A stretch of 64,000 nt of DNA from Zygnema circumcarinatum SAG 698-1b. Its lineage: Eukaryota > Plantae > Zygnematophyceae. Of the stretch, positions 1 to 64,000 are shown one piece after another. The stretch's first letter is position 1. Every line of letters starts with the position of its first letter. Both the position numbers and the translations under genes were made by a program. Under the pieces are notes generated by a model. That model did no database searches. It saw only the letters and a program-made list of their open reading frames with translations, and was not told the origin of the DNA. The stretch is taken from assembly GCA_037447605.1 (NCBI GenBank), contig CM074804.1:4689909-4753908 (forward strand), given 5' to 3'.

Positions 1-480
1 AATTGCACCACTGCAGATCCTGCGCCAGTAGTGACGCCATTACGGATATAATGACGTTGAAAAACCCTGATTGTTACTATATATTCAAAATGTCGATATT
101 ATCCACCCACGTATTGGAATATGCGTTACAAATATATTTACGACCGTACACATTATCGACTAATATCGTAAGATATCGATTTGACCGTACATATCAACTT
201 GTCCGTACACATGCCAACTAGGGTTCGTACACACCTACCCACGTGACGACTGCCCAAAAAGTACAATGTACGGTAACAAAGTCTTACGGATACATCGCAA
301 AAACATATGTAATAACATTGTTACTATAAATGTGAAATGACAAACGGGTCATTACCGATATAGTGACACAAATGCGTGGGGACCGACACAGTCACTATAA
401 CGTGATTAGACTGTATTGGAATTCCAATAAAAAATTCTAAAAGTCAGGCCGTTTTATAGAACACTTTTAGAACGGCTGTA

Positions 481-1371
481 CAGCAGGCCCCTTCAAATAG
501 GGGAGATCCCCTAAATATCGTAAATAGCTTATTTATGTAAGATTTTGAGATTAGTTTACGTGATTTCAACTTAAGTACCACACAAGCCCCAAAAAAGCAT
601 TTTTTTGGTTAAAAACAAAATGGAAATGAATTGCATTTGCAACCACGATAGCAATGATGTATATGAACTTTACTTGTTGGTATAACAACACGGCTTTAAA
701 AACTGGTGCAACCTCTTCGACTCTTATAGATTGGTAAATTTTACCAATCAATTAGAACAACTGTGCATTTGGCAATCACAACATATAGTTGCTTATTCAA
801 AACCCAATTTACCTTTGAAACTTTGTAGATCCAATCCTAAGCTCTCTATTTCCTTTTCCATCCATCATTAATTACTCCAAGTATCACTTTAGAATCTATC
901 ATAGTCTTGAAATTTCCTCACAAAAACTCTATTCCAAATCATAACCTCTGAAATTCTAGGTGTAGTCACAAAAGAAAAACTGAAATAGGAACTAAAATTA
1001 GAAATGAAATGAAAAATGGTCTCACTCCCTTAGGAGTTTTAGCTGATCAAGACAGCTATAGAAGTGATGCAAACTACTCAAAGAGACCCTCGAAGAGCGG
1101 TCAAACTATCAAACTGTTTGCAGTGAAGAATTCCTTCCAATGAAAAGTCTGTCAACCTCTTTCGAAACTCGTCTTTCTCCCATCCAATTACTGAAAAATC
1201 AGACTCGACGGTAGCAGTGTTGGGAAATGATGAAGCAAGGTCTCCACAAAATTCTCGTCCGTACGTGCACGGTTTCGTCCGTACAGTCCATATTTACGTG
1301 TTTTTACAAAACCAAGTTAGGGGACAGTCCCCTATCTTAAGCCGAAATCCCCTATTTGAAGAGGCTTGCTG
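481..1371. mobile_element. Non-autonomous TIR element (CAG...CTG ends, TA flanks) carrying a hAT-like transposase C-terminal fragment
   Basis: Left end cagcaggccccttcaaatagggga (481-) is the imperfect reverse complement of tcccctatttgaagaggcttgctg (ending 1371). TA lies at 479-480 and 1372-1373. Interior ~520-1260 is similar to ~16130-17530. Confidence 0.6.
1078..1257 (-). pseudogene. hAT-like transposase C-terminal (dimerisation-region) remnant, 59 codons
   Basis: Manual minus-strand translation: REFCGDLASSFPNTATVESDFSVIGWEKDEFRKRLTDFSLEGILHCKQFDSLTALRGSL*. The (P)xTxxVExxFS...RxxLxxxxLE pattern resembles the hAT C-terminal motif. There is no start codon and the N-terminus is absent. Confidence 0.7.
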
Positions 1372-1416
1372 TACAGTCATACGGTTGTACGGTCATACGG
1401 CAATCTTTCTGACGGG

Positions 1417-1869
1417 TGTAGCACAGTGGAGCTGCGCTCGACGGATCCGCGTCAGTTCAGTTGTACTTGACATATGCCTCTTCAGTGTCACGGACCGGCA
1501 TAATCCAGGAGCTGCCGACGGAGAATGCGAGAAGGCGGCGCCATGTGTTGGCGGCCCACGGAACAGCACACCATCCAGCAAGGCGCACTCGGAAGCGCCG
1601 CATAATNNNNNNNNNNGGACAGGGGAAGAGAGCCCCCAAGGTAGGGCTCTTTGCGCATCGAGTCCAGCCGCCGGTGGGAACATCTTCAGGATCCCTACGT
1701 CTTCCGCTGCACGTACCTCTGAATCCCCCGGATCCTGGCTCTATGCTGCAGGCGGACCCACAGCACCAATCCAACCCTTCATTAGTTTCAGGACGGACGC
1801 GCGAGTGGCCGTACAGCACTTGCAACTAGCTCAGCAGTCTCCCCTTAACCCCACTTATCTTGTGCTACA
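1417..1869 (+). mobile_element. Solo LTR of gypsy family 1 (middle hidden by the N gap at 1607-1616)
   Basis: Starts TGTAGC and ends CTTGTGCTACA. Left part matches the reverse complement of 34270-34467 and right part matches the reverse complement of 8712-8960. Flanked by a 4-bp direct repeat CGGG (1413-1416, 1870-1873). Confidence 0.9.
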
Positions 1870-1988
1870 CGGGCCAGCCCCAATCACTGACCGTATTACC
1901 GTACATTAAGTTCAATTGCAACGGTCGTACCGCCATTTTAAAAGTGTTCTGAATCACTGAAAATTAAATTAGAACGTTCTAATTTAGA

Positions 1989-2933
1989 GGGTAGTGATAT
2001 TTCCACCCCTTTTTTGGATCCAAACACCCCTTCCCGGCCGGGCAGATTTCAGAAGGGATTAAAAACAGAAAATGCTTTTTTCACACCTTTTTGGAATCGA
2101 TACCTACCTTCTTCCGTCGGCTGATTTTATTTTTGCTAACCAAGGAAAATGATACCACGTCACCGCATTTTGAAGACTGTATCCCGCCTCCCTGAATTTT
2201 TTTTTTGAGGGAAAGAATTATCTGCCTGCCCGAATCCGCTCGGAGCGGAAGATCCGTCCGCCACGAGATCGTTCGCGGGTGTCCGTCCTTCACACGTGTG
2301 TGTCAATCGCAGCTGTCGATTCCCTCGCAGATCGCACCACTGCAAATCACCGTTCGATCTGCAGCCGGGCTCGATCTTAGCGAATGGAAAGCGCCCACGA
2401 GTCCCGTCAAAGCCAAATCGCACGTGCGAGTGCGCGCGTCCTTCGGCCCGAGATCTCGTCATTGTTACCTCCCAGCCAATCAACATCTGCCACGTGTTTC
2501 ATTTTTGACGTGGAAAATTATGATTGGTTCAAGATCTCAATGTACAAAATTTTGGGTTCCTCACATTGCGATTGTACGCCATTTGTACGGACAAACTTTT
2601 GAGAGGACTTTGGCGGGATACGTGGGCAGGTGCCCCGCGCTGTGACCGAGCCCGGCTGCCGATCAAATAGTGATCTGCCGTGTTGCGATCTGCGAGGGAA
2701 TCGACGGCTGCGATTGACCGCACGCGTGAAAAAAAATTCAGGTAAGCGGGATATTCAAATGGGGTGATGGGTTATCATTTTCCTTGTTTCGCAGAAATAA
2801 ATCTGCCGATGGAGGGTGGTATCGATTCCAAAAAGGTGTGAAAAAGCCATTTTCCGTTTTTAATCCTTTTTGACATCTGCCCGGCCGGGAAGGGGTGTTT
2901 GGATCCAAAAAAGGGGTGGAAATATCACTACCC
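1989..2933. mobile_element. Non-autonomous DNA transposon with ~200-bp imperfect TIRs (GGG...CCC) and 8-bp TSD (Merlin- or MULE-like signature)
   Basis: gggtagtgatatttccacccc at 1989 and its reverse complement ending 2933. The inverted match continues for about 200 bp. Exact flanking direct repeat aatttaga at 1981-1988 and 2934-2941. No coding capacity. Confidence 0.9.
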
Positions 2934-2959
2934 AATTTAGAATTCTAAAACTCTAAAAG

Positions 2960-3915
2960 TCCATTGTACGGACTTTTTCCCAAAGTCCAATGTTTGGAGT
3001 TTGGACGTTGCACGGTCCCGTACGGCCACCGCGCGCCCGATTCCCGCAAACGTTTTCAGGAGCCGTCTGCCCCCGCGGGCGGGCGGGCGGCCCAGGCCCG
3101 TCCCGCCCGGGCAGGCAGGCGCGGGGCCCGGCCGGGCCGGCTCGCCAGCACGCGACAGCCGGTTGGTCGGATCGGGGCCGTCCGGACCGTCAGATCTGCG
3201 CCTCGCCCGGTCTCCAACTTGCCCGCGCGTAGGTCGGCGCGGCGTCCTTTTCGGCCCGCCCGCAACGATCGTGCTCGCTGTACGAGAGGTGTACGACCTC
3301 CGTATGACTTACCGGCCGGCCGGCCGGCCGTCATCCAACCGCCCGCAGTGCGGCGCGGCGCTGTCCGGCCGTACTCATTATTGTTATTGGCCCGCCCGCC
3401 CGCCGTAAAATCGCACCCCGCCCTTAAAAACAATCGGAGCGGTTTTTTTCTGGTTTTTCCTAAATCTCGTTACAAAAGATAAATATTTGCAGAAATATGC
3501 CCGGAGTAAAAATATCGCAGGATACCTGCACGGTACGGATTGGGCCCCGCCCGCCCGCCCCGGCGAGCGGGGGGCCCGGCAGGGGCGGGCGGGGCGGGGC
3601 CGGGCAGGACAGGCCGGGGCCCGCCTGGATTTTGCGGGCGGGCCTAAAAAATTGCCGAGGTCCTGCCCGCCCGCGCAGCCCAGAAAAGTAAAGGCGGGCG
3701 GGCGGGTGGGCGGGCGGGCGGGTGGGCGGGATCCGGGTCGCTCGCGCCGCCGTACGCTGCCGCCCGGCCGGCCGCCCTCCGCGGAGAGGGACCGCCGCCA
3801 TAGCTGCGCCTGCTCGCGTCTCGCCCTGCTCGGAAGGGGGGCGGGCAGGGCGGCGCTGTGGACTGCTTCACGCGACCTCCCTTCTGCTCCGTCCTCCTCT
3901 GGCGTCCGCCTGCTG

Positions 3916-3948
<33 letters not shown>

Positions 3949-4020
3949 CTTGACGGCGACCTGACTTCTGCTCGATCTTCATCTTCGCGCTCGGGAGGAG
4001 AGGCGTTGTAGGGGGAGGCC
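2960..4020 (+). promoter_or_regulatory. GC-rich promoter/5'UTR of the pyrophosphatase-like gene
   Basis: Dense GGGCGG/CCGCCC boxes and CGTAC motifs, and a (CTG)n tract at ~3908-3946. A probable 5'UTR intron runs ~4045-4414 (ag|gtcctc ... cgcag|). Confidence 0.5.
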
Positions 4021-4475
4021 ATGGCCACCGAGGATGCGCGTTAGGTCCTCGTTTCTGGCTTGATTTCTGCCAGTTTGTTTTTGGAGGTATAGTGCAATGC
4101 TTGTGCCGAAGGTGATTAGCTTGCAAGGGCTGTACTTGTCCTTGTTGATTTTTGCATTTGATTTGAATGTAAATTAGAACTTTAGGGTACCGGTTCTCTT
4201 TGTGAAGATCAGCCGTTTTCTTGCTTGGACTGTCAGTTTGAAGTCATTTCTTCTCGCTCGACCACTCTCTGCACCCGAAGGTGTTTCAGGAGGATCCGAG
4301 TGCGGTGTTCCGCTTACGAGGCACATTGACTTTAACGTGGAGAAAATGTGAAACGAACGTGCGTTTGAGCTGACGGAAGAAATCTGAAAGATTTTCTTTT
4401 CTTGTACCGCGCAGGACGACCTTTGCAGCCAAGAGTAGACATTCTCCCCTCGTTTCCTGTTAAAGCAGAGAGAAC

Positions 4476-7400
4476 ATGGACAAGCACAGCGTCACTTCCG
4501 CAGCTGCAGAATCCAATTCTCTACGGCAGACGATTGAATTTGGCCCGCCGTTAACATTACGTTATCGCATGCTCTTCTTGGATAAGCAGTTCCGTCCTCT
4601 TTCTCCATGGCACAATATTCCTTTGTATGCCGGAGAGAGCTACGTAAACTTTCTGTGCACAACTCCAAAAGGTACTTGGGCTCGTTTTGAAGTGGCAGAA
4701 AAAGAAGACTTCAATCCGCTTCGGTTGGTGAAACGATTGAAAGCAGGGGCACATTTTTCCAAGAACTGTGAATGGAATATGGGACTGCTGCCGCAAACTT
4801 GGGGCGATCCGGAACAAGTGAGCGCTGAATTTGGAGGGCTGCCTTTTAATGGGGCGCCTGTTGAGGTGGTAGAGATCGGAAACCGGCAAGCGAACAGAGG
4901 GGAGGTCTATCCAGTGAAGCCGCTGGGAGCGTTTGCTGTCATCGACAAGCAGTCCAATGTGTCATGGAAAATTGTCGCAGTCGCTGCCATGGACTGGCTG
5001 GCCAATATCCTTTTTGATGTGGACGACGTGGTTCGCGTCCGACCAAACCTTTTGGACGATATTTCCGAGTGGTTGAGAACCTGCGAATGCATTGGTTCAG
5101 GTGCATTATCTTGACTTCACTTCTTGCTTTTATTTGTTTTTTTTTTTTCTCTTTCATTGGGCTTTTTCCTCCAGAGCATCAGTCAATCTTATAGTTTAGA
5201 CCTCAGTGGTAATGGATGTGTGCCACGAGATTTTCGTTGAACAGAATCTGCCGCCTGTTTCTTCAAGAACTTTCAGGAGTCAAAATGCCATCGGCGCTCG
5301 GTTTTCCATGGAGTATTGTTAGTGATGAGCTCGTAAAGAAGACGAGATTGTGGGAAGTGCGCGTTTCACCTTGCTCAGTTCAGCTCATTGAATGCTTCTC
5401 GTGTGGTTGAAAACAGACGACAAGGAGAAAAGCATTGGTTTGGACAAGCGTGCAGGCGGCTGCACGACCACCGTTCAGGTGATTGCAGAAGCCCACGCCG
5501 CGTGGCAGCTGCACCACGATTCGCTGAAGCTGCCGGAGCCCTGGCTGCCGCAGGCCAAGATGATTAAGGCCACAAGCTTGGAAGGCATGTGGTATCGCTA
5601 CACGGGAGCAGAAAGCACGCTGAGGATACTGCTGTCCCAAGGGAAAAGCGAACCTGCAAGGAAGCAAATTGGGAGCAAAGTAGAGGGCGACAGCTCCAAA
5701 TCGAACAAAATCCTGAGCTTCCTGCGCTCCAAGCCGCGAGCAGGACGGAACCGGTCTTCTGCAGTGGAATCGACGCAGGCTGAGGAAAGAAATGCCGCGA
5801 ACAAGGACGCTGTAAAGGAGTCGGGGGAAATGAAGGGCACGGAAGCAACCCCTCTGAACGTCACAGCTGTTGCGGAATTAGAGGTGAAGGAGGAGGCACA
5901 GTCACCATGCAGTGTTGCACTATCTGTTGACACTGAAGCTGATGACGGCGCAGCTTCTCCCGCATTGTCAACTGTTAGCTCGGTACAGGAGAAACCTCCG
6001 GTGGAAGGACAAAAAGGCAGCGAAATGGGAGATGCCGAGCTTGACTCTGTATCGATGGTTCCAGATGGCTCTGTCAGCCAAAGCCAAAACAGTGTTGGAA
6101 CGCCTGAACGGCAAGAGAACAGAGAGGAAAAGAGTTTGGAGGAAAAGGCATCTGTTGTAGTTCAGGATGTTGAGGTTGCTCCAACCGCCGTCGTGGGTGT
6201 GGAATCGATCAAAGAAGAACTAAGGGGTTTTCGCAGTGGCAGGAACTATAATATCAGGCTCGCTGAGGAAACCGCTGAGATGTATGACAGGAAAAATTTT
6301 GGAGGATCAGGTGTGCTGATGCCTAGAAGTTCATATTTTGATGATGTTTTCACAGTTGCCGAGAGATCAGAGGTCCTGGAAAAACTGGACGCGAACATGG
6401 AGCAGGGTGGAAGAGCGCAAGTCCGAGAGATGAGAAGCAGAAGGCTCAAGTTTGCAGGTCAGGTAGGGGAGCCTGCAGAGGTGGGGCAAAGGACTGGCTT
6501 GTTACGGGGAGAGGAGGCGAGCCTGCAAAGGGAAGCAATGAGTGTGGGCCAACTGCAAGGAGCAAGAATGGCAAGGGCTGCACAGGACAGGTCCGCAGTC
6601 GAAGGTGATCCTGAGTGGGTCGGAAATACTGTCTCTTCCCAGCGGGCTGCAAGTCGAAGGTCGCAGTATGGGGGTGAGGGCAGAGCTCCCATCGCCAGAC
6701 GTCCTCCACGGAGAGCTGACTACAATGCTGAAGGCCATGGCCACGTCAGCAGTGTACGGCAGTTGAAAGATGACTTGCCTGAAGGTGATCAGCTAGCAGA
6801 CGCGTCTGCGTATGCAGGGAGAGACCCTCCGAGTTGGTACAGGCAAGGGGATTATTTCAGCACGGGGATGCTCAAGGAAGAAAAACCAAGCGGAGTCATC
6901 GATAATGGTATACGCAAAAGCTATTCTACACAGAACATTATGGCTCCTGTGGACCCTCCGCCGCCGAACCAGGATGACAATTGGGATTGGGCCGAGGCAG
7001 CGAACTTCACGCGATCCTTGAGTGCCAAATTTATCCCTAACGGGGGAGGCAAGATCGCTTCTGATGCGGACATAGCTCAGCCGAGATTGGTATCGAGTAT
7101 GGGAATCAGGCGTTCGCACAGTTTGGGCGTGGATGATAGAGAAATGATAATGGCGGTAGCGGCATGGCATAGCCAGAACAATCAGGAAAGTTGGGAGGAG
7201 GGATCACATGTTGCACGGCAGGAGTCGAGCGGCTGTGAGAGCGATTTTTCAGATCCAGAAAATGCAGATGAAGGTGCAAGGTGGCACAGTCGGGAAGTAG
7301 GAGGAGATGATGCTTATATACCGTTGGCTGAAGTTTTGGATGATTATGGGCGGCAGGCAGGTTCTCCGTATACGATTGATGTCCCGAATGGCGCCGCTGA

Positions 7401-7776
7401 TGCACAACCATTGTACAGGTCTTCCTCGAAGCAGAGGAGTTCTGGAAGACAGTCCTTAGGGGCAAAATCTAGGTCAAGAAGTACTCTTTCTGAAGATACT
7501 TTCAAACCTATGGTGACGAACACTGACTTTGCCGATATGTCAGCCTACTCTGCCCCTAAGGTTGCCTTGGCTGAGGATAGCACCAGCAGGGGGGCGAGGA
7601 AAACGGGAGGCACATCACGATATCGTAGTGCTGCTGACTTGCAGTGGGAAGAAGCTGTACGTACGGTGTCCAAAAGCGTTGGGAAACCAGTGTCTCTACG
7701 ACTGTCCAACGAAGACAAGGCTCTGTTGAACCCTGCAGAGCACAGGAACGTGCGGTTTGGAACCCTGAGATGGTAG
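4476..7776 (+). CDS. Soluble inorganic pyrophosphatase-fold protein with degenerate active site and ~740-aa low-complexity C-terminal tail (~994 aa); join(4476..5100,5417..7776)
   Basis: ORF 4476 has SPWHNIPL, WNMGLLPQTWGDP, VEVVEIG, VKPLGAFAVID and WKIVAV, which are family I sPPase landmarks. The phase-1 GT-AG intron 5101-5416 joins it to the 794-aa ORF, whose start (IGLDKRAGG...VIAEAHAAW) completes the fold. Confidence 0.85.
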
Positions 7777-8711
7777 GGGTGCTCTGAAAGCCTGGAGGGA
7801 AACTATGACCTAGCGCCAGATCTACGGCCCATTTCTGTACCATTTCTTGCTAAGTTTCTTCAAATGCTGGAGTGTCGATCGCGAAAGTGGCTCTGCATCC
7901 GGCTGAGCTAGTCAGTCTTTTGGGTAGCCTGTCTCTGCAGTCCTGAGGTAGCTTATCCAGTCTAGTTCTTACAGACGTCTGTTATGTTACGTCTGTTACG
8001 TTATGTCATCCTCTATTGGAAAGCAGTGATGTGAATACAAGGGCAACAAATACTCTTGGTTCGCGAAGATCTGCAAAGCGGTAGCTCCACAGGACTACGA
8101 TTGTTTCCTTAGGAAAAAGGGGAGTCAGTGGAGCTCCGTTGTACGGGAGCTTGACACATTTTTTTTTTGATAGACTTATTTGTCCATAAAGTGTAGCGCC
8201 TGAGATTTAACGTGATCTTTGGCGTTTGTTGCTCTCTTAAATTCAAAATGATTTAAGTTTGTGTTGCTCACTTGCACTATTGTACCTTGCGCGTTTTCCG
8301 TTTCGCGTTATTCCTGCAATGAGCCATGTCTTCAAGAAATCAGGAGCGTTCGTGAGGAAAGTTTCGCACAAGCATTTGAGAGTCATTACTCGTCGGTGCA
8401 CTCCTATCCGGACAACTCTGCCATTTCCTAGCGCGCCAGAGCTACTGTGAAGCCGAGGGAGGGCCGGTTGAGGGGAGGGAGGGAGGTAGGGAGGGAGGGA
8501 GAGAGGAAGGGAGGGTTCTCCGTCCGTCCTGCCTGCGGTCGCGTTACTCCCTTCCGCGTTTCCCCTCGGACAGGCCGCCCCCCTGGAAGGAACGAGGACC
8601 CGTCCGGCCCAGACCGGAGCGGACCGCTCTCCCGCCCTCTTGGAGGAACCCACCGGCTGAACCGCAAGCACTGTACGGTTCCGTACAGTACTGCGCGGTC
8701 AATCGCCGCAG

Positions 8712-11700
8712 TGTAGCACAAGATAAGTGGGGTTAAACAAAGACTGCTGAGCTAGCTGCAGGTGCTGTACGGCCACTCGCGCGTCCGTGCTGAAAGTAAT
8801 GAAGGGTTGGGTTGGTTCTGTGGGTCTGCCTGCAGCATAGAGCCAGGATCCGGGGGATTCAGAGGTACGCGCAGCGGAAGACGTAGGGATCCTGAAGATG
8901 TTCCCACCGGCGGCTGGACTCGATGCGCGAAGAGCCCTTCCTTGGGGGCTCTCTTCCCCTGTCCTCTCCTCGGCTAGTCTCTTAGCTAGGCTTCTAGTTA
9001 TCATCGGTCATTGGGATAAGCGTAAGGCAGATTAGGACAAGATGGCAGCTTGGCATAGTGACAGCAAAGGGAAAACAGTGCTCAACTTAGATAAAGGTTG
9101 TATCTTGGAAACTCACCCCAGCCAGCGTGGCTGGGGAATGTCATTACAATGAAATTGTCTCCTCACTGAAATCTTTGTCTAGCTGGGCTGAATGGGACGT
9201 CTAAATGCTATCAGCAAGAAGAGTCTTTCTCTCTCTCTCTCTATCTATGGCATGGAACTCTCTCTCTCTCTCTCTCTNNNNNNNNNNAAGATAAGTGGGG
9301 TTAAACAAAGACTGCTGAGCTAGCTGCAGGTGCTGTACGGCCACTCGCGCGTCCGTGCTGAAAGTAATGAAGGGTTGGGTTGGTTCTGTGGGTCTGCCTG
9401 CAGCATAGAGCCAGGATCCGGGGGATTCAGAGGTACGCGCAGCGGAAGACGTAGGGATCCTGAAGATGTTCCCACCGGCGGCTGGACTCGATGCGCGAAG
9501 AGCCCTTCCTTGGGGGCTCTCTTCCCCTGTCCTCTCCTCGGCTAGTCTCTTAGCTAGGCTTCTAGTTATCATCGGTCATTGGGATAAGCGTAAGGCAGAT
9601 TAGGACAAGATGGCAGCTTGGCATAGTGACAGCAAAGGGAAAACAGTGCTCAACTTAGATAAAGGTTGTATCTTGGAAACTCACCCCAGCCAGCGGTTGG
9701 CTGGGGAATGTCATTACAATGAAATTGTCTCCTCACTGAAATCTTTGTCTAGCTGGGCTGAATGGGACGTCTAAATGCTATCAGCAAGAAGAGTCTTTCT
9801 CTCTCTCTCTCTATCTATGGCATGGAACTCTCTCTCTCTCTCTCTCTCTTACTTAGCATCTGTTGCTGTAACTGAAGAGGAAGGAAAAGAAGAAAGAAGA
9901 ACAAGAAGACAAAGCACACAGCAAATACAAATACTAAGCCCAGCACTAAAAGACAAAACAGCATCACTGACATCCCATCTACTTAGCACTGACAATAGAT
10001 CTTGAGTCCTAGCAGTGACAGCCTCTGATTGGCCCACTGCCCACTGAGGAAGAACCTGACACACTCAAGTGGAGCCTTGAGGATAGGTCAGCCGATGATG
10101 TCAGCGGCATCATACTTGGCGCTTCCGAGTGTGCCTTCTTTGGCGGGTGGTGTGCCGTTCGTGAGCATAGCATGGCGCCCTTAGATCTCTCAATCTCAGA
10201 TTGGCAGCTCCACGAATTCCGTTGATCCGTGACCGCGGAAGATGCACTCGTCAAGTACAATCGAGCAGAGCGCAAATCCGTCGAGCGCCCGCTCGGTCAC
10301 GCTACGTATGCTTTATGCGGGGAAAAAGCGCCGCGCCCTAGCGAGCGAGAACAAAAGGAGGGAGGAGACCATATTGCGTGGAGCGGGGGCAGCGCTTGGC
10401 GGCGGTCGGCGTCCGTCACGGAGAAGCTTCGCGTACATTGAGGAAATAGGGGAGTATGGTAGGGATCGGAGGTGGAGGAGGAGTAAAGACAAATTCAGAA
10501 ATCCGAGATTCACGGCCAGAAGCGAGGCGCAATGTAATAGGCGAAGCGGCAAAAAGTGGCGGGAATTAGATATGGACCAATGAGGAGTCGGCATGGTAGG
10601 GGGGTACGAGGAGTCCGCGCTGTCGGTCGCAAACGCTCAGCCATCGCGGGGGGGAGGAACCGCTGACGTGGCGGCCCGAATGTCGATCCAGTGTGAACGC
10701 CAGCGCCGGGAAAGCGTTTCCACTAGAGTCAGGGCCTTCCGAAATGATGGCCCAACCTGGGATCTCCGACGGACCGACACAAATGAAGGGGCCCAACCAC
10801 GGAAAAGCCCGTTGAGTCGGTTTGGCGAGATTCCTGAGCCAAATGAGCTGACGTGGCGCGACCTGATTGGGCGGGAGAGCAGCGCGTCGGCGCCTCCCAA
10901 AGTCGGTGAGTTGTCGTCTGTGCGCTCGTTCGAGGTGGTGGGAGGCCATGGAATCTAGGGTTTGGAAGCGGAGGGCGAGGCTGCGGCTAGGCGACCCGAT
11001 CGAGGAAGCGCGTCATGCGTAGAAGAGGGCTCCATGAGAGGAGATCAAAGGGAATCACGAGGGCTTCACGGCCATAGAGAAGCTTCGTAGGGAGAAAGCC
11101 CGTGGAGAATGGGCCGGAGGTGTTATACGTGAAGACGGGGAGGGACTGACCTTCGCGCCGAATCCGCCCCTCCAGCTCAGCGACGCGGACGCCGCGCATC
11201 CTTGACGTCTGAATGATGCGTTCACACGCAAGCCCATTACGCGGGGGTAGAAATTTGGAGGTGTAATTGAATGTCGCGGAAGTCACGCAGGCTTGGCGAA
11301 TGCCCCCTTGTATTCGGTGCCGTTGTCAGAGTGGACAGAGTAGGGTATAGAGTGGCGGTGAATGATGGCCGTCAGGAGGCGAGCAGAGTGGATGGAATGC
11401 TTAGATTCTGACGTATGAACTTCCACCCACTTGGTTTATATGACCACGGCTAGGAAGACTCGAATGTAGCCAGAGGGGGTGCCGAGCTGGGGGATAGAAA
11501 AGGTGTCAATGTTCCAATCCTGCGGCGGCGCCCATGTTGGGATCTCACCATCTCGAGTGGTTGGCGGTGAGGGGGCTTGAGGCGCTTGCAGCGTTAGCGT
11601 GAGTGCGAGTTTCCAATGTAGCGGCTCACACAGCCATGAAGGCGGGCCAATAGTAAGCGTTCTGTGCATGAGCCACCATCTTCTTACGGCGAGTGGAATC

Positions 11701-14700
11701 CGCCGGGCTGGGAATGGTGGGCGACATCGGAATCTCCATGCGTTCATTGGGGGAGCGGGGAAGGCGAGAGGGAGAGTCGCGATTATCATCCGTCATCATC
11801 AACGAAGAAGTTCGAGGCGGCCCGGGCAACCCTAGCCCTCGGTGTCCGTGATAAAGGGGAATGCGTCGCGAGGTCATGGCCATGAGAAGGGGAGAGTCAC
11901 AAGATGGGCGTCATTGGCCGGCCAGGAAATGGGGAGGGAAGCGTCGCCTTCGTCATCCCATGAGGGGATTTCCCGCGGATCCGCATGGGGGTGGCGATGG
12001 GTAAAGTCAGGGTCCTCGGCGATGGAGGTGGTGGTGGCGGCTGTCGATCGGCCCATCTGCGAATAGGACATCATGCGAGGGCTTGGTGATAAAAATCTGT
12101 GGGAAGATGCTGGGGTTCAAGAGGGTGGGTGGAGGAATGGGTTGAAGGAGCGGCGGATGCGTAACCCGGAGAGGAGGGCGAAGGATTACTTGGTGAGGCC
12201 ATCCAGCATTGCCGTGACTCTGGCCCGGGGCGGTGGGTGACCTTAGCACATTATATCCTCCAACTTCATCACCATCGTGCAAACTTAGAGGCGTGAGGTA
12301 GCCATGATGTGCGGCCAAGTGAGGGGCATGTGGTCGATCCGGATGATAGCGGGCTGGTAGGCGTCGAAAGAGCTTGAGCTACCAAATTACTTGGCGGAAG
12401 AGGATGGCAGCGGCCTCTCTCCCTGCAATAGGGCTGCTCACTTGGTCTCGGTTTACGAGCAGAGACCACAGCATATGCTTGACGGGTGTTCCCCATGTCG
12501 AGAATGCTTGGCTGGACGGGTTGATTGGAAGTTTGAGGGTTTGAGGTTGCAGGCCAATACAGCTGCTAAAAAGCTAATCTAAACCTCTGGTAGATGCTTG
12601 GACTCCGGTAGCTACTCCCCGCGGGCATGGAGGGCGTCGCGAGAAGGGCATAGCCCTTGATGAACCCGGCGATGGGAATGGGTGAGCCCGAAGGACTTGG
12701 TGGTGAGGGTTTGTGGAGTCGGCATGAGGGCAATGGCTTCAATCTTATGCGGGTGATGGTTGAGGCCATTGATGCGGCGGTGCGAGATGAGTGATCTCTT
12801 GGTGGCCCCATTTGCACTTCTTGGGTGCAATCTTCAGACGCGCACTGATGAGCTGTTGCAGGACTTGGTCAATGTGTTGCAGGTGGGAGGACCAGTCCTT
12901 GCTGTGGATCGAAGCATCATCCACGTAAGGCTCGCAGAAGGCACGACAGGGGCCGAACACCTGGTTGGCCAGGCGCTGGTGAGTCTGACTGGAATTCTTG
13001 AGCCCGAATGGAAGCACTGTCCACTGCACAAAGCGGCGTGGCTGTCGCGAAGCCATCTTACAGCGATCGGCTATGAAGGGGTATCTGCGAAGGATTTCTG
13101 CGTGTCAAGGGCGAGAACCACCCAGGGCCATCGAGGAGGCGCCGTGGAGAATCAGGTCGCATCGGTAATGTGTAGGGATCCCAACTTTGTTGTGCATTGA
13201 CTTGTTAGTCCCCACGAGGCAGGGTGTGCCATCGGCTTTGGGGGCGAGAGCGGGAGCTGGCCGGCCCTTCTCGGAGTTCCATCAATCCGGCGGCCCGCGT
13301 TCTGTTCGATGCGTGGATTCGACATCGACCTGCTGTCGCGGCCCGGATGATGAGAAATTAGGGGTCATCACGGGGAGGCGCATCCGTATCGATGTGGTGC
13401 GCAGGTCGGGGCAGTCTTGCGATGTCAGTGAATGTGGTAGAAAAACTAGGTGATTTATTTGCGCTTGCCGTAGTTGAGAATGCTTGATAAGTGCGAGAGA
13501 ATTGCGAGGCCCTAATACGCATCGCCTATTTCCAACCACTCCTCATCGCCGATGGTCTCATGTGGGGGAAAGCTGGGTGCAGGTATCACTGGCGGCAACA
13601 GTTCGTCCGTTGGCGCACCGAGAGCTGGACTCGGAGGAGCAGGAGGGGGAGTCTCGTCATCGGTATCAGAATTGGCCGATCCATAAGAAGAATGGGGGCT
13701 GCCGACCGAATGGTACATGGTGATCTCCGGGTAGGAGACCTGCGCCGTGGCGTGGCGCTTGGGGTAGGCGGAGGTGGTAAGGGACTCGAGGATGATTGGG
13801 AAGGAGCAGTCTGTCCCGCCAGCAGATAGGTGCAGTTTACATGTAGCAAAGTCGATTTGCGCTCCCCTCGCGATGAGCCAATCTGAGCCCAGCAGGATAG
13901 AATAGTGTTCAGCGGCCGTGATGACCGCATTCACCGTGGCTCCCATCTCGCCAAGACTGATGACCACTTGGGCGCTGCCCAATCCTTCATGTAAGCTCCC
14001 TTCAACCCCCACATATCGGGGAACGGGCTCAAGTGTCTTGTCCAACTTAACCCCTGCAGCCTTCATCACAGGCTTGGACAGAACTGTGCGCATGGCTCCT
14101 GTGTCGATCATGGCTTTGCTGGGATGACCGTTGAGCCATACATTGACAATGATCCGCACATTGGGTGTTGGGATGAGAGGAGGATCACGGAATGTCGGGG
14201 AGGATGGCGAGGCGGCTGGAGTCGGCGGCCAGTAGCCATATGGTGGATATCACAAGCGGCGAGGGCGTCTGAAGGGAGGAGCCACCAAGGAATCGTAGGA
14301 GAGCCGTAGGGTAGCCTACTACTTGTTTGTGGCAGCTTTGACCCTACGGCCCGGCAGCACCTGAGTACAAAGCTGCATCCAAGCTGTGACAAGGTAATGC
14401 CCGATCTGCTTGCTTGTCTCCCATGAGTTATTTTACCATGCGTTCTCGAGATAGAGCGTCTGGCATCGAGAGGTGGTCGGCTTGTCGGCTGCCAGGGGTA
14501 GAAAGCGGGCTGCTCGGGAGCGATATGGAGGATTGAGTACATCTCTTGATGCGGTAGGCGTCGGCTACGCGGCCTTGCATTGTCGCTCCTCTTCGTGAAT
14601 CTTTAATTTCCTCCTCGGCGAGGATCCAAAAGGTGCAGTGAAGGAGGATGACTGAAGTTGCCGGGCCCGAGGTGATGGCGGCAGTGGTGCAGTACCCCAG

Positions 14701-15625
14701 GAAGCTGGCGCCCGTTAGCATTAGCCGAGGAATGGCGAGGGGATGAGAATGAGGATAAACGGTTGTAGGGAACTTCTGCGAAGAGCGGAGTTGCAATCTC
14801 GGCGATCCGGGCTTGAGCCTCAGCTTCAGAAGTGATGGGGGATTCTGACAAAGCCGGTTGAAATGCCGCGGCAACCTGGGCGGCGCGTGATTGGGCAGCA
14901 GGATCGGGCGCAGCACCCAATACGTTTGACGGGGAGGGGGAATCCATGGGGTGCAGATGGATAGGTGGTCGTTGCAGGATGGTGTAAGCGGGTGAAGGAG
15001 ATGGAGGCGGGCGAAAGGGAGCCGGAGCTCTCGGTGGTGTGGGGGCAGCCGGGAGCATATCCATGAAGGTGATCTCTGCAGGTGAGCTCCCTTCAGCTGC
15101 CTCTTTCCCCTTGCGGGCCTTCTCACTCGAGAGTCTCCGCATGCACCCACGGGCATCATGTCGCGTGTCGGCGAAGGTGCAGGTCAGTAGTCCGCCAAGC
15201 GCGGCAGCGGTTATGATTGGGCGCGAGGCAAGGCGGACGCCCTGCAGACCCCTGCCTGCGTCATCCGCCCGGTATGAGATGGGCCACGGCGGCTCTCGCC
15301 CGAGGCGTCTGTCCGGAATAAGGAGCCGGATATCACGGGCCCAGCGATACATCTGGTATGTGAGGATTCACTGCCGGCTCAATGGGATGCGCCGGATCAT
15401 GAGGGTATGGGGAAAGGGGAAGGGGCTTGGTTGTGCTGGCTATGGCCAGAGGCTGCACCACAGGGGCTGTCCGGACGTCCTGAGCAGTGACGCCGGAGAA
15501 GGAAGGCTTGTTCCGAGTAGATGTAGCGTAGGGATCGAACAACTGTTGATTCTGTGTCTTCAAGAACTGCTGGTAGAGTCGATCTTGTCGTGGATCTGTA
15601 GCGTTCATGTAATGTGGTCGTACAT
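8712..15625 (-). mobile_element. Ty3/gypsy LTR retrotransposon copy A, family 1 (3' LTR 8712-10306; 5' LTR not assembled)
   Basis: Minus-strand order: gag ~15625-14300 (degenerate zinc knuckle), protease IDTGA (ORF 13512-14159), RT LPFGLKNS...YVDD (ORF 12745-13056), RNase H to ~12240, integrase ~11880-10700 (WNIDTF...FLAV; WLGPF). PR-RT-RH-INT order is gypsy-type. Many frameshifts. Confidence 0.95.
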
Positions 15626-15732
15626 NNNNNNNNNNCTTTACTAGCCGTTACGGGCTTACGCAAAAGTCACCTAATCTCCCCGCACGTCCCGCCGTAAGAG
15701 GCTCTCGCTCTTCTCCCTCTTCTTCTTGGCTT

Positions 15733-15993
15733 CGATACGATATGGCACGATACGGTACGGTGCGAAACTCCCCGATACGGTACTATCCGTACTAGCCGTA
15801 TGAGCTGTAGTAGCCGTTACAGTACGATACGGTACGATATGGTACGGTACGATACGAAATGCCCCGATACGGTACTAGCCGTACGAGCTTAGACGAACAA
15901 AGAGCGGAAAACTACGTCTATGCGTTACGATATGGCACGATACGATACGACGATAAACGATACAGTATGGTACGGTACGGTACGATACGTACG
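15733..15993. repeat. Degenerate pentamer array (GATAC/GGTAC/TACGA) with an internal ~100-bp duplication
   Basis: gatacgatatggcacgatacggtacgg... is repeated. The ccccgatacggtacta(t/g)ccgtac block occurs twice (~15770 and ~15862). Confidence 0.85.
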
Positions 15994-16087
15994 GTTCATC
16001 ATGAACTCTAACAGAATACCGCCCGTCTATTGGTAACACGAACCTTATATATGCAAAATCAATATTTTCGCCTCATATTGGCCAAAA

Positions 16088-17600
16088 CCAGGGTGGAAAA
16101 TATGAGGACCCCCTACTGTAATCACCTTAAATATCGTAAATAGATTATTTAAGGAGGAAATTGAGATCGATTAAGGAGAATGATACCCCCCCCCCATTTT
16201 CGGATACCCCCCCCCCCGTATGTTTTTGAGAGTAGTAAAAATGTTTGGGCCTGCCCGAATCCGCTCGGAGAGGAAGATTCGTCCGGCTCATACGTGCGAT
16301 TTCGCGCGTCCCTCGGCCCGAGATCTCCGCAAAACTATGAGCTGGACCCGCCAGCCTGCGGAAAACTGGCAGCCAATCACCATTGTGTTATTTTGTATGA
16401 CGTAGCAAATTTGATTGGTCCAGGTCCTAATTGTACGGTATTTCGCCTTTCCTCGAAGCTGTGACCATACGAAGTCTGTACGATTTGGATTCGATTACAC
16501 AGTATCCGTACGAACGCATCCAGGCGCCGCCGCGTGCCGTCCGCGAACTTACCGTCTGACCGTCATTACCGGGACACGTGGGCGCGTGCCATTCGCTGGG
16601 ACCGAGCCCGGCTGCAGATCGACGAACCGACGATCGGACAGTTGCCGTGGTGTTCTCGACGGCTGAGATTCACCGCACTGGTGAAGGACGCGAGCACTCG
16701 CATGTGCGACTCGGACAGATCTTCCGCTCCCGGCGGATCCGGGCAGGCCCAAACATATTTTTGTCAAAAAAAAATCAGGGGGACGGGATATCCAAAATGG
16801 GGCGAGGGGTTATCATTCGTCTTAATTTAAGGACGTTAACCTTAAATACCAAAAAGCCCTAAAAGAGGCCTTTTTTTGGTTCAAAAACGTAAAATGAATG
16901 GGCATTCAGCTCACAATAGCGATGCCATCATATGAACATGACCTTTACTTCTTGGCTTCACAACATGGCGCAAAAAATTGTGCAAACTCGTCAACTCTTA
17001 TAAATTGGATTTTTTACCAATCGATCAAAAGCATTTGGCAATCACAACATGTAGTAGTTACTCATTCAAAGACCCAATTGTATGAAAGCCTTGTACATGT
17101 CATCCAGAAGTCTTCATCTCCATTTCCATCCATCATGAATTACTCCAAGCATGACCTTCTTATAATCCCTCATAGTCTGGAAACCTCCTCTCAAAAACTA
17201 ACTTCCAAATCATAACTTCCAATATTTTGGGTTTTAGCCACAAAACAGAAACTAAAATAAGAATTGAAATTGGAAATGAAATAAAAACTAGCCGTACTCC
17301 CTTACTACTGCTTCCAAGTTGAGCAAGACGGCTCTAAAACTATTGCAAACTACTCAAGAATATCTTTGAAGGGCACTCAAACTATCAAACTGCTTGGAAA
17401 ACTCAATCAAACGCTTTCGAAACTCGTCATTTTCCCATCCAACTACTAAAAACCTGACTCGACAAAAAAAAAAAATGAAATGAAAAAGGAAAAAGAATGT
17501 TGAGGCAAGGTCTTCACAAAATTCTCGTACCATTGGAAAACTTTGGCGTCCCCAACTTCTTCACTGACGCAAACTTCTTCGAAATCCGTTTCAATTAACA
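16088..17600 (-). mobile_element. Second, more decayed copy of the hAT-like transposase-bearing element, interrupted by a TTAA-flanked MITE
   Basis: Shares taaatatcgtaaatag and the AT-rich ~600-1260 tract with the first copy. Minus-strand remnants TDFEEV...GRQSFPMVREFCEDLASTF...VESGFLVVGWENDEFRKRL...KQFDSL at ~17340-17600, with frameshifts and a poly-A insert. Confidence 0.7.
16175..16821. mobile_element. Non-autonomous TIR element with TTAA target-site duplication and purine (GG/GA) termini (Kolobok-like signature)
   Basis: TTAA at 16171-16174 and 16822-16825. Ends ggagaatgata and tatcattcgtc. Subterminal inverted repeats gggcctgcccgaatccgctcggag / ctcccggcggatccgggcaggccc. Interior is homologous to ~2143-2775. 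Confidence 0.7.
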
Positions 17601-18010
17601 GATTGTGTATTGAAATTTAGGTCAGGTTAGGTTAAACCCCTAATACATTAACACTGACTAAGTGCAGAGCAAAGTACGAATAAAATGGCATTGAACTTAC
17701 GATGGCGAGCCCATCAAATGTACATGAACAAAAGCAGCATGTGGAACCACGAGGGACTTGTCGAAAGGTAGAAGCTAATAGCGGAAAACTACGCCTGAAA
17801 AGTGGCTTCCTCAAAATAGGGGGAGTCAGACCTTGACCATCGCCCGCGGAATTGAAAGATTCCGCCGGCGGAAAGGTATTGATTTCGATTGCAGAATTCG
17901 GGTCGGAAACCGCGGCTCCCCCCGAACCTGTCTGTCCCGTCCGTACTTCGAAATAGGTTACAAAAATGAGATACAGGCTCGGCGCCCGAGCCTGTCGAAC
18001 NNNNNNNNNN

Positions 18011-18347
18011 TGAGACACCTTGAGGAGAAGGCAGCGCAAGCAGACCTGAAGGAGGACCAATGGATCAAGCTGGCCCTTGGAGCGCTGGAAGGAGAGGCCG
18101 TCAACTGGAAGCTGTCCCGAAACTGGCACAAGGCGGATGTCGTCGGCAACCTGACAAGGGACACATTCAAGCAAGCTTTCAGACANNNNNNNNNNCTGAA
18201 TCCCCCGGATCCTGGCTCTATGCTGCAGGCAGACCCACAGAACCAACCCAACCCTTCATTACTTTCAGCACGGACGCGCGAGTGGCCGTACAGCACCTGC
18301 AGCTAGCTCAGCAGTCTTTGTTTAACCCCACTTATCTTTGTGCTACA
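18011..18347 (+). mobile_element. Gapped copy C of gypsy family 1: gag fragment plus LTR 3' end
   Basis: 18011-18185 encodes RHLEEKAAQADLKEDQWIKLALGALEGEAVNW...TRDTFKQAFR (retrotransposon gag-like). 18196-18347 matches the LTR end and finishes TGTGCTACA. Both sides abut N gaps. Confidence 0.8.
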
Positions 18348-18373
18348 GAAGCCCGTAACGGCTAGTACAGCAA

Positions 18374-18440
18374 GTACGGCTAGTACGGCTAGTACGGCTA
18401 GTACGGTTTTTATGGTTTCTAGGGTTTTAGGGTTTTAGGG
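18374..18440. repeat. (AGTACGGCT)x~4 tandem followed by a TAGGG(TTTTAGGG)2 telomere-like motif
   Basis: Read directly: agtacggctagtacggctagtacggctagtacgg, then tagggttttagggttttaggg at 18420-18440. Confidence 0.8.
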
Positions 18441-19024
18441 GGTACGGATAGTACGGATAACACAGAGTTCCCGTACAAAAAGGTGGTTTCGGCAAAATCG
18501 GGGCGAATTTCTTGGGGACGCACTGTACAGGGTGGAAAATATGAGGACTGCTGACTGTACAGTTTTTGCGAGTATTTTGCGAGTAGCTCGTTTGAGGATG
18601 CCGGTCATCCGCGGTGGGGCGGGACCCGCAGGCGGACTCGGGACGACCCCGTCCCGCCAGCATGTGCTCACTACGTACGGATTCCGATCCCGAACAGCCT
18701 AAATCCACAGGAACCAGTACCGCGAAACGGCCCGCCCGCCCGCCCGCCCGCCCGCCCCGCGTTGACCGACCGACCGACCGACAAACCGGCGGGGGGGCTG
18801 CGGAACGGAGGGAGGGAGCATGGAACCGGTCCGCCTGCCTGCCTGCCTGCCCCGGGCCGGTCTGTGTGCCGTGCCGGCCCTCGTGAGGGAAGCGCGGGGA
18901 GAGCCACAGGAGGTCGCGTTGCGCGCAGGAGTGGAAGGACTCGCACGCAGGACGAGTATTGAAATAGAGTAGTTTCGGATTGGAGTCGAGGTGTTCAGGG
19001 AGTAACAGGATACTTGAGTTTGCG

Positions 19025-22000
19025 ATGGACCATTTGCAAGTGGTAAAGGTGAGGGAGGTTGCGCTGGAGGGTTGAACCTTGTTCGAGTCATCTTGTTGCC
19101 GTTTATTGAAGTAGTTTGCTTGACAAGTGAGAAGTATTTGATCATGTAGGATTTATGACGAAGCAATTCTGAAAACGAGTTTCTGTTTGATCCTGGTGGT
19201 TGGTTGCTCCGCGAGTTAGATGAACCCAGTTTCGCCAGTGTTTCTGGACCTTTAGGAAAAAGGCCTCGCTTTAAATTAATTAAAGAATTTCTTTGGAGCA
19301 GGTAAGATATGGAGATACATTGCGGCGGATTAATTTCTCCGTCGCGGAAGGACCATCTTTCGCAGCTCTTGAAAGGAAAATCCGTTCTCTCTTCCAATTT
19401 TCTGAATGTGCTCAATTTTCGCTGACTTATGACGATAATGAAGGAGATCAGGTGACTATGGCCGGCGATATTGATCTTGAAGACGCAATTATTCTCCAGA
19501 AGTTGAATCCGCTCCGCATAGGAGTTACTCCGTTGGAAGCATCTACTTCTTCAGATTCCGTTTCAGCAGCGTTGTCTCCCGCTCAGGCGTCAGAAGACAC
19601 AAGCACCAACAAATTTGTTAGTAAGATAGTTGTGGAAGAAGAGTCATGTCTATCCAATAGAGATCACAGGATCGCCGACATTGAGCAAAAGATTAGGTGC
19701 CATTTAATGGGTCTGCTGAAGCATCAAGGGCAGGAGAAAATATCGGCATATCAATCTTTCCTTGACACAATATCGTCCAAGGTCGCAGAAGTAGTTGACG
19801 CTGCTGTTGAAAGTGGGATTACAGTCAGTTTTGAGCCCCATATTGAGTTCGAGGAACGACCAGAAGTTCTCGCTGACACTGGAAATTCTGGTGCGTCCAA
19901 CCCTTTTCGTCAGCCTTCTGCATCCGCAGCCTTCATTCTGGAAGCAGAAGATTCAGACAGCTTCCAAGAAGTCATGACCATGTCCGTGAATTGTCTAACA
20001 GCCGGGTCATCTTCGGTTCAATCAACAGGTCTGAATTTGACCGCCGAGCTATTCCAGGGAGGGGAAATGCTTACTTTAAACGAACGAGCTGTCGATAGTC
20101 ACGATGATTCTCGGTCAGCTGTGCATTATGGAGTAGAATGCGATGTTTGCAAAGTTCTTCCGATTGTTGGGGACCGCTACAAATCGACTTTGTACGTGAA
20201 TCTCATGCTGATTTACTATGTTTTGTGAATGTTTCATTTACCACTTTTTGGTGAATTTGCTGAATCTGCAGTTTTGTATGATTGGTTTTTTTTTGCATTA
20301 TCCTCTTCTTGCTTGTTGTATTCTTTGTATTATTTTTCTTAGTTGAATTCAGAGCAACGCCTTAAGCCGCCGTGCTGTAGCATTCACGAAAGCGACCATC
20401 TATGCTTGTATTCCAGTCCCAGCTTAATTCGTATGCAAGCCATAGTCGACATAATTGTGATGCTTCAGCTTGCCTTGTTTGTGGAGTGTTTTCAGGATTT
20501 CTAATTATGACTTATGCTCAAGTTGCTACGCCAAGGAAGAAAACAACTCAGAATACAACAAAGTTGAACGACCACCTCGTTACCATCCTTCCTGGGGCAT
20601 GAATATGGTATGGAGTTATAGACAAGAAGTATCAGACTATATGTCAAATTAAAAAATGTGCAGGGGTTTTTTACCATTTTTGCCGAATCGTAGTGTGGTC
20701 TTGTAGGCAGATGCGAGTAATTTAGTTGCTGATTTAGAATCTAGCCACTGAGATGCCAACTGTAGGTTCCTGTATGATCTTGTGAGTGTCATTCTGGTGT
20801 AGGTATGTGGCCGTTTCCTTATTCTTCCCTTCTTTTTTATTATTGGACAGAGACAGATTCCCAAAGCATGTTCGGATGACACACAGAGTGTTTGGTTTGG
20901 AGGGTATATCCCTGTCTCTTCGGCATGCCCTGTGGAGAAGCTGGATATGTGCTTTGTGAAGGATGTGACATTGAGTGATGGGTCGGTTCTATCGCCCCGC
21001 GCCCGCTTCACCAAGACTTGGCGCCTTCAGAACTCCGGCACTTTACCCTGGCCGATGGGTACGCAGTTGGTCCACGTTGGAGGTAGTCGGTTAGGAGCCA
21101 ACGCGCTAGTTGACCTTCCTGTGAGTTCTTGTTCATGACATAACCCGGTGTCATGCGCGTTCATTGAGCATATTGCATAGTCAACCCTAATGTCGAGTAA
21201 TTTTGCTGCATTTTGGTTGCTGGCAGATTTTTACGGACATCCAAGTGGGACAGGAAACAAATGTTTCCATCGAATTGATTTCTCCAGAAGAGTGTGGGCG
21301 ATACGTGAGCCATTGGCGTCTTATCTCTCCTTCCGGCCATAAGTTTGGCCATCGTGTGTGGGCTCTGATTGAGGTTGGTGTTGCTTCAGCCTGCTATGCA
21401 GCCCATTGAGAGAAACTCCGACGCTGAGCTATGCCAAAGGTACAAAGTTGGAAATTGTTCCAGCAGATGTGTTCGTTGCAAATTAACTTGCAATGGTGGT
21501 TTATTCGGAGTGCAGGTGGTGCAGACGGTCGGTGACGTGGTTCTCATGGTGGTCGGAAGTTGTGAGGTAACAGATGCTACTGCTAAGCAATGTCCACCGC
21601 AAGCACTAGCAACTTTGCCAGCGGCTGAGACTCGTGATCTAGAACACGATGAGGGATTGCTTGAGGCGCATGTACTTGAGCCAAACCCTCAAGAAGTAGT
21701 TGAGTGCTCCAGAAAGCCTCTTCCTGTTTTGGCGGAGGCCATTGTGATGGACGCTACCTCACATCCAGGAGGCGGCCAGGGGGGGCCTAACGAGATTTAT
21801 GTAAGACTTCACTTTTTAAAAACACTGGCTAAGTGAAAACTAGTTGTACGTGATGTTGTGCTTATTACCAAACTCTCTACTTATGACGGTTTTGGACTCA
21901 AGCCAATGTGCTTAAGGTGAGGAATGTATATGCAAGGCATGAGGGTGCGTCTGGTCAAAGATCTGATACAGCAGTATGCTCTTACTTCACACTTCAACTT

Positions 22001-22962
22001 GCGAAACATGGCCGCTTGCTGTGGACTAATTCTGTGGTTGTGAGGTGCTTCAGGAATCGCTTCCAGCAACGGGCAGGCGCTCTGAAACCAATCTTCACCT
22101 CCCGTGTGCGGCGAATCCAGCTTTCATGCCCGCCCATAAGCCGGCAGATGTTGCACAAACTGGTTTGCCCGATCGTCAGCCAGTCAAGAAAAATGCAGCA
22201 GTTATAGATATTGGGCAAAGCAAGTCAGATGTTGTTTTCTTGCAGTTGGACAGCCCTGAATCGCCTGGGAATGTATGCACAACTGTTGGAGGGTTCTCTC
22301 TTGTAGATTTTCCGTCGTCTAGTGCCGGTGAGGCTTGTTCACCAACCTCTATTCTTTTAGATCAGTCATGCCTTGCCGCAGAGCTGTCCAAGTGTGCGGT
22401 TGACGTGAATACATCCGAAGAAAGGACTGCTTCTGCTGTGCTGGATGCGTCCAACAACGTGGTTCCTGTCGGAGGGAGAAACCCCGTGCAGCTGGAGGAC
22501 GTGATGGTGAAGGAAATGCTGGCATATCTGGAGCACATGGGGTACATGGACACCGAGTTGAACGCGGAGCTCCTGCGTAAAAATGATTTCATGTTGCAGC
22601 CAACAATCTCATATCTAATCAAGTTTGCGGAATGGGACCCCATGATGGAAGAATTGGTGGAAATGGTAAGTTGAGAGCTCACCGATTTGTTGACCCTGTT
22701 TTACTTCTTGCTCCCCTGCTTGAAGTTTACTTGCATGTTCCTCTCAATTCCCTTCCCCCTTCATGCTTTAGGAGCTCTTTCGATTACAATTGCATGCATG
22801 CAAAGAATTGCAGGAATCAACGCAGGTCTGACGGAATTCTTGCTGTGCACCCTTTTTGGCCCTCAGGGATTTCCTGATACTCGTCTGAATCGTCAGCTTA
22901 TGCTTAAGAACAATGGCAGCGTGAAGCACGTCGTGAAGGACTTGGTTCACATGTACAAATGA
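19025..22962 (+). CDS. NBR1: Selective autophagy receptor NBR1 (PB1-ZZ-FW-UBA-UBA), multi-exon
   Basis: Exon 1 MDHLQVVK (19025-19048) splices to VRYGDTLRRINF (PB1). ZZ finger CDVCKVLPIVGDRYKST/NYDLCSSC. FW domain FVKDVTLSDG...FTKTWRLQNSGTLPWP and GRYVSHWRL...FGHRVW. Two UBAs separated by WDPM, ending GFPDTRLNRQLMLKNNGSVKHVVKDL. Confidence 0.95.
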
Positions 22963-23781
22963 ATCGAGTGTGTAGAGGACAAGAGGATGGGGTGGACGGA
23001 CAAAAGTGATGCCACTGCATGCAACTAAGATATCTGTTGAGCAACTTTCATGCTTTGTACTCGATAGTAAAGAGAATCCTAGGGAGGCGTTGTTGGAAGG
23101 GGTTTTCAGGTGTATTTTCATAGCTTGTTTGAGGAGACTGCTTGACCGAGAGAATTGGTTTGCAGCTTGTACATAGATTGAGTGGCCTTGTACAGGGACG
23201 TGCATTGAATGCGTCCAGCCGTAGCAGCGAGGGTATGCCACCAAGTAGTGCAGGGGCGGGTTTTATTCTTTCTCCTTTTCTGCTGTGCACAAATGCCTCT
23301 TGTGACTACAATGTGCATGGCAGAAGAAATTGTTGAAGTCTTTGACATTAGCTAAAATGTGAAGCTGGAGATTAGGTCCTCTTTCACTTGCCTTTCGCCG
23401 ATGAAGCGACATCGTGAATGGCCTGTGGAATGTAGAAGCAGGGCTTCAAAAGGCTCCACGCCAAAGTTCTGGATGTTGCTTTGTTCACGTCCGGGGAGCT
23501 CCTTCGTCCACCGACATATTGATAGTCTGCCGACACTCCCACTAGAGTGAAGGGTCCCTGAAATGACGACACTTTTTCTCCCAGTCGGGTTGAATTGAGG
23601 TGCGTCCGTTGAGATTTGAGAGACGACTGGCCTCGTGCTTCGGCTTTGGCGTTCTTCTGAGATATCCGGCATGGGTGAGGCCCTGCCTACCACGTCAGCA
23701 GCACATTCTGCACGCTTTGCGTGAATACCGTACTACTTGTGTGTCCTTCCCGCGATGTGCGCTCGAGGAAGGCATTGAGGC

Positions 23782-24573
23782 ATGGCTCATGGCTGCTGCT
23801 CTGCGCCTCGGCCGGCTGCCGGCAGTCTGCAGATGATCCGAGCGTGCTCTCCTATGTGGCAGACAACCGTCTCGCAGCCGCAGAGCGTTGCCTGCATTGC
23901 CAGGTCTGCGAAATCTAGGAGACCGCAGGCCCAGGGGAGCTCCTCGGAAAGGCAAGGAGGGAGAGACACGTGGCCCGCGCTGAAGAGTTTGGAAGGAGAG
24001 AGAGGGGCTGAATGGAGGAAAAGGGAGGCGGAGTGGCTGGCTCTTGCGGAGCAGTGGAAGAAGGAGACTGCTGCTCTTGTTGACCAAAGGGATGGCCTCA
24101 AACAGGAGCTTGTCGCGATCAGGAGAGAGATTAGGTCTGTGCAGCTTCCGAAAGAGGGGAGGGATGAAGGCGTTGCTGAGCTCTCCATGGTGGATCAGGA
24201 AGAGGGCACATACGAGGAGGCAAGGGATCCTCTGTATAGATTGGAGAAGGTGGAGAGAGTTGACAAGATAGACGGGAATCCCAGTCGTACAAACTTGACT
24301 GAAGCCCAAGATATTTCAGAATCCTATGATCGAGATGAATATAAAAAGCCAGACCTTCTACTTTCACAAGGTCCAAGTGAGGCCGATGGTGACGCAGGAG
24401 TGAGTGCGGCACGGGAGATTGAAGGGCAGCAAATGCTTGGGATAGAGGTTGTAAGTGACAAACTAAGTCGACATCGACGTTTGAGGAAGTTTGACGCAAC
24501 TCAATATGTTATGAATGCCCTGAGGACGCAGCACATGCGAGCATGGTTGAAACGTCGCGAAATCGAGGAATAG
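23782..24573 (+). CDS. Hypothetical 263-aa coiled-coil protein, possibly plastid-targeted
   Basis: Single long ORF with a Ser/Arg/Ala-rich N-terminus, a helical segment AEWRKREAEWLALAEQWKKETAALVDQRDGLKQELVAIRREI, and an acidic middle. No family recognised. Confidence 0.6.
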   Translation: MAHGCCSAPRPAAGSLQMIRACSPMWQTTVSQPQSVACIARSAKSRRPQAQGSSSERQGGRDTWPALKSLEGERGAEWRKREAEWLALAEQWKKETAALVDQRDGLKQELVAIRREIRSVQLPKEGRDEGVAELSMVDQEEGTYEEARDPLYRLEKVERVDKIDGNPSRTNLTEAQDISESYDRDEYKKPDLLLSQGPSEADGDAGVSAAREIEGQQMLGIEVVSDKLSRHRRLRKFDATQYVMNALRTQHMRAWLKRREIEE

Positions 24574-25065
24574 AATGTACATTCAATTGCAGAGGAAGTC
24601 AATGAAATCATGACCTGGAACAAAACTTGGCTGTTTCTTATTCATTAGTGGAGCATCCTAATCTCCCTCGTTACTGCCTTTCTACTTTTCATTGGTCAGT
24701 TGAAAATGTTTTTCAGCACAGAGACAGCGAGGATTATTCATGAAATATGTGAAAGTTTATTCCTGAACACGATATGAGGTGTGGATTGTGCATATCCAAG
24801 CGATTCGGTACAAGTTGTACATTCATTTCCTTCAAGCACTTGTAATCCGCGAAGTCTTTATACTTTGAAGATGTTTTATCTTGAAAACATTGAAATGGGA
24901 GGACTCTCAGCTTGTAGAATGCTCGCGTGGGACGATGGGTTATCAAGGACTTCAGTTCGTGTGAGACTTAGAGAGGGCGGCACTGCCGAAGTGTATTGCG
25001 ACACAGCGGCCATTGCACTCCGAGGCCGAGGCTGAGGCCAAGGCCAGGATCGCAAAGCCAGCAAC

Positions 25066-25210
25066 GGCCGCATACATGCATACATACATACATACATGGC
25101 CGCGTACATACATACATACATGGCCGCGTACATACATACATACATGGCCGCGTACATACATACATACATGGCCGCATACATACATACATACAGTACATAC
25201 ATACATACAT
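25066..25210. repeat. (ATAC)n microsatellite punctuated by ATGGCCGC(G/A)T, forming a 20-24 bp minisatellite
   Basis: catacatacatggccgcgtacatacatacata repeated about four times. Confidence 0.9.
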
Positions 25211-25292
25211 CCTATGTGCATATGCTTGTCGCAACTTTTACTGTCCGTTCGAGCGTACTGTATTCCCTACACATGAACTAGTTTTAATGTTT

Positions 25293-25415
25293 GGAAAGTA
25301 CTATTTACAGTCACTTTTTTTTTCTGAAAACAGTCACTTTTTCGCCGGGCAGCCTTTACAAAGGATTTTTTGGCGAAAAATGCTGTTTCATACTTTTGTA
25401 GAATAGATACTGTAG
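25293..25415. mobile_element. Highly diverged left end of the GGG-TIR element family
   Basis: ggaaagtactattt...gccgggcag...aaaggattttt...aaaatgctgtttcatacttttgtagaatagatac aligns loosely by eye with 1989-2102. Confidence 0.4.
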
Positions 25416-25526
25416 AGACTTTTTTTCGTCGGGTGTACGGATACCCTTATACTGTACTTTGTAGACGCGCGCGCTTCGTACATTCAAATCACCATCAATC
25501 ACCATCACCATTCCAATCACCTTTCT

Positions 25527-25680
25527 CTCATTCTCTCTCTCTCTTTCTCTCTTTCTCTATTTCTCTCTTTCTCTCTTTCTCTCTTTCTCTCTTTCTCTTT
25601 CTCTCTTTTTCTCTCTCTCTCTCAATATATATATCTCTCCCTTTTTCTCTCTCTGCTATACTTCGCTCTCTCTCTCTGCG
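25527..25680. repeat. (TC)n-rich microsatellite tract followed by poly-G at a gap
   Basis: Direct reading. Confidence 0.9.
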
Positions 25681-25763
25681 AATGTGTTTGCGGACGTTGC
25701 GTTGATGTGTGAGAGGAGAAACAAAAAAAAAGGGGGGGGGGGGGGGGGGGGGGNNNNNNNNNN

Positions 25764-25855
25764 GGGGAGGGAAGAGGATAGCCAAAATGAAAGTACGAAT
25801 TTTCCTGAAAAGGGGGAGAGGATATCCAAAAAGGGGGGAGATTGTATCATTTTCC
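25764..25855. mobile_element. Right end of a TTAA-type TIR element (left part lost in the gap)
   Basis: ggatatccaaaaaggggggagattgtatcattttcc followed by TTAA (25856-25859). Matches the right ends at 16790-16825 and 2750-2785. Confidence 0.55.
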
Positions 25856-25892
25856 TTAAAAAAAACCGGGTTTTAAATCGAAATTTTTAATA

Positions 25893-26235
25893 GGGTAATG
25901 TTATTTCCACCCTTTTTTGGATCAAAACACGCCTTCCCGGCCGGGCAGATTTTAAAAGGGCTTAAATAGGGAAAATGCTTTTTTCACACCTTTTAGAATC
26001 GATACAAGGCAAATTTTATTTTTGCAAAACAAGGAAAATGAACCCGTTAATTTGATTTGAATATCTCGTCCCCCTGAATTTTTTTTTTGAGATAAAAAAA
26101 ATATCGGCCTGCCCGAATCCGCTCGGAGCGAAAGATCCGTCCGCCACGAGATCGTTCGCGGGTGTGCGCCCTTCACACTTGCAGTAAATTTCAGCCGTCG
26201 ATTTTCTCACAGATCGCCCCACGGCAACCGTTAGA
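25893..26235. mobile_element. Truncated left part of the GGG-TIR element family
   Basis: gggtaatgttatttccaccc...cttcccggccgggcagat...gcctgcccgaatccgctcggagcg...cacgagatcgttcgcgggtgt is colinear with 1989-2340. No matching right end found. Confidence 0.85.
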
Positions 26236-26375
26236 TCCCCAGCCGGGCTCCGTCCCGCCGCAGGCAGGCAGGCGGGCTGGCAGCGCTCTGGCGAGGCCCG
26301 CGCGGCCCCTCCCCGTACTACCGTTGTACGGCACGAACACGCCGTACGAATAGCCGTACGGTCATCGGCGGCCGG

Positions 26376-29300
26376 TGTAGCACAAGATAAGTGGGGTTAA
26401 ACAAAGACTGCTGAGCTAGCTGCAGGTGCTGTACGGCCACTCGCGCGTCCGTGCTGAAACTGACGTAGGGTTGGGGTGGTGCTGTGGGTCTGCCTGCAGC
26501 ATAGAGCCAGGATCCGGGGGATTCAGAGGTACGCGCAGCGGAAGACGTAGGGATTCTGAAGACGTTCCCACCGGCGGCTGGACTTGATGCGCAAAGAGCC
26601 ATTCCTCCTCCCCCGTCCTCTCCTCGGCTAGCCTCTTAGCTAGGCTCCTAGTGATCATTGGTCATTGAGAGTAATGCAAGGCAGGATAGAGCAAGATAGG
26701 GGCTTGGCATAGTGACCGCAGAGGGAAAACAGGTCACAACTTAGATAAAGGTGGTATTTGGAACCACCCCGTACCAAAATGGGTCGGGTCGGGAATGTCA
26801 TTACAATGAAATTGTCTTCTCAATCAAATCTTTGTCTAACTGGCCTAATACCGGACGCCTACACGCCATCGCCAGTTAAGACTCTTTCTCTCTCTCTCTC
26901 TATCTATGGCATGGAACTCTCTCTCTCTCTCTCTCTCTTACGCAAGATTCCATGTCAGAATCAAGAGGAAGGAAAAGAAGAAAGAAGAACAAGACAACAA
27001 ACCACACAAAGAAATACAAATACTAAGCCCAAAGACTAAAAGACAAAAAGCATCATCGACATCCCATCTACTTAACACTCCATACCCTGAGTCTTAGCAG
27101 CGATGCCTTCTCGACAATAACCGCCTCGAGAGGCCTCGGACCGACTACGCGGGAGCCTTCGGATAGGTCAACTGATGACAATCGGCGGCATCTTGGCGCG
27201 CTCCGAAAGCGTTTTGTCGATGGTGTGTGCCGTTCGCGGGCCGCCAAATCCATGGCGCCGCTTCTCTTCACCGCTGGCGTTCTCTTGATTCCGCCGACCA
27301 CGGTATTACCTGAAGAGGCCTATGTCATACACCGAACGGGACACGCGATCCGGCCGAACGCAGGCTCCGCTTACGCTACATCTCAGAAGACATGCCGGGA
27401 ACAAGCCGCACGTACCGCGCAAGAAAGAAGAGACAAAGGGCAGCTGAGAGCCAATGATGACGCTGGATCGAGTAGCTCTGCGGGTCAGGAGAAGCCGCCG
27501 CTGCTCATTCTACAATGGGGAGTATCTGGAGGACCGATCCAAGAGACATCACGCCGGCTGGCTAAGGTGGGCTAAGGGGAAAAAAGGCGGGAAGTGCGAA
27601 TTGGCGGTGGGAATTAGAAATGGACCAATGAGGAGTCGCTGCAAGTGGGGGTACGCGAGGAGGCCGCTACGGGCGGGTCGCAAACGCCGTACCCATCGCG
27701 CGGGAGGAACTCAAGGACGGGCAGATCTATCGTCGATCGGGCAGAACGCCGCTGGCGCTTCCACTAGAAACCGGCCTTCCAAATGATTGCCCAACCTCGA
27801 TCTCGAACACGACCGACACAAATGAAGGGGCCCAACCACCTTAAAGCCCGAGTCGGTTTGGCAAGATTCTGAGCGGATCAAGTGATGTGGCTACGATTGG
27901 TAGCGGGGAGGAAGCGGCCAGCGTGGCGCCCCGAAGTCAGTGAGTTATGCGCTGTCTTGTAGCGTTGAGGTGGTGGGAGGCCATGGAATCTAGGGTTTCA
28001 GCGTGAGGGCCGTGAGCCTGAGCCGGGCACCATCCGGAAAGCGCTGGGCTATCGCGAAGAGGGGCTCAGCAGAGAGGAGGCCGGTGGAATGGGCTACTTC
28101 GGCCATGTAGAGCTCGTAGGAGCAGGGGCCAGCCGAGTTGAACTGGTGGTGTCAGACGCTGCTACTGTGGGAGGGATTTACTCAGCGCTTCGGGCCCGCT
28201 TCCGCCCGGCTGCTAGCCTCGCCAACGCACGCGATCCTGACCGCCTGTATGGTACGCTCTCGCCAGTTTCCATTCTCGGCCAGTGGGGAGAAAAAGCTGT
28301 GAGGCGCTGTGAATTTACGTAAGCTTCCCGCGATGAGCTCGCAAATGCCCCCTTGTATTCGGTGCCATTGTCAGAGTGGACAGAGTAGGGTAGAGAGTGG
28401 CGGTGAATGATGGCCGTCAGTGTTAGTGTACATAGTTAGTTCAGATTAGCATGTTTGTGTTGGCGCTTAGTTCCTAGGGGTGTGCTTCTAGGTGTGACAT
28501 GTATGGGGACGGACTTACTTCAGCGTGCGCGCGGCGGCGAGACCGACCGCGCAACCGTACGGATAGTATGGACCGTACGGTACGGTCGGTACGGTCGGTA
28601 CGGACAGTACGGCCGGGAGTCCGACATTTGGTACCGCGCCGAGGAATCGGTCCTGGCGTACGGAATCGTGGACCGATGCGGCGGCAAAAGCGCGCGGCTA
28701 AGTCGGGTGGAGGTTTCCGGGCGAGCCTACTACAGACGCAAGATAGCGTCCTCGCTGGTGACGGCGGAAGTTCGAAGACGGCAGAGAGTACATGGCCATC
28801 TGGGTTAGAGCTGTATGCTGGCACGCTGTTGTGCCGGTGTACTATGCATCGCAAAGACACCTAAGTAGCTATTTAGGTTGTTTGAATAAGGTTGTTGCAT
28901 GCATGGTCACGACGCGTGTGACGTGACATGGTCACGCCACAGCCCCATACTATATAGCCGAGAGCCGGGAAGCGTAAGTTAGAAACCTTCTTGATATGCA
29001 TTGCAAGGCTATGGCAGTTTGAAGGCATGGCTTTGGCAATGGTGAGGTGGGACCTTGTGAGAGTCTCCGTGTGTGGAGAGCTGCCTCACGGAAGGTGAAG
29101 TGATCATGTGGTGAAAGCTTGACTAGGCTTATGGGGGCTTGAGTTGGAAAGCTTGTCATCATAAAGGAGTTTTAGTCGGAGCTTTTCCCATGTTTTTCTA
29201 TTCCTACCGGTGTTGTGTGTATTTTACCTGAGTGAAATGAGCTGAGAGTGCCAAGGCACTGTGAGGGAAGCCTATGGACAAAGAAGAGGAGAAAGGGTGG

Positions 29301-32300
29301 AAGGTGAATTTGCTTCTCATCCCTCTGCCCCTTTCACAGTCAGGAGGCGGGCAGAGTGGACGGAATGCTTAGATTCTGTAGCGTGAACCTCTACCCACTT
29401 GGTGTATATGTCCACGGCTAGGAAGACTCGAATGTAGCCAGAGGGGGTGCCGAGCTGGGGGATAGAAAAGGTGTCAATGTTCCAATCTTCGGCGACGCCT
29501 CGTATGGGGATCTCACCCATCTCCGTGGGCTGGCGGTCGGGGAGTGAGCGCTTGCCGCTGGCAACGGGTGCGTGTTTCAATGTAGCGCTCACCGCTACTG
29601 CGGGAGGCCGGGCTAATGATAGCGCCTGCAGAGGGCGACCATCTTCTTCCGGGCCGAGGTGGGAATCCGCCGGCTGGGAATCGGCTTACATCCCACCTAT
29701 GCGCTCATTGGGGAAAGTGAATCAGAAGGCCGAGGGGAGGTACAAAGATTCATCCGCCATCATCAACAATAGTTCCGAGCGCGAGCGTACCGAGCCTCTC
29801 TCGGTGTCCGCGGAAAAGGGGGGCAGCGTGCGGGTCATAACGTAGCGCAGAAGGGAGGAGTCAGAATGGACGTCATTGGCGCTGGGGAAATGGGGAGGAA
29901 GAAAGGGAGCTTCGCCATCGTCATCCATGAGGAGTTCCCACGGATCTGCATGGGGGTGGCCTTGGGTGAAGTCAGGGTCTTGCCAGCGATGGAGGGTGGT
30001 GGCCGTGGCCGGAATATCGATCAGCCCATTTGCGAATAGGACATCATGCAGGGCTTGAGCGGCAATAAAAATCTCAATGGGAAGATGCTCAGGGTTCAAG
30101 AGGGTGGGTGGAGGGATGGGTTCAGGAACGGTCGGATCGTGGCAGAGGAGGGGAGCCGAGGGATCGCGATCGAGGCCATCAAGATCGCCGCGCATCACGT
30201 CGCATCATGAGTATCCTTTAAGTACATTATACTCCTCCAACTTCATCACCCATCGCAAGAAACTTAGGGCGAGGGGTGTTTATGCGCTGTGTGAGGCATG
30301 TGGTCGGGCCCCGATGATAACCCGCTGGTAAATGGAAGAGCTTGAACTTCGGTGCCCCAGAGGATAGCCAGCGCCTCCTCAAGAGGGCCGCATTTGTCTC
30401 GGTTTCTAACAAACCTCGCTAGCATAACCGACCGGGTGTTCCCATCCGGTGAATGCTTGATCGCCACCGCCTAAATCCTGCCCTGACTCAGCCACAATGA
30501 CGGGTTGGCAGGCGGGCTGGAAATTGGATGCGCATGCGAGCCTCGAAGTGAGGGCACTCTTGAGCCGCCGTGGAAGGCCAAATCCCGCGCTGGCTCCATT
30601 CTCGTATTGGACTGCGGCTTCTCCAAGGTACGTAGACGGGCGATAAGGGCGCATAAAATTTCGATTTAACCTACATAGTGGAGGTGAGCCCAAAGCAAGG
30701 ACTTCGAGCCGAAATAGGAGTCCCCAGGAATCGGCATAAAGGCACCGCCTAATCTTGTCGAAAGTGATGGTTTCTGTGCCATTGATGCCGCAGGGCGGTA
30801 CCCTCGAGATGAGTGATCTCCCCGATGGCCCCATTTGCACTTCTTGGGTGCACCAAACGCCAAGACTAATGAGTCAAGCGCATGACTTGGTCAATGATTG
30901 GCAGCGGTGAGATTCACCTCATTGCGGAGGGAGGCATCATCCACGTGAAGGCTCGCAGTAGCTTAATGTGGGTCAATACTTGCTGGCTGTACCGGGTGAG
31001 TCTGGCTGGAATTCTTGAGCCCAAAGCGGGAAGATCGGCCCACCGCGACGGCTGCCGCTGGTTGGCTACAAGGCAGCTCTGCCTTGCGCCGACGGCCCGG
31101 CCGCAGGGGATCTCGCCAGCGGATTTCGCATGTCGTTGCCAAGAACCATGGGTCATCGGGGGAGACGCCAGGAGAATCAGTCCACATCCGGTGAACGCCA
31201 GATCCCACTTCGTTATCAGATTCCGCTTTGTAGTCCCCACGAAAGCCGAGGTGCCATCCGCTTTGGGGGGCGAACGTCAAGGCCCACGTGCCCTTCTCCC
31301 TGTGTTCCATCAATCCCAGCCTACGCTCGCTGACCGGTTGCTCGAGCACGTCAGTCAGCGCGGAAAAGCGTAGGAGTCAGTAATAATACCGAGACGATCC
31401 CCCGCATCAATGTGGTGCCTAATCTCGTGAGTCTTGCCGGCGTCGAAGTGAATGTCGCGCTTAAAACTAGGTGATTTCGGGCGCTAAAGACTTGGCGAGT
31501 GCTAAGAATGCTTGATCGGACCGAGAGGACTCATAGCCCCAATCGTGATTTGCCCCTATTTCCAAATTAACACCTCATCAACATGGTCTCATGGGGGGGG
31601 TGTAGGGGAAAGTGTGGGCAAGTATCACCGGCACAGCTTCTTCCGCCGGGCGCATCGGAGTCGGACTCTGAGGAGCTGTGAGGGGAGTCTCTGGCCATCG
31701 GTATCGAATTGGCCGATCCATAAGAAGAATGGGAGCTGCCGACCGAATGGTACATGGTGATCTCCGGGTAGGAGACCTGCGCCGTGGCGTGGCGCTTGGG
31801 GAAGGCGGAGGTGGTGAGGGACTCGAGGATGATGGGGAAGGAGCAGTCTGTCCCGCCAGCAGATAGGTGCAGTTGACATGTAGCAAAGTCGATTTGTGCT
31901 CCCATCGCCATGAGCCAATCTCAGCCCAAAGAGATAGAATAGTGTTCAGTGGCTGTGATGACTGCATTCACTGTGGCTCCCATCTCGCCAAGACTGATGA
32001 CCACTTGGGCGCTTCCCAATCCTTCATGTAAGCTCCCTTCAACTCCCACATATCGGGGGATGGGCTCAAGTGTCTTGTCCAACTTAACCCCTGCCGCCTT
32101 CATCACAGGCTTGGACAGAACTGTGCGCATAGCCCCCGTGTCGATCATGGCTTTGCTGGGATGACCGTTGAGCCATACATTGACAATGATCCGCACGTTG
32201 GGCGTTGGGATGAGAGGGAGGATCAACTGCCGAGGAGGATGCATGCAGGGAGCGGACTGGTCCGCCGGAGGCGCTTCGTGAGCTACGTGGTGATATTTCC

Positions 32301-34467
32301 GCCGGGCGAGGACGCTCGAGGAGGGGCCATAGAACCGCGGGAGTCGGTGGCTCTCTCTCGCGCCGGCCGCCAGCTGAACTAATGGCGGCGCAAAGACTGC
32401 ACAAGCCGCATCAATCGCGTGACAAGGTAATGCCGATCTTAGCCTTGTCACCCATGAGTTGATGAACCATGCGTTCAATCAGGGATAGGCCGTCTGTCGG
32501 GGGGGGTGGTCGACGATCGGCTGCTTGGGGGTAGAAACGGGCTGCCCGAGGGCGGTGGGGAGGGTTGACGTGCATCTCTTCGGTCGCCGGTGGCGTCGGC
32601 TCTGGTTGCGCCGCTGTCGGTTCCTCTTCATTGAGATCTTCAATGTCCTCCTCGGGCAGGGATCCCAAGGGAGGACCCGTGGAGGGAGGGATGACTGAAG
32701 TTCTTCGGACGGGGGTGGCGACCGATGGAGCCGTGCCCGAGGAACTGGCGCCGGTGACATTGGCAGGGAGGAATGGCAGAGGATGAGAATGAGGATCGCT
32801 TCGGTTGACAGGGAGCCTGCGAAGGGCAGTCTGCAATCTCGGCGATCCGGGCTTGAGCATCCGCTTCAGAAGTGATGGGGGATTCGGACAAGGCCGGTTG
32901 AAATGCCGCGGCAACCTCGGCAGTGCGTGATCGGGCAGCAGGATCGGGCTCAGCACCCAATACGTTTGACAGGGAGGGGGAGTCCATGGGGTGCAGATGG
33001 ATAGGTGGTCGTTGCAGGATGGTGTAAGCGGGTGAAGGAGGTGGAGGCGGGCGAAAGGGAGCCGGTGTTCTCGGTGGTGTGGCAGCACCCACACATCCAT
33101 GAGGTGATCCCCAAGGTGAGCTTCCTGCCGTCTCCCCTTCCGGCCCCTCACTTGCAGAGCTCTCGCATGCACACACGGGTACCCATGTCCGTGACCCGGG
33201 CAGAAGGTGCAGTCCATGGTCCGCAACGCAGCCCGCGGACCAGGATCCAGGCCCGCAGGCAGACAGCATGCCTCCGACCTGCCGCCCATCGACGGCGCAA
33301 ACCGGCCCGCAGCCTTTCTTCAGACGATCGATAAGGAGCCCGATATCTACGAGAAACATCTGGTATGTGAGGATTCACCGCTGGCTCAATGGGATGCGCC
33401 GGATCATGAGGGTACGGGGAAAGGGGAAGGGGCTTGCTCGCGCTGGCTATAGCCAGAGGCTGCACCATAGGGGCTGCCCGGACGTCCTGAGCAGTGACGC
33501 CGGAGAAGGAAGGCTTGTTCCGAGTAGATGTAGCGTAGGGATCGAACAACTGTTGATTCTGTGTCTTCAGGAACTGCTGGTAGAGTCGATCTTGTCTTGG
33601 ATCGGTAGCGTTCATGTAATGTGGTCGTACATGTCGATTGCCTCTCTCTTGATCCTTCTGAATTCGCTCTGCCCTTTCTAACAAGGCTTGGGCANNNNNN
33701 NNNNGGTGCGTCCGTACATCTGTACGGACGACCAGTACGATCCAAAAGGGGGACCGGGGGTGGATACCCATCCCCAAGTACGAGGGGCCCAGCGGGTCTC
33801 CCTCGCGGGTCGGCAGCCATTCTCTCGAATGAGACTAGGCGTCCGGACTGTACGGCTAACGAACCTTTGGCGGTTCGAGCCGAGGACCTCCTTTTGGTCA
33901 ACATAGTATCCCGGAGACCTTACCCCTCGGGTAGGTGCCAGGACGAGAAGAAATACATAGCGTGTACTATGTATATGCCTCCCAGGGTCTCGCTGTAGCG
34001 TTACGCTACACTCTCTCTCTCTTACTTAGCATCTGTTGCTGTAACTGAAGAGGAAGGAAAAGAAGAAAGAAGAACAAGACAACAAACCACACAGCAAATA
34101 CAAATACTAAGCCCAGCACTAAAAGACAAAAAAGCATCACTGACATCCCATCTACTTAACACTGACAATAGATCTTGAGTCTTAGCAGTGACAGTCTCTG
34201 ATTGGCCAACTGCCCCCTGAGAGGCCTGACTGACTACGTGGAGCCTTCGGATAGGTCAACTGATGACAATCGGCGGCATCTTGCGGCGCTTCCGAGTGCG
34301 CCTTGTTGGATGGTGTGCCGTTCCGTGGGCCGCCAACGCATGGCGCCGCCTTCTCTTAATCTCCGTTGGCAGCTCTTGGATTCCGCTGATCCGCGACACG
34401 GAAGAGGCCTATGTCAAGTACAACTGAACGGACGCGGATCCGCCGAACGCAGCTCCGTTACGCTACA
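26376..34467 (-). mobile_element. Full-span Ty3/gypsy copy B, family 1 (3' LTR 26376-27380; partial 5' LTR ~33994-34467), TSD CCGG
   Basis: CCGG at 26372-26375 and 34468-34471. TGTAGC...GCTACA termini. gag with CTFCPGHGHGYPC knuckle (~33200), protease IDTGA (ORF 31921-32478), RT/RNase H ~31200-30200, integrase ~29800-27950. Colinear with copy A. Confidence 0.95.
28421..29338. mobile_element. Solo LTR of a second family inserted in the integrase of copy B
   Basis: TG...CA ends (tgttagt...ttcaca) and a 5-bp TSD GTCAG (28416-28420, 29339-29343). The flanks rejoin to the uninterrupted sequence ggccgtcaggaggcg seen in copy A at ~11368. Confidence 0.9.
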
Positions 34468-34727
34468 CCGGCCCGAGCAGTCGCAGTCGCAGTCGCAGCA
34501 TACGACACAATATGACCGTACGCACACAAAAGCAAGCGGGCGGGTTGACTCGCTCGCTGACTGGCTCACTGACTGACCGACCGACCTCGAGCGTGTGTGC
34601 GTCCGTGCGTGCGTGCGTGCCGAGCGGGTGACCGGGCGGCCGGGCGGCCGGGGGCGGGCGCTGAGGGGGGAGGGGCTGCAAGTAGGGGCGGGGGGCGGGG
34701 AGTCGAGGGAGGGTAGGGCGAGGGAGC

Positions 34728-37700
34728 ATGGGAGGGGTGCACAGCGGCAACGTGGTCGTGAAGAGGGGCGGGAGAGGGGCCAGGACGAAGGACTGGGCGC
34801 ATGGCCCGTCTAAGACAGTAGGACACCGCTCCGCGTGCAAGTCTTTCGTCATTTGGACGGCCATCATTCTTCTTGCAGGAGGGGCTGCGCACCTGCTAGC
34901 TTGGCCTCCTTCCAGTGATGAAGATTCTTGGTTGTTCAAGTCTCTCAACATGGAGTGCCCAAGGGAAGCCGTTTTGCGAGAGTTAGAGTCACGGTACGTT
35001 TGGAGATCCACACGTCTGTATGGCGGGTTGCAGGGGATTCTGGAGATTGTAATGCGTACTAGCAGCTGTAGCGTGAAATTTTTCAGAAGAGGGATTTAAA
35101 ATAAGTGGGAAAGGGCATGTTGCTTGGATTGTTTGGGGGAAAGTCTCCACGGACGGACTGTTGATGGGCTAAAGTACATCCCAGGTCTCAAGGGTTCTTC
35201 CGATGGGCATTTCCGCGTTGTTCAGTTCAAACCTAGCTACAGTTGTAGATTCAGTTACGGCAGGCAATCTCTGGTCTTAGGTTGTAACTTGTGCACACTA
35301 TTACATAGCCGTCAGTAAACTGGATGAGGAAGAACCTTGCAAGTTAGTTCTGGACCGAATGAACTACTACGAAAATTGTTTGCTGGTGTTGGTCAGTTTT
35401 TCATGGTCACTATCTCTGACGCTTGCTCGTTGGATGCGTTTGCCCTGACGGCATACCTACAGCTTGATCAATTGCTTCAGGAAACGAGGTTGTCAAGAGG
35501 AGCGTGATCGCAAATATGATGACGAGGGATCACTGGATCATGTGGGAACCAATAGGACGGAACCAGGAGAAGAGGAATATAAACAGATTCCTGAACCAGA
35601 GGATCCAGTGGAGCGGGATCCAGTGGAACGACCAAGAGAAACACAAAACACGATGCACGCTGGCTTTGTTACTTGTAAGGTAATGAACTACACGTTGATC
35701 CATGTCTCATGCAGTATTTTGAGTTCAAGGAGCCAATACATTGTTCCTACTGTATGGAACAAGACCCTGGAGCTTACACTTATCCTTCAACTAATGGCTC
35801 GTTGACACATATTGTTTTCAATTCATGCCGGAGGCCTTTGAGTATAGGTTTCAAGTGCGACGGGTTCTGAAGCTCTACGCGTTAGAAAACTGTCACGGTG
35901 AAGTTGAATAGGGTTTTTTTTCAATTCATTTTTGGACTTCTTACAGCGTCAGTTGTGTCCTCTCCACTCTAGTAAAAAGAAAGCCAAAGTAGTCAAAGTC
36001 AAAGTATCTTAGGAATAGACAGGTTGTAATCAGTATCTATTACTATCAGTACCTTTTTCAATGCCAGCTGCAGAACGTTGGTTTGATGGGTGTGCGGACC
36101 TCGCAGATGAAAATTCATATTTTTCTTTAAATTTTGGGGTGAAGTTTGTAGTTCGAGGCCGAAGATAAAGGAGTGGAGTGTCAGATCCTTTGGTGATGTT
36201 GAAATATCCGTAGGTTTGACTGTTAGGAACCACTTGTGTATAGGCAGAGACACAGTTTCTGTACCTATTGAAATAGCAAGTCTTCGGTTTCTTTTCTCCT
36301 GGGAATGTAGCCTTCAAACTACTGATGTAGTCTGTTCCTGTCCGTGCCTGGAAGCCTGATCAGTTTCTATGTAGTTAAGTCGAGGTTGATCAGTACAGCC
36401 ATGCTCGGCCACACCGTCTCCCTTTCTCCCTATTATTTTGCTGGTAATGACCATAATTAGTTGTTCACATTGAGCCACACTATTGTTTTCAGAACTGCTT
36501 CTGAGCTCGACCGTCGTAAACAGAACGAACCTGAAAAATGGATGCTTATAGACTGTCATATGGTTTTCAGGCATCGCCTGAGAAATGGAACGAGTATGTC
36601 AGTAATTTCAAACGTGGAGGCCCTTGTCCTGACGACTGGCCTCTTGCACAAGACCTCCTTTTTAGCAAGGTAGTTTTCTTCAAACCTCAATGTCACGTTC
36701 CTCGGAAGCTTTCGTTGCCATGACAGATTGCCTCAAAGTGATCAGCGTATGAATTTGCATGCTCTTTCGAGCACGTGTGAATGCATTACTGTTGTTGCCA
36801 CAAATGGGTGGTATAGTACTGTTACAATGCGTACTGGTGAAACTTGTTTTGACCCAGTTCCATTAAGTATACAGACTTCCTTCATTATCCTGACCAGGTT
36901 TTTTCAATTTTTTATCATCCGGCAGGATTGTTTTCAATTACCTCCTCGGGATTGCCACGTTCGCTCTCCACCAAACTTTGAGGAGCCTCTGCCATTTTCG
37001 AAGGTAGATCTGAAATTGCAAGTTTTGTGTTTCTAGACCGGCTACCCTTTTCCTTAGTCACTCCAACATTTGAAGATTCAACTTTCCTCAAGCCTCCACA
37101 CTTTCCAATGAAGGTTTATTGCTTTCTCCAGTATATCAATCTGGATGCTTCCATTTCTCCAGCATGAACTAACTAACACTCTTTGACAGAGCTTTTTTGG
37201 CCATTGACTGTCTGCAGGCTCTCTGGTCGGATCCAAGTATACATAACGTGGACTGGCACCATTACACCTGCGACAGCTTTGCTTGCCTGCGAGTAAGCCA
37301 TTCATGACCAAAATCGGCAATCACGATAACTGGGATCTTAGAATTTTGGTATTCATTGATGCTTAGCTGGAGAGGATATAGCTGACCATTTATTTTGTGT
37401 GTGGATGTGTGTGTGACGCTCATTAAAAAATCTCTGCCATTGCGTGAAAACGATGCATTTCGTCTTGCTCCTGTGTCGGGCACTTCTCAAGGTTTCGAAT
37501 GAACTGAGAGTGCACTTGACTAGGCTATAGAGCAGTTTCTGAAGCTCTCTGCCTTACACGAATCCTATGAGGCTGCCCTCCCCTCACGCTGCCAATGCAG
37601 GCAAGGAAGGATGGCGACTGCCGAGAGTGCTTCGATTGGAAGATTGAGGCTACCCGGTGGAATTGGATTGAGCAGCGGAACTTAGTGCTAGCAGACGTTC

Positions 37701-38845
37701 TTGCTCTGAAAAAGGGTAAACTTTCTCAAAGTGTAGTACAGTTTGTAGGCACGGACATGGATGCTGATTCTTTTTCATTTCCAGACACGATATATCAGAA
37801 CGCTACTGCACCTAGCCGTGTTGATGTGTCTTCCTCTCCCTGTAACGACGTTTTAAAGTTTCGTCGCTGTTGCAATCTTCCAACTGCTGCCAGGTTTCTT
37901 GCGTCTCGGCTTGGACGTGGCGGGCGGCTCGGGATCTTTTGCAGCTCTGCTGGCAGCCCACAATGTGACAGTTGTCACAACCGGGATGAATAGCGGAGCC
38001 CCCTTCTTAGAGACGATGGCATTGCGAGGGCTGCCAGCTCTTCATCTTCCTATGAAAGCGAGGCTGCCCTTTTTCGCAGGGACATTCGATATTATACATT
38101 CCCAGCATGCCGTTCAGATGCTATCTGTGGAGGACTTCGAGTTTATGCTTTTTGATTGGGACCGGTGCGTGATTTCATCCTGTGCCTCTGCTGAATTATT
38201 GGGGGGGGCGGGAGGGCGAGAGAGGAGAGTGTGTGCGTTGTCCTATTGCTTTCCTGTTTGTCTGTCACGGATGGGTTCTAAGCGTTTCTTGCATGGTATG
38301 ATTGAGTGTACTGTTCTTGTGAGGTTCACTTTCGAGAGAGCATTCTGCATTTGGTCTGCCAGAGGCTGACGGACAGGAATTCATACCTTTACCCACTATT
38401 GAAAAATCTTCATTAGAAACTTTTGCTGACGAACAGCTGATTGCATTAACGGCCTTTTTTGTTCTCCACGCCTTTTAGGCTAGCTTTCACAATTAGAAAT
38501 TCTTTCAATGTGCGGAGATTTACGGTGATTTACATTGAGGTCTGTTGAGTCGGCAGACAAGCCGAGAATGGATCATTTCAGTGGGTTTACAGACGAGGGA
38601 TCTGACGATTCGACGTGTTCTCTCAAATGCTGTGCAGAGTGCTTCGACCGGGCGGCCTGATCTGGCTGGACCGCCTCTACCACCCTGTGGACGTCATGAA
38701 GTTGTACACGGACGTGGTCGCCCTCCTGGGCTACAAGAGGCACTCGTGGAATCAGTGGAGCAAGGCGGGGAAGACGGTCAAGTTCACGGCAGTCTTGGAG
38801 AAGCCCCTGCGGCCTAGCGAAAGGCATCGACATGTTGATAGGTAG
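34728..38845 (+). CDS. Type II membrane-anchored SAM-dependent methyltransferase (plant At1g29790-like family), multi-exon
   Basis: N-terminal TM FVIWTAIILLAGGAAHLLAW. Motifs CPDDWPLAQDL, LPPRDC, ALWSDPSIHNVDWHHYTCDSFACL, DCRECFDW, RLGLDVAGGSGSFAA, RLPFFAGTFDIIH, FDWDR|VLRPGGLIWLD, FTAVLEKP. Confidence 0.9.
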
Positions 38846-39184
38846 CGGCCATGCTGGCCAACGCGTAATGAGGAATCTTTCTAGCAACTGCGAGGAATCT
38901 TCTAGGGTGCGAACTTGTACATATTGGTCACAGCATGGTAAGCAGGAAAGGATGGTTAGCAGTTGTTCCTTAGACCTTCGCAATTTTGATAATTTATTGG
39001 TGCCAAATTGGGCTAGCCGTCATTCCTAGTGCCCCACGATCCCATCCATCCACCCGTGCGGTACAGTGCGAGTACTCCAGCGTCCGTCCTCCTCATGACG
39101 TCACGTAAAGACCTTGGCTGGTTTCCGGACTCCCTGCCGAGTGCCGACGGACGGGAACCAAACACAACCGAAGCCTAAACCGCC

Positions 39185-39300
39185 TGTACTGTATCGTATA
39201 GTCTGGCATAATGTATCGTATCTCCGGTTTACTGTATCGTATCGTAAAATATACTGTATCTTATCGTTTACTAATATTGTATCGTACATGCGATACGATC
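39185..39300. repeat. Degenerate (TATCG/TACGA) pentamer array upstream of WDR13
   Basis: tgtatcgtatagtc...tgtatcgtatcgtaaaat...tgtatcgtacatgcgatacgat. Confidence 0.75.
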
Positions 39301-39480
39301 CCACCGCACGCCCCCGCCCGTCCGTACAGTACACGCCGCGCGTGAGGCGGCCCTTAGCCCTAACGGCCGCGGGCGGCGCTTTCCGAGAGGCAATGCCTGG
39401 AGGCTGCCCAGCGCCCGAGCTGCGTAGCCCAGCTGCCGAGCGCAGGAACTCGCACGCAGACCGGCGGGGCAGAGGCCGCC

Positions 39481-42400
39481 ATGGCCGGCGATGAGAAAGC
39501 GGCGCAGACGTACGCGTTGCTGCTGGAGCCTGGTGAACATTCGGATGACTTCTATGTCGCCATGCGTCGACTGCTGTTACTCCGAAAGGCGCAGGCAGGC
39601 AGGCTGCGGCGCCAGGTGGCATCACGTGGACACTTGGTCTTGTGTGCATTATCGTCTGTAAAAGGAGCAGGTCGACCATGAAATTGACAAGGATTTTTTT
39701 TTCATTTTGGGTTGTAGATTGTTGGACTCGTACCTCTGAAAAAAATGTGATTAGCTGAAAAGTGAGCAAATTTAATGAGAATACTCAACATTTTCTTGCT
39801 TGTCAAACACAAGCTTAGGAAAAAAATAGAAATGCAGGATGGACAGACATTGGGGTCAAGGGAAAGAGAGTGAGAGGACTGGGTGGCTACGAAAATTGAG
39901 AGTTGCTGACGTTTCCATTTCAAACCTCATCACTTACTCTTTTGCAGACGTGGAAAGCTAATGGCGTAGGATATGTGGCGTACAAGGACTTCCTGCGACA
40001 CTCCAAACGAGGTTTTCCTGCTGGCATTGGAGAACATGCCAATACCTTGAGGGAAGGGTGAGATTCCAAGGCCATTGTCTTTAAGCCGGCTAATTTACAA
40101 AAATTTGAAGAAATTGTTAATGATTAAAGTTTTCCACTTTCTGCATATTGCACGCAAGTCTTACCTTCCCAGCTGTGCCGTTGAAGTGGGCGGAGATTGC
40201 GAGAAGGTTTGTTTGGAAAGGCTAACAAGTTTGTTCGACTTAGCTAGATATCTGAACATCTGAGTACTGTTTGCGGTACAGTGACCGAAATTTGTTGTAA
40301 AGCAAGTTGTTGTTGTTGTTAACGTATCACCCAACTAACTACTGTATGCAGGTTATCATGGCACATTCTGGTTGTCCTATTAAGCGTTAGAGTTAAGCCA
40401 TCGCTATCTTGCAGATTTTCGGTGTTTAGCAATGTGCATTACTGAAGTTGACCTTTAAATTCTTAAACTCCCGTCATTGTATCTGCAGAAAGCAATCGGC
40501 ATCTGAATCCACTGATAGGCCTTCCTCCCCTCAACCGGCAAAGCCTGCGGACGTGCCATTCATGGTATGTCTTAGTCAGGGCAACATACTTTCAAAAACC
40601 CAAATGGGTTTCCATGTCATCTTGCACTCACGCCATCAAATTTGGATGCCCGGCGAACGTTAACAATCGCCATGCACTTCATTATCCGAGAACCAACGGT
40701 TGATGACCGTGTCACGAAGGCAAAAGCAAAGAGAACAGATGTAACACTCACCAAGAATAAAGGGTTAATGATCTGCATTTTACTGCATCAACAGAAAGCA
40801 CCTCTGCCTGTTTCACAATCATTGATTGTGCCGCCTTCCCGAGAACAAGCTCGCAAAATCCTACTTCCCGAGGACAAGAGCAGCATCTCGTTTGCTGGAA
40901 TTTACTGCACTATTGGCGACTGCAAATCGTCAGGTCAGAAGCAGATTCATATGAATGTTCTATCTTTTTGAAAGTTTTTGAATAGCGTCATTTTCTTCCC
41001 TGAGCTACCTCCTGTTGTTTGGGTTATATTGTGAGGGATATGCCGGGGTCCTTAAAGGCTGATTATACGCCAGATCTCATTGCAGTGAATTGCATGAAGT
41101 TTGGGCACCTTAGTTTGGATCTATTTGCGTATGCGGCCTCCAACGGTGTATTCCGCGTCTGCTTGATTGGCCAACCGCCGCGAGTGCTGCACGACTTGAA
41201 GGGTCACACGAAAGAGATCACAGGTGGGCACTTTGCCATCAGTCGTACCGCTTCGAAGCACTCGGTGATTGTATTTGGTTCCACCTTCCAGCATGGTTAT
41301 TGTTCATGAGCCAATTGCAAGTTTTCTTTTGCTTGTCAAGAGTAGCTTCAACATTTACATGGACAGGGTCCTGTGTTACTTCTATGCTAACACCAGGCGT
41401 TACTTGTTGTAGATTTTGATTGGTCGCTGAACAACCATTATCTCTCTTCGGCTTCAATGGATAAGAGTGTTCGAGTATGGGACGCAAGTTTGGGGGAATG
41501 TCTTCGTATCATTTACGGCAACGTGGCCCAGCTTTGTATCCGCTTTCATTCGGTATACTGAGTTGCTTCCTTGCATTTTTGCAGCTTGTCATATATATCA
41601 GCTATGAGGCATTGCCTCCTCCTCTAAAATTCTTTCGGTTCCCCTACAGTTGATGGCTTGGGGAAGTCATCACTTTGTAGTTAGGGTTTTTAGAACCCCC
41701 TAAAACCCGAAAAACCCGACATGCTTTTGTTGAATCCTCCGAGATGTGTCGGCAGTCGTACTATTTGACTGAATAAAAAAGGTGCTGATTAAGGGATGGC
41801 TTCTTGGTTCTGTGAGCAGGTGAATAATAATCTACTTTTGGTCGGAAATGCAAATAAAGAGATAACTGTAAGTTCCTTGTTGGACGTCATCTGAATATTG
41901 TTTCACCTGGCTTCAAGAATCCTGCACGTTTTCAATTCTACGGTACACAGTACTCAAGTTCTGTACGTTTGAAAGCGAGCACGCAAACGCAACGCCATGC
42001 AATTCCTCCGATTTTCGCGCCTTAATGTAGTGCCGGATGGCCCGGCAGGTAATGAACTTCAGCACGGGGCGAACTGTGAGCCGGCTCGCGCTGGAGAGCC
42101 CTGTGACGGCTATGGACGTCAGCACAACCGGGCCAGTGCTGTTTGCAGGAGATGCCCAGGTGAAGCAGCTGCAAAATGCCGAACATGCACACGATATCCA
42201 ATTATCGACTGTACCCGAACATTAGAAAACCAAAAGAACCCGACCAGCTAAAAACTCCAACTTGTGACTGACATGCGCTGACAGCATTTGTTTGGATGCG
42301 GGATGCAGGGCTGCATACATAGCTTTGGAGTGGATCCCCACACAGGGGCTTTGCAGCACGCCCACGCGAACCACCTTGGAAATGGCCGCCGTGCTCCCAC

Positions 42401-43488
42401 TGCCTCGCTGCAGTTTCGGACTTTTTCGTTCTTGGCGAGTGGGTCGGTGCTGCTCGCTTGCACACGAGATGGCTCCCTCCGGTTTTTCAGGCATGGAAGG
42501 GCTCACCTTTCGCCCACCTCTCATTCGGGAGTCTCAATCAGGATAGGATGTGTTTGTCCTTCTTGGCATGCAATGCTCATAGAAGTGGATATGCTGTAGT
42601 GCAAGATGTGGGAAACCCTTAACATTGACGATGGCCCCTGTTACTAAGGGCAGGCGCTTGATGTTTGTGCAGCCATGGCCTGCAGCGTTGCGATGGAGTT
42701 GGACGGATACCTCTCTCTTAAGTGTACCCTCCAGTTGTCGCCACGGGCCCACAACATTCGAGCCTCATTTTGCCCTTTCCTGACACCGGAGAAGTCTGAG
42801 ATCATAGGTCAGCTTTGATAATCCCACCTCGTTGTAATGGCGCTGTTAGGGCGATCTTGCTCTTGTGGAAGGTAGACGGCAACTTACTGACTTCTCCCGA
42901 TGTGTGAGTTTGCAGTTACAGGCAGCGACGACCACAACGTGTACTTTTATGACTTCACACAGCCCAAGCGCCCACTGACTGGCAAACTGCAGGTAGGGGT
43001 GGGGTTATGTGCTTGCTTGGAAAACAGCGGGATTTAACTTTCATCACTGTTGTCACTCTTGGCGATTGTTTGACTCGAGTCTCCGAGGTCGTTCATTCGA
43101 GATCAGGGAGGTTCAGAAAGGGCGGCAATAGGCAGGATGGCTCCTGTAGAGAGGGAGCAACGATTAACGGCAGGGAAAAGGTTAAGGGGAGAGAAAGGGA
43201 GGTGAGAGAGGGACGGGTAGAGGGACAAGGGAGAGGCTGCTGTCCGTGGAGCAAAAGGCTTAGCTTACAGAGGCTGAAATTTCAACTTGAAATTTGTACG
43301 TATGTAAGATTTCTGGCTTATAGGTTGAGGATTTTGCTCGTTTGAGCTAATTATGTAGGTTTGTTTGCAACACGCAGGGACATGGAGCTCCGGTAGTGGA
43401 CGTGTGTTGGAACCATGGGGAGGATCTCCTGGCATCATCGGATTGTGACGGTTTAATAATTATTTGGAAGCGAAATAAGAGCTTGTAA
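39481..43488 (+). CDS. WDR13: WD-repeat protein 13-like, multi-exon
   Basis: N-terminal [13 protein letters not shown]; [14 protein letters not shown]; [13 protein letters not shown]...LKGHTKEIT; VMNFSTGR; [20 protein letters not shown]; IRASFCPFL; [11 protein letters not shown]; [22 protein letters not shown]...IIWKR. These match plant WDR13 as I recall it. Confidence 0.9.
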
Positions 43489-44049
43489 ATTTGTAAACCA
43501 CTTAGATACCCGCATGGATGTTAAACCCCACACTTGCATGTGAGTGTTTGCGTCAAGAAAAAGAGTTTCGAACCGCTTTATTGGTTGTATGCATGCATGC
43601 CTTTGATCTTCGCTCATCGTGCGTGCCGTGGCCTTGAAAAGCAAGGCATGAGAGCGAGCATGGCACTTGCCGCCACAACACTCCCTCTGTTACAAAGATA
43701 CACATATGCACACACACACGCACACGCACGCGGGTCCGAGTTTTTTTGAAAGGTTTGGCTGCTAATAGGTCTACCAGGCCGAAAGGCTGAATTTAGTTGA
43801 TCGATTGAGCAGGCATCCAAATTCTCTGGCTTGGATGATGCGTTCGGCGACATGAGTATTGGAGGCGCAAAGTGGCGACGAGATTGGATCTGCCAACCCA
43901 CCTCTTGCCACTCGAGCGAGTCTAGCCTTGTATACCTATGTCAGTGAAACAATCCTCCTGGCATTCTCCGAGGTCTCTGTGGTTCTTCACTCACACCCCC
44001 GTTTCGTAAAATGGGTTAGTATTGGGATATATTTGATCACATAATTTTT

Positions 44050-44335
44050 TACAATCCCTCGATGCCACGATACTGTCCGAGTGTTGATAAATAGACTAAG
44101 CAAAATGGTTCATTTTGCACCCGCCACCAAGTCTGCAGGCGTAGACGAGATAGTGCGTCTGTATGCTGACAAAGTGTGGAGCTTGCATAGGTTGCAATCA
44201 AACACTGTGTCTAACAGAGACCCTTGCTTTACGGATAGCTTTTTGGAAGGAGGTCCTCAATATCGTCGGTACCAAGCAAGCAAAGAGGAGTAGCACATTC
44301 CATGCAAACAGACGGCGCGACGGGGCAATGAAGAT
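44050..44335 (+). pseudogene. Degraded Ty3/gypsy integrase core fragment (different family from A/B)
   Basis: INRLSKMVHFAPATKSAGVDEIVRLYADKVWSLHRLQSNTVSNRDPCFT, then after a frameshift FWKEVLNIVGTKQAKRSSTFH. Typical rve core DRLSKxxHF...IVSDRDPRF...FW motifs in decayed form. Confidence 0.85.
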
Positions 44336-44647
44336 GATGTTTGATTGAACTCACGATGGCAAGGCCATCAAATGTACATGGACAAAATCACGGGGAGGGT
44401 GAATCAATTGAACTCTTGCAAGGTTTCCGTGGTCATTGTGTGGGACCCACGCCGGACACGCCGGATACGCGGGATCAGTTGCTCCCAGTGGCGCAAACAT
44501 GCTTTTGGAGCGCGTTCGTTGAGACCGGCATTCAAAGGAGGACCGAGGGGGGGCTGAAGAGCCGCCGTGTTAAAGTCTCTAGCGGCAAAAAGGGTGCGGC
44601 CAAAGGCCAATGGCAGGGAGCCACTTGGCACCCGTCACCCTCTGCTC

Positions 44648-44660
44648 GCCACGTGGCACA
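44648..44660. promoter_or_regulatory. Perfect G-box GCCACGTGGC(ACA) upstream of GEN1
   Basis: Palindromic CACGTG core about 370 bp upstream of the ATG. The same 13-mer is at 50004-50016. Confidence 0.4.
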
Positions 44661-45030
44661 TGGCAGCCGGCCCTAAAGGCGCCTCTGGGCGGGCTGACGT
44701 CCGTACTGTGACGTACGGTATTAATGATTGGCTGTTTGCGATTTGGACGGCAGGAAGGTGCCGGGAAAGAGCGCTCCGAGCTTGAGGGAGGGAAGGAGGC
44801 GCTCCCGCCCTTGCGCTGAAGTTGCAGTCGCCTGAGGGCAGTTACCTCGTCAAGTATTCAGATACAATGGCCTCAGAAGGGCAAGGTGGGAAAATGCGTA
44901 TTCATGGATGCGCTTTATGCTGCAAGAGGGAAGAGCCATTCTTAAGTGAAGTCTCCGCGCTGTGTTGACAACAAAGCGCGGAACAGGAGAGGATTATAAG
45001 AGCGGTGCGTCTATTTCCTTCCTGCCCGCC

Positions 45031-48000
45031 ATGGGTCTTGGAGGCGATTTTTGGAAGATCGTTGCTCCCACAGCAGAAGTTTACTCTACGGTGGAAGGAT
45101 TGCGCCGTCTCCGTGGGAAACGCCTTGCTGTGGATCTATCCTATTGGATTTGCCAATTTGATGGAACCACGCGCCTCGGCGGGAAGACGACCAGCTTGCA
45201 TCGCAACTTAAAGCCACATCTGCGGAACCTTTTCTTTCGAACTATCAAGCTGGCAGCCAGGGTGAGTAAGGGGCCTATTCCAAAGCTAGGGGTCTCGCAA
45301 CTGGCTTCGTGTGGACCTCTTCTGACCTGAATGTTACTGTGATGCAGATAGGAGCCTTGCCAGTCTTTGTAATTGACGGGGATCCTCCACCTTTGAAGCT
45401 TCAGGCACGCATTAAGCGCTTCTGCAAAATGACGGGTATTTCGTTCCCAATGCGTGAAGCGAAGGTCTTAGAGGGCGTTCAAGGAAATCGCAACCGGTCG
45501 TTTTTGGAGAAAGTGGAGCAGTGTGTGGTGAGCCGTTTTCTTTACCTCTGTACTTGAATGCAATTCGTACTTTAATGGCATGATGCGACCGCAATGATCA
45601 CAATGCGAAGACCTTCGAGTGCGTTTGTCATCAGGATGACTGGCTTTTTCTGCTGAAAGGGAGGAATTGACAATGCTGATGTTGCTGCATTGGCGCAGAA
45701 GCTGCTTCGGCTTTTGGGCATGCCTGTGCTTGTGGCCCCCGGAGAAGCAGAAGCTCTATGCGCCAAACTGAACAAGAGAGGCTTGGTGGACTATTGCGTC
45801 AGCTCCGACAGCGATACCTTCCTGCATGGAGCCTCGCGCGTGATCGCAAAGCTGCACATCGACTTCCGAGTGGGTTTCCTTTCTTTTGCAGCAGTAGAGT
45901 CTCTGTTTGCTCAATGTATAACGCATCTGAAATGACGCTCTTATGGAAGACGTTCCAGGGAGGATGTGGCTGCTGCAGGCCCCACTGGTGGAAGAATACT
46001 CCGCAGAGGCCATAGCCAGACTTGGCCTCAAACAGAAGCACTTGGTAGCCCTCGCCCTCCTCCTTGGCTGCGATTATTCCAAAGGCGTCCATGGAGTTGG
46101 GAGAAGGCAGGCTCTGCGGCTTGTCCGCACATGTTCCGAGGACAAGGTGCTCAGTCGGTGCGCACTCAAATCCTTATGGGGGATAATGGCAAACGCATTG
46201 GAGTGCCTAAAGGGACCTGCTTTCATCCTCCCTCTATTGAAAACCGGCTTAAAAGTAATTGCTGCTCGCTTATTCAGAGGGAAAGTAGTCATCTCCCTAC
46301 TTTCGCATCCCTTGGTGCTGTGTTGTGCGCCCATCTCCGCAATGATAACAGGAAGCCTTTGCTGCAATGCTGGCCGCCATTCCTCCCGTGGTGTCATGGG
46401 ATGTGGATGCCGTCCGTACTGCTCCCTCCATGGCCCCATGGTCCCATGTATGGGCACAGGCATTGCCCATACATGCATGATAACAATAACCACCTCCGTG
46501 AACTTTTACTTGAACTTCGCTTTCAAACACGTGCGCGCTCTCACAACACAAGCAAAGCATGATATCTGTTCATATCTGCATGATTTATGGCCTTCCCTCC
46601 AGGTTTAAGTTTGGGATAAGGTTGGTTTTCAGCTGTTGTTCGGTAAAGTCCATTTTGCACTGAGACTTATTGTGCCTTGTGTTCAAATTTATGTGCAGGC
46701 TTGGAGAATGGGCCAACAGTAAGTTCCCTGACAACGCAGAAATGTCGTCCAGCTTGGATTTGGGTAGTGACTCTGTAAGCAACAGTGATTTAGGGAAGGA
46801 TAGGAAACCGCCCCACTGCAGTCGGTGTGGATGTCCGGGTACTCTGAAGGAGCATGGGAAGGCCTGCAAGCCAAAAGAGAAAGACTTCAGCTGCTCCTGC
46901 GTATTCTGCTTTCAGGTCAGCTACGAGCCTTCGCTATGTTTGGATTGGGTGTGGGCGAATAGCTGTAGCCTTTACGATCAGAATAGGGATTTCTACAAAG
47001 AACAAATGGAGAATGGTTTGGGGGGTTTTAGTTTTCGCTGCATGCTGATATTGCCGCCTTGGATGCCTTCTTAGAAGAAGAAGACCTTATGGGGGTTGAG
47101 GTTTGGGGAAAGGTTGGAAGGTGAGAAAGGCCAAAAAGACGCTGCAGAGAGAGAGCTGGTGGAGGAAGGCATGTGAGAAAATGGGTGCCACGGAGGGATT
47201 TCCCAGCCAGGGGGTGGTGGATGCGTACCTGGAAACCGACGCTGAAAGCTTTACAGGTCCTTTCCAGTGTCCTGGGCAAACCCTGAAATGCAAATGCTTT
47301 TTAAGAAGTCTTAAAGTTTGACGATTTGGTGGTAGTTATGGTCAGTATGCGTTCGATTATTCCGTGCCCAAATTCATTCTCTTGATGTGTGAATGCGAGA
47401 TAGCTGATGGATATCGATTGAGGTTGACTCTGGTCTGCCAGATCAGGAACAGCTAAAACAAGCCCTGAAATGGGACCCTCCTGATGTCGAACATCTCAAG
47501 GAATTTTTGAAGGATGTCCTCTCCTTCCCTCCCGATTACACTCATCAGAAAATTCTTCCACTTGTCTCCCACACCTGTCTCACCAATATGGCAGCAGGGG
47601 GGGGTCTCTCATCATCTACTCTTTATCCGTCGTGGACGATTGGCGGAGTGTACATTCCAGTAGGCATAAAGGGCAAGAAAAAAGAGTATGGGGAAACGCT
47701 GCTCATCCTCTGTTGGGCAGCGGCTTCCTCTGAAGTGGATGCAACCGAAGAGAAAAACAGGAAATGCTTCGTGAAGAGGATGTTTGAGAGCACGTGCAAC
47801 ATGCTGGAAATGGCAAGAGAGATGAAAGATGTTGCAGGAGATGCAGGGGGTGGCTCCAACTACGAGAGTTTCACTACTGTGGAGAATGAGAGTCTGGTGC
47901 AGGCGGCCTGTCCGCGGCTATGGGCTGAGTTCAACCGGAAGCAGGTATCCGCATTCATTATGGATTGTCAGAAGCTGACCCCGAAGTTGCGAAGAAAGGT

Positions 48001-48935
48001 TGCTCAAATGCTGACTTTTGAGATGCTAGTGAGGATTGATGTCGGGACTTGACTGAGGGCTAAGGCTGGGATGGCAGATGGAGAAGGAGAAGCAACGGAA
48101 AAATTGCCGGCGAGAGCGGAAATCTTCCTCATCTAATAAGGGTCAACAGAGCAGAATTGGTTCTTTCTTCAAAGTGAAGAAAAAGGGAGTGGCTGAGGAG
48201 CAGGTGGAGGAGAAGGTAACTCCAAGTAACGCAGAATCAGGGAGGGAAGGACCACACTTTGAAGGCACGCTAAGTCAGAAGCTCGCAGTTACACATGCAA
48301 ACATTTATTGGAATCGTGCTGGTGAGAGTGAGAGCAGGATGAAAGAAGAACGTGAAGGAGAGTCTGTTGATTATTCTCTTGTCACCTCGTTCAAGGGTAG
48401 TGACGAAGCTTGTGGAGCCTTGGAGCTGCAAAAGGAGGTTGGCATAAATGAGGTAGAGACAGTGTCGAGCACAGCGAAGAAAACAAGGAGGGTGTTCGAT
48501 GCGAGATTCGGAAATGGAGAGAGTTTTTTCGTTCATGATAGCCCGAGGATGCCAAACTTAGATGTGAAAGAGTTGGACCATAGAAGCAGGGAATTGTCTT
48601 CAAGAGCTATTGTGGGACTAAGGTACCCAGTGCAAGTAATATCTCCCCTTGAAGGCCGAGACAGCGCAGGCAGGAGTAGGGCAGAGGGGAGGCCAGTAAA
48701 GCGCAAGCTTGACATGCGTGACGGTGCTGCATCGGACGGTGATGCAGCTCTAATGGGGTCGCAAGCAGACATCAGGAGGGAGCCGGAGAGGCGAAGGAGA
48801 GGCGCGTCAATAAATGACTACTTTGGTCCCCTCAGCAGTGTAGGGAAGAGCACAGTCGTAGAAGGAAAGCAGGAAATCGCTTATGTTATACTTAGCAGTG
48901 ACTCAGAGGTCGGTGAAGATGCCCCCGCGGTTTAG
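45031..48935 (+). CDS. GEN1: Flap endonuclease GEN-like Holliday junction resolvase (XPG/Rad2 family), multi-exon
   Basis: MGLGGDFW; LAVDLSYW; KPHLRNLFFRTI; PVFVIDGDPPPLKLQARIKRF; APGEAEALCA; SSDSDTFLHGA; LLLGCDYSKGVHGVG; HCSRCGCPG; long charged C-terminal exon. Cannot separate the GEN1 and GEN2/SEND1 paralogues by eye. Confidence 0.9.
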
Positions 48936-50003
48936 ACCACTCAAGTGGGCTGGAGGCTGGCAGGAGAATTGTGGGTGAGCATGGAACCCCCCCCCCTTTT
49001 TGTTGTCGCAGGGAGGGTTGGCAAAGGAGGTACTGTACAAAGGAGCGCGTCCGTGTGGGTGAAATGACCGGAACTACGCAGGAGGCAACGCCATGGCTTG
49101 CCATGACGCTCATGGCGTTAAATAACCTTTTTGGAGTTCGTTGAGAGTTGCGAATACCGGAAGTCTCCGTGTCTCCAAAATTCGTAGGCCGAGCTAGAAA
49201 AGCTCTCCAAGTCACACTCAAAACAGCGATAGTCGAACTCCCTTGTAAAACGCAGAGTGGCCTACAATTCAAGAACACCCAGGAGTTCCACATATACAAT
49301 CGCAAAAAAACGTGGCAACTTGTAACATGTGGCGACCTTATGTTTGTTTTTCACTTTTGTTTCTCCTCTTTTCGAGAAATGTGAATTGGTATTGGTCGCA
49401 CACGGCAGAAGCCCACAGACAGTTTCCCCTTCCGTGACCTCACCGCGCTCGTCCTTCCTACGGCCGCCGTGGCCTGCCGATGGCGATGGCGCCATCGTGT
49501 CCAGTACAGTACTGCTTTCGCATCCGAAGTGACCAATTAACACATGTACCGCGCCAATGACACGGGGGGCGGAGTGCCGATATGCGGTCTGCTACACAAT
49601 ACGATATGATACGATACGATACACTCCCGGCTCCCGCGGCAGCCCCGCCCGGCCGCCCGCCCGCGCGCGTCGTCCCTCGCCCTCAGGTCGGCAGGCGGGT
49701 CGGGTCGGGTCGGTCAACGCGCGCGGGCGGATTTGCCCTCCCCCTCCCTCCCCCCGGGCGACCAGCCGCGCGCGACGGCACGTGACGTCACAGGCCGCTT
49801 AAGTACGATAGGACAAAGACGGCCGCCGGCAGGCCCCGGGCGGCGCCGTACGGCACCGCCGTCACCCGCACTTCGCACGTCGGCGTCGCCGTACGGCCGT
49901 ACGACTAGCCGACCAGAGATTCGATCATCCGTACATGCGGCGGGCCCTCGGACATGTCCTCGGGTCCCCCGCTCGCAGGCCCGCCCGCCGGAACTTCGCT
50001 GCT

Positions 50004-50016
50004 GCCACGTGGCACA
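50004..50016. promoter_or_regulatory. G-box GCCACGTGGCACA in the kinase promoter
   Basis: Identical 13-mer to 44648-44660; a second GACACGTGGC lies near 50274. Confidence 0.4.
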
Positions 50017-50539
50017 CCGCACCGAGCACATTTTTACTGCGCACGGGCAGACCTAAAAGTTTCCACCCCCCGAAACGGCGAGCCCGTCGTGCCGGTCGTC
50101 GCGCGATCCGCCATTGGCCGGCCGCGGGAGCCGGCGGGCAGCCGCCGCGAAAAGTTTTGACCACAAAAGTTTCGGTCGGTGGCGGGCGGGGCGGGGCGGG
50201 GCGGCCCCTTGGGCCCGCCCGCCCGCACGGCCGGTCGGAACGAGGCCCTACCGCTCCATGGCGGGGCTCTGCTGACACGTGGCACGCTGGCTGTCCTTGC
50301 GCCCCCGCCCTCCTCCCGCGCGGCAGCTGATGCGGCGCCTCTCAGAGACGGGGGACAACGAGGGCCGGCTGGAGAGGAGCGGCCATGGCTGCACCTGCTT
50401 CGCCCCCCGGCTCTCTCTGACTGACGTGGCCTTCCACCTGGAGCGCTACACACGAGCGAGAGCCAAGGCTGCGTTACGAGTGATCTCCTTCTACAAGGCG
50501 GTAGCGAAGTTCGGCAGCTGCTCGCAGGGCGTGCCGGCC

Positions 50540-53500
50540 ATGGGCGCGTGCGTGTCATCCCCTGTGGCGGACAGGGCCTCCACTATGGCCGCCATGCAGA
50601 CGCAGCTGAGCCTCGGCTCGGAGCTCATCAGCAGCGAGTCGGGCGAGTCGGACGAAATCGCCTCTCCCGCCAGCGCGCGAGGTACGCGCTCTTGCAGGGC
50701 GCAGCTTTCGTGGCGGGGCAGGGCGGGCTGCTTTTGGAGACTCGTGAGGAAGCCATCCTCGTTTGGTCTATTAGGTAGCGGAAGGCTTTAGCTTAGGGCT
50801 CAATGACCTGAGGGACGTTGTACCTTGTTCAGTTGCTGGTAAGCAGTGTTGGAACAAACATGTGCGAAAAAAGAAGGGTTTGTTGGCGTGGTGTCTAATG
50901 AATCTTGAATAATCATAGCTGCTGAATGTAATGCAAAAGCAGAGTAGGGTATACATTCTAGTTCTGCAGAAATTCACCTTTTGCATTGCACTATTCTTTT
51001 CATTTAATGGACGGAGTGCTGCGGAACGCATGGCACCATTTCCAACGGATTACAGAGGTTTCCAGTCGGATCGTTTCTTCTTCTCAAGGTTTTTTAGATG
51101 CCACGATTCTTTTCAAAGTGCAGATTCAATGCCGACGCTGTTCCTCGCTCCTTCTGCATGAATAGCTGAATAAGGTTTTCTTGTTTCGTGCGTTGGTGGG
51201 AAATGCAGGACCAAACCGAAAGCGAACTAATATCTATTCAACTTTGTCAGATGAAACTCTAACATCGATGACATCTCCGAGATCTCCTCAAGAGCAGACC
51301 ATTCCGTTTGCAAAGAACGTCACGTACAGCGAATTGCAAGTAGCTACTCAGTTCTTTTCCTCCAATAATATTCTTGGTGCTGGCTCCTTTGGAAATGTAT
51401 ACAAAGGCGTTATGTCTAATTTAGCGGTTGAACTCGATGAGTCCGCGAGTCCGGTTTCGACAAGGCCTGTGGAAGTTGCCGTCAAGGAGCTAAGCCAGAA
51501 CAGTCGCCAAGGCAACAAGGAGTATCTTGTAAGCTCTATCACTCTTTCTCTTTCTCCCCTCTCAGACTCTGCCACTCAATCCTTGTTCTTTTTTTGCGAT
51601 TCTCTCGTTTGTTTCACTTCTTGTGCTTTTTCAAGCTTCGTGGACCGACTGTGACAATACTTCTTTCCGTTTCTCTCTGAAAATTGACTTTAGATTTCAT
51701 GTCCACGAAGATTTAGATTACAGGCATGGTCCAAATGCTCCGAACACTTCAAGATCTCTGCACTGCCAGTTGCTGGAAAGCTCGCTAACTTTTTTCGTCG
51801 CAGTTTATCCCGCACTTTGTATAATCTAAATTTGGGAGTTGCCTCTCTGAATTAGTAAGTCTAAAAGCCTCATATATGCGATTGCACGTTCGAAAGGTTG
51901 ACTAATGCATTTCCCGATGTTCCGGCTGTTGCGGTGCAGGCTGAGGTAAAAGTTTTGAATCGTGTGCGTCATCCAAATTTGGTCCGACTCCTCGCTCACT
52001 GCCACGAAGGTGGACGAGCCTTGCTGGCCTATGAGCTCTGCCCTAGCGGCCCTTTGGACAAGGCTCTGCAGAAGGGTGAGCTTGGATGCGGGTTTATTCC
52101 GTCTCACCCTTCCTTTTTTATATTTTCCTCTCCTCGTCCTTTGCCTAGTCCCTGTACGTGTGAGGAAAACATTGTACAGAGAAAGCAGGAGGAAAGAGAG
52201 TGGGAGAGAGTGGGAGAGAGTGGGAGTGTTGGAGGTGCTCACCCTGTTCCGTCCCTCGGCCACGCTGCTTGATGCCCCCCCCCTAATGGACCCCATCAGA
52301 TTTCCTATACTCTGTCTCTCTCTCTTCGCTTTTGGCGATGTGAAGTGAGCGTGCGATGATTGACCTGGAGGGTGCGCCTATGCGCAGGGGTCGAGCTGGG
52401 GAAGGCGCTGACGTGGCAGCAGCGGGTGGCGGTGGCCCTTGACGTGGCCCGCGGGCTGCTGTGCCTCCACCGCCACAACGTCATCCACCGCGACCTCAAG
52501 GCGAGCAACGTGCTGCTAACGGAGGTGAGGGGGAGGGAGGGAGGGAGGGAGGCACTGTCCTGTGCTTCAATGAACACCACTGAATAGCTACTAGGTTCTA
52601 TATGCTTGGACATATTCTTTACGGGTACGGGCGGAGTCTTGGCTCAGCAAGGCTTCGACGGTTTTGTTTGTCTAATGATTCCAGAGCATTGCATGTAGCA
52701 AATCGAGAGCTTCTGCACGCGAATTGGGTTTGCCTTGTTTAGGCGACTTCGCAAGAGAATTGCGGAGTTTCCTGAAACTAACTTGGGACTTGAAACTAAC
52801 TAACACACACGCATTGCCAGCATCTGGAGAGGAGAGAGCTCAATTGACTCTGCGTTTCTCTTGGAAGGACGAATGCTCTCTCTCTCTATTCCGGAACGTG
52901 TAGAGAATAAGCAGGCTTGTTTAGCACGTTCTTAAGCCCTTTCTCGTCATGCATGGCAAAATTCGGCCTGCAGGATTACTCTGCAAAGGTGGCTGACTTC
53001 GGTCTGGCGAGGGGCGGCCCCATCGGAGGGCAGACCCACGTCTCCACCAAAATCATGGGAACTCGCGGATACCTCGACCCGGGGTACATGGCCAGCGGTA
53101 AGCTGCACGGGGAGAGGACTCGAAAAAGCTGCTGCAGCTTTCCCAAGCATTTGAATACCTCACAATTCACAAAAGCCACTCGAAATGAATCTGCTGTTGT
53201 GCGAGAAGCTGAGTGCGCTGCGGGGAGGAGGGGGTGGCAGGGCGGCTCACAAAGAAGAGTGACACGTACGCGTTCGGGGTCGTGGTGTTGGAGTTGGTGA
53301 CCGGCCGGCCCTCCATGTACGGCTCGCTCACCCTCACGGAGTGGATGAGTCAGTATCTCGCACAGAAGAGGCCGGAGGTGGAACGGTTCATCGACCCCAA
53401 GCTGGGGGAGGACTACGACAGGATTCAGGTGGTGAAGCTCATCATTTTGGCCAAACACTGCCTGCAGGAGGACAGGATGCGGAGACCGGAAGTGGAAGCT

Positions 53501-53545
53501 ATAGTTAAGGTTTTGGAGAAGATCGTTGAGGAGACCAAGTGTTGA
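50540..53545 (+). CDS. Receptor-like cytoplasmic kinase (Pelle/RLK superfamily) with MGACVS acylation motif, multi-exon
   Basis: MGACVSSP; TYSELQVAT; [12 protein letters not shown]; VAVKEL; QGNKEYL|AEV; RHPNLVRLL; [17 protein letters not shown]; [12 protein letters not shown]; [10 protein letters not shown]; [17 protein letters not shown]; [18 protein letters not shown]. No TM or ectodomain seen. Confidence 0.92.
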
Positions 53546-55117
53546 GTGAGGAGGAAGAGGAAAAAGGCAGCGGCATTCAGAACCGGATCGGAGTTGAAGA
53601 CTGAAGAGGGAAGCATAAGGTAGCCAGGGCCACTGCAAAATCTCCCAAATAAATAAGGCCTGCTGCCCCGCCTGCTGCAGAAATCCTGCTTCCTCGAATA
53701 GACTGGACAGGTGAAGCGAAGCCAACTTCATGGAAACCAACCCTTCTAATCTTGAAACCGGGGTGGGTCCATAGTTAGCAACGGAGGCCCATGAATAGGA
53801 GCCCCTATTTGTTTTAGTGGGTTTGGCTATAGGTGCCCCTATTGCGGGGCACCCTGCAGCAGGCGGTTGTAGAGTACTGTTATCGTCGCAGGTGTGCCTT
53901 TACCTCACTCAAATCAACGCGCTGTTGACCGGCTGCCACCCGGCCGCCACTGGTCAGCGCTTGGATGCCCTTAGAGGCAGGATTGGCGGCTGGTAGGCTG
54001 TGCATAAAGGAGGGAAGGGTGCTGCTCTACGGCAGCGGCTGGAGAGATGAGATGGCACAGGCAATGAAGCTCCGATGTGTACCAATCGTTTGGTGGGCGG
54101 TTTGCCGTCTGGGAAAGAAAGTCCTCGGTGGAGAATCTCGTGACTGAGATGCGGGGAGCTGCGTAGCGAGTTGAAGAACCTTTGATCTTTGGTTTGCTGC
54201 TCTGATCGAATCTCACTCACCGTCTGTTGTTCCATTCGAGCATGAAGCAAGCACCGCACGGTGTGGGGGGGGGGGGCGCAATGATTCGAAGAGGAGCGTC
54301 GATCGCGGCAGCAGCTATTGGGATTCTGGCAGGCGGAGACACGCGGGAAGGCGATGTACTTTTACTATATTCGAACTTCAACTGGACTCGTTGTGGCCAT
54401 GTTGTAAAGTTGGTTTTTTTTAACATTAAAAAAGAAAAGGGTTATTGCGACTTTCTCGTGTCTCAAAAAAATTGGTAGCCAGAATCTCATTACCGATTGA
54501 ATTCTATTTCTTTGGTAGTGATACGATTAACTATTGTTCTCTCGTTCAATAGGAACTCGTTCTCTCGTTTGTCTCTCCTTTGTAATTGGTTGAACATTTG
54601 AACAATGAAATCTTTAGTCTGACGGCTCCATTGTCTGAATCGTGATTCGCAATATGCTGAAATCCGCACATGTGAGTGATCTATTTGAACATTTTGAAAC
54701 AACTACGAATGGGTTCAATCAACTCGGAATCTCATGTTCAACCTCATTCAATTACTTTGCGACGAGAAATGGTTGCCCGAAATCGTGTTCAAATGTTCAA
54801 AAAGGCTCCTTTGACGGTATGGCCGCGATCTGTTGCTCGAGTCGTGCATTCGCACTCGCCACTTTGACGCGCCCTCCTGCGGCGACTCGCTCGTGTTCTC
54901 CCTCGCGTCCCCTCCGCGTGCACTCACTGTTGTGTGTCACGGGATAGACGCACCGCCCGCCGCCCGCCGTATGGAGGAGATATTGAAGGCTGCCTGCTGC
55001 GCGGTGTGGAGACATGTTGTTGGCAGAGCTTGGAATGAGTGCGTCCATCATATGCTCATATGCCATGTCTTCTCCCCCTTTCCCCCTTCATCCTCTTCCT
55101 CTTATATGTTCTTCTTT

Positions 55118-55458
55118 TCAAAACCTCACCTAAAACGAAAGGGAAGTTATCACAAACCTGGAAATGTGTGTCATATCTCCATTTCCTTTTTTTTACATTT
55201 TTTTTTAAACAAATGGTGAATATCCATTGACATTGTAAGTCAAATAGACTTCGAAAATCACTTCGATGTCTTTTGTCCGCGCTTAAGCCAGTGCGTGTAG
55301 AAAACGTAAGAATGATTTCCGAAGTCTATTTGGTTTATATTGTCAATGGATATTCACCATTCGTTTTTAAGAAAATGAAAAAGAAAAGAGAGAGAGATAG
55401 GACACATTTCGTGCTCAAGTTTGTAATAATTTCACATATTTCTTAGGTGAGGTTTTGA
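55118..55458. repeat. ~340-bp imperfect foldback palindrome
   Basis: tcaaaacctcacctaa (55118) / ttaggtgaggttttga (to 55458); gaaatgtg / cacatttc; aatggtgaatatccattgaca / tgtcaatggatattcaccatt; caaatagacttcg / cgaagtctatttg. Central loop about 45 bp. Confidence 0.85.
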
Positions 55459-56687
55459 GTTTATATCTTTAAACAAGGTTATTGTAAACATATCTAATTT
55501 AATGTAATTGCTCATCTTTGGGAGTGTCCAACACTTCACAAGTCTTTTTTGTATATATTCAAGCAAGATTTGTATTTTGTGAACTTTTGGATTGTGTAAG
55601 GATAAAGAGATCAAAGTTGGCTCGACTGAACGTGTGTTCAAATGTATCGTCGTGGGGGCAAGGAGGCGGAGATGCGAAACCTGAACGAAGTGGTGAACTC
55701 AAGAATTGCTAACTTAAGCGTTTTACTTTTGTTCGTCTGCGGGGCTTGCGGCCCTGCAGTTGTGGCACTTGAAGACGTACTTTGAACGAATAAGGCTCTT
55801 GTAAGGCTGAAAAATGGCTGACTGTGAAGGCCAGGACTCCAATTGCCCGCTGTGAGATGTTTGACAGGATGTCACGCATAGTCTTTCGAGGAATGGTTAA
55901 CAGTAGGTTAGGCTACCGCAGGCCAAGCCTCAAGCTTCAGCTGAAGGTTTGTAGCTCGTTGCAGTGGTGAGACAAGTAGTGTGTACATCCAGCCCACTTT
56001 TGTCAAATGCGATTGTTTCCGATCTGGTCTTTTCAGTCTTTTTTTGCCATGGAGCTCACAAGGAACACAGATAGCCGCAATTGAGGCAGAGTGAGGAAAA
56101 AGTCGCAGAAGCATAAATTTCATCCTTGAAAGTAAATTATTGAAGGCCTGTGGAGTGTCCGTGTCAAATGGTTTCCGTTATTCGATCTACGCACCTTTAT
56201 AGCATTGCGTGCGTTCCTTAGGTCCAAGACACAGGCTCGACCTGCCTGCCTTGCCTGAGCAGCAGCAGCATCCCACGTGCTGCGCAAGCCCTTCGATCCC
56301 TCCTTGAACCCGCCCATCTGGAGCACTTCCAAGCAGAGGATAAATTGCCCTCCCTGCAATCCAACTTTCCCCCGGCGGCTCCTTTCAGTGCCGCCACTGA
56401 ACTGCATGGAAGCTCGCCCTTCCATTCCTCGGCCGTACAGACCCGTACAGATCGCCGAGGGGCGCAGGCGCCCGAAGGCGCGAGCTGGAACTTCGGCGGA
56501 GCGGAGCGATCGCGGCGGTCGGGCGGCCGACTTACAGAGAGAGAGAGGGGGGGAGAGAGAGAGAAAGAGAGAGTAGGGGGGAGAGGGAGAGAGAGGAAGA
56601 GAGAGAGAGAGAGGTGGGGGGAGAGAGAGAGGGTTGAGGCATCCCTCCGACGCAGGCCAGAGCGGGGGGGGGAAGGAACTCGCAGCC

Positions 56688-59600
56688 ATGGCGACGGTCA
56701 TGCAGAAGATTAAAGACATAGAAGACGAGGTATGGCTGGCAGTTGGCCTCCTGCGCTGGGAGCACGCTGCCTGCTGTGACATCTCTAAGTTAAAAATTAG
56801 CAGATTTTTTTTTTCTGCAGAATTACGCTTTTTCTACACATTCCTAGCGGACTTCTTACTCTTACTCTATATGGCCCTGCAATGCAATATATATGCAACC
56901 AAAAGCTTCGAAAGTCGGTCTAAACTCAGCGCGAGATGTCTGCATACCAAGCATGGGCTGAATCGCCACCATCAGTATCCTGACTTTCAATCACTTCCAC
57001 CCTTTTCTTCATCTCCGTAGCTAATCAAGGGAGTAGTGTGGCGTGTCTGATGGTTTCGCAGATGGCCAAAACGCAAAAGAACAAGGCTACAGCTCACCAC
57101 TTGGGTACTCTTAAGGTCAGTCGCTCATTTGTGAATGTTTTTCATCGCTGCCTTTGAAATACTTTCGGTATTTTTGGTGAGTTGCACGTCAGTGTCCCAC
57201 CGATTGCGAGGAAATGATTGGAGGGTAGTGCATGTGCAAGTGCGCTATGTGATTATGGAAATTTGGCAGCCGAAGTCAGAATTGGATATCCATTGCTTGA
57301 ACGTTAAGTCACAACATTCTAACAGTGATAGTAGCGAGAGTTCATGCTTAAACGCATCGTAATCATTTTAAAACGTTGAAAGTGAATTCATTTCGTGAAA
57401 TCGGTCTACATGATACAGTTCAGTTCATAGTCTACTGTTTAATGATAATCGGGAAAGTAAGCTGATGTTCTTGCATTACGTTTTCCAATTTGTGTTACAA
57501 TTCTGTACCATTCACAGGCCAAGCTTGCGAAATTGAGAAGAGAAATTTTGGCTCCTCCAAGTTCAGGCAAAGGAGGGGCAGGAGAGGGGTTTGACGTCAC
57601 AAAGAGCGGAGATTCTCGAGTGGGTCTTGTAGGCTTTCCGTCTGTCGGGAAGTCGACACTGCTCAATAAACTGACCGGGACCTTTTCGGAGGTCAGCATC
57701 GACCTCCTCCCACTTTTTATAAAACCCATGTCAATTAGCGCACGATAACATATGAGAACCCCAGCCTTCGGCTGAGCACTGCTCTTTCTCTCAGCCAAAT
57801 GCCCTACGAGTTTAGGGCCGCCAAGGAAGCTCCGCGAAGCCATGTGTCGTAATCTCGCGATAATTGTTTTGAAAAAATTCCAGCATCAATGGGTTACCGG
57901 ATGCACTTGGGACACTAAGAGAAGAGCTTGTCTACTTTTTTATACTTTGACAATCCCACACGCTTAAGTCTCTGTGACATTTTTTGCAAACAATGTTGTC
58001 TCACATAACTTCCTAGTTCGTGCCAGTGACGGCTCACTATCTGCCAAGGCGTCGTGTCCGCATTTTCCTAAGCTGAAGTCAAGAGTTTTATTGGTCGACC
58101 TTAGGGGTCAAATGGCATGAAAGACGACTTTAGGGAAGATTGGCAAGGTAGGCAAAGATAATGATTTCATCTAGCAGGTGGTATTAATGCTTGGGTACAA
58201 CTCGTACCATGTTTCAACCCTATCGCTAGATTATCTGATCTCAGCGTCAAACGACAACGTCAAATTGCATACTGTTTGCCTGAAGTTTGCTTACACGGAA
58301 GCATGTGGCAGGTGGCCTCATATGAATTCACAACATTGACCTGCATTCCTGGAGTAATTCGCTATCGCGGATCCAAAATTCAGGTGAGGGGGTGGCCAGC
58401 CTGCAGCGAGCTGTTTGCATGTCCTCTGAAGTTATTATACTTTTTAGACAACCTTGGTGAGAGCTCTTCAGGGTGACTCCGGCCATTCGTCGGTGACTCA
58501 CTTATGGCAAACGGGTGTGTTGCAATTTGAGCTGGCTGAGTATAGGGCGGTTTGTCTGGTAACAAGCAAGAACGTGATTCGCATTGCAGCATTAAAACGG
58601 GGCTTTCGGAATTTTGCAGCTTTTGGACCTTCCGGGAATTATTGAAGGAGCAAAAGATGGCAAAGGACGAGGAAGGCAGGTAGGCTTGGTTTCTCGTTTA
58701 GAAAAAAGTTCCCTCAGCTGAGTCTGCTGCGCCTTGGTTCATTTGTTTCAGATAATCCATTCCTTTTTTTTTCGGCCAGTACTGTCAATGTACCTAATCC
58801 ATACAGAACTTCGGAACTGACACTGCGAAAGTCATCAAGCAATGTTGAAGACTGTCCAGGGAAGGGACAGCTGCCGAGTTTTTTTATTCAGGAGTAAAGT
58901 ACGTGACTCGGTTCTCTCGATATAATAGTAATGGAGTGGACAATTTATTCGGGGCTTCCTGCAGGTTATATCTACTGCGCGTACATGCAACTGCATCTGC
59001 ATTGTGCTTGATGCAATTAAGCCCATCACACATAAACGTATTATTGAAAAGGAACTGGAAGGCTTCGGCATCAGGCGAGTTTTCTCCTTGTTCATCCGTC
59101 TCTTTATGATGCATACCTCTTTGAAGAGTCTTGCGTAGTTGCATAACTTTTGAGTGTGGACTTCTTGTTGAGTCTTTTACGCAATTCTGAAAGTGCCCAT
59201 ATCGTATCCTTTAGGCCATTTTTCGCTTACATAGCCTCTGGAATTACAGGTTAAATAAAGCTCCTCCAAATCTGACATTTAGAAGGAAAGATAAAGGAGG
59301 AGTTTCGCTCACGTCGACTGTGACTACCACAAATCTCGACCTTGATACGGTGAAGGCTATTTGTGGGGAATACAAAATCCACAACGCAGATGTCAGTTTG
59401 AAATACGATGCAACTGTGGATGACCTGATTGATGTTATTGAGGGAAATAGAATATACATGCCGTGTGTGTATGCGGTAAACAAGGTGGATCAGATCACGC
59501 TGGAAGAACTTCAAGTTCTTGACAAGCTGCCGCATTATGTTCCAATCAGGTGCAGCCCTCAGCTCTCGGAAAGTAGGCGCTTCATTGTTACAGGCACTTT

Positions 59601-60923
59601 CTGTGCTTTTGGTGTTTAGAGGAGCACGTCATATTTCTTGATCCTTAAGTTCGAAAGGTATTCCATTGATTGTTGGGCGTTGGCTTTGACTGGGAGGGAA
59701 GGCTGCAGTGCTCATCTGGAATGGAATTTAGACGGACTCTTGGAGAAGGTCTGGGAGTATCTTGATCTCATCCGTGTTTATACAAAACCACGAGGAGCAA
59801 ATCCGGATTATGAAGACCCTGTTATTCTATCAGCCCAGAAGAGGGCAGTCGAAGATTTCTGCAACAGAATCCATAAAGATATGGCAAAGCAGTTCAAATA
59901 GTACGTGCCTTCCCTCTCCCAACTCTTTTATGCTTAACTTTTCTCAGGAAGGGCCCGGGAGGCGTTGTACTAAAGCTGAAACTACAGATCAGCGTAACCG
60001 TAGTTAAGGTAGTTTCTGGTGCATGGAAAGAATTGCCATTTTTTCTTGATTTTCTAGGCATGCTTATGTGCATTGAGTAATGTTTGGTTTGGGCTGTCGA
60101 TGCTGGGTTGCAGTGCATTAGTGTGGGGCTCCAGCGCGAAGCATAAACCTCAACGAGTGGGCAAGGTAAGGAACAACTTTTACCTCCGCTTTTGCTTCTA
60201 ACTCGCAACTTTTTAGATCAGAGAAAGAAATTTCTCATTAGAGCCGTCAAATAGTCGTATCCGTCGCACTGACATGCCTTTCTTGCTAGACTGCTCCTAC
60301 CCCATCGTTCGTTCATAGCCACGAAAAATGGCGCCGAACGAACGAACGAAGATCGAAGAAGATTGTACGCTTCGTACGACGCCGTACGAAGCGGTTGTTC
60401 TTCATCATTTTGGGCCATGTCTGAGCCTGCAAAAAGACAGATACTTACGCGCATTCAGCCTCTGTTGGATCTCCATTGCTTGCAAACTGTGGACTTTCTT
60501 TGGCAGCAGGAATCTCTTACATGTCGACTTGCTTTAGAGGGTGCCCGATTTTCTTTTTCCCACTTTATCTTACCAGGGTTGTCGGCAGCTGGCCGGAGAG
60601 CCTGAAGTAGCAGAACTGTTTTTCGACATTCATGTGCATCCTGTCGTTCGGGATTTTCCTGCTGTTCCCATTACAGCCCTTGTTTTTCATTGGGCGAAGT
60701 ATAAAGATAACGCGTGGATGCTTAAGACTGGCACGACTTGGACATTGGCTGTTTGTTGCCTCGTTTGGAAGTGAAGTGGACGTGGCCTTGAATAGAGGTG
60801 CAGGAGCACCGAGAAACGGAGTGCTAATGTGATCTGAGGCCCTCCCTTCTGCTCGCCCTGCAGGAGCACGAGCTGGAGGACGAGGACGTGGTGCAGATCG
60901 TGAAGAGAGTGGGAACCGCTTGA
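56688..60923 (+). CDS. DRG1: Developmentally regulated GTP-binding protein (DRG, OBG family), multi-exon
   Basis: [14 protein letters not shown]|[15 protein letters not shown]; [11 protein letters not shown]; [12 protein letters not shown]; [18 protein letters not shown]; NKVDQI; TGS domain ending KHKPQRVGK|[14 protein letters not shown]. Confidence 0.97.
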
Positions 60924-62181
60924 GCTCCGCCAGCCTCTGCTCGCCTACCCTGGCCCTGCTGCTGCCACGTGGATCTTTGCCGGTCTTTGCCTTTGAAAGC
61001 ATTTCGTCTCTATAGAAGATCAGAGATTTACAGCGTTCGAGAGATCTGGAAATGGTTGTGGCATATGTTGCCTTACGGTGCTGGCTGCTCGCCCTGCGCC
61101 TTGAGCAGGCTTTCCTCTCGCTTCATTTTTGAGCGTTTGAAAAGCTGCAGGAGGGAAGGGCACAAAGCTGCAGTCGCTTCGAATCCAATCCAAGCCCGCC
61201 CTGACAGCTTTGAAAAGAGTGCCTGCTATGCGAGCCTCGAAATGGATTTGGAGTCCAAACAGGCAATTTGGTGTGTTGTTCGTCTCTCCTTATGAACTGT
61301 AGATTCTCTCCTAGGGCCGTTGAGTTGAGAGACAGCTGTGGTTATGGTATGGAATTCAAGCAGAGCCGCTTCCATGATGAAGCCGACAGAGCTGCTTCCA
61401 TGATGAAGCCGACAGAGCTGCTGCTGCAGCTGCTGAACGAGTTGAAAGAGCTGAACGAGTTGAAAGAGCTCAGGAGAATGATAACCAAAGTGGAAGCCTG
61501 CTGCTACTGCTGTTTGTTCAAATGATGAAACCCTGTCCGCCGGAGTCACAGCCGTGACTGCAACTGTAGAAAAAAATTAGAAAAAAAAAATGATAGGCAC
61601 GGCTTTAAGTGGCGAAACCAGATGATGCTCTCCTAGAAGAAAAAAAATTATAGCAGGTGGCTCACTCCCTCCCTCTAGAAAGGGTGGGCGGATCTCAACA
61701 TGTATGCTGAAGGGCCAGTCACAAGACTCGGTGTCACGGCAGGAATCGAACTAACTGCGGCCTCTAATGGGAAACGGAACCCGGCAATAGACGCTTGAGA
61801 ACGAGAGAGAAAACCCGTCCTCAAGGAGCCGAGGGCAGACCCTTCCCCTTTCTGCATGAATTGCAAAACTTACAAATTCATCTAATCCGTTCTGCTAAAA
61901 AATAAACTAAACGGTTTCCCTGATCCCGGAGGAATTAGCTCGGCAGGCTCAACGCCTAGGAAGACGCATACAAGCTAAGCAGGACCCGTATCCCCCAGCT
62001 TGTGCCATATGAACAGGATTGCCGTTCTCCCCATAAAGAGAAAAGCAATAAGGAGATGAATGGGGTGATCGGTGCGCCCTTTGGAGATATGGACTGGTTG
62101 TCACGGATATCACAGCCGTCACTGGTTTGTCTTAACTTCAAACGTTGTCTCCCATGGATTGAAAAAAAGTAAAAGGTCTCC

Positions 62182-63496
62182 CTAAGGTTTTGCTGGCAAG
62201 ATTGATGAAGGCGAGACAAGGAAGAGAACGTACGCCATAACACAGCCCAGGACGGCTCCTGCAGCAACCTGCAGGGGAAGGAAAGGAAGTCAATTCCAAG
62301 CCAGTGTAGAGTGTCTCGGTGCATACTACATCCGACTGTCCATATGCTTCACCTGCCTAGACACTCCAGCTCGTATCTGAATCGCCTCATTCAGAACAGA
62401 GATTGACGACACTAGAGAGGAGCATGAAAAAACAGCAGCTATTCTGACTAAGGTAATTGGGCATGCCACATATGAGATTATTTTAGTATTCTAACAGATA
62501 CCTTATCTTTTATATTCTTGAAAAGTCCAAGCAAAACACAAGCAAATTTGCAAAAAAACAAGACATAAAATCACCTGCGGAGGTGTGTGCCCCAAAGGTT
62601 CCCTTAAAGGCCTGGAATCGGCCAGTGGATGGTCTGGCGGCAGCTCATACACAATCTGGTTCAGGACCTGCACGATCCAGCGCCTAAAGAACGTAAAATG
62701 CACGCTCCGAGTACAACCTGGGAAGAAGCAATAGAGAAACACGAGGACTATACTTCCAGCAGCAAAGGTATAAATTGCCTCCTCGCTCGTAAAACGAATG
62801 GTGACTAACAAAACCTTCATCACCTTCGTGCAATTCTTAGCTCACTGAAATCCAAAGTGAAACGACCTGTACTTGGAGTCTGGAAGTCAATAATTTGGTT
62901 TGAACCAGCAGACACGAAGCACCCTATATTTCTGGGCAACACGACAGCAACCGATAAACCTTAATCAAGTGCAAGCCCAGTCAAAGCGGTACTGAGCCCT
63001 GCAAATGCCCACCTCAGCCTGTCGACCTGCTTGTAGGCGAACTCCTGAGGCATCATACATCACCTGCGAGAAGTTATGCGCAAACCACAACCTCAGAACA
63101 AGAAGGACTTGCAATGCTCCTGCATAAAGTTTGAGTAATTCTGGCTTTAGCGAACAAGCTTCTCTGGTTACAACAAAAAACTAGCAATACGACATGACAG
63201 TGACCTAATTCTCCAACAGCAACCAGAAAAGCCTTGTATGGCTAAAAAATGCAATGAAGAGCTCCAGGCTTGTAAAAACGTGAGCTTCGCTACATCTCCC
63301 TCTCAAATTTGATCATAGGTTCACTTAAGTGGGGCTCACCACAGATGCGAGGACCATGCAAGCTGCAAACAAGTGACTTGCAGGTCCTTCTTTGAAACCC
63401 ACAGCTGCCGTAAGTCCCATCACCGTGGCTGAATGGGATGAAGGCATTCCACCAGACTGAAGCATACGCTTGATATCCCATCGTTTCTCCTTATAC
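62182..63496 (-). CDS. Acid phosphatase/vanadium-dependent haloperoxidase-related protein (DUF212), 3' exons; 5' end not resolved in the window
   Basis: YKEKRWDIKRMLQSGGMPSSHSATV; VMYDASGVRLQAGRQAE; VLNQIVYELPPDHPLADSRPLREPLGHTPPQ; VAAGAVLGCVMAY...*. GT-AG boundaries seen on the minus strand. Confidence 0.92.
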
Positions 63497-64000
63497 CTGG
63501 GAGACAGAAAGCGGTAAGACAAAATGAGAGGGGAGTAAGTGCATGTAATAACCCACTTGATGAGCTGTATCCACAGTCGCTCTTCTATGCCAGCAGAACA
63601 GGTTATCCTCAGAACATTATTCTCATAATAAGTCAGAGAACCAGAACAAAAATCGGTCTATGTGGTTAAAACAATTCAGGCAAGGAAACACTCTCAGGCA
63701 ATCAGGCAAAACGACAGAAACGCATTTCACATACAGCATCACACTTATGCATCAGGATACGATAGGCCGTTTGTTTTCAAGAAATTTCCTCATAACAACC
63801 TTCTGCATCTGAATCTATCACCGCTTCCATCTACACACCCTCACTACCGGAGTGACTATTAAGTTTGAATCCTATTAAGCATACCCATAGCCTGCATTTG
63901 GATTGCACTACACCCCTGCATTCGTTCTTGCCAGGAAACACATCTTCCTAGCGATCTTTGTGACTGCAGAAAGAGCTCACCGGCCAGACCCGATGGGGGA

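Follow-up and report, generated by a model that had tools for sequence, protein, structure and literature searches.

Soluble pyrophosphatase (sPPase) is a textbook housekeeping enzyme. The locus described here, in a 64,000-nucleotide stretch of the Zygnema circumcarinatum genome (the window), raises the question of what its fold might be kept for once the catalytic residues have been replaced. A preliminary description, made by eye, had proposed a catalytically dead pyrophosphatase fold joined to a disordered tail, an architecture unfamiliar among plant proteins.

Gene structure and transcription

The gene model is fixed by spliced contigs of RNA type, which come from four runs, each of a different study, and all features described below lie on the + strand. 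The 5' leader exon (3961–4086) was defined from the spliced contigs of the four runs together with the sequence and its translation. It perhaps starts further upstream than 3961; the start can only be placed at or before this position because the contigs are cut at a CTG repeat (3910–3947). Intron 1 (4087–4414; GT..AG) lies within the leader, and its removal is recorded in 4/4 runs by the joint 4084>4413 (cut at +2; GAG/GTATAG and GCGCAG/GA, with the slash marking the boundary). Exon 2 (4415–5100), taken from the list of open reading frames (ORFs) and the spliced contigs, encodes residues 1–208 and the first base of codon 209. The coding sequence starts at the ATG at 4476, and an in-frame TAA lies upstream at 4461–4463. 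Intron 2 (5101–5416; GT..AG, phase 1) is likewise recorded in 4/4 runs, by the joint 5097>5414 (cut at +3; CAG/GTGCAT and AACAG/AC). Its removal unites the ORFs at 4476–5114 and 5392–7776 in frame via the split codon G/AC. The last exon, defined by spliced contigs, runs from 5417 to about 8270 and includes the TAG stop codon (7774–7776, from the sequence and translation) and a 3' UTR (7777–8270), the contigs ending between 8107 and 8270. The leader exon also holds two short upstream ORFs, at 4021–4044 (MATEDAR, then stop) and 4034–4063.

Joining the exons yields a single in-frame ORF of 994 codons, confirming the intact reading frame claimed in the preliminary description. The intron presumed there is genuine, since 5101–5416 is skipped by the RNA-type contigs of all four studies; it is, however, only the coding intron, a second one being present in the leader. 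The ORF at 5392–7776 is by far the longest of the window, and the chance of 785 stop-free codons at the local composition is P = 1.5e-17. Leader, head and tail lie together on one contig of 3705 nt and one of 3543 nt (runs X16 and X19), and spliced forms have a word depth of 22–345, as against 2–11 for intron-bearing contigs. Every contig compared is identical to the window sequence, which fits a single strain.

The head is a complete pyrophosphatase fold

Residues 18 to about 284 of the encoded protein, referred to here as the head, correspond to a complete family I sPPase fold of the long (animal/fungal) type. The first part of this fold (residues 18–208; 4527–5099) was assigned from Pfam, alignment to PDB entries, a table of active-site positions, an AF2 model and Foldseek. 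The protein encoded by exon 2 matches Pfam PF00719 with an E of 1.5e-16 and a score of 61 bits, above the gathering cutoff of 23.5, profile positions 3–121 falling in this exon and the remaining profile in the next, and it matches the solved eukaryotic sPPases in the PDB at E 1e-28 (HMMER). Structure prediction, which the preliminary description had proposed as a check, finds the fold retained: the AF2 model of the first part has a pLDDT of 92.2 and a pTM of 0.87, and Foldseek aligns it with human PPA1 (6c45) at a TM of 0.85 and an rmsd of 1.4 Å.

The second part of the fold (residues 209 to about 284; 5417–5643) was assigned from blastp to family members, alignment and a model of an orthologue. 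It contains helix B (AEAHAAWQL) and the segments PEPWLP and LEGMWYRYT, and it matches family members by blastp with E values down to 2e-13. In the orthologue model the corresponding segment is confident and aligns up to about residue 285 of human and yeast sPPase, while the orthologue head as a whole reaches a Z of 32 across the entire human and yeast chains. The twisted beta-barrel and helices A and B of the PPase fold are present, as judged from the AF2 model, Foldseek and the orthologue Z. The structural motifs said to be intact are indeed kept, namely SPWH, NP, WNxGxLPQTW, GxVYxVKxL, WK and EW. A search of NCBIfam gave PPase matches that were all sub-threshold, searches of the ESM Atlas by features and by shape returned ordinary PPase clusters only, and an Rfam search of the window gave no match. 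The PEPWLP..WxxYT segment was considered as a novelty of the family and rejected, as it aligns structurally with the ordinary C-terminal portion of the human and yeast enzymes.

Loss of the active site

Active-site residues were called, in yeast numbering, from the HMMER alignment to PDB sPPases and from a 139-sequence MAFFT alignment. Only three of the 13 yeast active-site residues survive in the window protein: E58, D147 and K154. The other ten are replaced (E48>T, K56>R, R78>A, Y93>M, D115>N, D117>A, D120>E, D152>S, Y192>C and K193>E), so that both alignments reproduce the count made earlier by eye. At the R78 position, the Ala is accompanied by a His at +1, and K or H is aligned there in some pairwise alignments. 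The corresponding motifs of the head, all within 4527–5099, read TTP, ARFE, GAHF, WNMG, FNGAPVE, VIDK, VSWK and TCEC; VIDK holds the retained D147, VSWK combines D152>S with the retained K154, and TCEC holds Y192>C and K193>E. The family signature D-[SGDN]-D-[PE]-[LIVMF]-D-[LIVMGAC] is absent, and the window protein reads N-G-A-P-V-E-V at the aligned place. Among the canonical matches, the three signature positions are Asp in 98–100%, and canonical proteins from the same search retain the active-site positions at 86–100%.

In the active enzyme, the attacking water is activated by D117 together with two metal ions (PMC11210485). In the window protein, Ala stands in for this general base, Asn and Ser occupy the metal-ligand positions D115 and D152, and D120 has become Glu; of the residues that contact PPi, R78 has given way to Ala, Y93 to Met, Y192 to Cys and K193 to Glu. 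PPi hydrolysis by the canonical mechanism would therefore no longer be possible for the head. With the fold kept, the signature Asp triad lost and ten of 13 residues changed, the sequence agrees with the proposal of a catalytically dead PPase fold. Some leftover anion or metal binding may persist, given that E58, D147 and K154 survive and that the Glu in place of D120 is a conservative change.

A family of degenerate heads

The family was surveyed in the top 150 matches, of which 139 are single-domain proteins. The same catalytic loss is found in 75 of these 139 proteins, which rank above the canonical enzymes and are 40–55% identical to the window head. In a quick LG+G4 tree of degenerate and canonical heads, 73 of the 74 degenerate heads, the window's included, lie to the same side of one branch (SH-aLRT 98). 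The catalytic loss thus had a single origin, and the degenerate family is nearly monophyletic. Among the matches listed, the named family members belong to Closterium and Mesotaenium only, each with several paralogues per genome. The orthologue survey suggested by the preliminary description thus yields a family sharing the loss, and the placement of the gene in the streptophytes was correct, the closest named relatives being these two genera. When a Closterium member served as query, a further word search reached Closterium and one additional transcriptome only.

Residues at the former catalytic positions vary across the degenerate family. The near-invariant positions are structural and common to real PPases, with the exception of Y145, which is present in 85% of the degenerate family versus 22% of canonical enzymes. 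The window protein carries all of the family-typical residues (C61, T63, G66, W68, R83, H93, Y145, L200 and C203) and also has the PEPWLP / WxxYT segment of the family, while the terminal [FY][DE]xxW helix that other members keep is missing.

Domain-free tails occur in 14 of 15 long relatives; the exception bears a reticulon domain and is probably a fused gene model. Between Closterium pairs, the heads are 93% identical with 0 gaps, whereas the tails are 60% identical with 348 gap columns. Constraint is stronger on the head than on the tail in these relatives. The literature searches turned up neither a paper on a degenerate PPase-like family nor any account of family I sPPase having given rise to a family of pseudoenzymes. 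They thereby agree with the impression that the architecture was unfamiliar in plants, although it is not unique to this gene, being the norm for a multi-gene family.

The disordered tail and its serine motifs

The tail (5644–7773), delimited by composition, Pfam and homology searches, comprises about 710 aa. The earlier figure was ~740, and the difference arises because the fold extends about 75 residues into the last exon; that the tail is long and disordered stands. The description of it as acidic and Ser/Arg-rich also holds, with S at 12%, A at 10.7%, E at 9.0%, R at 8.6% and G at 8.3%, a pI of 5.3 and a net charge of -17. Signs of disorder are its 63% of disorder-promoting residues and its GRAVY of -0.81.

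Pfam finds no domain in the tail, giving only a sub-threshold chance match, and the last exon (786 aa), used as query in a word-index search, finds no homologue at E <= 0.001. By blastp against 79 family proteins, there is no match past the first 60–145 residues, which belong to the fold, and a 12-mer BLOSUM scan finds no tail window common to more family tails than to shuffled ones. Most of the window tail may be weakly constrained, because it is without detectable similarity even to its nearest relatives. Two candidate tail elements were rejected: a 'TV..x..LEKL' island shared with one Closterium cluster but without significance (E 25), and the spaced Trp motifs of the preliminary description. 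The latter are all present, yet Trp makes up 1.3% of the tail, which is no enrichment over the average protein, and no conservation of the motifs was found.

By sequence pattern, the tail contains three copies of hydrophobic-x-[RK]-S-x-S: IRKSYSTQNI (6910–6939), FTRSLSAKFI (7006–7035) and IRRSHSLGVD (7105–7134). All three fit both a hydrophobic(-5)-x-basic(-3)-x-x-S and an R-S-x-S pattern. In 32 family tails, there are 27 copies of [LIVMF]x[RK]SxS, whereas shuffled tails give 6.9 +/- 2.6 (at most 16 in 300 shuffles), an excess of about fourfold; for R[RK]SxS with a hydrophobic residue next in line, the count is 13 where 0.7 would be expected. The pattern was chosen after the sequences had been viewed, and the shuffles are blind to local R/S clustering. 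The hydrophobic-x-[RK]-S-x-S pattern agrees with the consensus for basophilic plant kinases of the SnRK1/CDPK type and is similar to 14-3-3 mode-I sites. The three motifs are thus candidate SnRK1/CDPK-type phosphosites with a mode-I-like appearance, and because of this fit the tail is proposed to be phospho-switched.

Possible functions of the degenerate head

The best reading of the gene, held with moderate confidence, is that its product carries a non-catalytic module for binding on a disordered platform under phospho-regulation. The head would have been retained as a stable, selected module for binding or assembly, with PPi hydrolysis lost. The disordered and fast-evolving tail of about 710 residues would serve as a docking platform, and phosphorylation of its three Ser motifs would switch it. 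The lack of activity and the binding role of the head, the phosphorylation of the tail and any partner are what we infer beyond the observed conservation of the fold and loss of the active site. In a speculative and improbable extension, the heads would bind di-anionic phosphate, whether as PPi, as inositol pyrophosphates or as S-x-S motifs of their own tails phosphorylated on both serines, so that the tail docks in the ex-active site. If true, such docking would define a signalling scaffold of a new type, one that responds to phosphate status or acts as a phospho-switch.

What the head might bind has several possible answers. It might be a ligand sensor, its dead pocket binding PPi, polyphosphate, inositol pyrophosphate or a phosphoprotein without turnover and reporting phosphate or energy status via the tail. 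The pocket geometry is preserved in the models, and several basic or His residues of the pocket persist in the family, namely K154 (80%), a His or Arg beside the R78 position (79%) and a basic residue at K56 (46%), with R70, H93 and K165 as their counterparts in the window protein; E58 and E120 are mostly retained as well. Canonical PPi binding, however, requires three to four Mg ions on the lost Asp cluster as well as R78, Y192 and K193, all of which are replaced, and the pocket positions differ among family members, which argues against one common ligand. Sensing of this kind is considered unlikely.

Still less likely is a partnership in which the head pairs with an active long-type sPPase as a heterodimer and inhibits, localises or scaffolds it. 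Long-type eukaryotic sPPases are homodimers, active paralogues are often the targets of pseudoenzymes, and the whole fold is preserved. Yet the residues of the yeast dimer interface, R51, W52 and H87, are altered in the window protein (R51>K, W52>G and H87>K), with Gly at W52 in 85% of the family. Furthermore, the window protein is without the terminal helix noted above, and about 75 diverse clusters fit poorly with a single conserved partner.

It is also rather improbable that the head is a neofunctionalised enzyme, in which a new catalytic set, for example of family-typical Cys and His residues, acts on another substrate. C61 (91%), H93 (64%) and C203 (53%) are family-typical and lie in or near the old pocket. 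Cys at C61 is, however, also found in 52% of canonical enzymes, and no new polar residue is near-invariant; catalytic residues are usually conserved above 95%, whereas the invariant positions of this family are structural.

Finally, a transcribed but useless duplicate heading for decay, which the lack of any detectable homologue of the tail might suggest, is very improbable and was effectively ruled out, because the gene is expressed and spliced (both introns correctly, in four studies) within a conserved, nearly monophyletic family sharing the loss, its 994-codon ORF being intact (P = 1.5e-17 for the 785-codon open frame), its AF2 model confident, its head 40–55% identical to relatives from other orders of conjugating algae and the heads conserved far above the tails.

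Comparison with known systems

The closest known counterpart of the head is the long eukaryotic sPPase of yeast (IPP1) and human (PPA1; 1E9G and 6C45), which shares the fold over its whole length of about 285 residues (Z 32, TM 0.85), including the C-terminal segment past helix B, at about 30% identity. The window protein differs from it in reading N-G-A-P-V-E in place of D-x-D-x-x-D and in the ten active-site replacements, in the changed residues of the yeast dimer interface, and in the added tail of about 710 aa. The short sPPases of the plant cytosolic and bacterial type (Arabidopsis PPA1, 5LS0/4LUG; E. coli PPase) have the same core barrel (Z about 21), but they are clearly more distant, are without the N- and C-terminal segments of the window head, and are active enzymes.

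The trypanosomatid acidocalcisomal VSP1 (5CUU/5CUY) and the diatom ATP-sulfurylase-PPase fusions score near the top by both sequence and structure and likewise join a family I PPase domain to extra sequence. These proteins, however, keep the catalytic set, are active and have folded partners (EF-hand and ATP sulfurylase, respectively), whereas the window protein has an apparently dead head and a disordered partner. That an sPPase fold can serve structurally within a bigger complex has a precedent in Drosophila NURF-38, a subunit of the NURF chromatin remodeller; NURF-38 itself is an ordinary, active pyrophosphatase and carries no tail, and the comparison extends to the structural role, not to chromatin. 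Plant pseudoenzymes, such as the non-catalytic beta-amylase-like proteins, pseudokinases and pseudophosphatases, offer a parallel, in that an enzyme fold has been kept under selection after its catalytic residues were lost and reused for binding or regulation, as may be the case for the window protein, from which they differ in fold.

The degenerate heads make up a putative sPPase-derived pseudoenzyme family. It comprises at least 75 sequence clusters in which the fold has probably been kept under selection after one ancestral catalytic loss, with several copies per genome, each with a long disordered tail, and among the matches listed it has so far been named only in the lineage of algae that is sister to the land plants. 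Should its members be signalling scaffolds, they would form part of the lineage-specific signalling toolkit discussed for plant terrestrialisation, and would provide a clean system for asking how a dead PPase pocket can be reused. In the Zygnema genome paper, lineage-specific orthogroups were enriched for the GO term 'pyrophosphatase activity', the proteins themselves not being described (PMC11096116). This enrichment may be due in part to the degenerate PPase-like family.

Gene model and transcripts

An ORF scan of the window detected two plus-strand reading frames, one of 212 residues (4476-5114) and one of 794 residues (5392-7776), the latter being by far the longest within the 64 kb. At the base composition of this second ORF, a run of 785 codons would be stop-free by chance with a probability of 1.5e-17. 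Contigs from four public runs of the same organism, which belong to four different studies, were placed on positions 3900-8600 and are identical to the window sequence. The runs are RNA-type assemblies, since spliced forms are present: two GT..AG segments, 4087-4414 and 5101-5416, are absent from contigs in all four, with a word depth of 22-345 for spliced contigs versus 2-11 where intron sequence is included. As defined by the spliced contigs, the plus-strand gene comprises a leader exon (starting at or before 3961 and ending at 4086), a leader intron of 328 nt (4087-4414), exon 2 (4415-5100), a phase 1 intron (5101-5416), and exon 3 (5417 to ~8270). Translation would begin at the ATG at 4476, which has an in-frame TAA at 4461-4463, and end at the TAG at 7774-7776; across the second intron the split codon G|AC encodes Asp, and the predicted product has 994 residues. 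Single contigs of 3705 nt (run X16) and 3543 nt (run X19) start at 3961, cross both splice junctions and end in the 3' UTR (at 8267 and 8107, respectively), showing that head and tail are carried by one mRNA. The intron of the preliminary description is thereby confirmed, and a leader intron, a CTG microsatellite and two short uORFs are added to its model. For searches and folding, the separate exon proteins or natural relatives were used.

A complete pyrophosphatase fold

The pyrophosphatase fold that had been recognized by eye is borne out by several methods. The exon-2 protein matches PF00719 in Pfam (E 1.5e-16; score 61 bits, cutoff 23.5; positions 3-121 of the 153 in the profile), and solved eukaryotic family I sPPases from human, yeast and trypanosomatids are matched at E 1e-28. 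Its AlphaFold2 model, built with a 56-sequence family alignment (A1), has a pLDDT of 92.2 and a pTM of 0.87, and superposes in Foldseek on human PPA1 with a TM score of 0.85 and an rmsd of 1.4 A. Similarity to relatives continues into exon 3, over its first 60-145 residues (blastp E down to 2e-13); the fold takes up about 75 of these, including helix B (AEAHAAWQL), PEPWLP and LEGMWYRYT. For a natural relative, P0006, the entire head (residues 48-357) was folded with a second family alignment (A2) at a pLDDT of 88.8. Because residues 18-301 of this model align in VIA-align with residues 1-285 of human and yeast sPPase at Z 32, whereas the short plant-cytosolic/bacterial-type sPPase reaches only Z 21, the head is, as modeled, a complete long (animal/fungal-type) sPPase fold, ending near protein residue 284 (window 5643). 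The same alignments rejected the idea that the exon 3 head segment is a family-specific extension; it is the ordinary C-terminal part of the long fold.

Loss of the active site

In sPPases, D115, D120 and D152 (yeast numbering) bind metal ions. Aligned by HMMER to human PPA1 and by MAFFT within a set of 139 heads, the window protein differs at ten of the 13 active-site residues (E48>T, K56>R, R78>A with a His at +1, Y93>M, D115>N, D117>A, D120>E, D152>S, Y192>C and K193>E), the same count as had been made by eye, while E58, D147 and K154 are retained. In 64 canonical enzymes from the same match list, these positions are retained at 86-100%. The attacking water is activated by D117 together with two metal ions, and D115, D120 and D152 are among the catalytic residues in a review figure (PMC11210485). 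With ten of 13 residues changed, D117 among them, PPi hydrolysis through the canonical mechanism would be very unlikely.

A degenerate family with one probable origin

Searched exhaustively with HMMER against 1.84 billion representatives, the exon-2 protein gave 1634 matches, and the best 150 yielded 139 single-domain proteins that were scored at 14 positions. Within this best-ranked set, 75 proteins retain at most six of the 14 and rank at the top, with 40-55% identity to the window protein, and the other 64 retain at least nine. A quick LG+G4 tree places 73 of 74 degenerate heads, including that of the window, on one side of a branch with an SH-aLRT support of 98; the sole head across it is a separate, partly degenerate protein. 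With the caution due to quick-tree support, this distribution points to one ancestral catalytic loss, followed by diversification.

The former catalytic positions vary within the family (E48 to T/K/L, D117 to R/G/S, D152 to S/A/T, K193 to H/D/L), and the near-invariant positions are structural ones common to true PPases, with the exception of Y145 (85% of the family versus 22% of canonical enzymes). This pattern favors a relaxation of catalysis over the gain of a new catalytic set. All family-typical residues (C61, T63, G66, W68, R83, H93, Y145, L200 and C203) are present in the window protein.

Among 30 clusters looked up, the named members come only from Closterium species and Mesotaenium endlicherianum, both with several family paralogues per genome; the remainder are transcriptome or metagenome proteins, one of which was traced to a transcriptome run. 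A second word search, with a Closterium member as query, returned nothing but Closterium and one transcriptome. The top match by summed score is P0001 (NCBI, 5113 aa, on an 18.7-kb contig; E 2e-131, 30% identity), with ~19 tandem PPase-like domains; smaller arrays occur in P0004 (1320 aa, four domains), P0019 (three domains) and P0053 (four matched stretches).

The tail

The composition of the remaining ~710 residues (S 12%, A 10.7%, E 9%, R 8.6%, G 8.3%; pI 5.3, net charge -17, 63% disorder-promoting residues, GRAVY -0.81) is typical of disorder, as had been proposed, and the length of ~740 residues first given is reduced by the fold end at ~284. Pfam returned a single sub-threshold chance match and no domain on the tail, a word search found no tail homologue, and comparison with the tails of the nearest relatives gave no significant similarity. 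Tails are free of domains in 14 of 15 long relatives. The exception, P0153 (Closterium sp. NIES-54, 1385 aa), ends in a reticulon domain (PF02453, E 1e-34); its gene model probably joins two genes, but a genuine variant with a membrane anchor is conceivable. In comparisons of Closterium pairs, head identity is 93% with no gaps, and tail identity is 60% over the alignable part with 348 gap columns, a sign that in these relatives constraint acts much more strongly on the apparently dead head than on the tail.

Three hydrophobic-x-[RK]-S-x-S motifs, spaced 32-33 residues apart, lie in the window tail: IRKSYSTQNI, FTRSLSAKFI and IRRSHSLGVD. In tests made after the motif had been seen, 32 family tails contain 27 such motifs versus 6.9 +/- 2.6 in composition-preserving shuffles (maximum 16, n=300), and 13 of the stricter R[RK]SxS plus hydrophobic form versus 0.7 expected. 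The pattern matches that of SnRK1/CDPK targets and of 14-3-3 mode-I sites, and the three motifs are candidate sites of these kinds. The spaced Trp motifs reported previously all exist in the tail; Trp makes up only 1.3% of it, and conservation of these motifs was not found.

A tail segment at 6373-6417 (exon-3 residues 319-333), YFDDVFTVAERSEVLEKL, resembles SVWETLSTVETVDMLEKL in one Closterium cluster (P0003, P0151, P0158), a likeness that is not statistically significant (E 25). One subgroup of the family (P0047, P0056, P0061, P0074 and P0079) has in common a conserved C-terminal motif, ERWGGGEGGL(K/R)R...LRRS(L/I)SF, which is absent from the window protein.

A candidate pseudoenzyme

We consider it fairly probable that the protein is a pseudoenzyme, in which a non-catalytic PPase-fold head, kept under selection, would act as a binding or assembly module, and the fast-evolving disordered tail would provide a docking platform regulated by phosphorylation. 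That the head instead still binds a phosphate anion, as a ligand sensor, seems unlikely. A role as partner or regulator of an active sPPase is rather more doubtful: the window protein lacks the terminal Trp helix, and positions that we take to form the yeast dimer interface are not retained (R51>K, W52>G, H87>K). A neofunctionalized enzyme is improbable, as the family has no invariant new polar residue, and a useless remnant is very improbable given expression and splicing, the intact ORF, and conservation across genera.

Pseudoenzymes are known as a kind; what would be new here is one built on a fold without a known pseudoenzyme. Literature searches turned up no published account of a pseudoenzyme derived from a family I sPPase, nor of these algal proteins, in agreement with the initial impression that no such architecture had been described. 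The closest published hint comes from the Zygnema genome paper (PMC11096116), where a single sentence notes an enrichment of the broad GO term 'pyrophosphatase activity' among orthogroups specific to Zygnematophyceae, without describing the proteins. Relatives are labeled in databases as 'unnamed protein product', 'hypothetical protein' or, once, automatically as 'inorganic pyrophosphatase'.

Surroundings of the gene

On the 5' leader side lies a (CTG)12.7 microsatellite (3910-3947), and the leader holds two short overlapping uORFs, 4021-4044 (MATEDAR*) and 4034-4063 (MRVRSSFLA*); all lie 5' of the leader intron and may influence how the main ORF is translated. Upstream of the gene, 3000-4000 is extremely GC-rich (67-73%) simple-repeat DNA with GGCG and 25-nt tandem repeats and long spurious ORFs in several frames. 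Nothing was seen on the strand opposite the gene, where ORFs are at most 125 aa and the contigs give no RNA strand. A (GGGA)n repeat at 8473-8515, ~200 nt past the transcript end, coincides with breaks in the contigs. Downstream, a minus-strand ORF at 13515-14159 with matches to retrotransposon-type aspartyl proteases (PF13975, E 6.6e-10; RVP_2), with neighboring ORFs to ~15350, is probably the remnant of an LTR retrotransposon.
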